From: a virus
IMG/VR virus record: IMGVR_UViG_3300027749_000042
Length of the DNA stretch: 64,000 bases
Reading direction: 5' to 3' (one strand)
The translations under genes and the position numbers were made by a program. The notes under the pieces were generated by a model. That model was not told the DNA's origin and searched no databases. It saw only the letters and a program-made list of their open reading frames with translations. Numbering within the stretch: position 1 is the first letter of the stretch; every line of letters begins with the position of its first letter. Positions 1 through 64,000 of the stretch are shown here, piece after piece.

Positions 1-8
1 AGGAGCCA
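1..8 (+). tRNA. 3' end of a tRNA cut by the window edge
   Basis: AGGAGCCA ends in CCA at the start of a tRNA array. Confidence 0.4.
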
Positions 9-11
9 ATT

Positions 12-122
12 AGAAGAGGCGGTATCGGTGGAGCTTCATAGCTTGTTTCACGAACACCGAGAGAACATCCCATTGGTCGTGCGATGGTATTCAGTATCCC
101 TATTAGTGGGAACGCCTCTTCT
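12..122 (+). ncRNA. Unknown structured RNA A
   Basis: 10-bp closing helix AGAAGAGGCG/CGCCTCTTCT, three internal hairpins, possible CACGA/TCGTG loop pairing. Confidence 0.55.
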
Positions 123-132
123 TTTCATCCAC

Positions 133-207
133 GGTCCGTTAGCTCAGCGGTAGAGCAACGCTTTTACACGGCGAAGGTCGGCGGTTCAATCCCGTCACGG
201 ACTACCA
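133..207 (+). tRNA. tRNA-Val(TAC)
   Basis: Cloverleaf, anticodon loop TTTACAC, GTTCAATC T-loop, CCA. Confidence 0.95.
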
Positions 208-283
208 GGGGGTATAGCTCAGTTGGGAGAGCGCCTGCTTTGCAAGCAGGATGTCGTCAGTTCGATTCTGGCTACCTCCACCA
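208..283 (+). tRNA. tRNA-Ala(TGC)
   Basis: GGGGGTA/TACCTCC acceptor with G3:U70, loop TTTGCAA, CCA. Confidence 0.97.
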
Positions 284-286
284 AGT

Positions 287-393
287 TCAGGACTAACAGT
301 AGAAGCAAATGGTTACCTACTGTGAATGACGAATTGATGCTGGGAGACCCGTTAAATCCTAACCATAGGTTGCATCTAGTAATCAAGTCCTGA
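287..393 (+). ncRNA. Unknown structured RNA B (kissing loop)
   Basis: TCAGGACT/AGTCCTGA closing stem, ACAGTAG/CTACTGT and GATGC/GCATC arms, ATGGTTA/TAACCAT loop complementarity. Confidence 0.6.
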
Positions 394-395
394 TT

Positions 396-502
396 CAGCG
401 TGGTTGATGGACCGGAGTTGCGGAACCATCCGAGCAATCACAGGCTGCTCGTTAATCCGATGCTGTGTGTGTGGTTACTGGTGACACTCCTAAGCTGTAG
501 GA
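396..502 (+). ncRNA. Unknown structured RNA C
   Basis: CAGCGT/ATGCTG, GATGG/CCATC, CGAGCA/TGCTCG and TCCTA/TAGGA stems. Confidence 0.4.
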
Positions 503-515
503 ACCTTATCTAATT

Positions 516-592
516 GTCTCGTTAGCTCAACTGAATAGAGCATCGGTCTACGAAACCGAAGGTTGGGGGTTTGACTCCCTCACGGGACTCCA
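516..592 (+). tRNA. tRNA-Arg(ACG)
   Basis: Cloverleaf, TCGGT-CTACGAA-ACCGA arm, CCA. Confidence 0.93.
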
Positions 593-655
593 TATCGCGT
601 ACGGGATGGTGTGGCTTGGCGAGGCCTGTGTACACAACACCATCCCTCTAGTTTT

Positions 656-731
656 GCCCTTATAGCTCAGCTGGTAGAGCAACTGATTTGTAATCAGTAG
701 GTCCGGAGTTCGAATCTTCGTGGGGGCACCA
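656..731 (+). tRNA. tRNA-Thr(TGT)
   Basis: Canonical cloverleaf, loop TTTGTAA, CCA. Confidence 0.96.
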
Positions 732-734
732 TAA

Positions 735-897
735 TTCGAAGGGATGAGATCCTTTGCGTCACCACCTAACCTGAGTTCAAGCGGCCTTGGTGGATATAGG
801 CTAGGGCTGCCTGAAGTGTCCCTGTTTCTTGAACCGTCTTGTCTCAGAACCTGTTGCGCGAAAAGGCAACCGCTGGATGGCAGTAACCAGTACCGAA
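735..897 (+). ncRNA. Unknown structured RNA D
   Basis: Nested stems CTGAG/CTCAG, GTTCAAG/CTTGAAC, GTTGC/GCAAC, CTGG/CCAG; CCACC/GGTGG pseudoknot. Confidence 0.55.
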
Positions 898-901
898 ATT
901 T

Positions 902-976
902 GATCCTGTAAGCATCTGGTGAGGCTGACCCTCTGTCTAAGGGTTGAGGAGGGTTCGATTCCCTTCAGGATCGCCA
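902..976 (+). tRNA. tRNA-Asp(GTC)
   Basis: GATCCTG/CAGGATC acceptor, loop CTGTCTA, G73, CCA. Confidence 0.9.
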
Positions 977-982
977 AAGTTT

Positions 983-1059
983 GCCCCTGTAGTCCAACTG
1001 GTAGAGGCACCGGATTTAGGTTCCGGGTGGTGGGAGTTCGAATCTCTCCAGGGGCACCA
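983..1059 (+). tRNA. tRNA-Leu(TAG), short variable arm
   Basis: CCGGA-TTTAGGT-TCCGG arm, A73, CCA. Confidence 0.9.
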
Positions 1060-1074
1060 ATCTAAGGATATATT

Positions 1075-1533
1075 ATGCAAAAGATGATCGTGCTTGACAA
1101 TGTGTTTGATCCTGCTATAGTAGAGCAGTTGAAAGCGTTTGATTATGGTCCGCCAATGCCACAGCGTTGGTACGATTACGGCGTTAGCGCATTGCATGAA
1201 AAGATCCTTGAAATCGCGAAGGAACATTTTGATCTATCGCAGACAACTGGTTATGAAATGTGGGTCAATCAAAAAGCCGTTGGTTGGCATTTTGACCATG
1301 ATGAATACATATATAAGCGAACGCAGGAACTGATATTTCCTGCTGTGAGCATCGTGTACTATGCACACATTGAAAACATGCAAGGTGGCGATTTCACGTC
1401 CGAGAGTTTTCGATGCACACCTAAGACAAATAGATTGGTTATGTTCTCTTCGGACATTTACCATGCTGTGTATGATTACACAGGCACACGATTTGCAATT
1501 AGTATGAATCCGTGGAATAACAGGCCCGTATAG
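1075..1533 (+). CDS. 2OG-Fe(II) oxygenase
   Basis: HxD (WHFD)...H...R motifs, DSBH-like pattern; stop lies inside the next tRNA. Confidence 0.8.
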   Translation: MQKMIVLDNVFDPAIVEQLKAFDYGPPMPQRWYDYGVSALHEKILEIAKEHFDLSQTTGYEMWVNQKAVGWHFDHDEYIYKRTQELIFPAVSIVYYAHIENMQGGDFTSESFRCTPKTNRLVMFSSDIYHAVYDYTGTRFAISMNPWNNRPV

Positions 1534-1600
1534 TCCAATTGGAAGAGGCGTCGGTTTCAAACTCCGAATGTTGTAGGTTCGAGTCCTACTATGGGCACCA
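1524..1600 (+). tRNA. tRNA-Leu(CAA), short variable arm
   Basis: GCCCGTA/TATGGGC acceptor, loop TTCAAAC, CCA. Confidence 0.85.
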
Positions 1601-1615
1601 ATTTAAAGGTATATC

Positions 1616-2212
1616 ATGCAGAAATTCAATTTGTTTTCAACACCAGTAGCAATTTTTGATTTGCCGGATTTTGAAAGAATCAATAAAATTATTTTAGATG
1701 GCAATCTCAAAGGTGTTGCTGAGCAAAATGGTTCAGATACTTTTGAGTATTCACAAGACAGAAATATCTGGAGTCATAGATATAATGAAGGTATAAATAT
1801 TCTTCATGATTTCTTTTTGGAATCTGCTGCCAAATATGCAACTGAATTTTTTGAGATGGAATATAAACCAGATTTCTTTAGACATGCTAGAGGGTGGATT
1901 AATTTTTGTAAATATGGGCAAGAATATAGATTTCATAGTCATCGAATGACTACGATTGCAGCCACTTATTATGTGGATGTAGGAGATAAAGGTGGGATCA
2001 TTCGACTACTCGATCCTAGATCGACGTTAGGTTGGATTAGTCTTAATCCTGAACATTATAATGTGTTCAACTATAAGCCAAAAGCTGGACAGATGATTAT
2101 GTTTCCTGGGTGGCTAGTTCATCAAGTGTCGCACAATCAAACCGATAAAGATCGTGTGGCAGTGACAACAAATATGAATCTTATTCAGAAGCACTATGCT
2201 ACCTTAGTGTAA
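1616..2212 (+). CDS. 2OG-Fe(II) oxygenase (TIGR02466-like)
   Basis: LFSTP N-terminus, WIN...HSH...YY, DPR, FPGWLxH, RVAVTTN. Confidence 0.85.
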   Translation: MQKFNLFSTPVAIFDLPDFERINKIILDGNLKGVAEQNGSDTFEYSQDRNIWSHRYNEGINILHDFFLESAAKYATEFFEMEYKPDFFRHARGWINFCKYGQEYRFHSHRMTTIAATYYVDVGDKGGIIRLLDPRSTLGWISLNPEHYNVFNYKPKAGQMIMFPGWLVHQVSHNQTDKDRVAVTTNMNLIQKHYATLV

Positions 2213-2273
2213 TTGGTAAGCACCCGGTGTTGTGGACGCCGGAGTTCAAGTTCGAATCTTGGAGGTAGTGCCA
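2198..2273 (+). tRNA. tRNA-His(GTG)
   Basis: CGGTG-TTGTGGA-CGCCG arm, TTCGAAT T-loop, CCA; no encoded G-1. Confidence 0.92.
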
Positions 2274-2274
2274 A

Positions 2275-2282
2275 TATAAATA
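2275..2282 (+). promoter_or_regulatory. T4-type late promoter motif
   Basis: TATAAATA. Confidence 0.5.
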
Positions 2283-2357
2283 GATCCTAGAGCATGACTG
2301 GCTATGCGGGTGTCTCTAAAACATCGAATACGGGTTCAAGTCCCGTTAGGATCACCA
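2283..2357 (+). tRNA. Amber suppressor tRNA (anticodon CUA)
   Basis: Perfect GATCCTA/TAGGATC acceptor, GCAT/ATGC D-stem, GGTGT-CTCTAAA-ACATC arm, ACGGG-TTCAAGT-CCCGT T-arm, ACCA. Confidence 0.88.
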
Positions 2358-2425
2358 ACTGATAATGGAGTAATAACATGAAGGTATTTTTTCTGTAGGT
2401 TTTTCGTCCCCCATGAATTTTCTTA

Positions 2426-2454
2426 TTGACTTTGAATAATCACTATCGTATAAT
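2426..2454 (+). promoter_or_regulatory. sigma70-type early promoter
   Basis: TTGACT-17nt-TATAAT upstream of ORF 2479. Confidence 0.75.
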
Positions 2455-2478
2455 GTTAACATCAATAAGGAAACCAAC

Positions 2479-2895
2479 ATGTCTATCAAGTTAAAGATCA
2501 AGTCTAAACATCTCGCATTGGAAGCTGGCGTCATTCGGTTCGAGGAACAGAAACTCAAGCGCCAGATTGAATGGCTCAAGACACACCAAAAGGACGAGAC
2601 TAAAGTTCGTTTTATGTGGAAGTCATTGAATAGCCATCGTCGTTTTGATGTTCGCAATGAAGCTCGTGCTACTCTTCTCGCTCGCGCATACATAGAAGGG
2701 CGAATTTACAAAACGGTAGAACATTGTCGTAAAGATAATGGTACGTTCAAGACGTATATTTTGCCTCGTATTGTTTCAATGGTCATCAAATATGAGCATG
2801 GAAAAATTGAAAAGTTTATGAAGCCAGACGATGTAAAAGCCGTGCGCGACGAGGTCGTAGCGTGGCTTGAAGGTCAAGTCTGGGTTCAAGTATAA
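2479..2895 (+). CDS. Hypothetical basic phage protein
   Basis: 138-aa ORF, AAGGA RBS, own promoter. Confidence 0.7.
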   Translation: MSIKLKIKSKHLALEAGVIRFEEQKLKRQIEWLKTHQKDETKVRFMWKSLNSHRRFDVRNEARATLLARAYIEGRIYKTVEHCRKDNGTFKTYILPRIVSMVIKYEHGKIEKFMKPDDVKAVRDEVVAWLEGQVWVQV

Positions 2896-2902
2896 AAGAA
2901 TT

Positions 2903-2996
2903 GGGTGAGTTGATGCTATGGCGTGTGCATCTCCGGACTGTAAATCCGGTCCCTATGTGGTAAACAATGTAGGTTCGACTCCTACCTCACCCACCA
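2903..2996 (+). tRNA. tRNA-Tyr(GTA)
   Basis: Loop CTGTAAA, long variable arm, CCA. Confidence 0.92.
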
Positions 2997-3000
2997 CTAC

Positions 3001-3081
3001 CATCGGATCGTGTGCCCACCGTGCGGCAGCCGATGTAAAACAAACCCGTGGCGCTTATGGAGCCAATTAACGGTGGGAACA
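3001..3081 (+). ncRNA. Unknown pseudoknotted RNA E
   Basis: CATCGG/CCGATG stem whose loop pairs 11/12 bp with 3070-3081. Confidence 0.55.
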
Positions 3082-3085
3082 GTTT

Positions 3086-3161
3086 GCCGATGTAGCTCAG
3101 TTGGTAGAGCGCACCCTTCATACGGGTATTGTCACTGGTTCAAGTCCAGTTTTCGGCACCA
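3086..3161 (+). tRNA. tRNA-Met(CAT), elongator type (or Ile2)
   Basis: Cloverleaf, loop TTCATAC, CCA. Confidence 0.9.
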
Positions 3162-3166
3162 ATTGA

Positions 3167-3241
3167 AGCAGAGTGGAGCAGTAGTAGCTCGTTTGGTTCA
3201 TACCCAAAAGGTCGGCGGTGCAATTCCGTCCTCTGCATCCA
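3167..3241 (+). tRNA. tRNA-Met(CAT), initiator-like
   Basis: A1xA72 mismatch, GTGGAGCAG D-arm, loop TTCATAC, variant T-loop TGCAATT. Confidence 0.8.
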
Positions 3242-3349
3242 ATATAGTCTCGCAGCGTTTGGATTACCTAGGGCTTGAAATCCAAGGTTCACGGTCACAA
3301 AGCGAGTGTGGTGGTACTGCATGGTAAGGTTCGCTCTTACCAACTATAT
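3242..3349 (+). ncRNA. tRNA-like structured RNA F
   Basis: ATATAGT/ACTATAT closing helix stacked on TGGTAAG-GTTCGCT-CTTACCA hairpin; CTCGC/GCGAG and TTGGATT/AATCCAA arm. Confidence 0.55.
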
Positions 3350-3353
3350 ACAT

Positions 3354-3429
3354 GCCGTCTAAGCTAATCTAGTGAAAGCGCCTGCCTGAAGAGCTGGAGA
3401 GCTTGGAGCGTAACCAAGAGACGGCACCA
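3354..3429 (+). tRNA. tRNA-Phe(GAA), non-canonical D/T loops
   Basis: GCCGTCT/AGACGGC acceptor, loop CTGAAGA, T-loop AGCGTAA, ACCA. Confidence 0.8.
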
Positions 3430-3430
3430 T

Positions 3431-3438
3431 TATAAATA
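3431..3438 (+). promoter_or_regulatory. T4-type late promoter
   Basis: TATAAATA upstream of the HNH gene with GGAGG RBS. Confidence 0.7.
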
Positions 3439-3460
3439 CATCCGTAACAACGGAGGTATA

Positions 3461-3850
3461 ATGCCAAGAAAACCAAAAGATTTATATAAAGAAGATATAC
3501 GCGATAAACATGTTGGTCATGGAGTTGCTCGATCACCACATTGGTCAACTGTACAGCATAATCATTTAAAACTTGAACCAGCTTGTGCTGCATGTGGCGG
3601 CGGTTTGAATCTTAATGTTCACCATAAAAAACCATTTCACCTATTCCCAGAATTAGAATTAGAACCAACAAACCTAATCACGCTATGCATGGATGGCGAT
3701 AAAGATTGCCATATCAAGTTGGGTCATGGTGGCAATTTCAAAGCATATAATCCAGACGTAGAGGAACATGTGGCTATTGTAAATGCAGACTTCACACTTC
3801 TAGAAGAATATGCGAAGAAAGCAAAAAAGAATAGGTTGCTAGTCGGATGA
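3461..3850 (+). CDS. HNH endonuclease family protein
   Basis: CxxC...VHH...NLITLC...CH...GH. Confidence 0.85.
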   Translation: MPRKPKDLYKEDIRDKHVGHGVARSPHWSTVQHNHLKLEPACAACGGGLNLNVHHKKPFHLFPELELEPTNLITLCMDGDKDCHIKLGHGGNFKAYNPDVEEHVAIVNADFTLLEEYAKKAKKNRLLVG

Positions 3851-4494
3851 AACGCCTCGCTCTTTTTCAACACCATCCTGAATGTTCCAGGCAATGTTGT
3901 GATGGAATTGAGCGAGCATTATCTCCGCAATATGAAGTGAAGCTGTTTACGGTTCAAGATAATCTTGATGAGGTGCTAAATGATGTGGATGGAATTGTTT
4001 TCCCTGGCGGCATTGGCGACAGTGACAGTTATCACGATTTCTTTACACGTTCTAAAGCTAACAAAGTCGCAGCGTTTCTTGATAGAGGTGGTAGGTATAT
4101 CGGCATTTGCATGGGTGCTTATTGGGCTGGTTCTAGATATTTTGACATCCTTGATAAAGTAGATGCGGTTCAATATATCAAGCGGCCGACTGCTGAGATA
4201 CGCCGAAGTTATGGCACGGTCGCTGATATTGAATGGCTTGGTCAAAAAGAAAAGATGTTCTTCTATGACGGTTGTGTCTTTACAGGCACTGGAAAATATG
4301 ATACTATTGCCAAATATGCTAACGATGAACCGATGGCAATCATTCAAGGCAATCTTGGTTTGATTGGTTGCCATCCTGAGAGCGAGGAATTTTGGTATGA
4401 GAGCCCTTATCAGTATCTTGATGGATATTGGCACGATGGTAAACATCACCAGTTGCTACTAGATTTTGTGAATAGACTTTGGAGAGTTGGCTGA
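3847..4494 (+). CDS. Class I glutamine-amidotransferase-like (BPL_N-type) protein
   Basis: FPGG, YIGICMGAY nucleophile elbow, HPE triad. Confidence 0.8.
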   Translation: MKRLALFQHHPECSRQCCDGIERALSPQYEVKLFTVQDNLDEVLNDVDGIVFPGGIGDSDSYHDFFTRSKANKVAAFLDRGGRYIGICMGAYWAGSRYFDILDKVDAVQYIKRPTAEIRRSYGTVADIEWLGQKEKMFFYDGCVFTGTGKYDTIAKYANDEPMAIIQGNLGLIGCHPESEEFWYESPYQYLDGYWHDGKHHQLLLDFVNRLWRVG

Positions 4495-4570
4495 GTGGCC
4501 TAAAGCACTCGTTTGCTAAATGAGCGAACCCTAACCGGTTCCGTGAGTTCGAATCTCACACTCTCCGCCA
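4481..4570 (+). tRNA. tRNA-Ser(GCT)
   Basis: GGAGAGT/ACTCTCC, loop TTGCTAA, long variable arm, GCCA. Confidence 0.95.
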
Positions 4571-4578
4571 TATAAATA
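4571..4578 (+). promoter_or_regulatory. T4-type late promoter
   Basis: TATAAATA 8 nt upstream of tRNA-Trp. Confidence 0.6.
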
Positions 4579-4586
4579 GACTAAAT

Positions 4587-4660
4587 ATCGGTGAAGTGTT
4601 ACGGTAGCACATCAGTCTCCAAAACTGAGGGCCTGGGTTCAACTCCTAGCACCGGTGCCA
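4587..4660 (+). tRNA. tRNA-Trp(CCA)
   Basis: TCAGT-CTCCAAA-ACTGA arm, GCCA. Confidence 0.93.
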
Positions 4661-4668
4661 GAATGAAC

Positions 4669-4820
4669 CGAGAAACTTTAGTTGGAACAAATCGACTGCG
4701 GGTGGTTCCGCTACGATCCGAAAAGTTCTCGCCTCATGGGTTCTCACTAACCAGAGAATCCTTCGTTTGAGGGAGCTGTAAAGGGGCAGCAGGCAAGCGT
4801 AGGAGATACGCACCCTTGCT
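4669..4820 (+). ncRNA. Unknown multi-hairpin RNA G
   Basis: CGAGAAACTTT/AAAGTTCTCG domain plus four tandem hairpins; TGGTT/AACCA loop complementarity. Confidence 0.5.
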
Positions 4821-4826
4821 TATAAC

Positions 4827-4918
4827 GGAAGTGTGGCAGAGTCTGGTTTATTGCTCTAGTCTTGAAAACTAGCGTGCCTGAAAGGGTACCGTGGGTTCGA
4901 ATCCTACCGCTTCCGCCA
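4827..4918 (+). tRNA. tRNA-Ser(TGA)
   Basis: CTAGT-CTTGAAA-ACTAG arm, long variable arm, GCCA. Confidence 0.95.
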
Positions 4919-4976
4919 TTTCTGTTTACTATGTTGTATTGATGACAGGTTTGTTTCATGCAACATAGGAGCAAAA

Positions 4977-6722
4977 ATGAAAAGATTACTAGCAGCCGCT
5001 GCAATATTGTGTGCGGCAATTACAGCACCATATGCACAAACGCTACCATCAGGTTCGCTTGGTACGGTAACAGGCAACACAAGAAACACATGGCAACCAT
5101 TTACCTACACGTTTACTCCATCAACAACTGGAGCAAACTTTGTAGGTTTTGCCTTTCGCGAAGATCCAGCATTCTGGACATTTGACAATGTTACTTTGAC
5201 CGCTGCTGGTTCAACCACAAATCTTCTAACTAACGGAACATTCACTACAGGTGGTCGTTTTAGCGTAACAACCAACAATGGTGTTTCTAACATGCAAGCC
5301 CCAACAAACTGGGGAGTTTGGTATCAAAATGGAACATATCCTGCTGCCGCTGGCACTTGGACTGATATTGGGGGTGCTCATGGTGGCGTATGGTATGACG
5401 GCGCTGTTGGGTCGTTTGATGGCATTTACCAAGGTGTGGCTCTTACAGCTGGCACCACTTACACTATTGCTTTTGAAGTCTCTGGGAATAACACTTCTAA
5501 CGGTAGTTCTATTCAGCTTGGCGTATATGGCGGCGCTTGCTCAACTGTAAGCATCTCACCTGACCAGTGTACAATTCCATCATCTGTTGGCTTTACCACA
5601 TTAGCAACTCCATCACAAGGAGCAGCTGCAGGTAATCCAACACCACCACCTGTCACTCTTGTTAGTACAGCCAACGCACCATCAACAGCAACATCCTCAA
5701 CCGCATATGGAACATCTGTTGTTGCTTATAATGTTGCTAATGCGAGGGTAAATTCTGGTCAGTGGATTGCGATAACACGCACCACAACGCCAGTGACAAC
5801 GCGCCCATATACCATTACCACAGTGACAACACCACATGCGGTAGAAACATATAGCGATGGCACTACTGTCACAACTAACGGAACACCATTGACAACAACG
5901 CAAAATGGTGCTACTATAACAATCGGTCAACCAGTAGCGCAGACTGCATCTGTGTCTGGCGTATCTCTAAAGGATTCAATTGCGGTTCGTAATTTCAATC
6001 CATTCTTGGTCGATGCTCTATCAACTAAAGATGGTGCATGGGCTACGCCTAGCTTGGGTTATGCGAAAACAAGCGGTTCATTCCGTATCAGTGGGCTATC
6101 ATTTGGCTATCAGACAACCGTTGAGAATAACACAGCTGGTATTGCTGGCAATATATCCAAGATTGAAAACAGTGGCTTCGTCGGTTCATCTTCTAGCTCG
6201 GACGCATACGCGGGTACAGCTTACTTTCTAACAAAGCAGGAAGATGTTTGGATCAAGGGTGCAGTTGGTTATAGTGCCGCTGAATATGCCACGACAACAT
6301 CGTTGCCAGTGTTTGCACTTGTGAACAGTAGCACCGTGAAGACAAGAAACTACTACGGCGATATCACATTCTATTCCGCTAAGGAGTTTGAAGGATTCAG
6401 ACCACTTGTTGGTGTTGTGCTAAACAAGTCTGAGGTGGTATCGCAGGCCGAAGGTGGTAGTGCATTGCTATCCACATTGCCTGGTGTTGGTTCTTCATTC
6501 GAAGCAAGACCATATGTTGGTATCAGATATGACATTGATGATGTTTTCGGTATTGAAACAAGAGTGACACGTTCCAGAGATTTTGGTACTGTCGCGCAGA
6601 TACGCGCAAGCGCGAAGATTGAAATCGTAAAGGACGCATATATAGAACTAACAGCAGGAGCTGATAAAGGTTCTAATTACACCGGCGCAGTTGGTATGAT
6701 TGGATTGAAAATCAACTTCTAA
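4977..6722 (+). CDS. Autotransporter-like outer-membrane protein
   Basis: Sec signal, W/T/G-rich beta passenger, Pro/Thr linker, C-terminal amphipathic beta strands ending LKINF. Confidence 0.7.
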   Translation: MKRLLAAAAILCAAITAPYAQTLPSGSLGTVTGNTRNTWQPFTYTFTPSTTGANFVGFAFREDPAFWTFDNVTLTAAGSTTNLLTNGTFTTGGRFSVTTNNGVSNMQAPTNWGVWYQNGTYPAAAGTWTDIGGAHGGVWYDGAVGSFDGIYQGVALTAGTTYTIAFEVSGNNTSNGSSIQLGVYGGACSTVSISPDQCTIPSSVGFTTLATPSQGAAAGNPTPPPVTLVSTANAPSTATSSTAYGTSVVAYNVANARVNSGQWIAITRTTTPVTTRPYTITTVTTPHAVETYSDGTTVTTNGTPLTTTQNGATITIGQPVAQTASVSGVSLKDSIAVRNFNPFLVDALSTKDGAWATPSLGYAKTSGSFRISGLSFGYQTTVENNTAGIAGNISKIENSGFVGSSSSSDAYAGTAYFLTKQEDVWIKGAVGYSAAEYATTTSLPVFALVNSSTVKTRNYYGDITFYSAKEFEGFRPLVGVVLNKSEVVSQAEGGSALLSTLPGVGSSFEARPYVGIRYDIDDVFGIETRVTRSRDFGTVAQIRASAKIEIVKDAYIELTAGADKGSNYTGAVGMIGLKINF

Positions 6723-6729
6723 AATATGA

Positions 6730-6804
6730 TGGGAATTAGTTAAATTGGTATAACGGGGGATTCTGACTCCCTTATTCGAGGTTCGAGTCCTTGATTCCCA
6801 GCCA
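6730..6804 (+). tRNA. tRNA-Gln(CTG)
   Basis: U1:A72, loop TTCTGAC, GCCA. Confidence 0.93.
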
Positions 6805-6808
6805 ATAT

Positions 6809-6883
6809 GGAGCCATAGCAAAACGGCAATGCGCGGGACTGCAAATCCTTGAGGTCCCAGTTCGAATCTGGGTGGCTCCTCCA
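6809..6883 (+). tRNA. tRNA-Cys(GCA)
   Basis: Loop CTGCAAA, U73, CCA. Confidence 0.93.
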
Positions 6884-6899
6884 AATATAGGATTATGTT

Positions 6900-7061
6900 A
6901 TGGCTCATAAAGCAAGACGGCGACCATCGTGGAAGAAACGTAAGTCAAAGTATTTTGAAAAGCTTAAAATTGAATTGGCAAAAGCTTTGCGAGATGAAAT
7001 ACAAAAAGAAATCAACAGAGAGATTTTAAGAGAGATTTCAGATGCAAACAGTACATGGTGA
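6900..7061 (+). CDS. Small basic protein (53 aa)
   Basis: Read by eye: MAHKARRRPSWKKRKSKYFEKLKIELAKALRDEIQKEINREILREISDANSTW; AGGA upstream. Confidence 0.55.
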   Translation: MAHKARRRPSWKKRKSKYFEKLKIELAKALRDEIQKEINREILREISDANSTW

Positions 7062-7160
7062 TTTTGTTTATATGCTTTGTGGTTGGATGTATGTTTACAT
7101 GAAGCGTGTTGGTGAAGCGTATCACTATTACATTTCACATAGAAAGCTTCATTAAGTTAA

Positions 7161-7235
7161 GCGGGTATAGCTCAGTGGTAGAGCACTTCGTTGCCAACGA
7201 AGATGTCGTCGGTTCGACCCCGATTGCCCGCTCCA
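7161..7235 (+). tRNA. tRNA-Gly(GCC)
   Basis: GCGGGTA acceptor, loop TTGCCAA, TCCA. Confidence 0.96.
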
Positions 7236-7236
7236 A

Positions 7237-8421
7237 TCAATATAGCTTGTAACCATAAACGTCTTCGAATTTTTCATTTCGAATGGTGTCAAGTGTCTTC
7301 GTGAATGAGATGAAAAGGTCTTCTCTTTCAGGTTTCGTTTCAAGCATATGAGCCTTGATAGCAAGAAGCTCCTTCTTGAGAACATCAAAATTTGACGGGT
7401 GTAGAATTTCTATCGACTTATCAATCTCATTCATAACTCTTGCGCGAAGATCATTGTTTAGGTGTACCCAGTGAAGAGCATACGGTAGAGTTACCGAATA
7501 GCATCTTGTCTGCAAGATTGGGTTGATATCATAAATCTTCATCAAAAACTCAGCTAGATTTGCAAAGTCTAAAAGATTATACGGGCTGATAGCAATATTA
7601 TAATGCAAATTCCATAATGGAAGCTTTGAAAATTTTATGAAGTTTTCTTCAACCACATCCCATTTCGTACCTTTTCTATTGTACTCAGCAGCTTTCCCAA
7701 CACCGTCGATGCTCATTACGATTCTAGCTTTTTCAAATTGCATTAACCTATCTATGAAAAGTGGATTCCACACACTGCAATTGGTAAACATTTCCAATAC
7801 CACTTTTTTATGATATCCATTTTCAATCATGTGATCCATAAAATCATAGTACTGCTTTATCAGCAATGGTTCTCCACCTGTAAAACATACAGTTTTGACA
7901 TTATCTAATGACAGCTTTTTTAGTTCGTCGAAATTGCTTTCGGACGTGTTTGTGAAATCTCTGAATTTAAATTGTGTGTAGTTTAAAAGGACTGGGTATT
8001 CTTCTACTTCTTTTTGCCATTCAGAACTTGAATCTGCATTACACATTCTGCATTTAAAATTGCAAAGATTGCTCGCTCGCAATTCGATACGAACGATTTC
8101 TGTAGGATCTTCTGCGTTAAAATCTGATGATTGTCTATCTTCTCCTAGTCCATAACCATAGTTCCCAACACCCATCATTCTAATTTCACTTTGTCTTGAA
8201 CTTTTAAGCCCACGCTGTTCTTTTTTCCAACAGACTTCGCAGTTCTTCGGAACTTTTCCTTCTTTCAATTCGCTTTTGATGTTTGCAAGCCAATCGCTTT
8301 GCAAATAATCAATCGGTGACATTGTTTGTTTTTCCAAACTTACATGACACGGCGACGCAGTATTTTCATGGTAGTACAATCCTGTCCAGGGAGCGGGGCA
8401 AAAAAAATCATCGCTTGACAT
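7237..8421 (-). CDS. Radical SAM protein with N-terminal twitch/SPASM-like Cys region
   Basis: CNFKCRMC, FTGGEPL, TN, SIDG; N-terminal FCPAPW...CxxC; start re-called at MSSDD. Confidence 0.9.
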   Translation of the reverse strand: MSSDDFFCPAPWTGLYYHENTASPCHVSLEKQTMSPIDYLQSDWLANIKSELKEGKVPKNCEVCWKKEQRGLKSSRQSEIRMMGVGNYGYGLGEDRQSSDFNAEDPTEIVRIELRASNLCNFKCRMCNADSSSEWQKEVEEYPVLLNYTQFKFRDFTNTSESNFDELKKLSLDNVKTVCFTGGEPLLIKQYYDFMDHMIENGYHKKVVLEMFTNCSVWNPLFIDRLMQFEKARIVMSIDGVGKAAEYNRKGTKWDVVEENFIKFSKLPLWNLHYNIAISPYNLLDFANLAEFLMKIYDINPILQTRCYSVTLPYALHWVHLNNDLRARVMNEIDKSIEILHPSNFDVLKKELLAIKAHMLETKPEREDLFISFTKTLDTIRNEKFEDVYGYKLY

Positions 8422-8443
8422 AAATAATCTCCGAGTGTATAAT
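8415..8443 (+). promoter_or_regulatory. sigma70 promoter (perfect consensus)
   Basis: TTGACA-17nt-TATAAT upstream of tRNA-Leu(TAA). Confidence 0.85.
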
Positions 8444-8465
8444 CCTATTCTATATAGTGAGTAAT

Positions 8466-8541
8466 GCCCATGTAGGCCAATGGCAGAGTCAGGGGACTTA
8501 AAATCTCCACAGTGTCGGTTCGAGTCCGACCATGGGCACCA
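8466..8541 (+). tRNA. tRNA-Leu(TAA), short variable arm
   Basis: Loop CTTAAAA, ACCA. Confidence 0.9.
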
Positions 8542-8566
8542 ACTAAATACCAGCATGAGAAAACCA

Positions 8567-9031
8567 ATGAACATTAATGAAGTCCGTGAATTTATCAGCA
8601 ACACCTCAGCAACTACAAAAATCTATATCGGTGCAGATTCGAAACGCTACTGTCGCAAAGACGGTAAGTGGATTGCCGACTACACGGTAGCGGTTGTTGT
8701 TCACTATGATGGCAACAAGGGCTGTAAGGTATTCGGTGATGTGACATCGGAGTTTGATTACGATAAGCGCCATGATCGGCCATCATTCCGTTTGATGAAT
8801 GAAGTCTATCGTGCAGCGAACATGTACCTAGAACTGTATGAAGCAATCGGCGACAGGCATGTGGAAGTCCACCTCGATATCAATCCCGATGAAATGCATG
8901 GATCAAGCTGCGTTATTCAGCAAGCGACTGGATACATTCGTGGGCTTTGTGGGTTCACACCAAAGGTAAAGCCAGAAGCATTTGCTGCATCATACGCAGC
9001 CGATAGATTGAAGGAGATTCTTGCCACATGA
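8567..9031 (+). CDS. RNase H-like YkuK/DUF458 family protein
   Basis: IYIGADS, RLMNEV, EVHLDIN, KP.AFAASYAAD. Confidence 0.85.
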   Translation: MNINEVREFISNTSATTKIYIGADSKRYCRKDGKWIADYTVAVVVHYDGNKGCKVFGDVTSEFDYDKRHDRPSFRLMNEVYRAANMYLELYEAIGDRHVEVHLDINPDEMHGSSCVIQQATGYIRGLCGFTPKVKPEAFAASYAADRLKEILAT

Positions 9032-9621
9032 GTGTTACAATTGATGATTTTGTTTTGGAATATAATAACTTCCTGACACCTGAAGAATGTATGGGATACA
9101 TTGATTGTTATCATCGGTATGAATCAATGGGGCTCACAATTAATCGCCAAGCCTCTGGTGAACCGTCGATTAGAAAAGCTGATGACCAGATGTTTGTCAC
9201 TTCGCTTTTAGCCACAAATGAATTGAATATCTCTGACCTAGAACCGTTTCACTATTTTGTGAAAAAGTTTTGGGATCAAGCGTATCCGATTTATCGCCAG
9301 AAATATGGTGTGTTGACAGATATAAGTCAACACACCGTTCGCCTCTTGAAAATTCAGAAGACGCATAAGAGCGAAGGCTATCATGTTTGGCACTGCGAAG
9401 ATGGTGACCCAAATGCAATGCGTAGATTAATGACATTCATTCTTTACCTGAACAATATTCCTGATGGTGGTGAGACCGAGTTCCTCTATTACTCGAAACG
9501 ATATAAGGCTGAGGCTGGTAAGCTCATTCTATGGCCAGCAGGATATACTCACACGCATCGTGGTAACCCACCACTCAGCAATACCAAATATATACTAACT
9601 GGATGGGTTGAACTGTCCTAA
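9028..9621 (+). CDS. 2OG-Fe(II) oxygenase (prolyl-hydroxylase-like)
   Basis: GYHVWHCE, LYLN..GGETEF, WPAGYTHTHRGNPP, KYILTGW. Confidence 0.9.
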   Translation: MSVTIDDFVLEYNNFLTPEECMGYIDCYHRYESMGLTINRQASGEPSIRKADDQMFVTSLLATNELNISDLEPFHYFVKKFWDQAYPIYRQKYGVLTDISQHTVRLLKIQKTHKSEGYHVWHCEDGDPNAMRRLMTFILYLNNIPDGGETEFLYYSKRYKAEAGKLILWPAGYTHTHRGNPPLSNTKYILTGWVELS

Positions 9622-9632
9622 CAGATTGCGCT

Positions 9633-9709
9633 GGACGGATAGCATAAATGGAAAATGCCGGTCGCTCATAACGGCCCAGATGTCGGATCATACCCGGCTC
9701 CGTCTACCA
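9633..9709 (+). tRNA. tRNA(CAT), Ile2 or Met
   Basis: GGTCG-CTCATAA-CGGCC arm, variant T-loop ATCATAC, ACCA. Confidence 0.8.
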
Positions 9710-9731
9710 CTTATCATTGAAGGAACATCAT

Positions 9732-10352
9732 ATGTCGGACGATGAAGTTTATAGAAGACCTAGTGAAATTCCTTATAAAAATTTAAATTATCCCGTCGAT
9801 AAGATCAAGACGATATCGCAAAAATTAAATTTATTTGTCGAACAACATACTGATATTTTGCAGAACCCTATTCGCAAAACACTCATATATTCAATAGTGC
9901 CAGACTTTGATCTTGTAAATCAGGAAGTTCCGGAACTAAAAAAATTGTGTGATTGGGTAGGAGCTAAACCTATTCGATATATGATCTTGCAAATCAAACC
10001 AAAACCAGCATGGCATCCAGGACTTGATCCGTATCATATAGATCCAACACCAACGAGAGTTAATCTCTTGTTACCAGTTAGGAATTGCGAAGGGTCTATT
10101 ACCAGATTCGTAGATGTTCCTCCTCGTTTTTTCAAAAAAGTTTGGTTAGAAGATCGACAAAAATATCAATACGATAATTTGTATAAAGGGCTTTATCGAG
10201 AATTTAAAATTGCTGGCGAATTCGAATTAAATAATGCATATCTATTTAATGCAGGATACCCACATGGCGTATTTTGTAACCCAGACATAATAGAGCCTCG
10301 AATTTCATTTAATGTTAATTTTGATGATGATGTATCGCATTTGCTAAATTGA
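9732..10352 (+). CDS. Hypothetical, cupin/2OG-like DSBH protein
   Basis: HID...PHGV...RISF motifs. Confidence 0.55.
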   Translation: MSDDEVYRRPSEIPYKNLNYPVDKIKTISQKLNLFVEQHTDILQNPIRKTLIYSIVPDFDLVNQEVPELKKLCDWVGAKPIRYMILQIKPKPAWHPGLDPYHIDPTPTRVNLLLPVRNCEGSITRFVDVPPRFFKKVWLEDRQKYQYDNLYKGLYREFKIAGEFELNNAYLFNAGYPHGVFCNPDIIEPRISFNVNFDDDVSHLLN

Positions 10353-10365
10353 TGATGGAGATATA

Positions 10366-11073
10366 ATGGCAGAGTTTCATATTCGAGGTGGATTAGGTAC
10401 GCAGATTTTATCCGTGTATGCAGCCTATGCGCTTGCTATCGAACGTACCACAACCGTATCTGATATCAAGTTCAACACAGGAAACTATCCACGCAATGAC
10501 CACGACCTGGATAGGATCTACATTGACGATCTTCTCGAATTTGAATCTCGACCAAACATATCTTCCATCAATGGTACCAACAAAACTCTGCCATTCAAAG
10601 AGCCACAATTCTCTTTGCTTCTAAAGCATTGGGATGAAGTGAAGACCAAAGTTTGGTTAAAGCCTACCATCAAAAATCAAACCAACGAAACGATTGTTCA
10701 TATTAGGCAAACAGATAGACCATTGGTTGCTATCGAAAAGTTTGACACCTTGATTGATTCGTTATCGTTGGCTTCTCATTATCCATATGAGAACTACCAG
10801 CCAATCATCATAAGCGAAGATGAGTCCGTCATTCAGCGATACAAGCTTCAACCTGTATCGGATGCATTGGCGGACTGGAAGCGTATTCTAAATGCCAAAA
10901 CTGTATATGGCGCTTATTCTACCTTCACATTATTGGCAGCTGCGTTGAATCCAGATCAGAAATTATTTTTCTTCTCACAAGAGAAATGCGACGATCCGAG
11001 CTTGATTTTACAGGACGATTGGTGTAAGATTAGACAATTGGTTGAGTTGTTTGGCAATGTTGAATGGATGTGA
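10366..11073 (+). CDS. GT11-like glycosyltransferase (alpha-1,2-fucosyl/colitosyltransferase-like)
   Basis: GGLGTQ, VHIRQTD and STF motifs corresponding to GT11 GGLGNQ/HxRxxD/STF. Confidence 0.65.
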
Positions 11074-11075
11074 AT

Positions 11076-12077
11076 ATGAAAACAGCACTGATTACTGGCA
11101 TAACCGGACAAGATGGATCTTATCTCGCGGAACTTCTTCTTGAGAAGGGCTATCGAGTCCATGGAATCATTCGTAGGTCGTCGTCGTTCAATACCGGGCG
11201 AATTGACCACCTCTTTGATAAGATACATCTGCACTATGGAGATATGACAGACGGCTCTAATCTTCTCAATCTAATCAGCACAATCCAGCCAGATGAAATC
11301 TACAATCTGGCTGCACAGTCGCATGTGAAGGTAAGCTTTGAAACTCCCGAATATACCATTCAAGCTGATGGTGTCGGTATGCTTAAAATTCTCGAGGCAG
11401 TTCGATCACTAGATTTGGACACCCGCATTTACCAAGCATGTACCTCTGAGATGTTTGGTTCATCTCCTTCTCCACAAAATGAAGACACACCATTCCATCC
11501 GTGCAGCCCGTACGGTAGCGCGAAGCTGTATTCATATTGGATCGGTAGAAACTATCGTGATTCTTATGGCATGTATGTTGCGAATGGTATTCTATTCAAT
11601 CACGAAAGCCCGAGACGTGGTGAGACCTTCGTCACGCGCAAGGTCACGAAGGCTGTAGCTCGTATTTCAAAGGGATTGCAGGATCATATTTTGATTGGCA
11701 ATCTTGATGCTGAGCGCGATTGGGGGCACGCTAAGGATTATGTGCTTGCAATGTGGATGATGCTTCAGCGGTCAGTCCCAGCAGATTTTGTCATTGCTAC
11801 AGGCAAAGCATATACCGTTAGGCATATGATCGAATGTGCGTTCGCGTATGTGAATATGACCATTCGTTGGGAAGGCAAAGGAATTAAAGAAGTTGGTTAT
11901 GATGATAATGGAATCGCTCGCGTTCGGATTGATAGTAAGTATTATCGCCCGAACGAGGTTGATTCCTTGCGTGGTGATGCAGCACTAGCAAATGCAATTC
12001 TAGGTTGGAAACCAGAGGTTACCTTTACCGAGCTTATACACGAAATGGTCCAAAGTGATCTGGAGGATTTGAAATGA
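11076..12077 (+). CDS. gmd: GDP-mannose 4,6-dehydratase
   Basis: [44 protein letters not shown]. Confidence 0.97.
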
Positions 12078-13225
12078 ATTACCCACTAGCAACTGATACA
12101 TGGAACTGGAGAGAAAAGTTTGCCATTCTGCGCGTGATGCGAAGCGGGCGATATACGATGGGACCAGAGGTCGCAAAGTTTGAAAATGAATTTGCGAAGA
12201 AGATGGAAGTTCGTAATGCTGTTATGACAAACAGTGGTAGTTCAGCTAATCTCGTTGGCCTTGCTGCGCTTGTTTATCTAAAAGAGATTCCAGCTGGTAG
12301 TGAAGTGATTGTGCCGGCGGTTAGTTGGTCGACCACTTATTTCCCTATTACGCAACTCGGACTTGTGCCTGTGTTTGTTGATGTTGGTATCAACTCATTC
12401 AATCTCACATTAGAAACTGTGAGAGGTGCGATTACCAAAAAGACTTGTGCGGTGTTCGCTGTCAATCTTCTCGGGCTACCATGCCAGTTGACAGAGCTTC
12501 GGCAACTGTGTGATGCTAATGACATTTATCTCATGGAAGATAATTGCGAAAGCCTTGGTGCATTGTATGATGTAAAGCAAGCTGGCACATTCGGTGAGTT
12601 CGGTACCTTCTCTTTCTTTTTCTCACACCATCTTCAGACAATGGAAGGTGGTATGATTGTGACAGATGATGATGAACTGGCAGATTACATGCGATCCATT
12701 CGCGCACACGGATGGGTGCGTGATGTTCGTACCGATCATCTTTACGCTAAGGGTTCTGTTGACCCATTCAATGAGAGTTTCCACTTTGTGCTTCCCGGCT
12801 ATTGCGTTCGCCCATTAGAAATGAGTGGTGCTATTGGATCTGTCCAGCTCACTAAGATGGATCGAATGATTGACGCTCGCAGAAAGAATGCTGAGACGTT
12901 CACTAAGCTTTTCGGTGATGACTTTCATATTCAGACTGAGAATCGAAGAATGAAGTCGAGTTGGTTTGGCTTCGGTGTCGTTCTCAAGGAAGATAGAACA
13001 GTTACGCGGGAAGCTCTTCTCACCGACTTCAAAAGGGCAAAGATTGAAGTTCGACCAATCGTTGCTGGTAATTTTGTCAATCAACCCGTTCTCGCGTACA
13101 TGAAGCATCGCGTCGTTGGACCGCTAACGAATGCACAACTGTTGGATAAGAATGGGTTCTTCTTCGGTAATGATTGGCGCCCATTGAAGAAAAAGATTAT
13201 AGCAACAAGGAAACTAATCGGATGA
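12074..13225 (+). CDS. colD: GDP-4-keto-6-deoxy-D-mannose 3-dehydratase (ColD-like, DegT family)
   Basis: NYPLA..W N-terminus, [27 protein letters not shown] with His in place of the PLP lysine. Confidence 0.8.
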
Positions 13226-14088
13226 CAGCCCTCATTCTCGGCGCAACAGGTATGCTCGGTTCAGCCATGATGCGCCGACTACCTGGATCTATTGGAATAT
13301 CAAGTAAGGATTGTGATCTACTCAATCAGAGACAAGTCCATGAAATCTTCGATTTTGATTTTGATGTGATCTACCATTGTGCTGGGCTTGTAGGTGGTAT
13401 CATGGACAACATGAATAACCAATATTATTTTCTGATGGATAACGCAAGGATGGCACTTAACGTCATCGACATGGCTAGGACATGCGGCGTTGAAAAGGTC
13501 TATTATATTTCATCATCATGCGTTTATCCAAATGCGTGTGAACAGCCGATGAAAGAGAAGCACATTCTAACTGGTCCTGTAGAACCAACAAACGGTGGTT
13601 ATGCTATGGCTAAACTTGTTGGTATGGAAGCTGCTAGATATGCTGGTTATGTGTCGATGATTCCTTGCAATCTATATGGACCCAAGGATAACTTCTCGGA
13701 GAGCGGACATGTTCTAGCATCATTGGTTCGCAAGGTGTGCGATGCTCAAAAGAATGGTAAATCATCTATTACAGTATGGGGTGATGGTACTGCGCGCCGT
13801 GAGTTCTTACATGTTGACGATTGTGCGGATGCTATCGTGGCTGCAACACAACTCGATGGTCCATATATAAATATTGGTTCAGGAGAAGATATCTCAATTC
13901 ATGATCTCGCTCGTCTTATCATAGATATTGCGCGTTGGGATGGTAATATCGTTTTTGATACAACAAAGCCTAATGGTATGATGCGAAAACTCCTTGATAC
14001 CTCGCTACTAGATAGCATTGATTGGAAACAAAAGATTAGCCTAGAGACAGGCATATCGCAAATGATTACAGATTATCGGAGCATGTAA
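13222..14088 (+). CDS. GDP-L-fucose synthase-like epimerase/reductase (probable ColC)
   Basis: GATGMLG, AGLVGGI, SSCVYP, YAMAK, PCNLYGP, WGDG..RREF. Confidence 0.88.
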   Translation: MTALILGATGMLGSAMMRRLPGSIGISSKDCDLLNQRQVHEIFDFDFDVIYHCAGLVGGIMDNMNNQYYFLMDNARMALNVIDMARTCGVEKVYYISSSCVYPNACEQPMKEKHILTGPVEPTNGGYAMAKLVGMEAARYAGYVSMIPCNLYGPKDNFSESGHVLASLVRKVCDAQKNGKSSITVWGDGTARREFLHVDDCADAIVAATQLDGPYINIGSGEDISIHDLARLIIDIARWDGNIVFDTTKPNGMMRKLLDTSLLDSIDWKQKISLETGISQMITDYRSM

Positions 14089-15095
14089 TGTCTGCATTCT
14101 ATCCATTTCTTCGTTCACTGAATACCTTCTCGGTCGATGATATGTCGAGATTGTGTGAATTTTATGGAATGGCAATTCACGCAACAAAGACCAATCAGAT
14201 CAGGAATGCATTGCATAATGTCGCAACAATCATCATGCGACAGGAACCTGATCCGATTCTGTTTAGTCGTACCAAGAACCTACATGAATTGCCATATAGC
14301 ATCCTCGATGCTCGCAGAGGCATTCATGTTGCGCGGTCTGTATTTGCTAATGAAGTCCTCAAGCTTCGGCAGCGCAAGACCGCTAACAAATCAGCAATGG
14401 TGCAAACTTACATTGACGATGGGCTTGTGGTCATCAATGATTTTCTCGGTACCGATAATACGGATCTGATTAGAGAAATGAAACAGTTACCGATCAGCGT
14501 CAATAAGAATGGTTCGAATGTCATTAGCACAATGACTGATAATCCTGCTCTGCGTAGTTTTCTTTTCGATAGCAAGCTTCGGGATTGCGTGTTTGATTGC
14601 TTGATGATGTCCAAGACGCACAAGGATGCATCGAGGCAGTTCCTAGATAACACGTTTGTTCAGCGCGTTCACAATAAACCAAACGACGGCGATGTTCAGA
14701 AAATCATGCACTTCGATACCTACTATGATGCAATGAAGTTCTGGTATTTTCCTAAAGAGGTCAAACTTGAAAATGGACCCTTTACAATCTCGCCACAATC
14801 GCATATAATGAGTGAAGCTAGGTTGACATGGATGCAAAGCGCATACATGCGATATTATGATAAGACGATAGAGCCAGAGCGTACCTATGGGCACGCAGAA
14901 GGATCGCTGAGAGTTTTGCCAATCGAGATGGAAGCCATGGGACTTGGCGTTGTGCCAATGGTTGTGCCAAAAGATACCCTGATTATCTCGAATGTGTTTG
15001 GCTTTCATGGGCGTGGCGAAGCCGCAGTGGATTCGATCCGTGATGCTATTCATGGCTCAATTCGATTGAATTCTCCATTTGACAATGAGGAATGA
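14088..15095 (+). CDS. PhyH-like Fe(II)/2OG dioxygenase
   Basis: HFD...K.WY...GPF...SH...GFHGRG. Confidence 0.7.
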   Translation: MSAFYPFLRSLNTFSVDDMSRLCEFYGMAIHATKTNQIRNALHNVATIIMRQEPDPILFSRTKNLHELPYSILDARRGIHVARSVFANEVLKLRQRKTANKSAMVQTYIDDGLVVINDFLGTDNTDLIREMKQLPISVNKNGSNVISTMTDNPALRSFLFDSKLRDCVFDCLMMSKTHKDASRQFLDNTFVQRVHNKPNDGDVQKIMHFDTYYDAMKFWYFPKEVKLENGPFTISPQSHIMSEARLTWMQSAYMRYYDKTIEPERTYGHAEGSLRVLPIEMEAMGLGVVPMVVPKDTLIISNVFGFHGRGEAAVDSIRDAIHGSIRLNSPFDNEE

Positions 15096-15107
15096 TTGTG
15101 TTATGAT
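15079..15107 (+). promoter_or_regulatory. sigma70-type promoter
   Basis: TTGACA-17nt-TATGAT. Confidence 0.7.
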
Positions 15108-15128
15108 GAATTCAAATCGGAGTTCGTC

Positions 15129-15524
15129 ATGGCTATCCTTCCAATCTACTACACCACCACCAATTTTCGCAAACGCAAGGCTTCGTTGCCCACACGCGCA
15201 TCCGAGGAGTCTGCTCGTAAAACTGCAGAACTTCTGGCGCGTGTGGGCTACGTCAAACGTGATCGTGCGCCAGTCAAAGCCAAAGCAGACCAGTGGCAGA
15301 ATGAGCGCAATGTGGCACCTTTGACAGATGCTATTCCTGGCGGCATTGCAGCCAAGCGCGACAAGCTCAATGACCACAAGTGGAAGCGTGGGCTTGAAGA
15401 GACCAAAGAGACAATCAAAGAAATCCAAAACAAGGCTGCGCGTACTGCACCCGCGTATTCCAAAGGCGCTTACCAGTATATCACTGATGGCGCAGATACC
15501 AAAACTCTCGGTCGTAAAATCTAG
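15129..15524 (+). CDS. Conserved T4-like hypothetical protein
   Basis: C-terminal APAYSKGAYQYIT motif; GGAG RBS. Confidence 0.75.
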   Translation: MAILPIYYTTTNFRKRKASLPTRASEESARKTAELLARVGYVKRDRAPVKAKADQWQNERNVAPLTDAIPGGIAAKRDKLNDHKWKRGLEETKETIKEIQNKAARTAPAYSKGAYQYITDGADTKTLGRKI

Positions 15525-15536
15525 GAGCTATATAAT

Positions 15537-15785
15537 ATGTGGACGAAGCAAGAAATTTTCGAGATGGCGCGTGACGGTGTTATCCGTGTGACGTTTACCA
15601 AGTCTGATGGGACAGAGCGTATTATGGTATGTTCATTGTTGGATCAATATCTTCCTCCTATCATGGAAGATGCGGAAGTAACAACGAAGGATAATCCAAA
15701 TGTTCTCGCAGTGATGGATCTTCAAGCGCGAAGCTGGCGCTCATTTCGAATTAATTCGGTTATTAAAGTGGAGACAATGGAATGA
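15537..15785 (+). CDS. SH3/WYL-like small protein
   Basis: VTFTKSDGTERIM...WRSFR. Confidence 0.8.
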   Translation: MWTKQEIFEMARDGVIRVTFTKSDGTERIMVCSLLDQYLPPIMEDAEVTTKDNPNVLAVMDLQARSWRSFRINSVIKVETME

Positions 15786-16765
15786 AACTTAAAATTACTG
15801 GCTTACGCGATACTGCAAAGCCGATGACAATTGATCCTGCACAAAATGGCACGTATGGGCATATCGGTTCGCAGGGCGGCACCGAGCAGATGTACAAGGG
15901 TCTTATGGACCGGTTGCCAGCTGAACTAAAAGAACCATTCAATATCATTTGTTCGCGTGTGCGCGAGGTAGATTCCTCGAAGCGAAATCTTCTTTGGTTG
16001 CATGATACCTGGGACGATCCTGAATCGCAGCATCTAAAAGAAAAGTCTAGTCTCGAACGGTTCGAAAAGCTGATCTTTGTTTCGAACTACCAGCAAGAAA
16101 CTTATAACATGGCGCTGCAGGTTCCTTATGATAAGGGTATCGTATTGCAGAACGCAATCGTTCCTATCGAGGATCATGTAAAGCCAGAAGGTACAATCAA
16201 TCTTATCTATCACACCACGCCACATCGTGGGCTAGAACTCCTTGCACCTGTCGTTGATTTTATGACAGATCGAGGAATTGATTACCATCTCGATGTTTAT
16301 TCGTCGTTTGCAATCTATGGTTGGGAACATCGAGACGATCCGTATCTGCCTCTTTTCGATAAGCTCAGAGCCAATCCTAATGTGACATATCATGGATTTC
16401 AACCTAATGTGGTTGTTCGTGAAGCTTTGAAGAAAGCACACATTTACGCATACCCAAACATCTGGCCCGAAACATCTGGCATTTCTGTTATTGAAGCCAT
16501 GAGTGCTGGCTGTGATGTTGTGTGTCCTAATTTCGCTGCATTGCCTGAGACAACTGCCAACTTCGCTACGATGTACGGTTGGTCAGAAGATGCCAACGTC
16601 CATGCGAACAGATTTGCCGGACTTCTAATGTTAGCTATCAAGAATTTCTGGGATCAGAATAATCAAAACAAGTTGAACTTCCAGAAAATGTACACCAACA
16701 ATTTCTACAATTGGGACTATCGCATTCAGCAGTGGGTTGGCTTCCTTGGCGGACTTAAAGGTTGA
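15782..16765 (+). CDS. GT-B glycosyltransferase (GT4-like)
   Basis: GGTE, PHRGL, ETSGISVIEAMSAG (EX7E). Confidence 0.88.
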   Translation: MKLKITGLRDTAKPMTIDPAQNGTYGHIGSQGGTEQMYKGLMDRLPAELKEPFNIICSRVREVDSSKRNLLWLHDTWDDPESQHLKEKSSLERFEKLIFVSNYQQETYNMALQVPYDKGIVLQNAIVPIEDHVKPEGTINLIYHTTPHRGLELLAPVVDFMTDRGIDYHLDVYSSFAIYGWEHRDDPYLPLFDKLRANPNVTYHGFQPNVVVREALKKAHIYAYPNIWPETSGISVIEAMSAGCDVVCPNFAALPETTANFATMYGWSEDANVHANRFAGLLMLAIKNFWDQNNQNKLNFQKMYTNNFYNWDYRIQQWVGFLGGLKG

Positions 16766-16790
16766 CAATACCTAAGCTGTGTGATATGAT
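16762..16790 (+). promoter_or_regulatory. sigma70-type promoter
   Basis: TTGACA-17nt-TATGAT. Confidence 0.7.
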
Positions 16791-16816
16791 GTTCTCTAAT
16801 ATGAAAGGATCAATAC

Positions 16817-17944
16817 ATGGCTAAGAGTCTGCTACAGATGGCACCCAAGAAGAAGGTCAAGCGGATCACACCGCGCGGGCTAGATCAGAAGTATCTTGGT
16901 GAAGAGCCGACTTGGGAGGATCAACAGTTCCTTGGTGAGTCAGCTCTTTCATCAAAGATTGCTGGCGCATATAATTGGTACAACTATTTTTCAAACTCCA
17001 AGATGAACCGTGAGTTCCTCGAGGAGTTTATGGTTGCTGAAGGTATGTCCAAAGCTGCTTTGCAGATGATGAATAAGGTTGATGACCATCACATTCTCCC
17101 TAGCATATGGAAGATGGCGCGTATGATTACGATGGGTTACGATGCTCCCAAAGAGCGTCGGATAATCCTATTCAATGACATTACCGAAATTGTGAAGCGT
17201 GGTATTGCTATCGCTGAGGCTGAAAGGCCGCCGTCCGCTATGTCCAAAAGCACGGTGACAAACAATCTGCTGGCTGATGTTGAGTCTATGGTAGATGCTA
17301 ATGATGAACAGCTCACCAAATTTTACGAACTCCTGAAAAACAAAGCACCAAAGCCGGCGATGGTTACAGATATTGCTAACTATTACCAGCCGTGGGTTGA
17401 TGAAATGAAGGAAGCATACGCAACAAAAGACACCGATTTCAAGTATGCTTATCGTCATATGACCAAGAAACAAATCAAGGAGCGCATTGCTCTATTTGAA
17501 GGAATCATTAATGATTGCAAGTCTTATGTGGGTAATAATCGCAAGGCTGTTGTACGCAAGCCACGCAAGATCAAACCTAAGAGCGATACCGTTATCGTCA
17601 AAAGCCTCAAGTGCCAGAAGGAAGACGTTGACCTGAAAATCGTCAGCATTGACCCTACCAAGATCGTCGGCGCTAAAGAGTTGTGGACATTTAACACTAA
17701 ATATAATGTTCTCGCGCACTACGTTTCTGATACAGGTTTGTCTGTAAAGGGAACAACTCTTCAAAATGTAAATGATAAGTTGTCCTCGCAAAAGAAACTT
17801 CGTAAGCCAGATCAGGTGTTGCCTGGTATCACTGGATCTACATCCAAAGCTGCCATCAGGTCGTTTGAAGCTATCACAACCAAGGCCAGTGAACCAAATG
17901 GACGAATCAACGAATACACAGTCCTTCTTCGTGCAATCAAATAA
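16817..17944 (+). CDS. Conserved T4-like hypothetical protein
   Basis: NWYNY, SIDPTKIVGAKELWTFNTK, KKLRKP, NGRIN. Confidence 0.8.
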   Translation: MAKSLLQMAPKKKVKRITPRGLDQKYLGEEPTWEDQQFLGESALSSKIAGAYNWYNYFSNSKMNREFLEEFMVAEGMSKAALQMMNKVDDHHILPSIWKMARMITMGYDAPKERRIILFNDITEIVKRGIAIAEAERPPSAMSKSTVTNNLLADVESMVDANDEQLTKFYELLKNKAPKPAMVTDIANYYQPWVDEMKEAYATKDTDFKYAYRHMTKKQIKERIALFEGIINDCKSYVGNNRKAVVRKPRKIKPKSDTVIVKSLKCQKEDVDLKIVSIDPTKIVGAKELWTFNTKYNVLAHYVSDTGLSVKGTTLQNVNDKLSSQKKLRKPDQVLPGITGSTSKAAIRSFEAITTKASEPNGRINEYTVLLRAIK

Positions 17945-18263
17945 TATCGTAAAGTTTCCGAAAAATAATCCTCGCGCACATGTGATCGTGATAGACGACA
18001 ACGATGAGGAACGGATTAAGTTCAAGCATGACTTTGTAGACCAAGCGGTACATGATGTTGGCAAAAAGCTTATGTACCTCTTGTCGACCAAAGGCTTCGA
18101 TATAACCACGCCAGAGTTTGACGATAGCTATACGTTCACGATGGAATCCCTTCGTGCTACTCTCTTGCAGTCCATGGGTGTTAGCCATCCTTTCCTCATC
18201 TTTATCAATGACTTCATAGAAGGTTTGAATAAGCTTGATGAAGAGCTTGACGACGACGAATAA
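17898..18263 (+). CDS. Hypothetical protein
   Basis: NIVKFPK motif, acidic tail. Confidence 0.6.
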   Translation: MDESTNTQSFFVQSNNIVKFPKNNPRAHVIVIDDNDEERIKFKHDFVDQAVHDVGKKLMYLLSTKGFDITTPEFDDSYTFTMESLRATLLQSMGVSHPFLIFINDFIEGLNKLDEELDDDE

Positions 18264-18301
18264 TCCGTGTACTATACAGAATGAAATAAGGAACCGTGGT
18301 A

Positions 18302-19162
18302 ATGATTCTCGTTGACTTTAGCCAAGTTATGATATCCAATCTGATGGTTCAATTGTCCAACAATGACCAGAAGCTTGATGAATCAATGGTCCGCCATATG
18401 GTTCTTTCAAGCTTGCGTATGTACAAGCAAAAGTTTCCTGAGTATGGCGAGATTGTCGTTTGTTGCGATGGTCCGTCATATTGGCGTCGGCAGGTATTCC
18501 CTCACTACAAGGCCAATCGGAAGAAGAACCGTGACAGTTCTGGGCATGATTGGGCTACCATCTTTGAATCCCTCCACAGAATCCGTGACGAGATTCGCGA
18601 CAACATGCCATATCCTGTGCTGATCTTTGATCGCGCAGAGGCCGATGATGTTATCGCTTCTCTGTGTCATGCATATGGTGAGACGATGAACTTGCCTACC
18701 GCTGAAAAGATCCTCATTCTTTCCAGTGATAAGGACTTCGCTCAGCTCCAGAAGTATGCCAACGTCCAGCAATACTCGCCCATCATGCGAAAGCATATTG
18801 CTATTGATAACCCTGAGCGGTTCAAGCAGTACCACATTCTGCAAGGCGATAGTGGCGATGGTGTGCCAAACTTCCTGTCCGTCGATGACACCTTCGTGTC
18901 TGGTGGTAGACAGAAGCCATTGCCCAAGAAGAAGCTTGAGGAGTGGACTACGCTCCAGCCCGAAGCATATTGCACTGGTGAAATGCTGCGAAACTATTAT
19001 CGCAATAAGAAGCTGGTCGACCTTGATGAGGTGCCTCAGGAATTGCAGACGCAATGCGTTGAGGCTTATCGTTCATACGAGCGGCAGCCGCGCAGTAAGA
19101 TCCTCAACTACTTCATTCAGAACCGCTTGCGTACACTAACGGAATCTATTGGAGAATTTTGA
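18302..19162 (+). CDS. rnh: T4-like RNase H (5'-3' exonuclease)
   Basis: YWRR..FPHYKANR, EADD, SSDKDF.QL, GDSGDGVPN. Confidence 0.95.
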   Translation: MILVDFSQVMISNLMVQLSNNDQKLDESMVRHMVLSSLRMYKQKFPEYGEIVVCCDGPSYWRRQVFPHYKANRKKNRDSSGHDWATIFESLHRIRDEIRDNMPYPVLIFDRAEADDVIASLCHAYGETMNLPTAEKILILSSDKDFAQLQKYANVQQYSPIMRKHIAIDNPERFKQYHILQGDSGDGVPNFLSVDDTFVSGGRQKPLPKKKLEEWTTLQPEAYCTGEMLRNYYRNKKLVDLDEVPQELQTQCVEAYRSYERQPRSKILNYFIQNRLRTLTESIGEF

Positions 19163-19437
19163 TGACGGATCGGTTAGAGCGCGATATCACAGCGATGGAA
19201 AAAGAAATCCGGCAGTTAAAAACAAAGCTGGATAATTCCATCATTGATATCCGTGCAGTCAATTTTTATGGTTGGGTTAATTCTGCGCCAGCTATAAAAG
19301 CTAGAACTTGGGAAGTGGTGCGTCACGAAATTCAATACAAGCGTCAGGGGTCATCTGAGTGGGTATCTATTCCCACAATCAATCGAGACGATGAAAATTC
19401 ATATATAAAGATTGAAATACCAACTGGAGAACTTTAA
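19162..19437 (+). CDS. Hypothetical protein
   Basis: Abutting ORF. Confidence 0.55.
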   Translation: MTDRLERDITAMEKEIRQLKTKLDNSIIDIRAVNFYGWVNSAPAIKARTWEVVRHEIQYKRQGSSEWVSIPTINRDDENSYIKIEIPTGEL

Positions 19438-19439
19438 GA

Positions 19440-19874
19440 ATGAAAGCATTTCAAGACTGGCCCTGCATTGATATGGCAAAGTATGCCGAATTTGTTATGG
19501 CTGTGACAAGTAAGGAAAGTCGTGTAGCTGCGGATTTTCTTGACAGAGTGCGTGAAATACACTATGATAAGGATACAGTCATTAATGTGCCATTGCTTCT
19601 GACTGCGATGATTGGCTTGACCAGTGAAGCTGGCGAGGCCCAAGAAATCCTCAAGAAGGTTTTGTTTCAGGGCAAGCCATACACCGAAGAAACTCGTTAC
19701 CACCTAATGTGCGAACTCGGTGACGTAATTTGGTATTGGGTCAATGCGTGTAATGCGTTGCAGATTGATCCGAATAAGGTAATTGCATTGAATGTGGAGA
19801 AGCTTCAGGCTAGATATCCTGGTGGCACATTCGATGCCTTCTATTCTGAAAATCGTAAGGAAGGTGATATCTAA
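19440..19874 (+). CDS. mazG: MazG-like nucleotide pyrophosphohydrolase
   Basis: GL.SEAGE..E..KK, ELGDV.WY, N..KL..RYP. Confidence 0.9.
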   Translation: MKAFQDWPCIDMAKYAEFVMAVTSKESRVAADFLDRVREIHYDKDTVINVPLLLTAMIGLTSEAGEAQEILKKVLFQGKPYTEETRYHLMCELGDVIWYWVNACNALQIDPNKVIALNVEKLQARYPGGTFDAFYSENRKEGDI

Positions 19875-20167
19875 TGGTTAAGAAGTTGGTGTTGGTAGAA
19901 GCAATCTCGCAGTACCGCATGACGTATGTTATGGAAGTCGAAGACGATCCACAGCATGCCTTGGATGCGCTCACACTAGGTGAAGCCACAGAAGAAATGA
20001 GTCAGGAGTGGTTAGGTGAAACTATTTTCTCCCATCAAGAGATTACTGATGAACAGTATCTCAAAATTTTCAACGAAAGAAACGGTTACCTCGAAACTTG
20101 GACCGACGATCAAAAGCGAAAGTTCATTTATCGAGTTGACTATACAGGAGGATCCGTGGATGAATAA
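19874..20167 (+). CDS. Hypothetical protein
   Basis: Coupled ORF, SQEWLGETI motif. Confidence 0.65.
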   Translation: MVKKLVLVEAISQYRMTYVMEVEDDPQHALDALTLGEATEEMSQEWLGETIFSHQEITDEQYLKIFNERNGYLETWTDDQKRKFIYRVDYTGGSVDE

Positions 20168-20582
20168 GCGACCGCCATTGGCAGGTATTATCGCAAAGAT
20201 TGAACTTCAAAAGACGAAGGCTAAACAGGTCGAGTTTTTGAGAAAGTACAGTTGCAAGGAACTCAAGATCGTACTTGGTTATGGTATGGACCCTGGTGTG
20301 AAGTGGTTGCTTCCTGAAACCGATCCTCCATACAAGGCTCTTGAGGAGTCTACTGATCAGGAAGGGCGCTTCTATAATGAGATCAACAAGCTTGAATATT
20401 TCATTGCATCGCCTGAAGGTTTGAATGTCAATCAGGTTCGTCGTGAGGTTCTTTTCATTCAGATCCTCGAGACAATTGATCCGCGCGATGCCAAGCTTCT
20501 TTTGCGTATGAAGAACAAGCAATTGAAGGTCAAGGTCGATGCGGTCAAGGAAGCGTTTCCTAATCTAACCACTAACTGGTAA
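20160..20582 (+). CDS. Conserved T4-like hypothetical protein
   Basis: WLLPE..PPY, RREVLFIQILE. Confidence 0.75.
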   Translation: MNKRPPLAGIIAKIELQKTKAKQVEFLRKYSCKELKIVLGYGMDPGVKWLLPETDPPYKALEESTDQEGRFYNEINKLEYFIASPEGLNVNQVRREVLFIQILETIDPRDAKLLLRMKNKQLKVKVDAVKEAFPNLTTNW

Positions 20583-20588
20583 GGTAAA

Positions 20589-21191
20589 ATGAACACAGCA
20601 TTTGTTATTGGTAACGGTATGTCGCGCACTGGTTTTGATTTGCTTCGCTTGAAGCCTTTCGGTACCGTGTTTGGTTGCAATGCTCTTTATCGGCAGTATT
20701 ATCCTGACTATGAGTTGCCCGATTATCTGGTGGCTATTGATGAAGGTATCATGCGCGAGATTGAAGCTTCGGACTTTCCGTCCAAGCGCGTGATCTTTCC
20801 TCCGATTGATGAGCGGTGGGAACCCGCTTCATGCAATCAGGGCCGTCCGCGTAGCAATGCTGGCATGAACGCAATGCGCGAGGCTATCAAGTTGGACTTT
20901 GACCAGCTGATCTGCCTCGGGTATGATTTCCTCATCAAGGATCCCGCTGCGTCTGTGTCCAATCTTTTTCATGGTACAGACAACTACGGACCCGAGACAC
21001 GCGCAAGCGCGAACGATAACCCTGGGCGTGTTCGCTACCTTCAGTGGCTCGTCAATCAGCATCCCGAGATTGATTTCATTTTCATCTTCCCCTCGGATGC
21101 TATCGTAACGCCTATTGAAGGTCCTAACGTGTTTATCAATACCTACGAAAACCTTCAGCAGTTTACAACCCAACTTGTGGATGCTCAATAA
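20589..21191 (+). CDS. DUF115/MptE-like Rossmann protein
   Basis: FVIGNG.SR, GCNALYR, PDYLVAID, LGYDF. Confidence 0.65.
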   Translation: MNTAFVIGNGMSRTGFDLLRLKPFGTVFGCNALYRQYYPDYELPDYLVAIDEGIMREIEASDFPSKRVIFPPIDERWEPASCNQGRPRSNAGMNAMREAIKLDFDQLICLGYDFLIKDPAASVSNLFHGTDNYGPETRASANDNPGRVRYLQWLVNQHPEIDFIFIFPSDAIVTPIEGPNVFINTYENLQQFTTQLVDAQ

Positions 21192-21556
21192 TGAATATGC
21201 CTGCGGCCCTTGATCTCGCTCTTTCTATCTTCATCTGGTTTAGTTCATCAGCCTTCGGCTACTTTGCAGCACGATGGTTCTGCCGCAAGTTCCTGGATAA
21301 GGATGATGATGTCGTTTCGCTAGGTACGGTATCTGCGGACGATATCATGGACTTTTCAGATGATGATAAGCCTTTCGTTCCCGTGAAGATTATCAAGGAG
21401 AATGGTCTCCATTATGCATGGTTTACCAATAACAACCTATTTGCAGGCCAAGCGGTGAGCGACGCCGAAATCCGCCTGACGGTTCAGGATCATCTTCTCG
21501 ACCAGCTTGGGTTGAAGATAGCCTACGCCTATGAAGAACCAGAAACTGTTGCATAA
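21191..21556 (+). CDS. Hypothetical membrane-anchored protein
   Basis: N-terminal hydrophobic helix. Confidence 0.6.
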   Translation: MNMPAALDLALSIFIWFSSSAFGYFAARWFCRKFLDKDDDVVSLGTVSADDIMDFSDDDKPFVPVKIIKENGLHYAWFTNNNLFAGQAVSDAEIRLTVQDHLLDQLGLKIAYAYEEPETVA

Positions 21557-21601
21557 TTTATTACAAAAATAATTCGTTTTTCTGAAATTATTTTTTCTAG
21601 T

Positions 21602-21646
21602 GATTTCAATGACTTAGTGGCATCCCTTTGCTAAGTTGTTGATTTT
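21602..21646. promoter_or_regulatory. Inverted pair of IHF-like sites
   Basis: TTTCAATGACTTA (+) and AATCAACAACTTA (-) versus WATCAANNNNTTR, in an AT-rich gap. Confidence 0.55.
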
Positions 21647-21673
21647 GCTAGAGTTTTTTATAGGAGGGTACCA

Positions 21674-21702
21674 TTGACAATGGGGTGGATCTCTGGTATT
21701 AT
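21674..21702 (+). promoter_or_regulatory. Early sigma70 promoter
   Basis: TTGACA-17nt-TATTAT. Confidence 0.8.
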
Positions 21703-22057
21703 TAGAATATAAGATGAGTTGAGAGACAAGAGAGACCTTGAGCATGACAATAGCAGATACCGCCCTAATCTTCTCCCCCTTCATCGCACTGGCTACGGTC
21801 ATGCTGGTGGCTTTCGCCATCGTCGCCGTCCTCGACAACCGCTAACAGGAGCTTGACAATATGGAATATGCAACCTTCACCGCCGTTCTCCTCATTGTCG
21901 CGTTCGTGTCGTTTTGTGTCGGCGTCCGAATGGGTTCGGCCTACGTTGCCAAGCGTATGATCGAGGAGTTCGGCAAGTGAACACCGACACAACCACCACC
22001 CAGACCGACGATTACCAGATTCCCTACGTCTCCCTTCGCTAATACAGGAACTTGACA

Positions 22058-22261
22058 ATGACTGCTTTTCCCCGCGCCTTCACCGTTTACGGCTCTTTCT
22101 ACGGCTCGGACGAGCTTCCCGAGGCCGTCGCGTCTTTCCCCACCTATCTCGAGGCTGAGATTTTCATCCGTCATTACCACGACACCGACCCGGTGGTTGA
22201 GTATGATCGGTACCTTATTGAGATGACCGTCGGTGGTGTTCGCTTCGCCGCCTACGCCTAA
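22058..22261 (+). CDS. Early small hypothetical protein
   Basis: AGGA RBS, GC-richer codon style. Confidence 0.6.
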   Translation: MTAFPRAFTVYGSFYGSDELPEAVASFPTYLEAEIFIRHYHDTDPVVEYDRYLIEMTVGGVRFAAYA

Positions 22262-22276
22262 TACAGGAGCACAGCA

Positions 22277-22495
22277 ATGTCCAAAGTGGCTATCCGACCA
22301 AGTGTGGCAGAATTCCTTGAAAAGTATCCGACCGTTGATGGCTATACCTTGCTTTGTGTTTGCGAGGAAATCAACCGTCGTACCGGTGCTGGTATTGGCG
22401 CTTACGGAATTCTGACGCAAGCCTTGCTTCTCGACAACGCCGGTAAATACCTAGTCCGCGTTTGCGAATCCTTCCAGAACCAATCTTCCAACTGA
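22277..22495 (+). CDS. Early small hypothetical protein
   Basis: AGGAG RBS. Confidence 0.65.
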   Translation: MSKVAIRPSVAEFLEKYPTVDGYTLLCVCEEINRRTGAGIGAYGILTQALLLDNAGKYLVRVCESFQNQSSN

Positions 22496-22500
22496 GGTAA

Positions 22501-22944
22501 ATGAAAATGGCTACTCGTTCCGCTATCGGCTTCCAGGAATTTGACGGCACCGTGACTGGCATTTATTGCCATTGGGATGGCTACCTCGAGGGCGTGGGTC
22601 GCACCCTTGTTGAGAGCTATTCGGACCTTGAGACCGTTCTCGACCTTATCGACCACGGCGATGTTTCGTCCCTTGATGCCACGATCGGTATCGCTCACCC
22701 GTTCTCCCGCTTCGGCACTGACCTGACTGACCAGCAGTGGGAGTCGCTTTACGGCGGCATGACCACCTTCTACACCCGCGACCGTGGCGAGACTACGCCT
22801 GCGCGTGACTTTACGGACGCCGACGCTTTCGTGGCTCATTACAGCGATTGCGAGTTTTTCTACCTGTTTGACGGCCACACCTGGTCGTACCGTACTCGCC
22901 GTACCACGGACTTTGTGCCCGTGACGGTCGAACTCCACGCTTGA
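22501..22944 (+). CDS. Conserved phage early protein
   Basis: MATRSAIG...IYCHWDGY motif. Confidence 0.75.
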   Translation: MKMATRSAIGFQEFDGTVTGIYCHWDGYLEGVGRTLVESYSDLETVLDLIDHGDVSSLDATIGIAHPFSRFGTDLTDQQWESLYGGMTTFYTRDRGETTPARDFTDADAFVAHYSDCEFFYLFDGHTWSYRTRRTTDFVPVTVELHA

Positions 22945-22969
22945 CAATCCGATCCAAACCAGCTATTAT
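22941..22969 (+). promoter_or_regulatory. Early sigma70 promoter
   Basis: TTGACA-17nt-TATTAT, same TATTATTAG as the 21674 promoter. Confidence 0.8.
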
Positions 22970-22992
22970 TAGAGAATAGAAGGAGAGAACGA

Positions 22993-23271
22993 ATGGCACA
23001 TTATGGCTTTCACGAAGCACTCAAGCATGGCTTTGTAGTCGCGTCCGATCCCGCGCTAGATTGGGTCGTGGTCTGGAATGGCTTCAAGACCTTCAGCGTG
23101 TATGACCTTTGCACCGACGCCAACTGGAAGACCGGCCTGAACGAGGTTGATATGTTCACGTCGGATGTGGCTGACCACGAGGATGCCAAGCAATCCGCAG
23201 CCGACTATTTTGCCCGTATCTATGCCAGCTTTGAGGAAATTGAAGCCGAAGCAACCTTGATGGGAGTTTAA
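22993..23271 (+). CDS. Early hypothetical protein
   Basis: AAGGAG RBS. Confidence 0.7.
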   Translation: MAHYGFHEALKHGFVVASDPALDWVVVWNGFKTFSVYDLCTDANWKTGLNEVDMFTSDVADHEDAKQSAADYFARIYASFEEIEAEATLMGV

Positions 23272-23273
23272 AA

Positions 23274-23465
23274 ATGACCAAGCTTTATATTAGCCAGCGC
23301 GATGCTTGGGATGTTTCCGACTATGTGGAACAGCTTATGACCCTCAGTGAGGTCGTGGAAGTTCCTGGCGTGAATGAGCAAATCAGCCAGCTTCGGTATG
23401 AGATGCTACATAAGTTTACCAAGGAAGAACTTGAAGCCCAGGGCGTCGTCCCTCTCAACGGTTAA
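23274..23465 (+). CDS. Early hypothetical protein
   Basis: GGGAG RBS. Confidence 0.65.
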   Translation: MTKLYISQRDAWDVSDYVEQLMTLSEVVEVPGVNEQISQLRYEMLHKFTKEELEAQGVVPLNG

Positions 23466-23476
23466 GGAGTAATAAC

Positions 23477-23965
23477 ATGCCGAATTGGTGCAGCAATACC
23501 ATCACTGTTTCCCATGAAGATGGCGAGCAAATGGCTAAGTTTGAGAAGGCTATGGGCGAAGGCAATCTGTTTCAGACCTTCGTTCCGCTTTCGAGCGGCG
23601 AGTGGGACTACGGTACTGCCTGCGAGGAGTGGGGTACCAAGTGGGACGTGAATGGTGGTGATTTCAATTTTGATGATATGGCTGGCGATTATAATACTGG
23701 CTTTGGTTTCTTTGATACAGCCTGGGGCCCTCCGATTGCTTTCTATGAAGCAATGAAGGAGCTTGGTTTCCAGATCACTGCTACTTACCACGAGCCGGGC
23801 CTCGCTTTCATTGGTCAGTGGTCCAATGAAGATGGCGACGAGTGTTTCGAATATGACTTCGAACAGGAAGACTGGCGTGATGGCATTCCAGAGGAACTGA
23901 CCGAGCAGCTAGAAGCTGATTACGATTCCTGGCTTGAATCCCAAGAAGAGATTGAGGAGGAATAA
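23477..23965 (+). CDS. DUF1281/YubB ferredoxin-like protein
   Basis: MPNWCSN, WGTKWD, FDTAWGPP, YHEPG. Confidence 0.8.
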   Translation: MPNWCSNTITVSHEDGEQMAKFEKAMGEGNLFQTFVPLSSGEWDYGTACEEWGTKWDVNGGDFNFDDMAGDYNTGFGFFDTAWGPPIAFYEAMKELGFQITATYHEPGLAFIGQWSNEDGDECFEYDFEQEDWRDGIPEELTEQLEADYDSWLESQEEIEEE

Positions 23966-23967
23966 TC

Positions 23968-24231
23968 ATGCCGTACAAGACCGTCGAAGTTTGGATTGAT
24001 GACGAGGAAATTAAAGAGGGTATCGACGAATTTGATGACCAGGACCTCATTGACGAACTGGAACATCGTGGGTACTACGTCGAGAAAACAATCGCAATTT
24101 CTGGTGAGACCACGGACTCAATTGCAACGGCAATCTGGGCGCTGTACCAAGCATATATAACCGAGACCGATGCAGGTTTCAGACGAACCGCAGCTAAGGT
24201 ATTCTGGGAACATTTAGGAAAGACGGCCTAA
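23968..24231 (+). CDS. Hypothetical protein
   Basis: GGAGG RBS; DLIDELEHRG. Confidence 0.65.
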   Translation: MPYKTVEVWIDDEEIKEGIDEFDDQDLIDELEHRGYYVEKTIAISGETTDSIATAIWALYQAYITETDAGFRRTAAKVFWEHLGKTA

Positions 24232-24467
24232 TGAACGAACTTATCCACGCCGAAATCAAGATTAGCTTTATGAACTGGATCCAATCCGAAATCTTTCGGA
24301 TCAAGGAAAACAATCCAGAAATTCGTGTGGGTCGGATCGCTCAGGATGTGACCGACACCGCATTTGCGGTTTTGCTCGGCGTGTGGGAAACCTCTCACGG
24401 TGCAAAGCAGATGGCCGAAGAGTTCTACCAAGTGGCTGATGCAATGGTGGCTAAGGCTAACCGCTAA
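24231..24467 (+). CDS. Hypothetical protein
   Basis: Coupled ORF. Confidence 0.6.
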   Translation: MNELIHAEIKISFMNWIQSEIFRIKENNPEIRVGRIAQDVTDTAFAVLLGVWETSHGAKQMAEEFYQVADAMVAKANR

Positions 24468-24478
24468 AGGATGATGAT

Positions 24479-25069
24479 ATGTTGATTGGTCTCTGTGGTC
24501 TCATTGGTTCTGGTAAGGGTACCGTCGCTGAATATCTCATGGAAGAGCATTACTTCCTTGGTGCTTCCTTCGCTGAAAAGCTGAAGGATGCCTGCGCTTG
24601 CATCTTCGGATGGGATCGTGATATGCTTGAAGGTGATACGCCTGAGAGCCGTCGCTTGCGTGAAATAGTTGATCCCTGGTGGGCCGATCGGCTTGGCATT
24701 CCTCATTTCAGTCCTCGGTTTGCACTCCAGCACGTCGGTACTGAGGTCATGCGTGGTACATTGCATCCTGATATCTGGGTGTTGGCTACTGAGCGGATGC
24801 TGAGCTACCATCTGTCGTTGGACTTCTCTGAGAACATTGTTATTGCCGATGTCCGCTTTCCCAATGAGATAGCTATGATCCGTCGGCTTGGCGGGCAAGT
24901 CTGGCATATCCAGCGTGGCAAATTGCCTGACTGGTTTGGCAAGAAGCATCCTGCTGGCATCCATGAGTCCGAATATGCATGGAATAATGAGACCTTTGAC
25001 CTGACGATCCATAACAATGAGACGATGAGTAGCCTATACAAAAAGGTTGACACCATCGTCCAGAAGTGA
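24479..25069 (+). CDS. Deoxynucleoside monophosphate kinase (T4 gp1-like)
   Basis: GLIGSGKGT P-loop, SFA..LKD, LQHVGTEVMR, DVRFPNE, HESE. Confidence 0.92.
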   Translation: MLIGLCGLIGSGKGTVAEYLMEEHYFLGASFAEKLKDACACIFGWDRDMLEGDTPESRRLREIVDPWWADRLGIPHFSPRFALQHVGTEVMRGTLHPDIWVLATERMLSYHLSLDFSENIVIADVRFPNEIAMIRRLGGQVWHIQRGKLPDWFGKKHPAGIHESEYAWNNETFDLTIHNNETMSSLYKKVDTIVQK

Positions 25070-25075
25070 TATGAT
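25047..25075 (+). promoter_or_regulatory. sigma70-type promoter
   Basis: TTGACA-17nt-TATGAT. Confidence 0.7.
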
Positions 25076-25098
25076 GTTTCCACAATAGGAGATCAAGC

Positions 25099-25476
25099 AT
25101 GAAAGTTGGCGATGTGGTAACTGTTATGGTTCGCGATCCTCGCAATGCAGCCATGTATTGTGCTGGCGTTGTGCGCGAGTGGAACGAATACACCGGCACC
25201 ATCGTGCCTAATCTCAAAGGCTTTGGCCCTGATGTTTTCTGCCTGTCTACGGGTGATGCCAAGTTTCCCGTGCGCATGATAGAGAAGGCTAGGACCACAT
25301 TCTATCGTGCTGAATTTGAAGGTGCTACTGTCACGCCTACATCCAAGACCTTCATCGTCAAGGGTTCAAAGCCCGGCTCGTCATACACTGTTACCTGTGA
25401 TGGTTCGCACTGGAGCTGCACATGTGTTGGTTTTGGCTTCCGTAAAGACTGCAAGCATGTTCGGGAGTGCAAGTGA
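25099..25476 (+). CDS. SWIM zinc-finger protein
   Basis: WSCTCVGF..RKDCKH. Confidence 0.85.
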   Translation: MKVGDVVTVMVRDPRNAAMYCAGVVREWNEYTGTIVPNLKGFGPDVFCLSTGDAKFPVRMIEKARTTFYRAEFEGATVTPTSKTFIVKGSKPGSSYTVTCDGSHWSCTCVGFGFRKDCKHVRECK

Positions 25477-25781
25477 TGCCTTTCGGCGGATATAATAAAC
25501 TAGACGATGGTGAGTATAAAGATTTTTCACCGTGGGGCCCAAGGAGAGAACCGTTGATTACCGAAGAGCGTTTACACGAGATCATTACTCAAGCTGGCTT
25601 TCGCGTTGATGAAGATGAGATACTTTCTCGCTGGCGCGAAGGTGTGGATATTTCCGATGATGTTATGAAGCTTATCAAGTTGGTCGCTGAGGAGTGTATC
25701 AGACTTGGCGAAGAATCGCAATATAAATGCAGGACATTTCCTGTGTCGGTAGCAATCAAAGATCATTTTGGAATCAAGTAA
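25476..25781 (+). CDS. Hypothetical protein
   Basis: Coupled ORF ending IKDHFGIK. Confidence 0.65.
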   Translation: MPFGGYNKLDDGEYKDFSPWGPRREPLITEERLHEIITQAGFRVDEDEILSRWREGVDISDDVMKLIKLVAEECIRLGEESQYKCRTFPVSVAIKDHFGIK

Positions 25782-26065
25782 TGCCTAGATATTCGTTGGT
25801 ACGTGACAAAGATGGTGCTGGTGACTCCGGGCCTATGTGTGAAATCCTTGACGCTGAGAGCGGCACGGCTGTAAAGAATGCTGACTACCCTATGGTTGGT
25901 TATGGTGTTCGCGTTGGCTCGCCGTATGGTCGTACATACTCCGCACAAGATTATTGGCAGACAACACCGATTACCGAAATCACTGAGGAGTCTGTCAATG
26001 ATGAAGGTTTCTGGACCGTGAAGTTCAAGACCAAAAACTCAAGCTACATATGGAAGGAGTTTTGA
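25781..26065 (+). CDS. Hypothetical protein
   Basis: QDYWQTTPITEI, KFKTKNS.Y. Confidence 0.7.
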   Translation: MPRYSLVRDKDGAGDSGPMCEILDAESGTAVKNADYPMVGYGVRVGSPYGRTYSAQDYWQTTPITEITEESVNDEGFWTVKFKTKNSSYIWKEF

Positions 26066-26066
26066 T

Positions 26067-26285
26067 ATGACAGTCCGCATTGAATATATGATAGTAAATG
26101 TTATCGGTTCAGTTATTACCAATTGGTGTACAACGGAAGGTTCCGTACAAAATGATCCACAGGTGTACATACCTCGCGCATACGCGGCAGCGAATCGTTT
26201 TTCTCAAGGAATGAACGGTCATAAGGCGCGAGTCCGTATAGTTGATGAACAAACAAGCAGAATAGTGGATATGGTAAATGTCTGA
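26067..26285 (+). CDS. Hypothetical protein
   Basis: AAGGAG RBS. Confidence 0.6.
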   Translation: MTVRIEYMIVNVIGSVITNWCTTEGSVQNDPQVYIPRAYAAANRFSQGMNGHKARVRIVDEQTSRIVDMVNV

Positions 26286-26748
26286 TAAAGATGATATGTG
26301 GGAAGCTTTTGCAAAGATAGGTGAGCTAATGGAAGAGCGTGAAAAAGAACTTGACAATCTCGCAGAAACCTGCGATTATGATATGAAGCTTGCAGTTACT
26401 CGTTGGGTGTTCAAACACATTGCAGCTCATGGCGCAGAAGGTGGTTCTTATCGCCATCTGATTTATGATCGTCTTGGTTTTGGACCTGATGCTTATGCGC
26501 CATTGTGTAGTGATGGGCTATTCATCAGTAATGAGTTTGATGCTGAGGCTTTGCCGAATGCCAGACATATGCTCAAAGGAGCATTCGAAAAGGGTCGCGA
26601 AGATATGCGCGAATATCATTTCAAAGAACTAAAAGAAGTCCTGAATTGTTGTGATGAGCCAGGATGCTATGAAGTTACCAGCTGCGGCTGGCCTACCGAA
26701 GACGGCGGATACCGTCATACCTGTTATACCCATATGAAGGATAAGTAA
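26278..26748 (+). CDS. Hypothetical protein with C-terminal Cys/His zinc motif
   Basis: GSYRHLIYDRLGFGPDAY; CCDEPGC...C.TH. Confidence 0.7.
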   Translation: MSDKDDMWEAFAKIGELMEEREKELDNLAETCDYDMKLAVTRWVFKHIAAHGAEGGSYRHLIYDRLGFGPDAYAPLCSDGLFISNEFDAEALPNARHMLKGAFEKGREDMREYHFKELKEVLNCCDEPGCYEVTSCGWPTEDGGYRHTCYTHMKDK

Positions 26749-26749
26749 A

Positions 26750-26959
26750 ATGACTGATACCGTGAAGACGACTGTTACCTTTACCACCGAGACTGTTGGT
26801 TCGGCTGATGAGCATTATCCTGATAACATTACCACGCTTTCGTTTGATGGTACCGACGCGACCGTGACGACAATGTGTGCCCAGTTCGCGCAATTCCTTC
26901 GTGCGGCTGGATATACATATGTGGATCGTGTCGAGTTCACAACGGAGAATGATTTCTAA
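26750..26959 (+). CDS. Hypothetical protein
   Basis: FAQFLRAAGY motif. Confidence 0.65.
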   Translation: MTDTVKTTVTFTTETVGSADEHYPDNITTLSFDGTDATVTTMCAQFAQFLRAAGYTYVDRVEFTTENDF

Positions 26960-27588
26960 TGGATGATGATAAGTTTTTCGTGTTCGATGATGTTCTAACA
27001 AAAAAAGAACACGAGAATCTATTTAAAAGCATTAAGATGCTGAAGTGGACTAATATGTGGTCTTCGGTGCTAGGGTCTGAAAGAGAAAGTGGACCTTGGC
27101 ACTGGAATCACACATTCTTCGAAGCTAGGCAAAATATGCCAGCAATGACAATAGAACAGCTTGCAGAGATGGATAAACTTTATCCAGACCTTACTGCTCT
27201 ATACGCAAAAATCATGGACCTTTCTAAAAAGTATGTGGGCAAATGTGATATTTTGCGTCTATATTCAAACTGTAATCCATATGGTACCAATGCGTATGTT
27301 CACCAAGATGATGGTGATTATACCGCGATTTACTATCCTTGTACCGAGTGGGAATCAGAGTGGGAAGGTGGCACATGCTTTTATGAACGAGACGAGAACA
27401 AACGACTTGATGCCATTCGTTATGTTTCGTACAAGCCTAATCGTATGGTAATCTTCACAGGAAAAATACCACATCGAGGTATGCCAGTTGACCGACGATG
27501 CATTCTACCTCGATACGTTATCGCATCAAAACTTCAACGAGACGTTAATGATTCAGAATATGCAAAGGAATTTTTCAATGAAAAGTGA
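26959..27588 (+). CDS. 2OG-Fe(II) oxygenase
   Basis: HQD, W...WEGGT, PNRMVIF.G.IPH, R. Confidence 0.85.
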   Translation: MDDDKFFVFDDVLTKKEHENLFKSIKMLKWTNMWSSVLGSERESGPWHWNHTFFEARQNMPAMTIEQLAEMDKLYPDLTALYAKIMDLSKKYVGKCDILRLYSNCNPYGTNAYVHQDDGDYTAIYYPCTEWESEWEGGTCFYERDENKRLDAIRYVSYKPNRMVIFTGKIPHRGMPVDRRCILPRYVIASKLQRDVNDSEYAKEFFNEK

Positions 27589-27839
27589 TCTTGAAATGTT
27601 GGTGCGCGTGGACATGCATCAGAATGGCTATGATCCGGATACATGGGCTGATGTTGTGGAGTACTGGAACAAGCGCCTTGGCTAAGCTATGGCGCATCTG
27701 GGCCAAAGCCCTCGGCAGAAAAGCCGGCATTGATGATAGGGAGTCGGACCGGGTAGCACTGGTCCGAACTCTCATTATCATTTCGTACATCATAACCAAC
27801 TGTTTCATCATTGCTGGCGTGATCCGACATTGGTAATGG

Positions 27840-27868
27840 TTGACTTCTGTGCGTTTACCATGTATTAT
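27840..27868 (+). promoter_or_regulatory. sigma70-type promoter
   Basis: TTGACT-17nt-TATTAT. Confidence 0.65.
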
Positions 27869-27894
27869 ACACCTATGATGAGAGGAGAGCAGCT

Positions 27895-28575
27895 ATGAAG
27901 ATTGGCATTATGTCCGATTTGCATATGTACAAGACGGTACTAACCGAAGAGACACCTTGGGACTTTGAGCCTGAAGCCGATGTGTTCTATATCTGCGCTG
28001 GTGATATCTGCGAGGACAATGATGCTCGCGCACGATTTAACCAAAAGCATTACGATCACATGTTGTCTATCCATGGCAACCATGATTACTATGGCAACAC
28101 ATTCTCGGATGCCAAGTACCACACGATCCTGCGTTCGGTCAACGGCGTTCGCATTGCTGGTGCTACTCTGTGGACTGATGTTCGCGACAATCTTGCTTGG
28201 TATACATACAAGAAAGGCTTGATTGATTGTGCCTATATCGAAGACCTCACGCACGAGGCTATGATTGAGGCCCACGAGATGCACAAGCATTTTCTGTTTG
28301 GCATGGATGCAGATATCATTGTGTCGCATCATGCGCCTACGATGCGTTCGGTGCATGAACGCTACATGAACGATCCGCATAATGTGTGCTTTGCCAATAA
28401 TCTTGAGAAACAGATTCTCAATATGAAAAAGCCGCCGAAGCTTTGGATTCACGGACATACGCACGATGACTTCGACTATATGATTGGTGATACTCGTGTG
28501 ATCTGTCATCCGCGCGGCTACAAGAACGAGCGTGGCGACTATTGGAGATATGCTCCGAAGATTGTGGAGATTTGA
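27895..28575 (+). CDS. Metallophosphoesterase
   Basis: SDLH, AGD, GNHDYY, SHHAP, HGHTH. Confidence 0.93.
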   Translation: MKIGIMSDLHMYKTVLTEETPWDFEPEADVFYICAGDICEDNDARARFNQKHYDHMLSIHGNHDYYGNTFSDAKYHTILRSVNGVRIAGATLWTDVRDNLAWYTYKKGLIDCAYIEDLTHEAMIEAHEMHKHFLFGMDADIIVSHHAPTMRSVHERYMNDPHNVCFANNLEKQILNMKKPPKLWIHGHTHDDFDYMIGDTRVICHPRGYKNERGDYWRYAPKIVEI

Positions 28576-28576
28576 A

Positions 28577-28858
28577 ATGGTGAAGCAAATCAAAGGTTTC
28601 GTAATTGTTCCGCCTGGTGAAAATGCGTGGCAGCTAGGATACTGGACATTTGCTCCTACTGCTGGCGAAGCATGGTATAGAAAGCTTGGGCACGAGGTAC
28701 ATGATATCGAACGCCCTCGCCGTATTCAAGCATGGCATGATCGCGGACATAGACTAAGAGAAGCAACACTTACCATTCATCCCGGCGAGGATGAGATTGA
28801 GGCCACAAATGGTAAACCTTCCAACCCTAATCTACACGAAACAACTCATACAGAGTAA
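28577..28858 (+). CDS. Hypothetical protein
   Basis: GGAG RBS. Confidence 0.6.
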   Translation: MVKQIKGFVIVPPGENAWQLGYWTFAPTAGEAWYRKLGHEVHDIERPRRIQAWHDRGHRLREATLTIHPGEDEIEATNGKPSNPNLHETTHTE

Positions 28859-29180
28859 CACTTATGCAAAATTCACCGAAGATACTGATCCACCAATCGA
28901 AACTATCATTGAAGCATCAGATGTTAAAGAACGCATCATGGAATATCTTGGCGCGGTTCTTGCAAGATGTTGGTACGATAAAGACCTCGCGCACGGATTG
29001 GCCTATTCGCCACACAAAGCATTAAGGAAGATAGGTGTCTTTCTGCCTGAAGAGCTTGAGATAAAGATTGAACGTAAAGACAAACAGCGCCCACGGCTCG
29101 TTATCTATGAATGGAACGGTGAGCGCACATTCAAAGTCCGTATCTGCTACTTGCAGATGATTATGATGGCAGGGAAATAA
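28809..29180 (+). CDS. Nitrile-hydratase-leader-like (NHLP fold) protein
   Basis: VLARCWYD..L...L..SP..AL..IGV.LP..L.I pattern. Confidence 0.5.
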   Translation: MVNLPTLIYTKQLIQSNTYAKFTEDTDPPIETIIEASDVKERIMEYLGAVLARCWYDKDLAHGLAYSPHKALRKIGVFLPEELEIKIERKDKQRPRLVIYEWNGERTFKVRICYLQMIMMAGK

Positions 29181-29199
29181 CATAAACAAGGAAAATAAC

Positions 29200-29637
29200 A
29201 TGAACAGAGAAGATGCACCACACCTGAGCGATGACCGATTCAATGATTTGATTCTTGCTCTAGGCACTCTCAGAGAAGCAATCAAAAATCTCAATGAAAA
29301 AAACGAGCGACTTGTTTCTGGCCCTGGCGGCATCATGGAAATGAAGCAGACCATTGCTGATAAAGAACAGCGCATCGAAGAGCTGGAAAGCCGGTTTTTC
29401 ATGGTAAACCAATTTAAGTTGTATTTCCATGCTTTCAATAAAGCCGCCGACCGAATTGAGAAGCTAGAGACGGCATTGGAGCATACAATGGAGTGCTTCC
29501 TCGGTGCTAGAGAGGCGTTGAAGGAATGCGTCATTGAGCGGGATGAAGCCCGCAAAGCACTGGAAGGGAAAGAACCTCTCGAATGGACAGAGAACTATGG
29601 GCAAGGTTCAGAGCCGTGGTTGAAAGATGTGAAGTGA
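29200..29637 (+). CDS. Coiled-coil hypothetical protein
   Basis: AADRIEKLE heptads. Confidence 0.65.
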   Translation: MNREDAPHLSDDRFNDLILALGTLREAIKNLNEKNERLVSGPGGIMEMKQTIADKEQRIEELESRFFMVNQFKLYFHAFNKAADRIEKLETALEHTMECFLGAREALKECVIERDEARKALEGKEPLEWTENYGQGSEPWLKDVK

Positions 29638-29789
29638 TGAAACTTGCTTGGTTATGTTACCCACACGATTATGGAGATGATCCAGATGATCTGTATCCTG
29701 TGATTCGTTTCGTAGAACCAGAGCGTTGGGTGTGGCGCAAAATTGTGCCTATCGTCTATGCTATATTAGAGGTTGACAACGATGAATAG
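29637..29789 (+). CDS. Small hypothetical protein
   Basis: MKLAWLCYP...PIVYA coupled ORF. Confidence 0.55.
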   Translation: MKLAWLCYPHDYGDDPDDLYPVIRFVEPERWVWRKIVPIVYAILEVDNDE

Positions 29790-30228
29790 ACGTAGTATGC
29801 TATCCTTTCTCGGTATTGGTGCTGTTGCTGGTACAGCCGTTGGTAGTCGTGGCTTTGATAATCCTGTTCCTTCTACTCATGGCACAACTTACGATATGGC
29901 ATATTCTATTACCAAAGAACCATACGACATTCCTATGGTAAAAGATACCACTGCATATGTCAAAGAAATGCAGGAACAGCTATCGCTAATCACTAGTGAC
30001 CCTGCTAAATGGATCGCTCAGAGAGTTACTGACGAAATGAAAGACTGGCGTATGGGATTTTCAGGTGTCAGGTTCAATGATATTGATCCCGATATTCGCA
30101 ACATGAAATCAATCACAGAAGTGGCTAAAATGCGTATATACTTTGAACGGCGAGCAACACGGCAAGCTGAAGTCAATCAAACGTCTTTGACACACCGCAT
30201 TGCAGAATATCTGGGAATTAACAAATGA
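29782..30228 (+). CDS. Protein with twin-arginine-like signal
   Basis: MNRRSMLSFLGIGAVAGTAVG. Confidence 0.6.
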   Translation: MNRRSMLSFLGIGAVAGTAVGSRGFDNPVPSTHGTTYDMAYSITKEPYDIPMVKDTTAYVKEMQEQLSLITSDPAKWIAQRVTDEMKDWRMGFSGVRFNDIDPDIRNMKSITEVAKMRIYFERRATRQAEVNQTSLTHRIAEYLGINK

Positions 30229-30770
30229 ATCGGTTTATCCTAGACCAGAATCCAGTCAAGGCTGCGGAGTATCACTGCGATAAGCATGTGGTCAAGATGA
30301 TTCTCGAGGAAGCACAGATGCTTTCTACGGTCCATCGGATCATCGACGGCGATGAATATGTTGACGCATCATCTGGTCGCAAGATCAAACGGTGGCGTTT
30401 GAATGATGACCGTGAGCTTACACTATACAAGGCTACACATGTTGGTCATCCGTGTACGCAGTGGGCTATGCAGTCTTCGGACAACTATGTGTGGGCTGTC
30501 ATGTTATTCCGTGCGCTACTAAATGAGTATCGCCATCGGTATAACAAGGTACACAAATGCGAAATGTTGTGGCAAACTTTGCACCATAAGCCCAATGGTA
30601 TGAAGAACGGTCCTGTGTATGAATTTCCACAAGCTATGCCTGACGACTGCAAGCAGAATGATCCTGTCGAAGGCTATCGGAAGTACTACATAGAACACAA
30701 AGCGCATTTCGCAAAATGGACAAATCGGCCTGCACCAGATTGGTTTAAATATGACAAATCAAGCGTTTGA
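30225..30770 (+). CDS. Pyrimidine-dimer DNA glycosylase (DenV-like family)
   Basis: HCDKHVVKMILE.AQMLST, HPCT.W, PQAMP, YRKYY. Confidence 0.85.
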   Translation: MNRFILDQNPVKAAEYHCDKHVVKMILEEAQMLSTVHRIIDGDEYVDASSGRKIKRWRLNDDRELTLYKATHVGHPCTQWAMQSSDNYVWAVMLFRALLNEYRHRYNKVHKCEMLWQTLHHKPNGMKNGPVYEFPQAMPDDCKQNDPVEGYRKYYIEHKAHFAKWTNRPAPDWFKYDKSSV

Positions 30771-31281
30771 AGGTGACATCAAAGATAATTATTTCTTTGT
30801 GGGTACCGATGGTGTTAAAGATATTGGAAAAATTTGCAGTGATTACAACGCAAAAACAGTTTTAGATTATGGTGCTGGAAAGACATTGTTAAATATACCG
30901 GGTGTAACTGTCACTCGTTATGATCCATTTCTACTCAACTATAATAGATTTCCTGGAGGCACATATGATATTGTGGTATGCCACAATTCTCTAAATCATG
31001 TCAATAAAGAACATTTGAATCAAACTTTAAATATTCTTTACGATTGTGTCAAATATGCACTGGTTACGAATATCCAATTCCCAGGAAAAAATAAAATTAG
31101 AACAAGCGAATATTTGCAAGCATTTGAAGCCTCACGGTTTACAACAAAAGACCATACTCGAACGTCACTAAACGCATTCGAAAAACTAATCAATGTGAAT
31201 ATCACACATATGCAACCACATTGGACTATAGAACCGGCCGTTCTATATTTTCTCCTAGAAAAAGGATCACAATGTTCATAA
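30751..31281 (+). CDS. Class I SAM-dependent methyltransferase-like
   Basis: VLDYGAGK, YDP, YDIVVC..SL.HV. Confidence 0.75.
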   Translation: MTNQAFEGDIKDNYFFVGTDGVKDIGKICSDYNAKTVLDYGAGKTLLNIPGVTVTRYDPFLLNYNRFPGGTYDIVVCHNSLNHVNKEHLNQTLNILYDCVKYALVTNIQFPGKNKIRTSEYLQAFEASRFTTKDHTRTSLNAFEKLINVNITHMQPHWTIEPAVLYFLLEKGSQCS

Positions 31282-31484
31282 AAGTAACAAACACCGCGAA
31301 TGAATTTCAAGGTGAAGCCATCTTCATTAATGTCGATCATATCACTGCGGTATATGACCATGCTAAAATTAAAGATGGTAGCTTGACAACCTTCATTCAT
31401 GCAAGAATTGGACCTCCGATCACATGGGAAGTTGAAGAGTCCGCCACACAAGTTATGAAACTAATCAAGGAAGCTACAGTATGA
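31272..31484 (+). CDS. FlbD/SwrD-like small protein
   Basis: MFIKVT...IFINVDHI...VEESATQV. Confidence 0.55.
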   Translation: MFIKVTNTANEFQGEAIFINVDHITAVYDHAKIKDGSLTTFIHARIGPPITWEVEESATQVMKLIKEATV

Positions 31485-32170
31485 ACACTGCTAAAATTAT
31501 TGCTATGACAGAACCGAAGATTTGGACGGATGCACCCGGTGATCCTCAGAAGCTTTCGGTTGATGAGTTTATCGCATACGTGGCCCGCGTGAGTAATCCA
31601 TCTAATCAGAATAACTCACTGACAGCTTCAAAGCTTTTGAAGTACCTTGCGAAGCATAAGCATTGGTCACCGTTTGAGATGGTTGATGTGGTGATGGAAA
31701 TCAATACCACCCGTGATATTGGTAGACAGATCCTGCGTCACCGTTCATTCCGTTTTCAGGAGTTCAGTCAACGCTATGCCGATCCCACAAAAGACATGGG
31801 GTTCGTTACCCGTGAAGCCCGTCTACAAGACACAAAAAACCGACAGAACTCGATTGAGATTTCCGACGAAGATCTCAAACGGGAATGGCACAACAACCAA
31901 GTCATGCTCATCAAAGCAGCAGAACAAACATACAACTGGGCAATCGAAAACGGAATCGCAAAGGAGCAAGCTCGTGCTGTACTACCTGAGGGACTTATTC
32001 TTAGTCGCATGTATATGGCTGGCAGCCTTCGCTCTTGGATCCATTATTGCCAAGTAAGAACAGACGCAAGCACTCAGAAGGAACACCGTGAGATTGCTAT
32101 GCAGGCCTGGGATCAGATTACCGACGCATTCCCATCGCTCAAAGAAGTACTGGCATCCCTTGACATATAA
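31481..32170 (+). CDS. thyX: Flavin-dependent thymidylate synthase
   Basis: HWSPFE, RHRSFRFQEFSQRY (RHRX7S), AKEQARAVLP. Confidence 0.97.
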   Translation: MNTAKIIAMTEPKIWTDAPGDPQKLSVDEFIAYVARVSNPSNQNNSLTASKLLKYLAKHKHWSPFEMVDVVMEINTTRDIGRQILRHRSFRFQEFSQRYADPTKDMGFVTREARLQDTKNRQNSIEISDEDLKREWHNNQVMLIKAAEQTYNWAIENGIAKEQARAVLPEGLILSRMYMAGSLRSWIHYCQVRTDASTQKEHREIAMQAWDQITDAFPSLKEVLASLDI

Positions 32171-32173
32171 ATA
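32166..32173 (+). promoter_or_regulatory. T4-type late promoter for the curli operon
   Basis: TATAAATA 5 nt upstream of the csgF ATG. Confidence 0.7.
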
Positions 32174-32178
32174 GGTGC

Positions 32179-32619
32179 ATGAGAAAGCTTTTAGTAGCTT
32201 TGTTATGTGTGGCTGCAATGCCGCTATATGCGACCGAACTACAGTTTAACTTTAAAAGCCCCGCCTTCTCAGGTGTGGGCTTTTCTTCACATGTCCTAAC
32301 CATTGAGAACTTAGAACAGACCAGACGCCAGAAGATCATGGATGACAAGGTTGCGGCTGCATCCAAGGCCGCATCTGATGCAAAGAATACGAACCTTGCG
32401 AAGTTTATCAATAACCTCGAGAGCCGTGTATATGCTACACTCTCACAGAAGATAGCCGAGCAGTTGTTTACTGATAATGGTGCAACGTCTGGCACATTTA
32501 GCATAGCGACAAACAATGTCCAATGGTCATCGGATGGTTCACAGATTACATTACGAATAACCGACGCAGCTGGTAGCGTCACAGAGGTTGTGGTTCCCTA
32601 CGGGAGTTTAGCATGGTAA
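32179..32619 (+). CDS. csgF: Curli assembly protein CsgF
   Basis: Signal peptide, then TELQFNFKSPAFSG (CsgF N-terminal FxNPxFxG motif), G..TEVVVP C-terminus. Confidence 0.85.
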   Translation: MRKLLVALLCVAAMPLYATELQFNFKSPAFSGVGFSSHVLTIENLEQTRRQKIMDDKVAAASKAASDAKNTNLAKFINNLESRVYATLSQKIAEQLFTDNGATSGTFSIATNNVQWSSDGSQITLRITDAAGSVTEVVVPYGSLAW

Positions 32620-33413
32620 AGATTGGTATGGTATTGGTAGGCCTACTGTTGGCTGGTTGCTCGCCAACGCTTATGTCAAAGGATGTGATTGAAGAGGTAG
32701 CAGACGCACCAGAAATCATTATGAACAAGCGGTTCAATGAGTTGGCTAATTTGAGAGGTGTGAATGGCGATATCATTCCGATCGCAGTCTACCGCTTCCC
32801 GGATATGACTGGTCAACGCAAGCCCGCTACCAACTTTGCCAGCTTGAGTTCCGCAGTCACGCAGGGTGCAGAGGTATTCCTGATAAAAGCTCTCCAGGAC
32901 GCCGGTAGGGGTCGGTGGTTTCAAGTGGTAGAGCGGGCCTCGCTTGAGAACCTGGTAAAGGAACGCCAGCTCATTCGTAGCCAACGTGAGCTATACGAAA
33001 AGGATCAGGCAAAGCCGCTTACACCACTGACCGTCGCAGGTATTATGATTGATGGTGGGATTGTTGGCTTTGATTCAAACATTGGCACTGGTGGTATTGG
33101 CGCACGATTCCTTGGCGTTGGGGCCAACCAAGAGTACCGTAAGGATGAAGTCACGGTGGTTCTGCGTTTGATATCCATAAACACAGGCGAAGTTCTGTTG
33201 TCCACTGGATCATCCAAGACTATTCTAAGCACCAGCGCAGGTGCGAATGTGTTTAAGTTTGTTGATGCGGGTACAAGGTCTGTCGAGTTTGAAGCTGGAA
33301 CAGCAGCGAATGAACCTACAACATATGCAGTTAGAATAGCAATAGAAGCCGCAGTGGTCGATATGATAAAAGAGGGAGCCAAAAAGAAGCTCTGGAGTAT
33401 CAAGAAGAGGTAA
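32613..33413 (+). CDS. csgG: Curli secretion channel CsgG
   Basis: Lipobox LAGC, AVYRFPDMTGQRKP, SSAVTQG, WFQVVER, L.KERQLIR. Confidence 0.93.
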   Translation: MVKIGMVLVGLLLAGCSPTLMSKDVIEEVADAPEIIMNKRFNELANLRGVNGDIIPIAVYRFPDMTGQRKPATNFASLSSAVTQGAEVFLIKALQDAGRGRWFQVVERASLENLVKERQLIRSQRELYEKDQAKPLTPLTVAGIMIDGGIVGFDSNIGTGGIGARFLGVGANQEYRKDEVTVVLRLISINTGEVLLSTGSSKTILSTSAGANVFKFVDAGTRSVEFEAGTAANEPTTYAVRIAIEAAVVDMIKEGAKKKLWSIKKR

Positions 33414-33418
33414 ACAAA

Positions 33419-34096
33419 ATGAAACGTACAAGACTGGCATTTTTGTCATTCTTGGTTATGCTTCAATATGCAAACGCCGCGAGCAATAGTGTGTATGTAG
33501 ACCAAATCGGTAGTGGTTCTACAATTTCTATGACTCAGACTGGCAATTCGAACGTGATTGGAAATTCTACCGACAAAGCAATATTCAACGGGCAGAACAA
33601 TACTGTCACGATTGACCAGATTGGTAACACCAACCTAATGAGCATCAATGTTCAAGGTGATGGCGTAACCGCGTCTTCACTTGTTACTGGTGATAATAAC
33701 ACCATCAACATGCAATGCGGTGTCAGTGGTACATGTACTGGTTCAACATTGAATAATACCATCACAGGCGATAACAACGTAATCACTCAAAAGGCCGAGG
33801 GGTTCACGATATCCAACGTGACGGTAAACACAGACAACAACACCGTAAACATAGAGAATGATTCCAGCGCAGTCGCGGGTGCGAAGAGTACGGTTCTTAT
33901 TGACGGTGGTGGTGGCAATAGTGTCAACATCATTCAGACAGGCGTAGCATCTACGAATGGACATGAAGCCGATGTGAATATCTTAGGTGCAACAAACACT
34001 GTAGATATAAAGCAAGGTGGCGGTGTTGACTCTAAGGTCATTTCTACAATCACTGGTTCTGGCAATACTCTGCTTATCAAGTCCAACCACAACTAA
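33419..34096 (+). CDS. Curlin-repeat protein (CsgA/CsgB-like)
   Basis: Signal peptide, repeated xQxGxxNxxxI units, N/T/G rich. Confidence 0.8.
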   Translation: MKRTRLAFLSFLVMLQYANAASNSVYVDQIGSGSTISMTQTGNSNVIGNSTDKAIFNGQNNTVTIDQIGNTNLMSINVQGDGVTASSLVTGDNNTINMQCGVSGTCTGSTLNNTITGDNNVITQKAEGFTISNVTVNTDNNTVNIENDSSAVAGAKSTVLIDGGGGNSVNIIQTGVASTNGHEADVNILGATNTVDIKQGGGVDSKVISTITGSGNTLLIKSNHN

Positions 34097-35126
34097 GTCT
34101 GAAGTTGGTAAGGTCACAGAGCAAACGGGCCCAGCAGAAATAAAGCGTGATGCTAACTTGATTTCCAGCGCACTATCCAGTGGCGTTGAGATGAAAGATA
34201 CCATAACGACTGCGAACGGGAAAACTGGTATCACATTCCAAGATGATACCAAAGTTCAGATAACGGAGCACAGCCGCCTTGTCATTGACAATTTTGTTTA
34301 CGACGGTGAAAAGAAAACTGGCAAGCTTGGCATCAAGATGGCGCTCGGCACTATCAAATATGCATCCGGGCAAATTGCTAAATCAGATCCGCAACAAGTC
34401 ATGGTGGAAACACCAACAGCAACAATCGGTGTCCGCGGAACTGATTTCTCAGGTACCGTCGATGAGATCGGTCGTTCTACTATTATTTTGCTTCCTTCTT
34501 GCCCTGCTGGTTGGCGCAATATTGAACGAGACTGCGTGGTTGGTTCCATATCTGTTACTACGGATATGGGCACTATCTGGTTAACCAAACCATTTGAGAC
34601 TGTCAATGTGCAGACCAGTATCAGTACACCAAAATCCAGCATTATGAACCTGAATTTGGATCAGATAAATAATATGCTTATCGTAGCACCAGCAAAACCT
34701 GTTGTGCGTGAGCAACCAGTTGAGCGTATCGCAAACGTACTAGACGCAGATTTACTTGGCATTGATTTTCTCAAATACAGCGAACTTGAAAAGAACTACC
34801 TTACAGAGTACAATAAACTTGATAGGAACTTTCTTGATAGTGATTACCTGTTGAACTTTCTAGACCTATCCAGTTCACAGATGCTAACTAACGAGCTTGC
34901 GGAATTCAATGCGTTGCTGCCTAAATATAATGCTTCAACAGGCCTAAAGTATTTTGTCGAGCAGGATAATGTGACGCTCTACCGCGAATCGTATAACTCA
35001 TATATGGAATTGACGGTATCAACTACGCATAACATGACATTGAATTTGACTCAGGATGGTGGTTCAGTGACGCAGATGGTAAACAGTGCTGGAACCACAA
35101 CGATAACTATAAAGCAGGGCAACTGA
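34017..35126 (+). CDS. FecR-domain exported protein
   Basis: Signal/TM, F.D.T.V.I...S.L.ID.FVYD, TPTATIGVRGTDF. Confidence 0.85.
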   Translation: MAVLTLRSFLQSLVLAILCLSSPTTTKSEVGKVTEQTGPAEIKRDANLISSALSSGVEMKDTITTANGKTGITFQDDTKVQITEHSRLVIDNFVYDGEKKTGKLGIKMALGTIKYASGQIAKSDPQQVMVETPTATIGVRGTDFSGTVDEIGRSTIILLPSCPAGWRNIERDCVVGSISVTTDMGTIWLTKPFETVNVQTSISTPKSSIMNLNLDQINNMLIVAPAKPVVREQPVERIANVLDADLLGIDFLKYSELEKNYLTEYNKLDRNFLDSDYLLNFLDLSSSQMLTNELAEFNALLPKYNASTGLKYFVEQDNVTLYRESYNSYMELTVSTTHNMTLNLTQDGGSVTQMVNSAGTTTITIKQGN

Positions 35127-35389
35127 TGAAAACATTAATCGCGCTCCTTCTAATGACAACGCCTGCTCTATCGCAGACAGTAAATAATGCAACCGTGAAC
35201 ATCATAGGATCCTTACAGAATGTTAGTATTACTCAGTCTGGTGCTAATCATAGTGCTACCCTTAGTTTCACTGGTGATAATATCTCGGCTATTATCTCTC
35301 AGTCTGGAAACACGCCTCAGTCTTTTAGTCTTAGTGTTACTTGTGGTCTCAATTGTCCCAATAGCCCTTATATCGTTAGCCAATACTGA
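35126..35389 (+). CDS. Small curlin-like protein
   Basis: Signal peptide, ITQSG/ISQSG repeats, CxxxC. Confidence 0.65.
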   Translation: MKTLIALLLMTTPALSQTVNNATVNIIGSLQNVSITQSGANHSATLSFTGDNISAIISQSGNTPQSFSLSVTCGLNCPNSPYIVSQY

Positions 35390-37446
35390 TGGAAAAGCTA
35401 GTCAAGTTTCTTACAAGCACATGGATGGTTGCTATCAGCGCCTGTCTCCTGTTGACATTGTATGTAATCAATCCCAGTCCAATACAAAAGCTACAATTGA
35501 ATACGTTCGACCTCTTCATAACTTCTCTGGAGAAGAAACAATCAGAAGAGATTGTAATTGTTAACTTTGGTGAGAAGTCGGTCGAGAAGTTTGGTCAGTG
35601 GCCATTTGACAGACGAGATATCGCAAAGACAATCAATAAACTAAAAGAGAACGGCGCTTCGGTAATCGTTGCGCCTATTCTATTCTCTGAGAAAGATAGA
35701 GCGGGAGGCGATGATGAACTGGCAAAAACTCTTGAAGGTGTTGTCCTCGCTCAAACCCCTACTACTCAAAACAGTAAGCCCGACTCGGTTCGTCGTGGGT
35801 TCGCTGCTATCGGTCCTGTTGATCCTGCTAGGGTTGTCTATCGTTGGCCTGGTGGATTACGCCCTCTTGACAAGTATGCCGAAGTTGCCTCAGGCGTTGG
35901 TGTGGTCGCAACAATCTCTGAATTGGACGGTGTGGTTCGCCGTATGCCTCTACTTGTCAATATTGCATCTGGTCTTTATCCAAGTATTCCTTTGGAAACC
36001 ATTCGTGTCGCTGCTGGAGACCCTAGCTTCCAAGTTAAGACGAACGAAGGTGGAATAGAGGCTGTAAGAGTCCCAGCTTTTCCACCAATCTCAACCGATG
36101 AAAGAGGTCGTATCTGGTTGACTTGGAATACCAAGTTTGATACGCTAGAAGCAACTGAAATAGACGCCCGCGTGAAGGACAAGATTGTTATTCTTGGTTT
36201 AACGATTGAAGGTGTTGGGGGTATTATAGCCACACCAATCGGTGAAAAATGGGCGCACGAAATTCAAGCGCAGACACTTCAAACACTGGTAGACGGAACT
36301 TCTATTTCTCGCCCCAACGTAGGAAGGCTAATAGAAGGAGCACTACTAACCACCATCCTGCTACTATTGCTCCATATAGTTCCAAGACTGACGGTAGCGT
36401 TAACGGTTCCATTCTACGCTTTCATTGTGGTTGGAGTATCAGCAGCGAGTTATTATTTATTCAAAACAGAGCTACAGCTATGGGATGCAAGCTATATTGT
36501 ATTGGCTATATCTGTTGTATATGGACACTTGGTATTCAACAATTTCGCTCGTGAGTTTAGACTAAAGCAACAAATTAAAAAGCAGTTCGGTACTTACCTT
36601 TCACCTGCACTGGTCGAGAAACTACAGAAGAACCCAGAACTATTGTGCTTGGGAGGAGAGACCCGCGAGCTATCTATTATGTTTACTGACGTTAGGGGCT
36701 TTACGACTATCTCTGAACATTACGGTAATGACGTACAGGGCCTTACGAAAATAATGAACCGTTACATGACAGCGATGACAGCTAAGATAATTCAAAACGA
36801 CGGCACACTAGATAAGTATATCGGTGACGCGCAGATGGCATTTTGGAATGCGCCACTTGATGACGCAGACCATGCGAAACACGCAGTAAAGACAGCACTG
36901 GAGATGTTAGGTGATTTGGAACGATTTAACAAAGAGATCGCCACTGAGGGTGTTCCACCCTTTGGTATGGGTCTTGGGATTAACACAGGCTCCGTTGTGG
37001 TTGGCAATATGGGTAGTAGTCAACGCTTTGATTATACTTGTCTCGGTGATACTGTCAATCTAGCCTCGCGCCTGGAAGGGCAGAGCAAGCCATATCATGT
37101 GAAGATGGTCATTGGTCCTAAGACTTATGAATATGTGAAGGATGAATATCTATGCGTGGAACTTGATTGCCTTGCCGTGAAGGGTAAGAGCGAAGGTGTG
37201 AAGATATACACCATCGTTGAAAAGATTGGTATCAATAAGGCGTATGCTCGCACACACGCAGACTTCATCAAATACTATCGCGCACAGGAATGGGACAGAC
37301 TTGAAAATTATTTTCATGTACTAGAATCCGCATTTGGTGGTGATCTAAAAGAATATTATGAAATGATGAAAGAGCGCGTGGAGGACTATAAAAAGAATCC
37401 TCTACCTAAGGATTGGGATGGCGTATTCCGTACCAACAGCAAGTAA
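35389..37446 (+). CDS. CHASE2-domain class III adenylate cyclase
   Basis: GQWPFDR...LFSEKDR..GDD (CHASE2), 3 TM, FTDVRGFT, DKYIGDAQMAFW, GINTG..VVGNMGS..RFDYT..GD.VNLASRLE. Confidence 0.95.
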   Translation: MEKLVKFLTSTWMVAISACLLLTLYVINPSPIQKLQLNTFDLFITSLEKKQSEEIVIVNFGEKSVEKFGQWPFDRRDIAKTINKLKENGASVIVAPILFSEKDRAGGDDELAKTLEGVVLAQTPTTQNSKPDSVRRGFAAIGPVDPARVVYRWPGGLRPLDKYAEVASGVGVVATISELDGVVRRMPLLVNIASGLYPSIPLETIRVAAGDPSFQVKTNEGGIEAVRVPAFPPISTDERGRIWLTWNTKFDTLEATEIDARVKDKIVILGLTIEGVGGIIATPIGEKWAHEIQAQTLQTLVDGTSISRPNVGRLIEGALLTTILLLLLHIVPRLTVALTVPFYAFIVVGVSAASYYLFKTELQLWDASYIVLAISVVYGHLVFNNFAREFRLKQQIKKQFGTYLSPALVEKLQKNPELLCLGGETRELSIMFTDVRGFTTISEHYGNDVQGLTKIMNRYMTAMTAKIIQNDGTLDKYIGDAQMAFWNAPLDDADHAKHAVKTALEMLGDLERFNKEIATEGVPPFGMGLGINTGSVVVGNMGSSQRFDYTCLGDTVNLASRLEGQSKPYHVKMVIGPKTYEYVKDEYLCVELDCLAVKGKSEGVKIYTIVEKIGINKAYARTHADFIKYYRAQEWDRLENYFHVLESAFGGDLKEYYEMMKERVEDYKKNPLPKDWDGVFRTNSK

Positions 37447-37450
37447 GATA

Positions 37451-37891
37451 TTATACTTTCTTATTTTTCTTGTCTGGCTCTTGCTTGGTATTTTGCTCTG
37501 GGTTCGCTATGGACCCGTCATCTACATTGACAGCCTCGTGGTTATGTTTGGCTGCTAGTTCTTCCGCAGCTTTCACTTGTTTGTCCGCTGCTTCTAATTC
37601 GCGCTTTTGTGCTTTGGCTGCGGTTTCAACATCGTGCAGATGGCGTTCGGATTCAATTTCTTTGCCACGCAACTGGAGAACAATATTGATTTTCTGGTTC
37701 AAACGGATAAGGTCATTGTCGAGCATACGAATGCGGTCGATCAAAGCAATAAGAACGGTGCTTGCTTCACTTGTGACTGGTTTGATTTCTTTGGTTGCCC
37801 ATGTCCATACATAGTAAATCATGTACCCCATGCCACCAGCAGCGACAATAGGAAAGCCATATTTGTTAATTAGATCAGCAATACCATCCAT
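37451..37891 (-). CDS. Small membrane/coiled-coil protein (YvrJ-like GFPI motif)
   Basis: GFPIVAAGGMGYMIYYVW TM plus coiled coil. Confidence 0.75.
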   Translation of the reverse strand: MDGIADLINKYGFPIVAAGGMGYMIYYVWTWATKEIKPVTSEASTVLIALIDRIRMLDNDLIRLNQKINIVLQLRGKEIESERHLHDVETAAKAQKRELEAADKQVKAAEELAAKHNHEAVNVDDGSIANPEQNTKQEPDKKNKKV

Positions 37892-37896
37892 GTTTA

Positions 37897-39372
37897 TTAC
37901 CTTTCGTAAACCTCATTGCCTATGACAAGCATATCAATGGCATTTGTTTCATATTCATAAAGAGCATTTGCAGAAAATGCTGCAATTGGATTTCCAGCGT
38001 TATTCAAACTCGTATTTAGAAGAACTGGACAATTAGTTAGCTCATAAAATTTTTCAAGCAATTGCCGAAATTGCCCAGTTGTTACGGTTTGAAATCTGCA
38101 AGTACCATCAACATGTGTTATTGATGATAGATTATCTTTCTGTACTTTACCCACATATAGCATATAAGGATTTTCATAATCCACATCAAAATACTCTTTT
38201 GCAAATTCTGCTAATATGGAAGAACCAAATGGTCTAAAAGATTCTCGATTCTTTACCCGATTGATTTTGTCTTTGCCATTTACAATTCTAGGATCCATAA
38301 GTATGGATCTGTTACCCAATGCTCTAGGTCCAATCTCTCCATTACCCTGATACCAAGCAACTATTTTACCATTGGCTAAAGCATTTACAACTCTATCTAA
38401 TTGTAAGCATTCGGATGGAGGAGATTCGTCTGATTGGCAAAAAGGAAAATTGCTCATACTTAACCTAGGTAGATTATGTTTTCTGCGTAGAAATTCCATG
38501 CCACCCAAAGATAAACCTTCATCGCCAGAATACGGCATCACTACAAGATTTGGATATTTTTCTTTGAGTTTGGAATTCCATATCACATTCTGAGCGACAC
38601 CACCACTATAACCTATTCGTTCATTCGGTTTAGCGTATTTTTCAAATAGCTCTAAAACCATTTCTCCATATCGTTCATGGACAGTTCTTAACCAATTTAA
38701 TTTTTTGGTATATCCTTCAAAAGTATACATCACAGGATTTATATTATAGATATCGTATTTTCTTAATAGCTTCAATAGTTCATTATCAATGTTACCATAA
38801 GATTGTGCTCCCATTAACTTACCAGCCAAATCTATATCGTCGCCTTTTATATTTAACTTATGACCTATGTGTGTTAAACTGAAACCTATAGACCCAGCTA
38901 TATCTATATAACCACAATCAAGAAACTGTTCTCCACGATATACGGACCAACTCTTCAATGATCCTTTACCATCTATATTAATGCTGATATCAACGTCTTC
39001 TAAAAGAGAAACACTAAGAGCGTGTGCGTAATGATGGTCTATAAATTTTGTTCCGTCGGTAGATTCACAATATATGTGCTTTATTAGATTTTTAAAATTT
39101 GATTGCGGCTCAACTGTATTAGAGTCAGCAGAAACAAAAATTACATCATCAACATCGTCTCTACTAACACCCCATATTTTTTTTGTTATATCATCACAAT
39201 CGTTAACAGATAATTTGTGGTGTTTTATCTGAAACATTCTTTCGCTTTTAAAATAACGAATAGTTTTTCCATCAAAATAGCTGATATTCGAATCATGTGC
39301 AGCATAACGTCTAATAGTAGGTGGTGGTGTTTCGTACGGCCAAACATGATATGACAAAAATTTCACGATCAA
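37897..39372 (-). CDS. Carbamoyltransferase (NodU/CmcH family)
   Basis: HDS, DHHYAHA, DG.G, GKLMG, GGVAQN, GPRALGNRSIL, KNRE.FRPF, THVDGT.R.Q, LNTSLN. Confidence 0.95.
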   Translation of the reverse strand: MIVKFLSYHVWPYETPPPTIRRYAAHDSNISYFDGKTIRYFKSERMFQIKHHKLSVNDCDDITKKIWGVSRDDVDDVIFVSADSNTVEPQSNFKNLIKHIYCESTDGTKFIDHHYAHALSVSLLEDVDISINIDGKGSLKSWSVYRGEQFLDCGYIDIAGSIGFSLTHIGHKLNIKGDDIDLAGKLMGAQSYGNIDNELLKLLRKYDIYNINPVMYTFEGYTKKLNWLRTVHERYGEMVLELFEKYAKPNERIGYSGGVAQNVIWNSKLKEKYPNLVVMPYSGDEGLSLGGMEFLRRKHNLPRLSMSNFPFCQSDESPPSECLQLDRVVNALANGKIVAWYQGNGEIGPRALGNRSILMDPRIVNGKDKINRVKNRESFRPFGSSILAEFAKEYFDVDYENPYMLYVGKVQKDNLSSITHVDGTCRFQTVTTGQFRQLLEKFYELTNCPVLLNTSLNNAGNPIAAFSANALYEYETNAIDMLVIGNEVYER

Positions 39373-39489
39373 CTCTCCCTAAAAATTTTTTGCGCCAAGC
39401 TTTTATTTTTGGTTATCAAAAATACCCAATCATTTAGAAGTACGGTATAATATGATATACCGTTTCTGGTTCTTTCTATCACTTCAATC

Positions 39490-39771
39490 TTAATCCCTTC
39501 GTGCGTCATTCTTACCATCCGCTCTTGCGATACGATCCACATCTGGCTTCACACCAAGAGCATTCGAAACCAAAGTGTCAATACGAATAACATCGTGGTT
39601 CATTGTCTTTACTCGATTGTCCAGCGCGGTGATGATGCCAGATAGACCCTTGACACTGGACATAACACCTGCTAGAATGAATTTCATTGTGAGGAATACG
39701 AAGTAGCCACCCGCACACGCAGCCGCGATAGGAAAGCCAACTTCTGCAACTAATTTGAACCATTGATCCAT
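39490..39771 (-). CDS. Small membrane/coiled-coil protein, paralog of 37451-37891
   Basis: GFPIAAACAGGYFVF TM; ALDNRVKTMNHDVIRI. Confidence 0.75.
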   Translation of the reverse strand: MDQWFKLVAEVGFPIAAACAGGYFVFLTMKFILAGVMSSVKGLSGIITALDNRVKTMNHDVIRIDTLVSNALGVKPDVDRIARADGKNDARRD

Positions 39772-39789
39772 GATTTTCTCCTTTACGCT

Positions 39790-39801
39790 TATTTATAAAT
39801 A
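39790..39801. promoter_or_regulatory. Bidirectional late promoter
   Basis: TATTTATAAATA = overlapping TATAAATA on both strands between divergent genes. Confidence 0.75.
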
Positions 39802-39828
39802 GAATATAACCAAGAGAGAACCTTCACT

Positions 39829-40062
39829 ATGCCCATGTACAGTATTGAAAACACCCAGACCAACGAGATTACCAGCGAGTTCATGTCATACTCCGCACTG
39901 GAAAATCATCTCGCAGAAAATCCCCACCTTCGTCAAGCTCTATCTGCGCCACCAATCGTGTCAGGCGTAATCTCATCCCGCAATAAACCCGACTCGGGCT
40001 TCAATGATATCCTCAAGACAATCAAAAAGAAGCACCCTAGAAGTACGGTAAATGTTTGGTAG
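39829..40062 (+). CDS. FmdB-like small conserved T4-like protein
   Basis: MP.Y...N..T.E, ENPHL.Q, PDSGF.D.L..IK. Confidence 0.75.
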   Translation: MPMYSIENTQTNEITSEFMSYSALENHLAENPHLRQALSAPPIVSGVISSRNKPDSGFNDILKTIKKKHPRSTVNVW

Positions 40063-40102
40063 CACGTTCGTTATGTTCCTGTAACATCCAACGGAGAATT
40101 AT

Positions 40103-40891
40103 ATGTCCCTAGTCGCTGAGGTGGTTAACGAGAAGTTCCTAGAGCAAGAGGCAGATAAGTACATTACAAGACGAGGTAGAAAAGAAAAAAAGCGAAAGAC
40201 AAAAGCATACGGCCAACCGTCGTTTGTACCACCACCGCGATTGAAATCAATTATACCAAAGACAGAAGCACAGCGTAAAGTGTTCGAGGCATATGATGCA
40301 GGCAAGAATATGATCCTGCACGGTGTCGCTGGTTCTGGTAAGACATTCCTTTCTCTATATCTCGCACTCTATTCGGTATTATCTGGTGAAGCTCCAAAGC
40401 CTATCGTTATCATTCGCAGCGTAGTACCATCGCGTGACATTGGATTTCTTCCAGGTAGCGCGAAAGAAAAGGCCGCAGTTTATGAAGCACCTTACTCAGC
40501 AATATGTGCTGAACTAGTTGACAAGCCAAATCCATATGAGTGGTTCAAAACAAATCACTACATTGAATTTTGCACCACTTCATTTCTTCGCGGTATCACA
40601 TACAAGAATAGCATCATCATCGTGGATGAATGCCAGAATATGAGTGATGCTGAATTGAATACCATTATGACTCGTGTTGGTGAAGGTTGTCGTATCATTT
40701 TATGTGGCGACTTCAATCAAAAGGACTACATGCGCGAGGGATCTGGCATGCCAAATCTTTTGAAGATTGCAGACCACATGAAGTCCTTTGAAATTGTAAA
40801 GTTTGAGAAAGGTGATATCGTCCGCTCGGGCTTCGTGAAAGACTATATAATTACACGAATCAATCTGGAAGAGCGAGGCATCATAAATTGA
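40103..40891 (+). CDS. phoH: PhoH-like ATPase
   Basis: G.AGSGKT, IGFLPG, FLRG.T, DECQN, DIVRSG. Confidence 0.95.
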   Translation: MSLVAEVVNEKFLEQEADKYITRRGRKEKKRKTKAYGQPSFVPPPRLKSIIPKTEAQRKVFEAYDAGKNMILHGVAGSGKTFLSLYLALYSVLSGEAPKPIVIIRSVVPSRDIGFLPGSAKEKAAVYEAPYSAICAELVDKPNPYEWFKTNHYIEFCTTSFLRGITYKNSIIIVDECQNMSDAELNTIMTRVGEGCRIILCGDFNQKDYMREGSGMPNLLKIADHMKSFEIVKFEKGDIVRSGFVKDYIITRINLEERGIIN

Positions 40892-41580
40892 AATTTGACT
40901 TTGATATGCACATAGATTTGCCAAAAGCAAAGCAAATCAACACAGACCTTGGGCGTCGGTATTCGACGCCTGAGGCTAACGTCTACCCATCCATCACAAC
41001 TGTCCTTTCTTCTCAGCCAGAAAAGAAAAAGTCCATCGCAGAGTGGCGCTCTCGCGTGGGCGCGAACGAGGCTAACAAAATTAGCCAGGGAGCTGCTAAG
41101 CGTGGCACTCAACTCCACCACATTATGGAAAAATATATCCTTGGTGATGATTTGAATCTGGCTAAAGAGATGCCAGCGACTGTTGAAAGATTCCGCAAGG
41201 TGCAGAAATGCGTTGACACCAATCTCCAGTTGGTGTATGCTACAGAATCAGCAATGTATTCCGACATTCTTCGCATTGCTGGCACAGCCGATCTTATCTG
41301 CGAATGGAATGGTAAGCCAACTGTGGTTGATTTCAAAACATCAATACGCCAAAAAAAGCGTGACCAAATCCACGATTATTTTCTACAGGCCACAGCCTAC
41401 TCCATCATGTTCGAGGAGCACACTGGCATCCGTACGCTGGACTTTGCCATTCTGATTGTATCAGACGAAGGCGATTTTGATGTGTTTGAAGGCAAGCGAA
41501 ATGATTATGTGGCTGATTTGGTTCGTGTGCGCGATGGCTACGAGCGTAGGCTCAAAGCCAGTTTGTCGGAGTTCGCATGA
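40888..41580 (+). CDS. PD-(D/E)XK exonuclease
   Basis: YPSITTVL, RGT..H, AGTAD, DFKTS, YFLQ..AY. Confidence 0.9.
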   Translation: MKFDFDMHIDLPKAKQINTDLGRRYSTPEANVYPSITTVLSSQPEKKKSIAEWRSRVGANEANKISQGAAKRGTQLHHIMEKYILGDDLNLAKEMPATVERFRKVQKCVDTNLQLVYATESAMYSDILRIAGTADLICEWNGKPTVVDFKTSIRQKKRDQIHDYFLQATAYSIMFEEHTGIRTLDFAILIVSDEGDFDVFEGKRNDYVADLVRVRDGYERRLKASLSEFA

Positions 41581-41676
41581 GTGAGCATTTTACCTCGTTC
41601 ATGTTTATGTACTGGGATTGCCCACGCTATATCTGTATCAACAATTGGTCAGAGTCATCAGCCAGAAATTATCTAC

Positions 41677-41710
41677 TTGACAAACACCCTCTTTCCATGT
41701 ATTATAAATA
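41677..41710 (+). promoter_or_regulatory. Overlapping early and late promoter for tmRNA
   Basis: TTGACA-17nt-TATTAT overlapping TATAAATA. Confidence 0.75.
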
Positions 41711-41713
41711 ATA

Positions 41714-42034
41714 CGCTAAGGTTGTTGAGACGTTCGGAATAAACCATTTGGACTCGGGGGCAGTACCCGACGCCTCCACCATGGATACACTAATAAAGAC
41801 GATCCTTTATAAGAGTTCTACCGCCAAACAAGTTCTAAAGCATGAAGAGATAAATGCTCCAGCTTGTTGTGTAGATTAGTGTATCTTTGATGGGGGCGAT
41901 ATAGGTTCGACAGATAGTAGTAAAGGCACGAGTAGACCAAGGCGCGTTTTAGATGCTAACGATAATACACCTATCTCTTACGCTCTAGCAGCGTAAGTAT
42001 GCGTTCGGGGGGAACGTGGAAACAGAATCCCCCC
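41714..42034 (+). ncRNA. ssrA: Circularly permuted (two-piece) tmRNA
   Basis: Acceptor piece ...GGGGGCAGTACCCGACGCCTCCACCA (ends 41781) precedes GGGGGCG (41892); G3:U70; tag ANDNTPISYALAA* at 41955-41996. Confidence 0.92.
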
Positions 42035-42061
42035 ACTAACACTATTAGAGAGGTGAAAATT

Positions 42062-42286
42062 ATGAACGACGATAAGATGCTCCGCTTCAATATTCTTCAG
42101 ATGGCTCAGTCCATGTGTGACCAAGAGTTTCTCTTCGCGAGCGAGCGCACAGGCGAGACACAGACTAAATTTCCCACAGCACAAGACGTTATCAAGAAGG
42201 CCGAAACGCTTATGACGTTTATCAATGCACCTGCACCGATCGGTGAGCAGGTTCGTGGTTCGGCTGAGCTTCTAAACGAGGCTTGA
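42062..42286 (+). CDS. Hypothetical protein
   Basis: LR..IL.MA...FPT..DVI.KA motif; GAGG RBS. Confidence 0.7.
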   Translation: MNDDKMLRFNILQMAQSMCDQEFLFASERTGETQTKFPTAQDVIKKAETLMTFINAPAPIGEQVRGSAELLNEA

Positions 42287-42293
42287 TTTTTAT

Positions 42294-42369
42294 TCGGGGT
42301 TAGTTCAATTGGTAGAACTACGGACTTTGAATCCGTGTGTTGGTGGTTCGAGCCCATCACCCCGAGCCA
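42294..42369 (+). tRNA. tRNA-Gln(TTG)
   Basis: TCGGGGT/ACCCCGA, loop CTTTGAA, GCCA. Confidence 0.93.
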
Positions 42370-42384
42370 ATTTTGGAGAATGAT

Positions 42385-42591
42385 ATGGAAGTGGAACGCA
42401 GCTATAAGCTTATGATTGGCCCAGCAGAATTGGCCACTCTGACAGAATGGATCAAAGATATGGATCCTCAGCCACACAAGATTACTCTTATCGGTGGTAG
42501 CACCGGTATTGGTTTCTGTCTTCGCGCAGAAATTGAAACATCCGAAGGCGAAGGTCTTTGGAAAGATATCACAGACTATGAGAACTGGTGA
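42385..42591 (+). CDS. Hypothetical protein
   Basis: TGIG...DITDYENW motif. Confidence 0.7.
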   Translation: MEVERSYKLMIGPAELATLTEWIKDMDPQPHKITLIGGSTGIGFCLRAEIETSEGEGLWKDITDYENW

Positions 42592-42594
42592 AAC

Positions 42595-43305
42595 ATGAAA
42601 GTCAAGATTGGACCATATCTAACCTGGTACGGACCGTATCAAATTACAGATTACATTTTCTTCTGGACTAAGCGGCATCAGAGTGACGATGAAGATATGC
42701 GTTGGGATTATCGTCTCAAGGATAAGTTTGGTGATTGGCTTGCTGATACTTGGTTCGGTACTTTTTGTAATTGGATTCACGAAAAGCGCAAGCGTACAAT
42801 CAGCGTAAAGATTGCGCCATATGATACTTGGTCAATGGATCACACTCTCTCACTTATCATTCATCCTATGCTTGTACAGTTGAGAGATACCAAACACGGT
42901 GCTCCTTTCACCGATGACGAGGATGTGCCTGAACATCTGCGTTCAACTAATGCTCCTCCCAAGAAAGATGAATGGGATACCGACGATCTTTTCTTTGATC
43001 GGTGGAACTGGATCCTTGATGAAATGATCTGGGCTTTCTATCAGGAAGCAAACGATGATCCCGATGCACCGCCGTTTCCTGAACTTGGTAGAAGCATTGT
43101 CAAGAAGATGGATCAGGAAGTCTTTACCGACATGCTTGTTCCACCAGAAGACGAGCAAGGTAACTGCTTTACCGACATGCTTGTTCCACCAGAAGACGAG
43201 CAAGGTAACTGGGAAAAGTATCGTGCCGAAAATGATATCTTCGAAGAGCGTAAGCGAAACGCATTCAAGCTTTTCGGAAAATACTATCGCTCACTATGGG
43301 ATTAA
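42595..43305 (+). CDS. Conserved phage hypothetical protein
   Basis: YDTWSMDHTL, W..ILDEMIWAF, LFGKYY..LWD. Confidence 0.8.
   Translation: MKVKIGPYLTWYGPYQITDYIFFWTKRHQSDDEDMRWDYRLKDKFGDWLADTWFGTFCNWIHEKRKRTISVKIAPYDTWSMDHTLSLIIHPMLVQLRDTKHGAPFTDDEDVPEHLRSTNAPPKKDEWDTDDLFFDRWNWILDEMIWAFYQEANDDPDAPPFPELGRSIVKKMDQEVFTDMLVPPEDEQGNCFTDMLVPPEDEQGNWEKYRAENDIFEERKRNAFKLFGKYYRSLWD
43122..43211 (+). repeat. Exact 45-nt tandem duplication
   Basis: CTTTACCGACATG...GGTAACTG twice (43122-43166, 43167-43211). Confidence 0.95.
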
Positions 43306-43475
43306 GCCATGTCAGATAGCAACTATTCAGTAGACACTTTGAAGAAAGCAGCCTTCGTAGACGAATTGAATAATGTGCTAATCTCAATGAGCGATAATGA
43401 TCCACAGAAGCGATGGATCATTTCATATCTCAATGAACGAATAAAAGAGATCGACGCTAGATATAAGGATCGGTA

Positions 43476-44336
43476 ATGTCATTCTATGATGATTGCGGCA
43501 ATTCAAAACCACTTAGTATTATTGCTGGTCCTTGTGCATTCGAGTCTCAGAAACATGCTATCTTTATGGCAGAGTCGCTGCAATCAATCGTAGATAGTGT
43601 TGGTAAACGATTCGGGCAAGAAATCAACTTCATTTATAAGACGTCCTTCGATAAGGCTAATCGAACATCCGCTACTGCTTATAGAGGTGCAGGCTTCGAC
43701 GAGGCTTTTTATGGAATAGACGCCGTCCGTGGTAGGGGCATTGAAGTCCTCACGGACGTACATGAAAACTGGCATTGCGATGCAGTGAATGCTGATGTTA
43801 TTCAGATCCCCGCATTTCTTTGTCGGCAAACTGACCTTCTTGAATCGGCTGCACAAACGCATAAGCCAGTCAATGTGAAGAAGGGCCAGTTTATGGCACC
43901 CGAAGAAATGGGTAGCGTAGTCAAGAAGCTTGAGTATTTCGGCTGCAAGAAAATCATATTGACTGAGCGTGGTACCACGTTTGGCTATAAGAACCTTGTT
44001 GTCGATATGCGCTCGCTTGAGATTATGAAGTATTGGGGTTACCCAGTCTTCATGGATTGCACTCATGCTGTACAGCTACCAGGTGGTAATGGATCAAGTT
44101 CTGGTGGGCAGAGTGAGTTTGTACCGCTTATCGCTCGCGCAGCCACGGCTGTAGGTATTGCTGGTTTGTTTATGGAAGTCCACGAGAATCCAAATAATGC
44201 ACCATGCGATGGACCGAACATGATTGCACTTGACAAGTTCGACGCATTGTTGTATAGTTTACTTGAGATTGATGATGTAGTGAAAAGAAGTGAAAGGTTA
44301 GACAATGGCAATTTGGAAGCTGGAAACTCGGTATAA
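43476..44336 (+). CDS. kdsA: KDO-8-phosphate synthase
   Basis: IAGPC, SFDKANRTS, QIPAFLCRQTDL, NVKKGQF, ERG..FGY..LVVDMR, D.THAVQ.PG. Confidence 0.96.
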   Translation: MSFYDDCGNSKPLSIIAGPCAFESQKHAIFMAESLQSIVDSVGKRFGQEINFIYKTSFDKANRTSATAYRGAGFDEAFYGIDAVRGRGIEVLTDVHENWHCDAVNADVIQIPAFLCRQTDLLESAAQTHKPVNVKKGQFMAPEEMGSVVKKLEYFGCKKIILTERGTTFGYKNLVVDMRSLEIMKYWGYPVFMDCTHAVQLPGGNGSSSGGQSEFVPLIARAATAVGIAGLFMEVHENPNNAPCDGPNMIALDKFDALLYSLLEIDDVVKRSERLDNGNLEAGNSV

Positions 44337-44742
44337 GAAGAACATTCAGGAAACTGAATACTTCAATAAGGATGGGCAAGTTATTGAATACGAGACTTGG
44401 TGGCGTTGGGGTTATGCCAAGTTCGATGTTCCTGATGATGTAGATTTCAAGGATTATCTCAAAGCCGTTGAGGATATTGACCTTGATGATGATAATGGCA
44501 TTGATATCTATTCGCTTGACTATGATTTGATGGATCATAGCTTTGATGATGGCGTCGCGTGTTCGTGGACTTTTCCTGATGACATGGACGAGGAAGAGCA
44601 AGAGCGTATCCAAGAGTTGTTTGATGAAGAGTGGCACGAAGGTATGGAAAACGATGGTTGGGAAGCTACCGATAGAGAAGTCGTATTTCATGGTCCATTT
44701 GATTTGACAAAGGAAGAAGAGGACGGCGCTACTCATGGCTAA
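44305..44742 (+). CDS. Acidic hypothetical protein
   Basis: D/E-rich ORF, WRWG motif. Confidence 0.7.
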   Translation: MAIWKLETRYKKNIQETEYFNKDGQVIEYETWWRWGYAKFDVPDDVDFKDYLKAVEDIDLDDDNGIDIYSLDYDLMDHSFDDGVACSWTFPDDMDEEEQERIQELFDEEWHEGMENDGWEATDREVVFHGPFDLTKEEEDGATHG

Positions 44743-45508
44743 CGTGACAGGTAAGATTTGGGGTGACACCAGTGTTATTATTCAGAACGCATTGGTCGAG
44801 CTACATAAGATCAACGTAAAGGCAGGTTTTCGCTGCTCGGAGCACCTACATGAACATAAATGGAATGGATTCTACGTTGAATCAGGAGTACTGGAAATCC
44901 ATGTACGAAAGAATAACTACGAGCTTACCGATGTTACTGTTCTCCGAGCAGGTGACTTTACTAGCGTTCGGCCTGGTGAATATCACTTCTTTGTTTGCAC
45001 TGAAGCTTGCAGCGCACTAGAACTTTATTGGCCCGAACTCCTTAGCGAAGATATCAAGCGCAAGAACACTGGCGGTCCGATGGCTTCTAATATGCCACCG
45101 ATCAAAAAGAATCCTGTCGCAGTACCAGTGCCGATTGATTTTGAGTATGATACTGGTCGTGTGATTCCTAAGTATGATAAAGCAGGCTATGCGACATTAC
45201 CGCAGGGGCAAACAATTCATCCTGTAGGTATTGGACCAGTGATGTCGTCTATTATTTCTCCATCAGCGCAATTTGATTCGATGATGTTTGGTTCTGTGAC
45301 GACAACCGTTGCTTCTAACTCTGGTCTAGCAGAATCATTGCGTAAACTAAATGCTAATGATTTACCTATTGTGCCTAAAGACCTTGGAACTTGTGTTTCA
45401 ATTTGCAAACTTGGAGATGATGGAAGATGCACGGGATGTGGTCGTTCTTTGGAGGAGATAGAGATGGCGGGAGTAGCAGCAGGGAAAGTCAAGAAAAAGA
45501 AGGAATGA
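44735..45508 (+). CDS. Cupin protein with C-terminal DUF1289-like Cys domain
   Basis: GKIWG, CSEH.H.HK, PGEYH.F; CVSIC......CTGCGRSLEEI. Confidence 0.8.
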   Translation: MANVTGKIWGDTSVIIQNALVELHKINVKAGFRCSEHLHEHKWNGFYVESGVLEIHVRKNNYELTDVTVLRAGDFTSVRPGEYHFFVCTEACSALELYWPELLSEDIKRKNTGGPMASNMPPIKKNPVAVPVPIDFEYDTGRVIPKYDKAGYATLPQGQTIHPVGIGPVMSSIISPSAQFDSMMFGSVTTTVASNSGLAESLRKLNANDLPIVPKDLGTCVSICKLGDDGRCTGCGRSLEEIEMAGVAAGKVKKKKE

Positions 45509-45753
45509 TTGCAAGCATGAACGATACACCAGCGAGTATTATGACAAGCGAAACATTTGCTCGCATGGTAGAAGATCGTGTCTTCAATAAAAGTATGACA
45601 TATATTGACGCTTGCTTGGATGTGTGTACCGCGTCCGGGCTTGAACCCGAGAGTGTGCCTCGTCTCATCGGACCAAAAATCAAAAAGCTTATTCAATCAG
45701 AGGCGCTAGGTTCTAATCTAATCAAACGCACTGGAGCAAAGCTTCCGATATGA
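45505..45753 (+). CDS. Late-promoter transcription accessory protein gp33
   Basis: YIDA...C....LEPE, K..I..EA...NL, AKLPI; position upstream of gp59-gp32. Confidence 0.85.
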   Translation: MIASMNDTPASIMTSETFARMVEDRVFNKSMTYIDACLDVCTASGLEPESVPRLIGPKIKKLIQSEALGSNLIKRTGAKLPI

Positions 45754-46850
45754 TACCTGCATATAATAGTGGTGGTCCCACTTCAATGTCGAACCTTCAT
45801 AGATGGTTTCAGGATCTAAAACTTCCACACATCCATTTGTATCAAGATTTTGCTCTCGATGGATTTACAATCAATTCATCAGTAACTAACAGATCGAAAA
45901 AAATCACTCGCTACGAACTTGAGGATGCGAGAGATCCATACTTTGTTATCTTAGAGGCTATTAGTGACGTTATGGCAGTACCGTTAGACAAACTCCGTGA
46001 AATACTAAATCCAAAGGTCAATCAAATGCCGAATAGCCAAACTGCTTGGTCAGATGGTATCTACGATTATGCTGCTGATAGTACCATAATCGGTAGCACT
46101 CAATGGGTATCCGATAGCACCGTGGTAATAACAACAGGCGCTGGTGGTTCTGGTGGCATTGGTCATCCTGGTGCTGTAGGATCTAGTTTGCCTACGTTGG
46201 GTCAATGGATGGCAAATCCAAACGGCTCTATCACAAGGCAAGGGTTCGTTGATGATGTGCTTGGTATTGACTATAAGCACGAACAGATGGCGCGCAATGC
46301 ATTGTTTACAGATGCAGAGCAGGCCGAGATTCGCAATATGAAGTATGTTCTAAAGAATAACTATCTCAAGTTTGTGCCAGAAAAACTCATGTACAATGAA
46401 AAGGTAGTTGTCGCTGGCGGTTGTTTTGCGTCGTTTCTTAGCAAGGAACTGCCACATGATATTGATGTTTTCATCCTTGATGATGCCAAGACAAAACAGT
46501 ACGTCAAAGAATATGTTGATGCAAGGATCTTAGATAAACCTGGCATGTTCAAGATCGGTAGCACCGACTATATGAACAATGACAAGATTGAATTTACTGC
46601 GTTTGATATGAATCATAAGAACCAGTTCGTTACTACATCATACACCACACGCGCGGAACTCATTGCTCATTTTGATATGGTGCATTGCTGCATATCATAT
46701 ACACCGTACAATGATAAACTCTATATCACACGCGACGTATTTGATACGATTAAGAACACACAGATTCGATCTAATCAGTGCGGTATTATGGAACTAGTAG
46801 CACCGTGGCGCATTGAGAAGATGAAATCTCGAGGCTGGAGAATCAACTAA
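45750..46850 (+). CDS. Nucleotidyltransferase (CCA/poly(A) polymerase head-like) with N-terminal extension
   Basis: VVAGG..AS......DIDVF, FD..HC. Confidence 0.7.
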   Translation: MIPAYNSGGPTSMSNLHRWFQDLKLPHIHLYQDFALDGFTINSSVTNRSKKITRYELEDARDPYFVILEAISDVMAVPLDKLREILNPKVNQMPNSQTAWSDGIYDYAADSTIIGSTQWVSDSTVVITTGAGGSGGIGHPGAVGSSLPTLGQWMANPNGSITRQGFVDDVLGIDYKHEQMARNALFTDAEQAEIRNMKYVLKNNYLKFVPEKLMYNEKVVVAGGCFASFLSKELPHDIDVFILDDAKTKQYVKEYVDARILDKPGMFKIGSTDYMNNDKIEFTAFDMNHKNQFVTTSYTTRAELIAHFDMVHCCISYTPYNDKLYITRDVFDTIKNTQIRSNQCGIMELVAPWRIEKMKSRGWRIN

Positions 46851-47443
46851 TGGAAGGCATGACAGCATACCAACGCTATCAGGCTCTCAAGCTTCACTTC
46901 ACATCCGACTATGACTTCATCAAATACTCTGGCAAAATCAAAAAGATATCCGAAGCGTCCTTTCTAAAGCGCAAGGACCAATATCTCTTTCGCAAGATTG
47001 AACGCAAATATAGCGATGACGAACTAACCAATTTCTTTGTCGCTAACTTTGTCTCGTCTGCCGGTGTACGATGGGTCGGTGATATGTCAGGACCCGAGTC
47101 AGAGAAAGTTTATGTTGCTTGGTTGAAGCGCATGGAAACTTTCTCGTACCAGCTCAAAGAAGAACTAAATAAAATCGTTGATGATGTGGATGATCCGAAG
47201 TCTTTATTGAAGACGACTGGTGAGCATCCACAACTAATCAAACTCTATATGGGCAATAAGGTCTCTGCGGAAACCGTAATTGCTTTTGATATTGCCTTCA
47301 ATGTGCTTGATGCATGGAACAAGGTAATTGGCGATACCATCATATGGCCTGAGGTGTATCGCCAACTAAAAAAGTACAGGCCATTCGTGAGAGTTGATCC
47401 TGATAACATCAAAAAGATTATGCGTCAGGTGTTTTTGTCTTGA
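46850..47443 (+). CDS. Helicase loader gp59
   Basis: Y.ALKLHFT..YDF.KY.G, F.KRKD.Y.F, KY.PF. Confidence 0.9.
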   Translation: MEGMTAYQRYQALKLHFTSDYDFIKYSGKIKKISEASFLKRKDQYLFRKIERKYSDDELTNFFVANFVSSAGVRWVGDMSGPESEKVYVAWLKRMETFSYQLKEELNKIVDDVDDPKSLLKTTGEHPQLIKLYMGNKVSAETVIAFDIAFNVLDAWNKVIGDTIIWPEVYRQLKKYRPFVRVDPDNIKKIMRQVFLS

Positions 47444-47470
47444 CATTTGCACCAGAATAGTGTATAAATA
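47440..47470 (+). promoter_or_regulatory. Combined early/late promoter for gp32
   Basis: TTGACA-17nt-TATAAATA. Confidence 0.7.
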
Positions 47471-47531
47471 ACATGTTATTATGATTGAGTGAATAAAAAA
47501 TCCATACAACACATACAACGGAGATACACAT

Positions 47532-48440
47532 ATGAATGAAGCATTTATGAACCTCAAGCGCAATCGCGAATCCTCACTTGAGCGTCTTACCAAAGAAATC
47601 AACAAGCTATCAACTAAGGAAACTGGTTCGTCTAAGGACGAGCGTTTCTGGCAACCTGAAGTAGACAAGATGGGTAATGGCTTTGCTGTTATTCGCTTTC
47701 TTCCTGCTCCTGCTGGTGAAGAAGTTCCGTGGGTCCGTGTTTGGAATCATGGCTTTCAGGGCCCAGGTGGTTGGTATATTGAGAACTCTTTGACTACCAT
47801 CGGTCAGCAAGATCCTGTATCTGAGATGAACTCCAAGCTTTGGAATTCTGGCAACGATAAGGATAAGGAAATTGTCCGTCAGCGTAAGCGTCGTCTCAAC
47901 TACATCTCAAACATTGTCGTACTCAAGGATCCTGCACATCCTGAGAATGAAGGCAAAGTCTTTCTTTTCAAGTACGGAAAGAAGATTTGGGATAAGATCA
48001 ATGAGGTTATGAATCCTCAGTTTGAAGATGAGAAGCCTGTCAACCCATTTGAGTTGTGGGATGGCGCGAACTTCAAGCTAAAGATCCGCAAGGTCGAAGG
48101 CTATCGCAACTATGATAAGTCCGAGTTTGAAGGCAAGGCTCCTCTTGCTGATAATGATGAAGATATGGCTGCAATGTGGCAAGGTGCTAATTCGCTTCAG
48201 GCTTTTCTTGCGCCGTCTAACTTCAAGTCTTACGATGAGTTGAAGGCAAAGCTGGAGAAGGTTCTTGCTGAGCCGGCTGGTGCATCTTATCGCAATGAGG
48301 ATGACATCCCTTTTGACCGTCCGACTGCCCGTTCAATGGCTGCACCAGCAGTAGGGAAGTCGGCACCTGCTCCAAAGGCTAAGGCTGTAGATGATGACGA
48401 CCTGTCATTCTTCGAAAAGCTCGCTGAGGATGACGAGTAA
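47532..48440 (+). CDS. Single-stranded DNA-binding protein gp32
   Basis: DERFWQP.VDK.GNG.AVIRFLP, HGFQGPGGWYIEN, acidic tail. Confidence 0.97.
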   Translation: MNEAFMNLKRNRESSLERLTKEINKLSTKETGSSKDERFWQPEVDKMGNGFAVIRFLPAPAGEEVPWVRVWNHGFQGPGGWYIENSLTTIGQQDPVSEMNSKLWNSGNDKDKEIVRQRKRRLNYISNIVVLKDPAHPENEGKVFLFKYGKKIWDKINEVMNPQFEDEKPVNPFELWDGANFKLKIRKVEGYRNYDKSEFEGKAPLADNDEDMAAMWQGANSLQAFLAPSNFKSYDELKAKLEKVLAEPAGASYRNEDDIPFDRPTARSMAAPAVGKSAPAPKAKAVDDDDLSFFEKLAEDDE

Positions 48441-48446
48441 GACACT

Positions 48447-48474
48447 AGGGGGAACCGGGTTCCCCCTTTTTTTT
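48447..48474 (+). terminator. Rho-independent terminator
   Basis: AGGGGGAA-CCGGG-TTCCCCCT plus T-run between convergent genes. Confidence 0.85.
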
Positions 48475-50596
48475 ATTGATGATTTTCCATCTTCTGTTTA
48501 CCAAAAAATCTATTCAAGAATGGATTAGTTGCTGAGAGAGGTATGTTTGGTGTGACATTAGTATCACCACCTGCGCTCTTATTCATCACATTATAATCAT
48601 TCATATTTGTCTGTAAGATTTGACCTAACTTACCTTTATAACCAGCCGACTCGTCTCCCTCTGGTTCAATCTTAGTTGGTGCTGTTGCAGCAGGTTTTGC
48701 TGATGGTGTACCAAAACCTAAAGAATCTAAAGCTTTCATTATAGAGTCACCTAAACCAGGCGCGCCTGGTTGATCTGCTGGTGTTCCTTGCATTCCTCTA
48801 ATAGTTTTACCCATAGCATCGTGACCAGTTTCTGGTTCAATCTTACCAGCATCTATATCAACACGTTTTTGTTCCAGTGGTTTGGTAGCAGCAGAATTAG
48901 CTCTATCTTTATCATCTATACCTTGCATGTTTAACATCGCATCACGCGCAGCATTAGAATCTACGGTGGATGTTATACCTTTTGCATGTGTTGCACCCAT
49001 AGCATCTTCATCTTCTTTTTTATATTTTGCTTCCATCATATTGGATGCATTCTGCATATTTGCACCACGAACATCGGCTGCATTCATACCAGTTTCACCA
49101 CTACCAAGATTACCCAGCTTCTCAGCGTCTAGTGCCTGCTGTAGAATATCTCCATTTTTGCCTTCATACCCAACATTTGGATCACTATGAAGACCACCAC
49201 CTCGCCCTAACATGCGAGGATCAGTATGGTCGCCACCACCACGACCAATAGCGCCGGTTGTTTCACCTGTAGTGTGACCACCACCACGTCCGAACGTAGC
49301 CGGATTTGTCGCGTCTTGAATAGATTTAGCAGCGGCTTTCTTTGCTTCTACTGGTGCACCAGGTGCAGCCGCAATAGCTTTTAAACCAGCAAGTTCTTTT
49401 TGTCTCTGTTGATCCGCAGCAAAGAACATCGCAGTAGCACCAGAATCTCCGTTTCTTTCCATGTCCTGTTGTTGTTGAAACATAGCTTTAGATTTAGCGT
49501 GTGGATCAGGCGGTGCCATTATAGGTGCACCTGTAGTTGCAGCAGGCGCAGTTTCCGCAGGTCTTCTCATTGGTTGTGGTGCAGCCGCCGATTGTCTAGC
49601 AGCACCAAATGCACCGGTCTCACCACCTATTGACATATCTGTTGGCGCAGCTGGCGCTGCTGGAGTTGACGCAGCTGCCTTTGATGGATCGTTAGCATCG
49701 CTACCTGGTGTCTTATATAAATCTTCCGCACTAGCTTCGCGTGTACTAGACCCTGTCGTTCCAGCAGCACTAGTAGAAGCAGCGGCAGGACCCGCACCAC
49801 CTTCAGGTGCACCAGATCCACTTTTTGCTTTCGAACCAGCAGCCTCAGCAAATGCACCAGTTTCACCAGACATTGACATATCGGTTAATTGTGCTCCCTG
49901 TGGTGCACCTATTGGTGGTTGAGCTTTATTATATGATGCCATTGCGCCATCAATTTCAGATTGATCTGGTTTTTCATTTTTAAATTGCTTCCATAATTTA
50001 TACAATTCAATAGCATCACCGATTGATAATGCAAGACCAATCGCAACGCCAATCCACCCAATACCCGTAGCAGCAAGAATTGCCATTGTTGCTAACTTTT
50101 TACCGATTTTACCGAGTAATAGTGGCGCAGCAATTTTTAAAAATGAAATGAATGCGTCCCATGTGGAATCGCCACTCGAAGGAATAGCGTCCGCTGCCGC
50201 AGCTGGTGCCGCAGCACCTAATGCAGCACCACTGATAGTAGCACCAGCACCACCGGTAAGCGATGGTGCTATAGCAGCTAGACTTCTGGTAAACTCTGTA
50301 CGAGACGCAGCCAGTTCTTTATTCAATGTTCTAAAACGGTCTGTCATATCTCTGTCAACCTTAGCAACAGTCTTTAGAACGCTTGCGATGCTTTTCATAA
50401 TCTCGTTGGATACTTTTTGCAATTGCGTTAGTTGAATATTCAAACGCGACATAGAGTCCGCAAGGTCTCCCATTGAACTCTTGTTAGTCAATAGCGACGA
50501 TGATGCTTTCTGCATATTACTATCAGCAGACTTGGTACTAAATGTTATTGCTGGTCTTTCAAATGGTGTACCAGTTACGAGTTTTGAAATAGCCAT
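48473..50596 (-). CDS. Baseplate hub / tape-measure-like protein
   Basis: Ala/Gly-rich with coiled coil and hydrophobic segment; position after gp26/gp51. Confidence 0.55.
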   Translation of the reverse strand: MAISKLVTGTPFERPAITFSTKSADSNMQKASSSLLTNKSSMGDLADSMSRLNIQLTQLQKVSNEIMKSIASVLKTVAKVDRDMTDRFRTLNKELAASRTEFTRSLAAIAPSLTGGAGATISGAALGAAAPAAAADAIPSSGDSTWDAFISFLKIAAPLLLGKIGKKLATMAILAATGIGWIGVAIGLALSIGDAIELYKLWKQFKNEKPDQSEIDGAMASYNKAQPPIGAPQGAQLTDMSMSGETGAFAEAAGSKAKSGSGAPEGGAGPAAASTSAAGTTGSSTREASAEDLYKTPGSDANDPSKAAASTPAAPAAPTDMSIGGETGAFGAARQSAAAPQPMRRPAETAPAATTGAPIMAPPDPHAKSKAMFQQQQDMERNGDSGATAMFFAADQQRQKELAGLKAIAAAPGAPVEAKKAAAKSIQDATNPATFGRGGGHTTGETTGAIGRGGGDHTDPRMLGRGGGLHSDPNVGYEGKNGDILQQALDAEKLGNLGSGETGMNAADVRGANMQNASNMMEAKYKKEDEDAMGATHAKGITSTVDSNAARDAMLNMQGIDDKDRANSAATKPLEQKRVDIDAGKIEPETGHDAMGKTIRGMQGTPADQPGAPGLGDSIMKALDSLGFGTPSAKPAATAPTKIEPEGDESAGYKGKLGQILQTNMNDYNVMNKSAGGDTNVTPNIPLSATNPFLNRFFGKQKMENHQ

Positions 50597-52980
50597 TAAA
50601 ATAACCTTCTAAGAGCAGAACCAATTTGTGCGCCAATCATAAATGGTGACAGCATTGCTTCTGGGCGATATGTTGGTCCTGCCATCTGTTGAAATATATT
50701 AGTTCTAATATCATTTGTGACGGTTCTATTGATAATGTTTGTATCAACTGGTGGACACGCACACGCACGATTCACAGCATAATCTTGTGATGCCGCACCA
50801 AATCCTCCACCTGCACCACCACCAGGCGCACCTGCGGGACCACCAGGGACTGAAGATGTACCAGAACGATCTATGGAAGCAGAACCACCTTCACCAGCAC
50901 CCATAGAAAAGTGCATAGCATCTTTTGATGAACGCCAGTTGCCACCCCAACCTAACCCATACTTGGCAGCTATCGCACCAACATTAGGTGGCATATCTGT
51001 TTGTAATCTACCATCTTTCAAATGCGGATTAGCTGATGGATTAATGTCAATCGCGGCACCTAACGAATGATAACTCTTCGTATTTGTTCCTGCAATATTA
51101 CGATTAGCATATCCACCAATACTCTTAATCTTGTATCCACTTTTTTCTAGCTCATCAACAAACCCTTTGAAATTGCTTGCATACTGAGCGGCAACTGTAT
51201 ATTCTATACCACCTGGAGTTTTTAGCTTAACCATTCCAGGAATAGTAGACGCACCATTTCCTAAACTCGCAAGTGAAGTCTGCACTTGTTGCTGAGATGG
51301 TGCACCTGTTGTATCTAATGGCCGAACAGTACCAACCTGCTGAATAGGTGCAACACTAAATTTCTGATTAAATGCTGCTACTTTTCCTTCTAGCTCTTTT
51401 TTCTTTGCCTCATTAGCTTCACCGAGTCTAGCACCAGGACCTTTTCTTGCTGCAAGATCGTTTATGTTTTTTAACATCGTTACATTGGCTTGATGCGTTG
51501 CAGCCTCTTCTGGTGTTGCAGAAGGCCTACGTTCTGGTGCACCTGTAGTCGCGGCTGCTGGTGTTGATGCGGTAGTTGGACCACCAGATGGTGCAGCTGG
51601 TGTTGTTTGTTGAGCAGCAGCAGTTTGAGTGCCATTTTTAGGAACTTTAGGGTCGATGCCCATACCACGAATTGTATTGGATGTGCTTGTTACATACGAC
51701 ATCCAATCATTATTATAACCTTGTGCATATCTAGGCGTTTTTCCATAATTTTGAAGCATCATCAATGCTTCTTCAGCAGTCTTTGCATCTGCATATTTTG
51801 GTGCCCATTTTTTAACACGAAATGCAACAGCTTCATCAATAGATTCAAAACTTCTAAAAAATTTACTACCGCCACCAGGGTCTCTTGGCGTAGCTATTCT
51901 TACCCCCGGTTCTCTACCCTCTACTCCGGTTTGACCAAACGGGTTATTTTTACCCGTCATATGTTTACCCCAACCAGATTCAATAGCCCATTGTGCAGCT
52001 ACAACTTCTGGAAATGGATCTCCAGCTTTTTTAGCAGATTCCATAATTTGATTAAAACCAGCTTTACCCGTTGGTCTATCCCCTGCTTCTCCCGCACTAG
52101 CACCAGAAGAACCTAAAGGAACCGGTGCTGCTTGTGGCCCTGACCCACCACCAGGTGCACCGCTTGGACTCGTTGCAATCAAAGCAGCGCCGCCAGCAAT
52201 TGCTGCGCCTGCTACCGCAAGACCTATACCTACTCTCGTATTTTTAGCAGATCGAGATTGCTGCATTCTCTGCGCTCGCGCAAGAACTGCGGTGCTTCGC
52301 GAAGCTTTGAGTGATTTACGCCCAGCACCTTTACGCCCTGGTTTAGGCGCTACAGAACCACCAGCTTGTGTTGGTGCTTTTGCACCAGTTAGCGTCTCAA
52401 TGACTTTATCTTGAAACTCTTGGTTATTTTGAATCATGGTACGGATGACAGTTTCATTTTGCTCTGTCATCTTTTGAACAACGCCACTCATCTGTTCAAA
52501 TAGTTTTGGATATGACTCCATTATCTTCTGATTGGTGGTAATCAGATTGGTAGCGATAGATACGTTTCGATTGAATTGCTTGATGACCTTACTAGGTACA
52601 CCTGTTGCTTTAGTTGCGGCCTTTATGCCTGGTGCTTTTGGCATTGCAGCAGCAATTGCTTCACGTTTTTCTTGCGGTGGAAAATATGCAGCAATCTTAT
52701 CTGGCGCTGGTTTGCCTTGATCGTCAAGGATAGAACCATCTGGTGCATAGTAGTATTTGGTATTCTTTAATACGCCAGCAATTTGAGCGTTATTCTTCTT
52801 TCGCTTTTTAGGTGCTGCTATCACAACAGCAGCTTCTTCAACTGGAGCAGGCGCAGCAAACATCGCGGAAATTCGCGCAGACGCGGGAATGCCGTTCTCG
52901 TCCACAACCGTACCATCACTCTTGTAATAGTAATCGGTGTTTCCTAAACTGCCTGCTACTGGTCCTGGCTTTTTAGCCAT
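50596..52980 (-). CDS. Tail protein with GH73 glucosaminidase and M15 peptidase domains
   Basis: AAQWAIESGWG...NNPFG; SYHSLGAAIDIN...WGGNW...DAMHF. Confidence 0.8.
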   Translation of the reverse strand: MAKKPGPVAGSLGNTDYYYKSDGTVVDENGIPASARISAMFAAPAPVEEAAVVIAAPKKRKKNNAQIAGVLKNTKYYYAPDGSILDDQGKPAPDKIAAYFPPQEKREAIAAAMPKAPGIKAATKATGVPSKVIKQFNRNVSIATNLITTNQKIMESYPKLFEQMSGVVQKMTEQNETVIRTMIQNNQEFQDKVIETLTGAKAPTQAGGSVAPKPGRKGAGRKSLKASRSTAVLARAQRMQQSRSAKNTRVGIGLAVAGAAIAGGAALIATSPSGAPGGGSGPQAAPVPLGSSGASAGEAGDRPTGKAGFNQIMESAKKAGDPFPEVVAAQWAIESGWGKHMTGKNNPFGQTGVEGREPGVRIATPRDPGGGSKFFRSFESIDEAVAFRVKKWAPKYADAKTAEEALMMLQNYGKTPRYAQGYNNDWMSYVTSTSNTIRGMGIDPKVPKNGTQTAAAQQTTPAAPSGGPTTASTPAAATTGAPERRPSATPEEAATHQANVTMLKNINDLAARKGPGARLGEANEAKKKELEGKVAAFNQKFSVAPIQQVGTVRPLDTTGAPSQQQVQTSLASLGNGASTIPGMVKLKTPGGIEYTVAAQYASNFKGFVDELEKSGYKIKSIGGYANRNIAGTNTKSYHSLGAAIDINPSANPHLKDGRLQTDMPPNVGAIAAKYGLGWGGNWRSSKDAMHFSMGAGEGGSASIDRSGTSSVPGGPAGAPGGGAGGGFGAASQDYAVNRACACPPVDTNIINRTVTNDIRTNIFQQMAGPTYRPEAMLSPFMIGAQIGSALRRLF

Positions 52981-52983
52981 TTG

Positions 52984-53160
52984 TTATCCTCGTTCGCGTT
53001 CTTCTTTTAGTTTCTCAAGGTATTCTAGTAGCATCTTAACGTAAATATCCCTCTCCCAGGGTATCATTCCTTCAATGTCACTCAGAGAATATTTGTGGTG
53101 TTGCATAAGCGAAAAATTGGTTTGATAGTAGTTTGCTAATGTGTTATGAGAGAGGACCAT
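52984..53160 (-). CDS. Baseplate hub assembly catalyst gp51-like (58 aa)
   Basis: Read by eye: NYYQTNFSLMQHHKYSLSDIEGMIPWERDIY. Confidence 0.85.
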   Translation of the reverse strand: MVLSHNTLANYYQTNFSLMQHHKYSLSDIEGMIPWERDIYVKMLLEYLEKLKEERERG

Positions 53161-53867
53161 TAAAAAAAATCAGACAGGCCCTCCAACGTCACGGTATCTT
53201 CTTGCCCACAGCCACGGCACTTATAACTAAACGAATGCTTTAGCTTTGGAATCGTTTGAATGAACTGCATTACCTTAGCAAACTGGACGCTATTGAGGCC
53301 TTCAATAAACTGAATTGAATCAGCCAAATTATCCGGTTCGTAAACTTCTTCCGAGTCATATACCGACATAATACATTTAGCCAGCATCTCAATTTCATCG
53401 TCGCCTTGTGTAATTTGTTTAATATCACTGATGGTAGGATATCTCATTTCCATACCAAGAACACCATCAAGATCAATTCTGCTTGAGTGGCTATCACTTT
53501 TTTGGACCTTCACTTCTTCAAGATTGATATCAACTGGTGTAACAGCTTCACATGCAATGCCAGCGTAATTTACACCGCCAGTGTGGCGATATTCCATCTT
53601 GACAATTTCACCAATCGACTTCGCTCTAATATTGAGAAAGATATATTCAAGGTCAAAATATGGTAGCTTATCCACATTGATATCGCTCGTCACACAGGCT
53701 GCGATAACATCTTTCACAGCGTCAATCATAGAATTTTGGTCTTCAGCAGATGCAGCCATAAGCAACATCTTTTCCTCTTTCACAACAAACGGTCTAAAAT
53801 TAATTCTCTGCCCATTTGATGGTAGTTCTAATCCAAATTTTGGTGTAGCCAATTTTGGTAGTGCCAT
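53160..53867 (-). CDS. Baseplate hub subunit gp26-like
   Basis: MALPK...RPF.VKEEK.LL.A, FDLEYIFL.IRAKSIGE, CxxC...LEGL.DFF. Confidence 0.9.
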   Translation of the reverse strand: MALPKLATPKFGLELPSNGQRINFRPFVVKEEKMLLMAASAEDQNSMIDAVKDVIAACVTSDINVDKLPYFDLEYIFLNIRAKSIGEIVKMEYRHTGGVNYAGIACEAVTPVDINLEEVKVQKSDSHSSRIDLDGVLGMEMRYPTISDIKQITQGDDEIEMLAKCIMSVYDSEEVYEPDNLADSIQFIEGLNSVQFAKVMQFIQTIPKLKHSFSYKCRGCGQEDTVTLEGLSDFF

Positions 53868-53887
53868 AATTTACCTCACTTATGATA

Positions 53888-54619
53888 TTAAAAAAATCCA
53901 TATGCAGAACGCGCATCTTGATTGAATGCATTATTATTTTTAAATGATCTATTAGCTTCAATAGATGTGCGATATCTCATTTCAACTTGAAGCTTTGCAT
54001 ATCCTTCATCACCCCATGACATAGCAATATCATTTACAGTGCTTGGGTAAGCTTCTAGAAATCTAATTTGATTTTGAATGACAGCGTCCGGTTGATCTTG
54101 CATTGTAAGCGCAGGATTACCTAATCCAGTCCCAGGTGTTTGATTGAGTGCTGGGCTACCTGCTACCCTAGGGCTCTGTGTTGGAAATTGTTGAGGTGTT
54201 GGTTGTGAATATTGCCAAATTTCAAATTCTCCAATACCATCATCATAATATTTTGAATCAAACATACCTGGTACAATAGCTGTATTATAATTGGTACGAT
54301 TATGCCCAACAAAATAATCTTGCCACTTCATAAATGCTTCGCGCTCGCGCATGTCACGCGAGAGAATAACTGTGAAAGTAACTGGTTGGTGTGTAAAACG
54401 ATATGGCATTGCGCGAACAGGACCATGATACTGTTGATCCAGAGTTGTCAATGTACGCCCCGGTAAATTAACTGCTTCGATACGAAAGCGCATACCTTGA
54501 TCTAAACCAGGTAAACCGCGTCCACCTGGACCTCGTGTTATAACAGCTTCAAAGTGTGAAGGTGCTGCGATACCTGTTCTAGATATTTCCGAGTTGAAAT
54601 CTGCTATATTGAATGGCAT
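53888..54619 (-). CDS. Tail tube / tube initiator (gp19/gp54-like)
   Basis: EAVNLPGR...PY, F.KWQ, YYDD, EAYP. Confidence 0.8.
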   Translation of the reverse strand: MPFNIADFNSEISRTGIAAPSHFEAVITRGPGGRGLPGLDQGMRFRIEAVNLPGRTLTTLDQQYHGPVRAMPYRFTHQPVTFTVILSRDMREREAFMKWQDYFVGHNRTNYNTAIVPGMFDSKYYDDGIGEFEIWQYSQPTPQQFPTQSPRVAGSPALNQTPGTGLGNPALTMQDQPDAVIQNQIRFLEAYPSTVNDIAMSWGDEGYAKLQVEMRYRTSIEANRSFKNNNAFNQDARSAYGFF

Positions 54620-54621
54620 GG

Positions 54622-55224
54622 TTAAATCCTATTGCGACTGTCTTTGTAGACAACATTTTTACTTGCTCCGACAAATCTATCAAGCGGAAGAAACAAAGCC
54701 ATATCCCACTCTGTAGGTTCAATATAGAAAAATTTAGATTGCACATGCGAGATCAAGTAACGCTTGACACATGGCTTAAAGAAACGATAGCGCGATGCTT
54801 GGCTAAGGATGTCATAAGATATCTTTAGCTTTGTCTTATCGTCAAATGTTTTTGAAGATGCTACATTGTACAGCGCATCCATCAGTTTAGCTCGCAGAAC
54901 CGGTGGTAGATAGTGAAGATTCAAACCAAGAAACGAACCACCAGATGATGCAGTACCACCAGTCTTGCCACCAGTGCCAATAGGAATCACAAGTGGATAC
55001 CTATCATAATACGGTAGTTTGTTTTTAGTCTTTGGATCGTAGCGGAACAGATACATGCGACCGATCAAAGGTATGTTTGTTAATCTGTTTGCTTGACTGC
55101 GAAGCATCAAAGCTGGATTGGCATTGACAGCCTGTGCTTGCTTACGGAACCATGCACGAGAGTCGCGCTTAACGCCAGCACTCTCAGCTTTATGGATCAA
55201 ACTATCGAAGATGTATGCGACCAT
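54622..55224 (-). CDS. DNA end protector gp2
   Basis: YDPKTK.KLPYYD.YPL, GLNLHYL, KPCVKRYL..HV. Confidence 0.93.
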   Translation of the reverse strand: MVAYIFDSLIHKAESAGVKRDSRAWFRKQAQAVNANPALMLRSQANRLTNIPLIGRMYLFRYDPKTKNKLPYYDRYPLVIPIGTGGKTGGTASSGGSFLGLNLHYLPPVLRAKLMDALYNVASSKTFDDKTKLKISYDILSQASRYRFFKPCVKRYLISHVQSKFFYIEPTEWDMALFLPLDRFVGASKNVVYKDSRNRI

Positions 55225-55670
55225 TAAAGACCGAGTTCCTTTTCTGTAAGCACTACGAATTGCCAGTTGCGGTCAGCACAATATTCCTTTGCAGCTTCCC
55301 ATTTGCTACTATTTATGCCCCAAGTCATCACTTCTTTCAAGTATTTCTTACTTGGCTTTGATGCGCTTTTCTTGATAGTAGGCGGCACAGATTGAGCTTT
55401 TGGTTTTACCTCTAGCATCTTCACGCTAACTTTTCCATCTCTATCGCGCATCTTCACAACAAAGTCTGGAAAGTATCGGTGCCATTTGCCATCTATTGGA
55501 GACTTGTATGGAATCGCAAGCTCTTCTGATGCCCACTGAATAATATTAGGATTACTATCAAGATAACCCATCACGCGCAATTCCCACGATGATCGGTAAA
55601 CAATCTTAGTAGGATCACCTTTATATTTCTGAGGGTTCTTTGGCGTAAAACGCCCACTGTAAGCTTTCAT
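55224..55670 (-). CDS. Head completion nuclease gp4
   Basis: P.NP.KYKGD, YRSSWE, W.SEE..IPY, HRYFPDF, EVKP, KWEAA. Confidence 0.95.
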   Translation of the reverse strand: MKAYSGRFTPKNPQKYKGDPTKIVYRSSWELRVMGYLDSNPNIIQWASEELAIPYKSPIDGKWHRYFPDFVVKMRDRDGKVSVKMLEVKPKAQSVPPTIKKSASKPSKKYLKEVMTWGINSSKWEAAKEYCADRNWQFVVLTEKELGL

Positions 55671-55687
55671 GCACTCTATGTATTGCG

Positions 55688-55695
55688 TATAAATA
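55688..55695 (+). promoter_or_regulatory. Late promoter
   Basis: TATAAATA upstream of gp48. Confidence 0.75.
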
Positions 55696-55719
55696 GACTC
55701 AGTTAGGAGATAACAAAAT

Positions 55720-56877
55720 ATGCCACCAGACGATAACGCATCAGGAGTTGCTATAGCAAGAGCGCAAGCAGGTGCACCACCGGTTCAAGCAGCCGCCCGC
55801 GCACCTGGGCTTACTTCTATAAATCAATCAATGCTTGGTAGCACTGGTGGTGATCCTTTTAAAGGCGACATCAACACGTTTCCTAGAGACCTAACCATGA
55901 ATAATAATTGGGTCGAGTTTGTTGCTAAGCCTACAAAAGGTGCAGCCGAAGATTTTATCGGTGGTTTTCTTGGTGGCATATCATCTGTCGTTGGAACTGG
56001 TGGAACAATTCGTCTTCCATTACCAGCTAACCTTTCAACCGATTACAACCCATCATATACCACACCAGATTTGAGTTTAGGCGTAGGCTCAGCACTCAAA
56101 GCTTTTGACCGTGGAATTTATAACAACCAAGATATCCCAGGGCAAGCAGCAACTGGTGCATCATTAGCTGGAGCAGGAATATCAGCTGGTGCAGCACTAG
56201 CTGCAAAAACTGGTGCAGGAGCTGGATTAACTGCTGCTGGTGCAGCATTAGGTGTAGGCGGGAATGAACTAGCCGCTGCACTCAAAGTTTTTGGTGGCGT
56301 CGCACAAAATCCACACAAGATCGTACTATTTACTGGCGTTGATTTTCGTGACCATACGTTTAGTTGGAAACTATCTCCACGCAATCGAGAAGAGTCGGAT
56401 AGTATTCGCCGAATAATTGAAATGTTTGTTTACTACTCGCACCCTGAATTTGTTGCTGGTGGTTTATTCTTCAAGTATCCAGAATTTTTTGAAATTAAAT
56501 TTGCCAGAGACTCGTACCTGTTTAGATTGAGACCATCCGTATGCACAGACATTAAGGTTGATTACCATTCGCAAGGCTATGCTGCGTATATCCGCGATGC
56601 TGATGGTAGTGGTGAACCTGCACCAGCTGAAGTTTCGTTATCATTGACATTTAAAGAGACTGAAGTTATTTCTAAGCAATACTTAAATCCGTCACCAGTG
56701 GCTCCAGCGGCTGTAAGAGAACCGCCATATGTAAATCCGCAGCCAAGAGGCACAATGGCTCGTCCAGATGCTGGTGGTAATGCTGTTGACCGCGCACAAC
56801 CACCAGTGCCTTTAGATCAACAACCTCGTATACGAGTTCCAACTACAGGCAGTAATCCAGTTTTGCCAAACTTTTAA
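55720..56877 (+). CDS. Baseplate tail-tube cap gp48-like
   Basis: NP....LF.GV.FR...F.W.L.PRN..ES..I, L.LTFKE.E. Confidence 0.88.
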   Translation: MPPDDNASGVAIARAQAGAPPVQAAARAPGLTSINQSMLGSTGGDPFKGDINTFPRDLTMNNNWVEFVAKPTKGAAEDFIGGFLGGISSVVGTGGTIRLPLPANLSTDYNPSYTTPDLSLGVGSALKAFDRGIYNNQDIPGQAATGASLAGAGISAGAALAAKTGAGAGLTAAGAALGVGGNELAAALKVFGGVAQNPHKIVLFTGVDFRDHTFSWKLSPRNREESDSIRRIIEMFVYYSHPEFVAGGLFFKYPEFFEIKFARDSYLFRLRPSVCTDIKVDYHSQGYAAYIRDADGSGEPAPAEVSLSLTFKETEVISKQYLNPSPVAPAAVREPPYVNPQPRGTMARPDAGGNAVDRAQPPVPLDQQPRIRVPTTGSNPVLPNF

Positions 56878-56892
56878 TAATAGAAAGTAGCA

Positions 56893-57480
56893 ATGTTTTA
56901 TTTCACACCATTTCCTACTGTTCAATATAAGATACCAAATAGCACGAAGTCGATCCTTGTTACTGATTTGACTCGCCGTTTTGCTTTGTCAAATTTCTTG
57001 AAAAATTCAAATGTTGCTTTTGATACCTATCATGTGAAAGATGGTGAGCGCCCGGATTCTGTTGCATATGATTATTATGGCGATGTAACTATGGATTGGC
57101 TTGTGTTATTGACAAACGAAATTCAAGATCCGTATTTTCAGTGGGTACTATCATATGAAGAAATGAACGCATATTTGATTGACAAATACGGCTCAGTTGA
57201 ATATACACAGATAACAGATCATCACTACGAAAAAATTATTCAGCAAGCATATCTTCAAAATGATTACGGCACACAAAGAATTGTTCCAGAAAAAACTGTT
57301 GTTGTCGATAAGACAACCTATTTGTCATTGACAGCAACCGAACGCAAAGTAAAAACAATCTACGACCACGAGTCGGAATTAAATGAAGAACGCAGAAAAA
57401 TTTATCTAATGGATTTGAATTACCTTCTCATCATTAAAGATCAACACCCAAATATTTTTGATGGAGTCACTGTACGATGA
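56893..57480 (+). CDS. Baseplate wedge protein gp53
   Basis: YF..FP...Y, GERPD.VA..YYG, W.VLL.N...DP...W, NE.RR.I. Confidence 0.93.
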   Translation: MFYFTPFPTVQYKIPNSTKSILVTDLTRRFALSNFLKNSNVAFDTYHVKDGERPDSVAYDYYGDVTMDWLVLLTNEIQDPYFQWVLSYEEMNAYLIDKYGSVEYTQITDHHYEKIIQQAYLQNDYGTQRIVPEKTVVVDKTTYLSLTATERKVKTIYDHESELNEERRKIYLMDLNYLLIIKDQHPNIFDGVTVR

Positions 57481-58739
57481 CAGATCAATCTACGGGTGCT
57501 GGGCTACTTACAACATGCACAATCAATGGCACTGATGTTCGCGCTATTGTAAATCAGGTTGATTATTTTGAAAGTATCTATACCACAAGCACATCTTGCA
57601 ATATCGTCGTCAACGATGCCAGTGGGTTTAGCCAAAACGCAAGCTTGAAAAATGGCGAAGACGTTGAGATTGCGTTTGGTGGGCGTTCGGGATCACAAAT
57701 CAAAATGAAGTTTGAGGTGTCGATTGTTGGTGATCGTATGCGCGTGAAAGATAATCAGGACATGTACACACTCACGGCCGTATCGTCTGAGATGGCTTCG
57801 GATAATACAAAATCAATTGACAAGCCATACAAAGATATGAAGCTATCGGATATGGTCAAGCAGGTTCATGAAATATACACCAAAGATTCTAAGACAATTA
57901 AGAAAGACCTGATTACCAACGAGGAAAGCGAAGGCAAACAAAACTACGTTGGTACTGGACGCAACCCAACAACCGTATTCCGTTGGGCTGGCAAAGAGGC
58001 TAAATCGTCTAAAGCTAAAGCGTCAAATTATGTTTACTACCAAGACAGAGACGGATATCATTTCAAAACAATAGCATCAATGCTCGAAGGTTCTGAATCT
58101 ATGACATTCTCATACGCTATGCAGAATACTGGTTCTGGTGGTGATGCAGCAAAACGCATTATTTCATTCGAACAGAAACAAGATTTTAATGGGCTAGACG
58201 CAAGTGATAGTGGTGCAGAATCTCATCATCAATACATCTACGACCCATTGACAGGAAAAATAGATTCGGTTGCTAATGGTCAGAGAGATGGACAAGATTC
58301 AAAAACACTCAATGGAAAACCTATTATTGCAAAAGATGAGACAAAAGGAGCAACACCTGGCTACAGAGGCAAAAGAGTTGATGTTGCTATTGCTCACGGT
58401 GGTGTAGGTAAAGGTGAAGGAACTGCCAGTAAATTTATTCAAGCTCGTTCCCCAAAAGACGTAGAAAATAAGAGAACTATAGGCGAGCATGGAGCACAAG
58501 CTACAATTGCTAATCAGCTTGAAAATCTTGTGATGAATGTCCTTGTCCCTGGTGATACCTCTATCAAACCCGGAATCAAAGTTAAATTGCAGGTACCAGC
58601 AAGCCAAGAAGGCAACGAATTAGACAACCGCTCTGGTGTGTTTCTCGTAACAAGTGTCCGCCACATCATATATAAAGATGACAAGGATATCAAATACAAT
58701 TGTGTTTTGGAATGCAAATCCGATTCGCATAGTAAATAA
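57477..58739 (+). CDS. Baseplate hub (gp27/late-control-D-like)
   Basis: FESI, Y.YYQ...GYHFK, VPGD....G, SG.FLVT.VRH. Confidence 0.75.
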   Translation: MTDQSTGAGLLTTCTINGTDVRAIVNQVDYFESIYTTSTSCNIVVNDASGFSQNASLKNGEDVEIAFGGRSGSQIKMKFEVSIVGDRMRVKDNQDMYTLTAVSSEMASDNTKSIDKPYKDMKLSDMVKQVHEIYTKDSKTIKKDLITNEESEGKQNYVGTGRNPTTVFRWAGKEAKSSKAKASNYVYYQDRDGYHFKTIASMLEGSESMTFSYAMQNTGSGGDAAKRIISFEQKQDFNGLDASDSGAESHHQYIYDPLTGKIDSVANGQRDGQDSKTLNGKPIIAKDETKGATPGYRGKRVDVAIAHGGVGKGEGTASKFIQARSPKDVENKRTIGEHGAQATIANQLENLVMNVLVPGDTSIKPGIKVKLQVPASQEGNELDNRSGVFLVTSVRHIIYKDDKDIKYNCVLECKSDSHSK

Positions 58740-58751
58740 GGAAACTTAGTC

Positions 58752-59135
58752 GTGGCAGAACCCGGTAGTACATTTGGTAAAAATTTAACATGGTGGGTAG
58801 GCACCGTTGAAGATCGTGGTACTGGGCAGTTCTCTGGTAAAAAAGATGAACTAAAGCTTGGGCGTTTGAAGGTAAGAATTCATGGGCACCACACAGAAGA
58901 CAAAAGCGTTTTACCAACTAAAGAATTGCCATGGTGTGACGTTGCAACACCGATGACATCCGCATCTATCAGTGGCGTTGGGCGCTCACCAACTGGTATC
59001 ACTGAAGGATCAAAGGTATATGGATTTTTTTATGATGGTGAAGGAGCACAGTTTCCAGTGGCAGTTGGTTCATTCCCGCATATTCAACAAAAAGGCGGTT
59101 CAGGTAAAAAGTCACCAGGTTCAGGTAAGTCATAA
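58752..59135 (+). CDS. gp5 N-terminal OB-fold as a stand-alone ORF
   Basis: WWVG.VEDR...LGR.KVRI.G.H...LPW...G..V.GFF.DG...Q.P. Confidence 0.88.
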   Translation: MAEPGSTFGKNLTWWVGTVEDRGTGQFSGKKDELKLGRLKVRIHGHHTEDKSVLPTKELPWCDVATPMTSASISGVGRSPTGITEGSKVYGFFYDGEGAQFPVAVGSFPHIQQKGGSGKKSPGSGKS

Positions 59136-60106
59136 TGGCAATATCACAATCACCATATGCAGATTACTTTATCAAAGTAAATTCTCTATCAACGACAAAT
59201 CCAACACCGATCCTTACTGGTACGGTAAAATTTGACCGTATACAAAATCAAACGATAGAGATAACTGTCAACTATATTACATACAAGTTATTTCAAGGTA
59301 ATCTTGGAATTGATGAGACTGTTACACCTAACGTATGGAAGCTTCACTTCTCTGCACCTTTATATCCAGGGAATTATGACGTAGAAGCTAGAGTGATTGA
59401 CGTTACCAATAATATCATCGTTGTTTCTGATAACGTATACGGCGAACTAACCATTACACGCCCACAACCAGCATCACTTCAAGCTAGGTCTCAAAATCTA
59501 ACGATTCCACAAAAAGTCATGCTTGTTGCTGGTCTATTAGATGCTGTATCTAAACTGCCAGGTTCTGGTGGCAATTCTGGTGTTGGTGGTAACCCATCAG
59601 TTCATCCTGTTGTGGATGATGACTGTACAACATCATTTCCTGGGCGCGCTGACCAAGAACGCGAGGAAGATCCTAGAGTCAAAGATAAAGACACAAGACA
59701 AAAACCAAATAAAATTCCTAAGCCACCTAAATCACACCCGTTTCCTGTTGTTGGTTCTGGTGGTGGTCCACTAGGTGCGCTTGGTGGTTTATTAGGTGCA
59801 GCATTAGGCGGTAAAGCTGGTGGGCTACTAGGTGCTGTTGGTGGTGCATTAGCAGGAAGCGCATTGGGTGGTGTTATTTCTGGTTTAGGTGGAAGTATAC
59901 CAAGCTCATTAGGCGACCTTGCTAAGATGGCTACTGGTGGAACTGTTTTACCTAGTATGGAATCTGCCGCTGGTGATTTAGAAAAAGTTGCTGGTGAACA
60001 AGCTTCGGCGGCTGCCAGAGAAATTCCATTGCCACCAATTAAACCCGCTGATATAGCAGGCAGACAAACAGAAGCTGGCACAGTAATGTCATCATCGGTA
60101 GGATAA
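59135..60106 (+). CDS. Virion protein with Ig-like N-domain and Gly-rich tail
   Basis: TPILTG...W.L....L.PG.YDVEA; GGLLG repeats. Confidence 0.55.
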   Translation: MAISQSPYADYFIKVNSLSTTNPTPILTGTVKFDRIQNQTIEITVNYITYKLFQGNLGIDETVTPNVWKLHFSAPLYPGNYDVEARVIDVTNNIIVVSDNVYGELTITRPQPASLQARSQNLTIPQKVMLVAGLLDAVSKLPGSGGNSGVGGNPSVHPVVDDDCTTSFPGRADQEREEDPRVKDKDTRQKPNKIPKPPKSHPFPVVGSGGGPLGALGGLLGAALGGKAGGLLGAVGGALAGSALGGVISGLGGSIPSSLGDLAKMATGGTVLPSMESAAGDLEKVAGEQASAAAREIPLPPIKPADIAGRQTEAGTVMSSSVG

Positions 60107-60118
60107 GGGGAGTATATT

Positions 60119-61234
60119 ATGGCATTTCAAGATCCAAATGCAGCAGCATTAGCAGCAGGGGCACAACCTGGACAAACTGCTACTGTGACAGATGGCGGTG
60201 TTGCTGGTACACCATTTGAAGTAAAAGCACCAGAATCATCGCCTACAAGTTCACCTGCACCTGCGGGTGGTGGATCAACGGCCGACGAAGCACCGCCTGG
60301 TGGTAAGAGTGCAAAGTATCTAGGTAATCACGTTACTACTACAGAATCCGGTCATAAGATTGAAATTGATAATTCCCCTGGAGATCGTCGCTTACACATT
60401 TATCATGCATCGGGTACGTTCATCGAAATCAAAGACGATGGTATGCGTATCAGCAAAATTGTCGCAAAGGATCAAGAGTATGTGACTGGTGATAAAGATC
60501 AAGTTATTCATGGGAACTTTTTTGTTCATGTTGATGGCGACTATACGATGAAGGTTGAAAAGAAGTTCAAGCTTGAAGTTGGTGATTTTGAACTTATCAG
60601 TCATAAAGATATGAATTTTAAATCAGATGGCAATACGTTACAAGAGCATGGTGGCGATCAGCGCGTACAAGTTAATGGATTTGCTTCTCATCGTGCATCA
60701 AAAGATAGGGACTCTATTACAGGTGGCAATAGCTCAACCCACACATTAGGAAACCATTTCTCAACAACCGTTGGTAATTTTACGAACACCGTTAATGGCG
60801 ACAAATATGAAACGGTTGGCGGTATATTTTATCTTCATGGTAATAAAGATGCGTCGATTAGTTCAGGAAAAGATTTAGCATTGGGTGCTGTAGGTTCTGT
60901 TGGTATCAATGCCGAAACAGGTCAGTTTACAGCAAAATCTATAACAGGGTGCCAGATAGATGACCAAAACTTTATTCAGCTTTTCTCATATGGAGCTGGA
61001 CCAGCATATTTAGGAAACTTTGGTGCTGGTGCAGCGGGTGTGCGAGCCAATGGTGGAGGCAATGCTGGTGTCGTTTCATCAAGTGCCAAAGCTATTCTAT
61101 CAGGTGGAACCAACAATATCGTTAAGTCCGGAACGAGTACCATAATTGAAAGCGGTACCGCGGATACCGTTCCAACAAATACAGGAACATGGATTGGCGT
61201 AGGCGTAGTCAGTTCTATTACAACAGGATCTTAA
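60119..61234 (+). CDS. gp5 C-terminal spike (beta-helix) protein
   Basis: NHV..TESGH.IE.D.SPG..R...H.SGTF.EI; V.G repeats. Confidence 0.85.
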   Translation: MAFQDPNAAALAAGAQPGQTATVTDGGVAGTPFEVKAPESSPTSSPAPAGGGSTADEAPPGGKSAKYLGNHVTTTESGHKIEIDNSPGDRRLHIYHASGTFIEIKDDGMRISKIVAKDQEYVTGDKDQVIHGNFFVHVDGDYTMKVEKKFKLEVGDFELISHKDMNFKSDGNTLQEHGGDQRVQVNGFASHRASKDRDSITGGNSSTHTLGNHFSTTVGNFTNTVNGDKYETVGGIFYLHGNKDASISSGKDLALGAVGSVGINAETGQFTAKSITGCQIDDQNFIQLFSYGAGPAYLGNFGAGAAGVRANGGGNAGVVSSSAKAILSGGTNNIVKSGTSTIIESGTADTVPTNTGTWIGVGVVSSITTGS

Positions 61235-61240
61235 ACTAAA

Positions 61241-63037
61241 ATGGCAGATCAACTCCAATTAGACTACCAGCTAAGAGCCGTTTTAGGGCAGACGATAAAT
61301 CTTGTTGCCGGCACTGAATATGTGATATATGGCACACCGCACAAGTATATGGGTACTGATCTAATTCATCAACAAGCTACAAGATTGATGAACGACCATC
61401 CAGATTTATTCAATGCGTCTGTTGCGCTTGGTATGATGCGCGATCCTCTTGGGTATAGACCTCCACCATTTCAATTATCACCTAATGTTGTCGCTGGTCT
61501 AGCGGCTGCGTCAGCCGTTGGTAAGCTTGCGGATCTAGCAGGAATGGGAAAAGCAATAAGCGATCTTGCTCCTGGTCTTAGTTCTGCGATGGAAGGTTTG
61601 ACAGGGCAAATGGGTTCCTTGATGAAGTCTTTACCGTTTACCAAACTTGGTGCGATTGGTTTGACATTGCCTGGAAACATTCTCGCAACTAAAGCTATAT
61701 TGACAGCCGCAATTGAAGGACCATTTTCAGCGATAGCAATGGCCATGAAAGGTAGTCTACTAGCCGATGTTGTCAAAGCTGCCGAATCTGCTGCTGGTGC
61801 GCTTGGTGCCGCTGTAAACCTTGCAAGTCAAGTCGGTGGTTTGGCTAAAGCTATGAGTTCTGGAAATCCTGTTGCTATGGCAGGTGTGGCTGCTGGGATT
61901 GCATCTCAATTCCCTATGATTAATCCAAATGCAATTGCTGGACAAATGATTTCTGGTGCTTTGTCTGGTGCTGGTTTTGATATCGCATCAAAGATCCCAA
62001 ACATGAGCATGGTAGGCGGAATTATGAACATGCTTCATATACCAGGCAAGCTTCCTACAAAGGATGCACCTAAGCCTATCAAAACTGCTGCACCACCAAA
62101 GCCATTAAAACCAGTCGAGTTAAAGAACCTATTTGCTGAAGGCGCAGCCGCTGGTAGTATTTCAGATTTAACTAAACCATTATCACAACTCATGGGTATT
62201 GCTGCAACGGTTGCGGGTGCTGTTGGTGTCGCAAGCATGGTCGCGCATAGCGCGTCAGCCACATCATCTGGTCGTCAAAAACTAACAGGGAATGCAAATA
62301 CTGTAAACTGGGGATCTAATGGGTATACACGCGATCCATACGTGGATGCTATTACTGCTCGTCGTATGGCTTTATCATCATCAATTGAAAAACACACCAA
62401 AGAACTAAACGTGATGACAGCTGACCCATATAATATTCTTTATTCATTGCCTTATTCAGAATTGGTGCGCCGTTATCCTCAAATTAGACCAAATACTCCT
62501 GTTGCTCAAGCCTTGCAATTTATTAAAACAGCGCAAACAGTTGCATTGTTGGCTGGTATTACCGTTGATATCGTTTCAAGTATTGGATCTTACAATTTTG
62601 AGTCTGGAGGTGTTATAGATAGTGGTGCGGCTAAATCTAGCACCAGCACGACACCAGCATTACTTGATGATGCGTATGGATCTTTGAGAGAACCAACGCT
62701 ACAAGATCGTACAAATCCAGCCACATTCCGTGGTGCACAAGTACCCAACCCACAAGAACCATACGATTCTAGCGCGTCTGCATACAAATATCTTGACGGT
62801 GAATTTGGCAACGAATCAAACTATGCATCAATAAACAAAACTATTGATAGAGGATCTGATCCATATCAGTTAGGTGATGGGTTTAATGACCCACAAGCTT
62901 GGGTTCAGACGGTAGAAGATAAGATTACAGAAGAAGTTGTATCTGGTCCAAATCTACCAGATCCTAATCAAGGTTATGATTATGGGAAACAAGGTGACAA
63001 TAGTGTAGGTGAAGCTTATCCTAATTATAGCGAATGA
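61241..63037 (+). CDS. Ala/Gly-rich putative virion protein
   Basis: 598-aa ORF in the baseplate operon. Confidence 0.6.
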   Translation: MADQLQLDYQLRAVLGQTINLVAGTEYVIYGTPHKYMGTDLIHQQATRLMNDHPDLFNASVALGMMRDPLGYRPPPFQLSPNVVAGLAAASAVGKLADLAGMGKAISDLAPGLSSAMEGLTGQMGSLMKSLPFTKLGAIGLTLPGNILATKAILTAAIEGPFSAIAMAMKGSLLADVVKAAESAAGALGAAVNLASQVGGLAKAMSSGNPVAMAGVAAGIASQFPMINPNAIAGQMISGALSGAGFDIASKIPNMSMVGGIMNMLHIPGKLPTKDAPKPIKTAAPPKPLKPVELKNLFAEGAAAGSISDLTKPLSQLMGIAATVAGAVGVASMVAHSASATSSGRQKLTGNANTVNWGSNGYTRDPYVDAITARRMALSSSIEKHTKELNVMTADPYNILYSLPYSELVRRYPQIRPNTPVAQALQFIKTAQTVALLAGITVDIVSSIGSYNFESGGVIDSGAAKSSTSTTPALLDDAYGSLREPTLQDRTNPATFRGAQVPNPQEPYDSSASAYKYLDGEFGNESNYASINKTIDRGSDPYQLGDGFNDPQAWVQTVEDKITEEVVSGPNLPDPNQGYDYGKQGDNSVGEAYPNYSE

Positions 63038-63064
63038 TAGTATCTGACCGGTTACAACATCCTT

Positions 63065-63093
63065 ATTATACCTTAAAAATAACTAAATGTCAA
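63065..63093 (-). promoter_or_regulatory. Perfect sigma70 promoter, antisense to the baseplate operon
   Basis: Minus strand TTGACA-17nt-TATAAT. Confidence 0.7.
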
Positions 63094-63134
63094 GAGTTTT
63101 TTCGTAATAAATAACAGATAAAGGAAAAAACTTA

Positions 63135-63563
63135 ATGGTCAAAAAGTTACCACCATCGCTTACCAAAACGTCTTATAGGGACTTTGATCTGTCCTTTAAG
63201 AAGCATCCTGTCACGGGAAAATTGTTGGTAAAGAAAGACGATGATGCTGTTAAACAGGCCGTTAAGAATTTGGTTTTAACAAACAAATACGAGAGACCGT
63301 TTAGCCCAGAATTTGGGGGCGACGTTAGATCGAAACTTTTTGAGAACTTTTCGCCATTTATTCAATCCGATATGGAAACGCGAATCAACACCACGCTCAA
63401 AAATTATGAGCCTCGTGTTAAAATTATGAACGATCTTGGTATTGATACCGTAACCGTAATTCCTTACCCTGACTATAATGGTTTAAATGTTACCGTTAGA
63501 TTCAAAGTAATTGCTTCATTGAGCGACGTTTCGCTAGACATTAATCTTAACAGGGTCCACTAA
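63135..63563 (+). CDS. Baseplate wedge protein gp25
   Basis: D.DLSF..HPVT, AVKQAVKNLVLT...ERPF.P.FG, LFE, YEPRV. Confidence 0.95.
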   Translation: MVKKLPPSLTKTSYRDFDLSFKKHPVTGKLLVKKDDDAVKQAVKNLVLTNKYERPFSPEFGGDVRSKLFENFSPFIQSDMETRINTTLKNYEPRVKIMNDLGIDTVTVIPYPDYNGLNVTVRFKVIASLSDVSLDINLNRVH

Positions 63564-64000
63564 TGGCTGCTAATACCGATCTCATCGTAACAGGGTTAGA
63601 TTTTACCGCTATTCGCGCAAATCTACGCAATTTTCTTGCAGCTAAGCCAGAATTTACCGATTATGACTTCCAAGACTCAGCAATGGGCACACTATTGGAT
63701 TTGCTTGCATATAATACCTACTATCAAGCTTTTTATGCCAACATGGCTACCGCTGAGGGTTTTCTTGATAGCGCACAGATTTACGATAGTGTTGTTTCTC
63801 GTGCCAAAGCAATTGGATATCTGCCATCATCCGCACGTGGCGCGACTGCAAATCTTCAGATCATATTTACGGCTAGTGTGGCTACACCTACATTCCGTTC
63901 CATTTTGATACCAAAAAACACTCGATTTACCACAACAATCAACGGCACAGCATATATTTTTGTAACACCACAAACATATACGGTCACTGCAAATTCAACA
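63563..64000 (+). CDS. Baseplate wedge protein gp6 (partial)
   Basis: Read by eye: LDF..I...L..FL....EFTDYDF..S....LLDLLAYNT.Y. Confidence 0.92.
   Translation, partial: MAANTDLIVTGLDFTAIRANLRNFLAAKPEFTDYDFQDSAMGTLLDLLAYNTYYQAFYANMATAEGFLDSAQIYDSVVSRAKAIGYLPSSARGATANLQIIFTASVATPTFRSILIPKNTRFTTTINGTAYIFVTPQTYTVTANST

Follow-up and report, generated by a model that had tools for sequence, protein, structure and literature searches.

Three cargo genes in a viral tRNA array each take their stop codon from inside the 5' part of the intact tRNA that follows them, and this overlap state is real, recurrent and old among related phages. The genes (ORF1, ORF2 and ORF3) lie on the same strand as the array and are embedded within it. 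The window, i.e. the whole stretch of 64,000 nt which was analysed, is rather probably to be read as part of a freshwater T4-like myophage of the pelagimyophage/Melnitz type, in which a tRNA-punctuated compact operon would damp the expression of its cargo. The features concerned are the following:

983..1059, + strand: tRNA-Leu(UAG) (ARAGORN, Rfam)
1075..1533, + strand: ORF1, 152 aa, predicted 2OG-Fe(II) oxygenase (ORF list, Pfam)
1524..1600, + strand: tRNA-Leu(CAA), 5' 10 nt common to ORF1 (ARAGORN, Rfam)
1616..2212, + strand: ORF2, 198 aa, predicted 2OG-Fe(II) oxygenase (PF13759, phrog_81; ORF list, profiles)
2198..2273, + strand: tRNA-His(GUG), 5' 15 nt common to ORF2 (ARAGORN, Rfam)
2283..2357, + strand: tRNA with CUA (amber-reading) anticodon (ARAGORN, Rfam)
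2479..2895, + strand: comparator cargo ORF, 138 aa, no family match in the profile search; own TAA 7 nt upstream of tRNA-Tyr (2903) (ORF list)
3354..3426, + strand: tRNA, Rfam only (41.6 bits), Phe(GAA)-like from reading of the anticodon loop, directly upstream of the HNH gene
3431..3438, + strand: TATAAATA, T4-type late-promoter-like motif upstream of the HNH-ORF3-tRNA-Ser unit
3461..3850, + strand: HNH endonuclease gene (profile matches)
3847..4494, + strand: ORF3, 215 aa, predicted class-I glutamine-amidotransferase-like / BPL_N protein (ORF list, Pfam)
4481..4570, + strand: tRNA-Ser(GCU), 5' 14 nt common to ORF3 (ARAGORN, Rfam)
4977..6722, + strand: comparator cargo ORF, 581 aa, own TAA 7 nt upstream of tRNA-Gln (6730)
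9028..9621, + strand: comparator cargo ORF, predicted third 2OG-Fe(II) oxygenase (phrog_61), own TAA 11 nt upstream of tRNA-Met (9633)
41673..42087, + strand: permuted two-piece tmRNA of alphaproteobacterial type, tag ANDNTPISYALAA (ARAGORN, Rfam)

The tRNA sets of the two programs differ slightly: the tRNA at 3354-3426 is present solely in the Rfam set, which in turn lacks three of the ARAGORN tRNAs. The tRNA with the CUA anticodon is relevant because ORF1 and most other ORFs reading into a tRNA end in TAG.

The 5' ends of the three overlapped tRNAs determined by ARAGORN were identical to those of Rfam, for which position 1 of the model RF00005 falls at 1524, 2198 and 4481 (53.4, 50.7 and 54.6 bits, respectively). 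By reading of the sequence, the TAG of ORF1 (1531-1533) represents nt 8-10 of tRNA-Leu(CAA), the TAA of ORF2 (2210-2212) nt 13-15 of tRNA-His and the TGA of ORF3 (4492-4494) nt 12-14 of tRNA-Ser(GCU). The original prediction had placed the three stops inside tRNA-Leu, tRNA-His and tRNA-Ser, and ARAGORN, Rfam and sequence reading bore out their exact positions. Wrongly placed tRNA ends, pseudo-tRNAs, spurious ORFs or faulty assembly are a highly improbable source of the overlaps, even though the slight mismatch between the ARAGORN and Rfam sets points in this direction. Two independent methods gave an identical +1 for all three tRNAs at 50-55 bits, the domain matches of all three ORFs reach or exceed the Pfam cut-offs, identical junctions occur in independent metagenomes at 77-99% identity, and dN/dS of the overlapped genes is far below 1. 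An artefact is effectively refuted by domain matches, recurrence, Rfam and dN/dS.

ORF1 matched the Pfam family 2OG-FeII_Oxy_3 (PF13640) with 28.4 bits (cut-off 27) and ORF2 matched 2OG-FeII_Oxy_5 (PF13759) with 62.5 bits (cut-off 27) as well as phrog_81 (1.6e-31); both are therefore predicted, by profile match, to be members of the 2OG-Fe(II) oxygenase superfamily. For ORF3, 48.2 bits were obtained with BPL_N (PF09825, cut-off 24.2) and 27.8 bits with GATase (PF00117, cut-off 22.8), and the translation contains GICMG (nucleophile-elbow Cys) and CHPE (HPE-type His/Glu). Profile and residue matches together predict a class-I glutamine amidotransferase-like enzyme. None of the three ORFs was identified as a homing endonuclease in the profile search. 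The Pfam matches stop short of the last 5-11 residues in ORF1 and ORF2 and of about 36 residues in ORF3, and the tRNA-encoded tails are therefore outside the matched domains.

For a strand control, ORFs of ≥ 120 aa which end near a tRNA were collected from the window and 86 related loci. Inside the tRNA ended 21 of the 55 same-strand ORFs (13 further ones ended 0-10 nt upstream), whereas none of the nine antisense ORFs at the mirror position did so; chance does not explain the overlap pattern. Among related IMG/VR phages, 16 distinct gene-tRNA junctions with at least five unrelated protein families were found. As the loci were gathered via ORF3 homologs, this family is over-represented in the counts, and independence of the junctions is not strict. 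Members of the ORF3 family end inside tRNAs in at least three clades, namely in tRNA-Ser(GCU) at nt 12 and 21, Glu(CUC) at 21, Thr(UGU) at 12, His at 8 (twice, in different clades), Ala(UGC) at 8 and Leu(UAG) at 48. Where ORF3 homologs are not part of an array, they end with a stop of their own 2-5 codons past a conserved FVxxL. Concerning the other families, a radical SAM gene in L001 ends in tRNA-Leu(UAG) at nt 8 (the window has only a 6-nt spacer there), a 2OG oxygenase in relatives ends inside tRNA-Gly at nt 19, HNH genes in L070 and L076 overlap tRNAs (Pro at nt 22, Leu(UAA) at nt 55), and a glycosyltransferase gene in relatives shares 1 nt with its tRNA. Array-embedded homologs have thus kept the overlap, for which the original prediction had asked, and their stops are not mostly upstream of the tRNA. 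The read-ins are short, since 14 of the 16 junctions end within 22 nt of the tRNA, whereas a stop within 24 nt is offered by just 49% of the tRNA-by-frame combinations. The overlap is not required, as numerous cargo genes of these arrays have a stop of their own 0-11 nt upstream of the tRNA, with 7 nt as the peak. The relatives G011 (complete, 24 tRNAs) and G005 are without read-in overlap, which fits neutrality as well as regulation.

Across lineages which all retain the overlap, dN/dS was 0.07-0.18 with dS up to ~2. These values indicate strong purifying selection on the overlapped genes and thereby show a sufficient production of functional, undegraded protein. The junctions themselves are plastic. 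ORF1 is missing from L003/L004, relatives at 88% identity, in which a 2-nt indel shifts the ORF2 stop from TAA at nt 13 to TAG at nt 8. The tails are set by the tRNA sequence and show no conservation, and close relatives differ in having an overlap or a small gap (L008 vs L011, L024 vs L070). Such dictated, unconserved tails and free switching are also consistent with the overlap being nothing but saved space: translation would finish on the nascent or unprocessed precursor, RNase P would act solely on transcripts past translation, and non-stop translation would be negligible. Compaction is extreme over the entire arrays (spacers of 0-16 nt between tRNAs), and a terminating ribosome would be expected to unfold the acceptor stem and D arm, blocking recognition by RNase P as long as the message is being translated. 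We consider such neutral compaction possible, but successive ribosomes are spaced such that a tRNA has time to fold in between, and in E. coli, mRNA-tRNA co-transcripts such as secG-leuU are efficiently separated by RNase P; hence, some non-stop translation seems difficult to prevent. The preference for short read-ins furthermore shows selection at least on the protein tail.

No terminator was found between the genes and their tRNAs, where the overlap leaves no room for one; therefore, each gene and its tRNA are on one transcript. From this co-transcription, a loss of the stop upon RNase P cleavage at +1 may legitimately be deduced and is plausible. In the tRNA-punctuated operon which we favour, accessory genes would be placed between tRNAs as modules consisting of a tRNA with its CCA, ~15 nt with a Shine-Dalgarno sequence, the ORF and the next tRNA. 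The cargo would comprise 2OG-Fe(II) oxygenases and an amidotransferase-like enzyme, joined in relatives by genes for radical SAM proteins, glycosyltransferases and HNH endonucleases. Cassette insertion and small indels would repeatedly delete a gene's own stop and spacer, probably with the help of homing endonucleases which target tRNA genes, as T4 SegB was shown to do; adjacency and the analogy to T4 suggest that the endonucleases take part in making the junctions. The deletion would be tolerated because the non-conserved C-terminal tail is replaceable by a few residues encoded in the acceptor stem, and a stop would soon be met inside the tRNA, most often U8-A9-G10, i.e. TAG. On the primary transcript, translation of the gene would terminate normally inside the unfolded tRNA. 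After the tRNA has folded and been cut by RNase P at +1, the mRNA in front of it would be without stop codon and short-lived, and ribosomes still on it would need rescue via general trans-translation, using host SmpB with either host or phage tmRNA. The likely net effect would be a damped cargo expression inside a strongly transcribed tRNA array. We infer the kinetics of RNase P cleavage, the fraction of non-stop message and the damping, whereas the analysis demonstrates the geometry of the overlaps, their recurrence and age, the purifying selection, the constraint to co-transcription and the distribution of the tmRNA.

Genes with their stop in a tRNA occur in phage T5 (NC_005859), in which hegD (T5.061), hegC (T5.064) and T5.069 end at nt 21, 12 and 22 of the tRNA. 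As in the window, these are same-strand ORFs (172-194 aa) within a tRNA array with stops inside the downstream tRNA, and neighbouring ORFs end 0-20 nt upstream of tRNAs. Two of the three T5 genes encode homing endonucleases, whereas the window genes encode metabolic-type enzymes; T5.069 is a hypothetical protein, hence, endonuclease identity is not strict for the T5-type class. T5 further differs in lacking a tmRNA, in belonging to an unrelated family (Demerecviridae) and in its enterobacterial host. In 2008, it was proposed that tRNA maturation parts T4 segB and the T5 F-Tfl endonucleases from their stops, damping expression (PMC2330249). For segB, Brok-Volchanskaya et al. proposed a cut between the last sense codon and the stop during tRNA-Arg maturation, with a destabilised mRNA and an incomplete protein as outcome, which was a discussion point and not a demonstration (PMC2330249). 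For SegB, recognition of a conserved element in tRNA genes was demonstrated (PMC2330249), which would explain the entry of cargo into tRNA arrays. Like the window genes, segB is co-transcribed with tRNAs, but no tmRNA is involved and there is no overlap, as its stop is located 5 nt before tRNA-Arg in the T4 RefSeq annotation. Given the T5 overlaps and the 2008 proposal for segB and T5, the stop-in-tRNA idea is not new.

Annotation pipelines and phage guidelines usually forbid overlaps between CDS and tRNA; genes of this kind are consequently truncated or dropped. With at least five unrelated enzyme families, tRNA-borne stops and strong purifying selection, such genes are real and should be annotated. 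Since the lineage offers many natural replicates, i.e. the same gene with or without overlap and paired with different tRNAs, it is a good system for the old T4/T5 proposal of throttling via tRNA maturation.

In E. coli arfA, RNase III cuts a hairpin, which removes the stop, and the fate of the product depends on trans-translation; the truncated product is a rescue factor itself and forms a feedback loop with tmRNA. The proposal made here is similar in that an endonuclease takes the stop from a structured 3' region, but nothing in the window indicates tmRNA feedback. In the relative G003, no ArfA homology was detectable for an ORF of 40 codons which is fused to tRNA-Arg(UCU). In mitochondria, tRNAs flank mRNAs in polycistronic transcripts and their excision sets the mRNA ends; stops are often incomplete or shared, and U or UA is completed to a stop through polyadenylation. 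In the window genes, in contrast, the whole stop is inside the tRNA and would be lost instead of completed.

The original prediction assigned the rescue of these messages to a phage-encoded tmRNA at 41.7-42.0 kb. The tmRNA is real, with 109.8 bits for RF01849 (cut-off 50), 91.3 bits for RF04321 and a permuted structure according to ARAGORN; its tag is the canonical ...YALAA degron and the reading frame ends in ALAA. A TATAAATA motif is present within the tmRNA region at 41703, and 11 matches to this motif were found in the 64-kb window compared to 2.8 expected. The full model of programmed non-stop mRNAs, which the phage tmRNA rescues and tags so that protein lifetime is coupled to tRNA processing, is in agreement with an overlap which is old, recurrent and retained under purifying selection, with an intact two-piece tmRNA bearing the degron tag, with the late-promoter-like motif at both the tmRNA and the HNH-ORF3 unit, and with E. 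coli arfA as an established regulated non-stop mRNA. We nevertheless consider it unlikely. A tmRNA was found in 9 of 10 large relatives whatever the ORF3 context and is present in the overlap-free G011 and G005, whereas T5 has true gene-tRNA overlaps and no tmRNA. The tie between overlaps and phage tmRNA is thus unsupported, and the two-piece tmRNA is a lineage-wide trait, not a dedicated partner of the overlapping genes. No match to SmpB (PF01668) was found in five relatives, three of which are ≥ 90% complete; hence, host SmpB must serve, and to our knowledge every bacterial host carries its own tmRNA. Equivalent genes of the same array have ordinary stops, and the low dN/dS implies that functional, undegraded protein matters. 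That tRNA processing governs protein lifetime in a 'programmed' way is speculation. It is likewise doubtful that the cargo stops are deliberately absent, with RNase P acting as a message timer and a late-promoter tmRNA raising rescue capacity; if true, this would be a virus-encoded, tRNA-processing-coupled throttle on metabolic genes, beyond homing endonucleases.

The phage tmRNA need not be explained by tRNA-overlapping genes. Alphaproteobacterial permuted ssrA is known from Melnitz-like phages and pelagimyophages, i.e. aquatic T4-like phages with curli csgF/G, and the two-piece tmRNA is common, not defining, for this group (PMC9004378). Maintaining hijacked translation or tagging host proteins were proposed as its roles, which speaks against the programmed model, and a connection with genes that overlap tRNAs was not considered there (PMC9004378). 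The tmRNA of the window resembles these in being of the alphaproteobacterial permuted type.

The HNH gene upstream of ORF3, the stop of which overlaps the ORF3 start (ATGA), is variably present among relatives. ORF1 starts 15 nt past the CCA of tRNA-Leu(UAG) with an AAGGA Shine-Dalgarno sequence within the spacer, and ORF starts 14-18 nt downstream of the preceding tRNA were found in the window and at many ORF3 loci.

Three genes of the tRNA array end inside the tRNA that follows them, and their originally predicted coordinates proved exact in the ORF list, the translations, a reading of the sequence, and ARAGORN and Rfam:

1075-1533, plus strand: ORF1, 2OG-Fe(II) oxygenase gene, 152 aa; stop TAG 1531-1533 is nt 8-10 of tRNA-Leu(CAA)
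1616-2212, plus strand: ORF2, 2OG-Fe(II) oxygenase gene, 198 aa; stop TAA 2210-2212 is nt 13-15 of tRNA-His
3847-4494, plus strand: ORF3, class-I amidotransferase-like gene, 215 aa; stop TGA 4492-4494 is nt 12-14 of tRNA-Ser(GCU)

Position 1 of the tRNA model was placed at 1524, 2198 and 4481 by Rfam, independently of ARAGORN (53.4, 50.7 and 54.6 bits), and an artefact is considered very improbable. With ARAGORN, 20 tRNAs were located within 9.7 kb of the window start and another at 42.3 kb. A permuted tmRNA was located at 41.7 kb; it scored 109.8 bits with the Rfam alpha_tmRNA model. ORF1 and ORF2 start about 15 nt past the CCA end of the preceding tRNA, and the spacer contains a Shine-Dalgarno sequence. 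ORF3 differs in that an HNH endonuclease gene lies upstream, with an ATGA overlap.

ORF1 matched PF13640 (28.4 bits, cut-off 27), ORF2 matched PF13759 (62.5 bits) and phrog_81 (1.6e-31), and ORF3 matched BPL_N (48.2 bits) and class-I GATase (27.8 bits); its translation contains the motifs GICMG and CHPE. In all three ORFs the domain match ends before the C-terminus, so that the tRNA-encoded residues (RPV, ATLV and WRVG, respectively) form a non-conserved tail. Window positions 900-5000 gave no megablast match to GenBank phages. ORF3 gave no tblastn match there either and is thus carried by no isolate. ORF2 matched only cyano- and pelagimyophage oxygenases of 23-29% identity, none of which adjoins a tRNA among the matches listed.

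The stop codon of every homolog was placed relative to the next tRNA in 86 related IMG/VR loci, and near-complete relatives were used for whole-genome comparisons. Conservation of the overlaps in related phages was confirmed: those of ORF1 and ORF2 are retained in relatives of 97-99% identity, and array copies of ORF3 overlap a tRNA in at least three clades. ORF1 is missing from relatives of 88% identity; their ORF2 still runs into tRNA-His, but a 2-nt indel immediately ahead of this tRNA shifts the stop to TAG at nt 8. The ORF3 family is large among phages (at least 599 loci), and copies outside tRNA arrays have their own stop 2-5 codons past a conserved FVxxL. Array copies end inside Ser(GCU) at nt 12 or 21, Glu(CUC) at nt 21, His at nt 8 (two clades), Thr(UGU) at nt 12, Ala(UGC) at nt 8 or Leu(UAG) at nt 48; in a few embedded copies a gap of 7-218 nt precedes the tRNA. 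According to the protein tree (a quick IQ-TREE run only), the tRNA partner switches within clades.

Further gene families end in the same manner. In the related locus L001, a radical SAM gene (1395-2367, 320 aa) has its TAG stop at nt 8 of tRNA-Leu(UAG). It is missing from the window, where a 6-nt spacer (977-982) is found instead. The presence or absence lies exactly between tRNA-Asp and tRNA-Leu(UAG) in genomes of 97-99% identity, and the last ~5 nt upstream of tRNA-Leu(UAG) are common to both; the cassette looks to have been gained or lost recently. In other relatives, the stop of a further 2OG oxygenase gene lies at nt 19 of tRNA-Gly, those of two HNH genes lie at nt 22 of tRNA-Pro and at nt 55 of tRNA-Leu(UAA), and that of a glycosyltransferase gene shares 1 nt with tRNA-Arg, giving 16 distinct gene-tRNA junctions in all. 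When ORFs of ≥ 120 aa ending near a tRNA were surveyed irrespective of family, 21 of 55 same-strand ORFs had their stop inside the tRNA and 13 had it 0-10 nt upstream, whereas none of nine antisense ORFs ended inside a tRNA at the mirror position. The overlaps are not due to chance. Cargo genes with their own stop show a sharp peak at exactly 7 nt ahead of tRNA +1 (window 2893-2902 and 6720-6729; several loci), which suggests a preferred leader length.

Among overlap-sharing lineages, all three genes gave dN/dS values of 0.07-0.18, at synonymous divergences between 0.24 and ~2; the arrangement is thus long-standing, and its genes encode functional proteins. Of 347 distinct tRNAs, 52% carry TAG at nt 8-10. 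A stop within 24 nt was found in 49% of tRNA-by-frame combinations, compared to 35% in random sequence, and the idea that the tRNA 5' end is a universal stop pad for all three frames is only partly true. Measured against these 49%, the read-in of at most 22 nt at 14 of the 16 junctions (binomial calculated by hand, ~0.002, for junctions which are not strictly independent) indicates that short tails appear to be selected. That the overlaps reflect purely neutral compaction is possible but rather unlikely.

No terminators were predicted between the cargo genes and the tRNAs. Since the overlap leaves no room for one, each gene shares a transcript with the downstream tRNA, and an RNase P cut at +1 would leave a stop-less mRNA. 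The T4 late-promoter consensus TATAAATA occurs 11 times in the window (1792, 2275, 3431, 4571, 13866, 32166, 39790/39794, 41703, 47463 and 55688), compared to 2.8 expected; site 3431 lies upstream of HNH-ORF3, 2275 and 4571 lie in tRNA spacers, and 41703 lies by the tmRNA.

Stop loss of this kind has precedent. In the curated record of phage T5, hegD, hegC and T5.069 overlap tRNA-Gln2, tRNA-Ser2 and tRNA-Asn; in the analysis used for the window, these three genes stop at nt 21, 12 and 22 of the tRNAs. Brok-Volchanskaya et al. (PMC2330249) proposed that tRNA-Arg maturation severs the T4 segB message ahead of its stop codon, and cited the same idea for F-TflI/II/IV of T5. They also demonstrated recognition of a conserved tRNA-gene element by SegB. 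T4 is unlike the window: its segB stop lies 5 nt ahead of tRNA-Arg without overlap (RefSeq annotation). Word searches of the literature for phage CDS-tRNA overlaps combined with non-stop or tmRNA returned nothing direct; the precedent comes via the T5/HNH literature. The core of the stop-loss inference is thus an already published hypothesis for homing endonucleases. The novelty lies in extending it to metabolic cargo genes, in how many independent junctions were found, and in the evidence that purifying selection has acted over the long term.

The original prediction further held that the phage tmRNA rescues these messages and that cargo protein lifetime is thereby programmed. Stop loss upon tRNA maturation remains plausible, but these two parts were not supported. 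Alpha-type tmRNA was found in 5/5 large relatives with an ORF3 overlap and in 4/5 with ORF3 away from tRNAs. Two relatives, G011 (a complete genome with terminal repeats and 24 tRNAs) and G005 (94% complete), have a tmRNA and no read-in overlap, and a third (G003) has a tmRNA and one overlap. T5 has overlaps without tmRNA, and T4 has no tmRNA either (top score in T5 and T4 12.9 bits, cut-off 47). SmpB is encoded in none of five relatives. The combination of a two-piece tmRNA and curli genes has been described as a signature of Melnitz-like phages and pelagimyophages; the tmRNA, 'common but not defining' in this group, was assigned other roles there (PMC9004378). Given this distribution and the known trait of the phage type, the tmRNA is a lineage trait which does not track the overlaps, and the full programmed model is unlikely. 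We rather favour, with some confidence, a compact operon punctuated by tRNAs, in which native stops would have been lost through homing or indels and the loss tolerated, RNase P processing probably damps expression, and general trans-translation would clear the by-products.

TAG closes only 5 of 75 long ORFs in the window, yet it is the most frequent of the tRNA-borne stops. A tRNA with the amber-reading anticodon CUA is encoded at 2283-2357 (its identity to the other window tRNAs does not exceed 71%), and relatives carry an opal-reading UCA tRNA labelled 'SeC' by ARAGORN (L003 947-1024, L004 789-866, L085 200-277). Read-through of TAG would lengthen ORF1 by 41 residues, to nt 1657. The CUA tRNA raised the possibility of genome-wide TAG recoding, which was rejected because under table 11 ORFs of ≥ 90 aa span 86% of the window.

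In G003, a 40-codon ORF (L104:4480-4599, minus strand) is in frame with tRNA-Arg(UCU) and stays open until just past the CCA, which is odd; the site corresponds to ~1.6 kb ahead of the window start. It was discarded as an ArfA candidate, having no Pfam, NCBIfam or PDB sequence match at E up to 10.

Some further features of the array were recorded. A candidate 55-aa ORF without family match (744-911) ends at nt 8-10 of tRNA-Asp (902). Rfam (41.6 bits), but not ARAGORN, detected a tRNA at 3354-3426; we read it as Phe(GAA)-like, and its anticodon stem contains a mismatch. In L007, on the same contig as L004, ARAGORN places a tRNA-Phe 15 nt upstream of ORF3, whereas in the window the HNH gene lies in between; this arrangement could be a homing-site scar. 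tRNA-His (2198-2273) has T at -1 (2197), hence no encoded G-1, and a G1-U72 pair by our reading, and every tRNA of the array encodes its CCA end; these features are consistent with, though no proof of, an alphaproteobacterial host. The plus-strand array also contains a minus-strand radical SAM gene (PF04055; 7237-8604), the longest ORF of which crosses tRNA-Leu(UAA) (8466-8541, plus strand) antisense; the true start is probably further in. Upstream of this tRNA, a perfect TTGACA-17-TATAAT promoter motif is present at 8415-8443 (plus strand).

Follow-up and report, generated by a model that had tools for sequence, protein, structure and literature searches.

The window analysed here (the whole 64,000-nt stretch of IMG/VR virus record IMGVR_UViG_3300027749_000042) belongs to a T4-like aquatic myophage with a GC content of ∼43%. 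It contains a cassette of six plus-strand genes that overlap or nearly abut, in the order csgF, csgG, curlin, FecR, curlin and cyclase, preceded by a promoter-like motif:

32166..32173, + strand: TATAAATA, motif resembling a T4-type late promoter; shares bases with the thyX stop, and 5 nt separate its end from the csgF ATG
32179..32619, + strand: csgF, 146 aa, secreted protein that caps the curli (type VIII) pore and anchors the nucleator (PF10614, E 1.8e-18, whole profile)
32613..33413, + strand: csgG, outer-membrane lipoprotein channel of curli secretion, 266 aa (PF03783, E 1.4e-52; lipobox LLAGC)
33419..34096, + strand: curlin-repeat fibre subunit (CsgA/B-like) of 225 aa; signal peptide, ∼9 repeats (PF07012, E 3e-5)
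34026..35126, + strand: secreted FecR-domain protein, 366 aa from a TTG start, 369 aa if from GTG 34017 (PF04773, E 1.7e-10)
35126..35389, + strand: short curlin-repeat protein of 87 aa; signal peptide, ∼3 repeats (PF07012, E 2.2e-5)
35389..37446, + strand: CHASE2–3TM–class III adenylate cyclase of 685 aa; its 75-aa C-terminal tail is conserved (PF05226, E 2.8e-40; PF00211 (Guanylate_cyc), E 4.4e-22)

An earlier note on this DNA had named these six genes and their domains at this place, and all of them were borne out by the plus-strand open reading frames and Pfam matches. The csgF product matched phrog_35372 (E 5e-44) and begins with a hydrophobic signal segment (hydropathy), and its mature N-terminus, F-x-F-K-S-P-x-F, is kept across aligned relatives. 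CsgG, in which the noted lipobox was present, aligned over its full length with the E. coli CsgG structures 3X2R, 4UV3 and 6L7A (E 4e-48) and was 41–52% identical to alphaproteobacterial CsgG. Invariant Q, G and N columns recur in a 16-homologue alignment of the first curlin. What varies in the cassette is the second-curlin slot; it was absent in 20 of 48 relatives, so that the second curlin is dispensable, and otherwise coded for a protein that was small or up to ∼640 aa. Domain and PHROG scans found no CsgE, CsgC, CsgH or CsgD homologue in the cassette, as also reported for the published cluster (PMC9599517).

The cyclase appeared catalytically intact, as the earlier note had read from its metal-binding Asp residues, NxxxR motif and ATP-type Lys/Thr specifiers: D434, K476, D480, T550, N557 and R561 fell on the positions for metal, substrate and transition state in CyaC (1WC0) and CyaB (3R5G), and these six residues were invariant in 12 homologues that were 50–84% identical. 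Hydropathy indicated one N-terminal transmembrane segment and a three-TM block at ∼312–385. At least 593 relatives of the cyclase are present in IMG/VR. A gene for a holin-like small membrane protein (phrog_18771; weak holin match) converges on the cyclase stop.

The genes are tightly packed. csgF and csgG overlap by 7 nt, csgG is separated from the first curlin gene by 5 nt, and 1-nt overlaps of the ATGA type join fecR to curlin2 and curlin2 to the cyclase gene. The FecR signal peptide is coded within the 3′ end of the curlin gene with either possible start (overlap 71–80 nt). The 80-nt overlap proposed before corresponds to GTG 34017; TTG 34026, with AGGTGG ahead of it, is a more likely start and would give 71 nt, a start inside the curlin gene that distinguishes this locus from those of the cultured phages described below. 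Such overlaps and abutments argue for translational coupling of the cassette genes. The designation 'late operon' received moderate support. TATAAATA occurs 11 times in the 64-kb window against 2.8 expected, and 24 of 67 distinct relatives carry an exact copy upstream of csgF, where it mostly starts 22–33 nt before the ATG. However, the spacing of 5 nt at csgF is atypical, as other sites in the window with a downstream start codon are 18–27 nt away; the same -13 geometry was found in HTVC008M and in the near-identical relatives L048 and L083.

The motif and the holin-like neighbour bear on a hypothesis of Buchholz et al. (2022) and Zaragoza-Solas et al. (2020), in print for phage Melnitz (PMC9004378). 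According to it, the CsgG/CsgF pore was re-purposed as a gated outer-membrane channel (pinholin-/secretin-like) that times lysis or imports solutes, with curlin-like proteins and the cyclase regulating the gating. A late-promoter motif and a holin-like gene beside the cyclase would fit such a role, but the latter is not kept in Melnitz or HTVC008M. Curlin-repeat substrates with signal peptides are coded beside the pore in all relatives; because these are bona fide curlin substrates, it is wrong to presume a lack of fibre genes, and we consider a re-purposed channel very unlikely.

The gene cluster had been published before: a module of viral type VIII secretion (T8SS), FecR and adenylate cyclase was reported from marine phages by Wittmers et al. 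(2022; PMC9599517), together with its distribution and expression in the ocean. The pelagiphage T8SS module (PMC9599517, PMC7029224, PMC9004378) has the identical gene order (csgF, csgG, curlin, FecR, second curlin and cyclase), as in the cultured Pelagibacter phage HTVC008M (gp014–019) and Methylophilales phage Melnitz (gp99–104). Here as there, it is set between the replication module and the structural module of a T4-like myophage genome, and thyX is close by. The window phage represents a separate lineage (cyclase 42–44%, FecR 37% and CsgG 44–50% identical to HTVC008M and Melnitz), and its second curlin, at only 87 aa, is shorter than theirs (338 and 441 aa). The earlier statement that no characterised curli-FecR-cyclase circuit was known passed over Wittmers et al., in which the cluster, but not its mechanism, is described. 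The CHASE2 domain and the bacterial FecR–CHASE2 pairing are not mentioned in any of the three papers.

Wittmers et al. took FecR for an iron regulator, in keeping with its name, which would tie curli expression to iron (ferric citrate) status. The FecR Pfam domain is indeed present, with the invariant R137-G138-T139 expected from the noted RGT motif, and the protein matches phrog_37870 (E 2e-96). Nevertheless, its layout differs from that of a Fec regulator: a signal peptide leads into a FecR β-sandwich (∼25–215), which a variable linker connects to a conserved C-terminal domain of six strands (300–366), and neither a cytoplasmic anti-sigma domain nor an internal TM helix was found by model and hydropathy. 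ECF sigma factor and TonB-dependent transducer domains were absent from the cassette and the two scanned flanking genes on each side, and the bacterial relatives of this FecR pair with CHASE2 sensors and adhesins rather than with Fec genes. Iron regulation is therefore a highly improbable function.

The AlphaFold model of FecR (pLDDT 85.5) superposed on the PupR CCSSD (6OVK; Z 15.0, rmsd 2.8 Å, 137 residues) and on the anti-sigma protein 4M0N (Z 14.1), and residues 24–118 matched the RIN plug domain 5IX9 (Z 10.8, rmsd 2.2 Å, 73/76 residues, 20% identity). On this modelling, FecR is predicted to fold like the PupR/FecR signalling domain and the RIN plug, both of them periplasmic domains whose docking partners are outer-membrane proteins. 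In FecA–FecR–FecI and PupB–PupR–PupI, the PupR C-terminal signalling domain shares the phage FecR fold and docks on an outer-membrane protein; the phage protein differs in lacking an anti-sigma domain, a sigma factor or TonB-dependent transducer partner, and any anchor beyond the signal peptide, and the output of the proposed phage system would be cAMP instead of sigma-factor release. The RIN module of type I-secreted giant adhesins (MpIBP, LapA) is an adhesin N-terminus working with TolC (T1SS), whereas the phage FecR is a free 366-aa protein and its pore would be CsgG (T8SS).

Comparison among phages confirmed that the curli–FecR–CHASE2 cyclase cassette is real and strongly conserved. Curli genes, FecR and cyclase were kept together in all 48 distinct informative IMG/VR loci seeded with the cyclase, and in 30 of 30 seeded with CsgG, across 39–100% CHASE2 identity. 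The idea of one functional unit, put forward in the earlier note, holds, and the linkage of FecR and cyclase to the curli genes was found in every informative relative, even in L204, where the order is csgF-csgG-cyclase-X-FecR-X; extra genes are inserted in L209, and in one relative (L023) the cyclase lies behind an unrelated gene. On the other hand, the members have not been inherited equally. FecR was co-inherited with csgF/csgG (r 0.94–0.96), whereas CHASE2 domains 76–82% identical to that of the window adjoin FecR domains just 46–49% identical, and the reverse was also seen. The cyclase gene has thus recombined against a csgF-csgG-FecR block, with a breakpoint between FecR and cyclase, and any FecR–CHASE2 contact is consequently not lineage-specific. 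In podovirus versions of the cluster the cyclase is less frequent (Wittmers et al., PMC9599517), so the curli and FecR part is evidently able to persist without it.

These patterns are relevant to the possibility that FecR is a structural curli accessory (working in the periplasm as a gate, plug or chaperone in place of the missing CsgE, CsgC or CsgH) and that the cyclase is an exchangeable add-on acting separately. Such a role would suit the missing CsgE, CsgC, CsgH and CsgD, the inheritance of FecR with csgF/csgG while the cyclase was swapped, the resemblance of residues 24–118 to the RIN plug, which blocks the TolC pore (PMC5550230), and the constancy of FecR in viral clusters in which the cyclase is just 'frequently' present (PMC9599517). 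Yet the cyclase was missing from none of the sampled myophage relatives, and FecR genes repeatedly adjoin CHASE2 in bacteria without curli genes, which speaks for a FecR role connected with CHASE2. We regard a purely structural FecR as possible but rather unlikely.

The bacterial evidence for this pairing is considerable. In a systematic sample of alphaproteobacterial loci, a FecR ORF adjoined CHASE2 in 14 of 40 (∼1 expected), as it did at 11 of the 43 closest bacterial cyclase loci; in three whole bacterial genomes, a FecR gene lay within 5 kb of four of the six CHASE2 genes, with only 10 FecR genes in 9.9 Mb. FecR domains near bacterial CHASE2 are often the N-terminal domain of giant RTX/cadherin-type adhesins beside secretion genes. 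Published operons also carry the pair (PMC5192318; cyaD1-smc02177, PMC5498481). One of them, 'BiofilmReg' of Burkholderia, encodes a response regulator, a LysM/FecR periplasmic protein and a CHASE2 histidine kinase (PMC5192318). There too the gene of a secreted FecR-domain protein directly adjoins that of a CHASE2 sensor, and the system is tied to biofilm formation, but its output runs through the histidine kinase and response regulator instead of a cyclase, and the operon has no secretion system or fibre genes. An experimental precedent is the NsrA–CyaD1/CyaD2/CyaK–Clr system of Sinorhizobium meliloti, in which an outer-membrane β-barrel, NsrA, activates CHASE2 class III cyclases and the resulting cAMP works through Clr (PMC13001267). 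As in the phage, a FecR-domain gene (smc02177) adjoins cyaD1 (PMC5498481); the outer-membrane partner is NsrA rather than CsgG, and the receptor Clr is known, whereas the phage encodes none. Adjacency, published operons and this precedent indirectly support a FecR–CHASE2 link. It should be noted that smc02177 is a cAMP/Clr target and is not needed for plant-signal perception (PMC5498481); thus, a FecR neighbour is not necessarily an input.

The two parts of the cassette are separate in bacteria. Alphaproteobacterial curli operons resemble the phage in that csgF and curlin-repeat genes adjoin csgG without CsgE, CsgC or CsgD (PMC9599517), but no FecR-domain gene or CHASE2 cyclase lay within ∼9 kb of the seven closest csgG loci, and no csg gene was found at 83 CHASE2 loci; the modules were never combined at the closest bacterial csgG or CHASE2-cyclase loci. 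This separation, together with the breakpoint between FecR and cyclase, would be expected if one operon served two independent functions: curli for aggregation ('sibling capture') or phage exclusion, both published hypotheses (PMC7029224, PMC9599517), and FecR/CHASE2 for sensing an unrelated periplasmic cue and reprogramming host metabolism via cAMP. However, FecR is interleaved between two curlin genes and overlaps both neighbours, the full set is kept across deep divergence and after rearrangement, and FecR is co-inherited with csgFG and not with the cyclase, although the reverse would be expected of a self-contained FecR/cyclase unit. Independent functions therefore seem unlikely.

The cassette is best explained as the version of the published 'viral type VIII secretion' module that a T4-like myophage carries, in which two bacterial units of alphaproteobacterial type are fused. 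Since FecR is inherited with csgF/csgG in phages, stands beside CHASE2 in bacteria and has a docking-type fold, we propose, at about an even chance, that it is the adapter between the phage-made curli machine and the CHASE2 cAMP sensor. The surface-sensor circuit of the earlier note was partly supported; in it, curli or CsgG would be the sensor, the signal would run from FecR to CHASE2, and cAMP made late in infection might time lysis or aggregation. In the first unit, CsgG would form the outer-membrane channel capped by CsgF, and the curlin-repeat proteins would be exported and polymerise on the surface of the infected cell, probably late in infection. The second unit would comprise the periplasmic FecR-domain protein and the inner-membrane CHASE2 adenylate cyclase, a pair common in bacteria. 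Through contacts with both, FecR may inform the CHASE2 domain whether the curli pore or fibre is assembled, loaded or in contact with a surface, and CHASE2 would then set cAMP synthesis in the infected cell. As no cNMP-binding receptor or domain was found in ten cassette-carrying phage genomes, this cAMP would presumably act on a host receptor.

The six open reading frames described in the earlier note were found on the plus strand at 32179-37446, where the Pfam domains agreed with the earlier assignments and all six proteins scored above curated cut-offs (CsgF, CsgG, curlin-repeat, FecR-domain, small curlin-repeat, and CHASE2 plus class III cyclase):

32179-32619 (+): csgF, accessory protein (PF10614, E 1.8e-18, positions 6-132 of 132)
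32613-33413 (+): csgG, outer-membrane lipoprotein channel (PF03783, E 1.4e-52; lipobox LLAGC)
33419-34096 (+): curlin-repeat protein
34026-35126 (+): FecR-domain protein
35126-35389 (+): small second curlin-repeat protein
35389-37446 (+): CHASE2 adenylate cyclase

The csgF and csgG genes overlap by 7 nt, csgG and the curlin gene are separated by 5 nt, and one-base overlaps of the ATGA type join FecR to the second curlin gene and the latter to the cyclase. CsgF, CsgG, FecR and the cyclase each matched a PHROGs phage family that carries no annotation. The alignment of CsgG with the E. coli CsgG structures spans the whole protein (E 4e-48); the CsgF sequence gave no match to solved CsgF. Both curlin-repeat proteins exceeded the PF07012 cut-off and possess signal peptides, and invariant Q, G and N columns recurred in a curlin alignment of 16 homologues; they are predicted to be exported amyloid-fibre subunits. 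No domain of the CsgE gate or the CsgC/H inhibitor of the gammaproteobacterial type was found in the cassette, which does not disqualify it as a curli system because alphaproteobacterial curli operons lack them as well (PMC9599517).

The genome is that of a T4-like myophage, with gp32, baseplate tube cap, hub/lysozyme and tail genes (PHROG matches), and the cassette is flanked by thyX directly upstream and by a carbamoyltransferase gene downstream. The latter (37897-39372, minus strand) is of the NodU/CmcH type, with Carbam_trans_N and Carbam_trans_C domains and a match to phrog_1601 ('Nol-like carbamoyltransferase'), in a region of low GC content compared with its surroundings (0.37). A 146-aa membrane protein (37451-37891, minus strand) converges on the cyclase, the two stops being 4 nt apart; it matches phrog_18771 (E 2e-31), with a weak match of residues 1-21 to the holin family phrog_4898. 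Its N-terminal GFPI..AA motif is shared, as judged by eye, with the ORF at 39490-39771 (minus strand), and neither gene is conserved beside the cassette in the cultured phages Melnitz (Methylophilales) or HTVC008M (Pelagibacter). On the other side, a 151-aa ORF (29773-30228, plus strand) starts with MTTMNRRSMLSFLGIGAVAG, which resembles a twin-arginine (Tat) signal peptide, unusual in a phage protein.

Viral curli genes have been noted several times. In pelagimyophages, csgF and csgG were reported together with three unassigned genes (Zaragoza-Solas et al., 2020; PMC7029224), and a lysis-timing pore was proposed for Melnitz in a study whose main text mentions neither FecR nor the cyclase (Buchholz et al., 2022; PMC9004378). 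Exactly the present cluster was described in Pelagibacter podo- and myoviruses (CsgF, CsgG, CsgA/B, FecR, a second CsgA/B and adenylate cyclase, plus a histidine kinase in podoviruses), and thus the gene cluster is already known (Wittmers et al., 2022; PMC9599517). In our cassette, csgF, csgG, curlin, FecR, second curlin and adenylate cyclase are likewise co-linear, as in the definition of the viral T8SS-FecR-AC cluster. The same authors found the viral cluster to be global and transcribed, with a presence at all 65 GOV2.0 stations, traced CsgG, CsgF, FecR and the cyclase to Alphaproteobacteria, and observed that FecR, kinase and cyclase do not occur in bacterial curli operons; they read FecR as an iron regulator and did not mention CHASE2 (PMC9599517). 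The connection between CHASE2, FecR and adhesins may be the new part.

A megablast search of the cassette against GenBank phages gave no match, and its relatives were detectable at the protein level only. The cyclase search matched HTVC008M and four Melnitz isolates (42-44% identity), in both of these phages all six genes are present and their order is that of the window, and IMG/VR yielded at least 593 relatives of the cyclase. The claim that the cassette is one conserved unit was borne out by the IMG/VR loci that were retrieved and annotated with proteins of the window, Melnitz and HTVC008M. Among distinct cyclase-seeded loci with enough upstream sequence, csgG, curlin and FecR were present in all 48 and csgF in 44, the other four loci ending before csgF; conversely, FecR and the cyclase followed in 30 of 30 distinct CsgG-seeded loci with enough downstream sequence. 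The second curlin gene is a variable slot: it was absent in 20 of the 48 loci, where FecR overlaps the cyclase directly; in many others it is short, and elsewhere it reaches several hundred residues. Linkage was also kept after rearrangement, as in locus L204 (csgF-csgG-cyclase-X-FecR-X) and in L209, with two additional genes ahead of the cyclase. The sole exception seen was L023 (1-3272), whose cyclase (69% identical) is preceded by an unrelated SGGSDS (PP-loop-like) protein, and no curli or FecR genes were found in the 8 kb downstream. Five loci (L049, L053, L056, L057 and L059) contain 3-5.5 kb of additional DNA between a large second curlin-repeat gene and the cyclase.

Domain-wise identities revealed that csgF, csgG and both FecR domains vary together, and that the cyclase does not track them. 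Four relatives have a CHASE2 domain 76-82% identical to that of the window, but their csgF (33-36%), csgG (46-50%) and FecR domain (46-49%) are much more distant, and other relatives have csgG and FecR 85-90% identical and CHASE2 only 65-67% identical. Correlations of distance matrices were 0.94-0.96 inside the curli-FecR block and 0.66-0.73 between the block and CHASE2. Comparison of L004, L006, L010 and L019 (window-like cyclase, no second curlin) with L020, L030 and L087 indicated recombination inside the cassette: the cyclase gene does not share the history of the csgF-csgG-curlin-FecR block, and the breakpoint lies after FecR and ahead of the cyclase. On the basis of the identities and distance matrices, FecR is inherited with the curli genes in phages and the cyclase is exchanged against them, a pattern which leaves room for the explanation that FecR is chiefly an accessory of the curli machine. 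Because of this mosaic inheritance, any contact between FecR and CHASE2 must use conserved surfaces. It should be noted that in mirror-tree partial correlations FecR bridges csgF/csgG and CHASE2; however, gene order and recombination produce the same pattern, and it was not counted as evidence of contact.

The cassette had been proposed to be a late operon. The motif TATAAATA occurs in 11 copies in the window versus 2.8 expected. One of them, at 32166, lies across the thyX stop, with a gap of 5 nt between its end and the csgF ATG. The remaining copies that have a start codon downstream lie farther from it (18-27 nt), in most cases with a ribosome-binding site between. In T4 late promoters the motif is located at about -13 to -6, that is, about 6 nt upstream of the transcript start, and is followed by a leader with a ribosome-binding site. 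With only 5 nt between motif and ATG, a transcript from 32166 would begin at the A of the csgF ATG and would thus be leaderless. An exact TATAAATA was found upstream of csgF in 24 of 67 distinct relatives, mostly starting 22-33 nt before the ATG, and HTVC008M has the same compressed -13 geometry. The motif is no accident of this genome, and since it recurs upstream of csgF in relatives, late expression of the cassette is plausible.

The CHASE2 domain (PF05226, E 2.8e-40) covers cyclase residues 21-326. Hydrophobic segments at 4-32 and 310-358 exceeded the hydropathy threshold, and a third helix of the C-terminal group near 366-385 was read from the sequence rather than from the threshold; this layout fits CHASE2 sensors, with an N-terminal transmembrane helix, periplasmic CHASE2, three transmembrane helices and a cytoplasmic catalytic domain. 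Alignment with CyaC (1WC0) and CyaB (3R5G) identified the metal aspartates (D434 and D480), the substrate pair (K476/T550) and the transition-state residues (N557 and R561). Across 12 homologues with overall identities of 50-84%, all six of these residues, and the catalytic domain for the most part, were invariant, and the cyclase is, by these residues, predicted to be catalytically intact and strongly constrained. No cNMP-binding domain (PF00027) was present in genome G001 or in a further ten cassette-carrying phage genomes, which were mostly complete or nearly so and included the deposited HTVC008M and Melnitz. If cAMP is produced, its target would have to be a host protein or a receptor that is not recognised as such.

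The FecR frame opens at a GTG (34017), and a TTG at 34026 has a good upstream AGGTGG; whichever start is used, the signal peptide coding sequence lies out of frame within the last curlin repeat, with an overlap of 71-80 nt, a layout that closer relatives retain. The protein has a signal-type hydrophobic segment (1-19) followed from about residue 25 by the FecR domain (PF04773, E 1.7e-10). A sequence search against the PDB gave no matches, and its fold relationships were seen only via an AlphaFold model, which was built from 72 homologues and is confident (pLDDT 85.5). The modeled chain starts with a signal helix and a β-sandwich (28-206), continues through a variable linker that is disordered and a single helix, and ends in a C-terminal domain of six strands. 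The modeled β-sandwich resembles the cell-surface signalling domain of PupR (6OVK, Z 15.0) and a Bacteroides anti-sigma periplasmic domain (4M0N, Z 14.1), and residues 24-118 match the RIN domain of the Marinomonas ice-binding adhesin (Z 10.8, rmsd 2.2 Å, 73 of 76 residues). RIN is a periplasmic plug that holds a type I-secreted adhesin in its TolC pore (PMC5550230). The end of the C-terminal domain is conserved and includes an invariant glutamine; the domain gave no Pfam match and, when folded alone (pLDDT 89), had no clear PDB relative (best Z 3.5) and no Foldseek match. Its ending (N-x-T-x-x-I-x-Q ... T-I-x-I-x-Q) was considered as a curlin repeat, which was not supported: hhalign of the C-terminus against the curlin alignment gave a weak match over 12 columns, at a probability of 16%.

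The phage protein does not have the cytoplasmic anti-sigma domain and single transmembrane helix of FecR/PupR regulators, and hence it is not a FecR-type anti-sigma factor. Neither an ECF sigma factor nor a TonB-dependent transducer was found among the cassette genes and the three flanking ORFs scanned. The view that this FecR is an iron regulator was rejected on protein architecture.

To find bacterial relatives, a cyclase profile was run against prokaryotic genomes, each species being represented by one. The full cassette turned up on three contigs, all from bins of metagenome-assembled genomes (L124, L125 and L126, Bacteroidetes/Chitinophagales). The flanks of L125, the one checked, strongly matched phage-only PHROG families and contained radical-SAM genes typical of these myophages, and on this ground all three were taken as probably mis-binned phage contigs. 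True bacterial CHASE2 cyclases (26-33% identity) followed, with Alphaproteobacteria (Micavibrio, Micropepsaceae) at the head; of these 43, none had csg genes nearby and 11 were flanked by a FecR-domain ORF. Conversely, the seven nearest alphaproteobacterial csgG genes (41-52% identity to that of the phage) adjoin csgF and curlin-repeat genes, and no FecR or cyclase gene was found within about 9 kb of them. In three whole genomes (9.9 Mb) with only 10 FecR-domain genes, four of the six CHASE2 genes had one within 5 kb, and of 40 alphaproteobacterial CHASE2 loci sampled systematically, 14 had an adjacent FecR ORF (about one expected) and none had csgG. The window has such a pair as well, its FecR and CHASE2 genes being parted only by the 87-aa curlin gene. 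Published examples are a Burkholderia operon that pairs a LysM/FecR protein with a CHASE2 kinase (PMC5192318) and smc02177 (FecR) beside cyaD1 in S. meliloti (PMC5498481); our literature search on the FecR–CHASE2 pair found no report of a physical or functional protein interaction for any member. The activation of CHASE2 cyclases by the outer-membrane barrel NsrA in S. meliloti, which raises cAMP (PMC13001267), provides an experimental precedent for a path from an outer-membrane barrel through a CHASE2 cyclase to cAMP.

The FecR neighbors of alphaproteobacterial CHASE2 cyclases are frequently giant. Proteins of 953 to over 2290 aa directly beside the cyclase (alphaproteobacterial loci L221, L231, L235 and L248) consist of an N-terminal FecR domain and then cadherin-like, Big_9, Calx-β, LamG or RTX repeats, the FecR domain taking the position of the retention module in adhesins of the LapA/MpIBP type. 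On the Micavibrio aeruginosavorus chromosome (L134, 4832-17380), the CHASE2 cyclase lies between a TolC-like/ABC(C39)/HlyD type I secretion system and a 1052-aa protein with BapA_N-like, FecR and FG-GAP domains, with a cNMP-binding EAL phosphodiesterase next door; this is possibly a complete adhesin–cAMP–c-di-GMP circuit. Thus, a FecR-like domain tied to a secreted fibre on the cell surface recurs in bacteria together with a CHASE2 cyclase and a dedicated outer-membrane pore, and the phage cassette has the same theme with curli replacing the type I adhesin. A literature search found no paper linking CHASE2 with adhesin retention modules. A seawater contig (L207, 3459-9467) encodes a 706-aa FecR-domain protein after a 1243-aa two-partner-secretion (TPS domain) exoprotein, and is another case of a FecR domain adjoining a secreted fibre.

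The 'FecR' gene, rather than being an iron regulator, is the usual companion of CHASE2 sensors and in many cases part of an adhesin. The interpretation in the earlier note is supported in part. The link between FecR and CHASE2 that it had drawn is well grounded in comparative genomics through this bacterial adjacency; that the curli act as the sensor, which way the signal runs and what it does to the cell are inferences. Since FecR is inherited with the curli genes in phages and accompanies CHASE2 in bacteria, it may act as an adapter between them. A broader reading, which we consider rather unlikely, is that FecR-like domains and CHASE2 form a general 'surface-fibre sensor' and that the phage captured the circuit for the surface state of the infected cell. 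A FecR/RIN-type plug would sit where a secretion pore of the outer membrane opens into the periplasm; this pore would be the type I adhesin pore in Alphaproteobacteria and the CsgG curli pore in phages. CHASE2 would read the plug, so that fibre assembly, load or contact with a surface or cell would lead to cAMP, and the phage would sense whether the infected cell is coated, attached or aggregated and adjust late functions accordingly.

Phage-encoded curli systems are abundant in the ocean and supply a surface structure that the host lacks. FecR as the partner of CHASE2, together with an intact cyclase, makes the purpose of phage curli a testable question, namely whether the phage gauges its own surface fibres and responds with cAMP. 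If true, this would provide the first handle on what CHASE2 domains sense.
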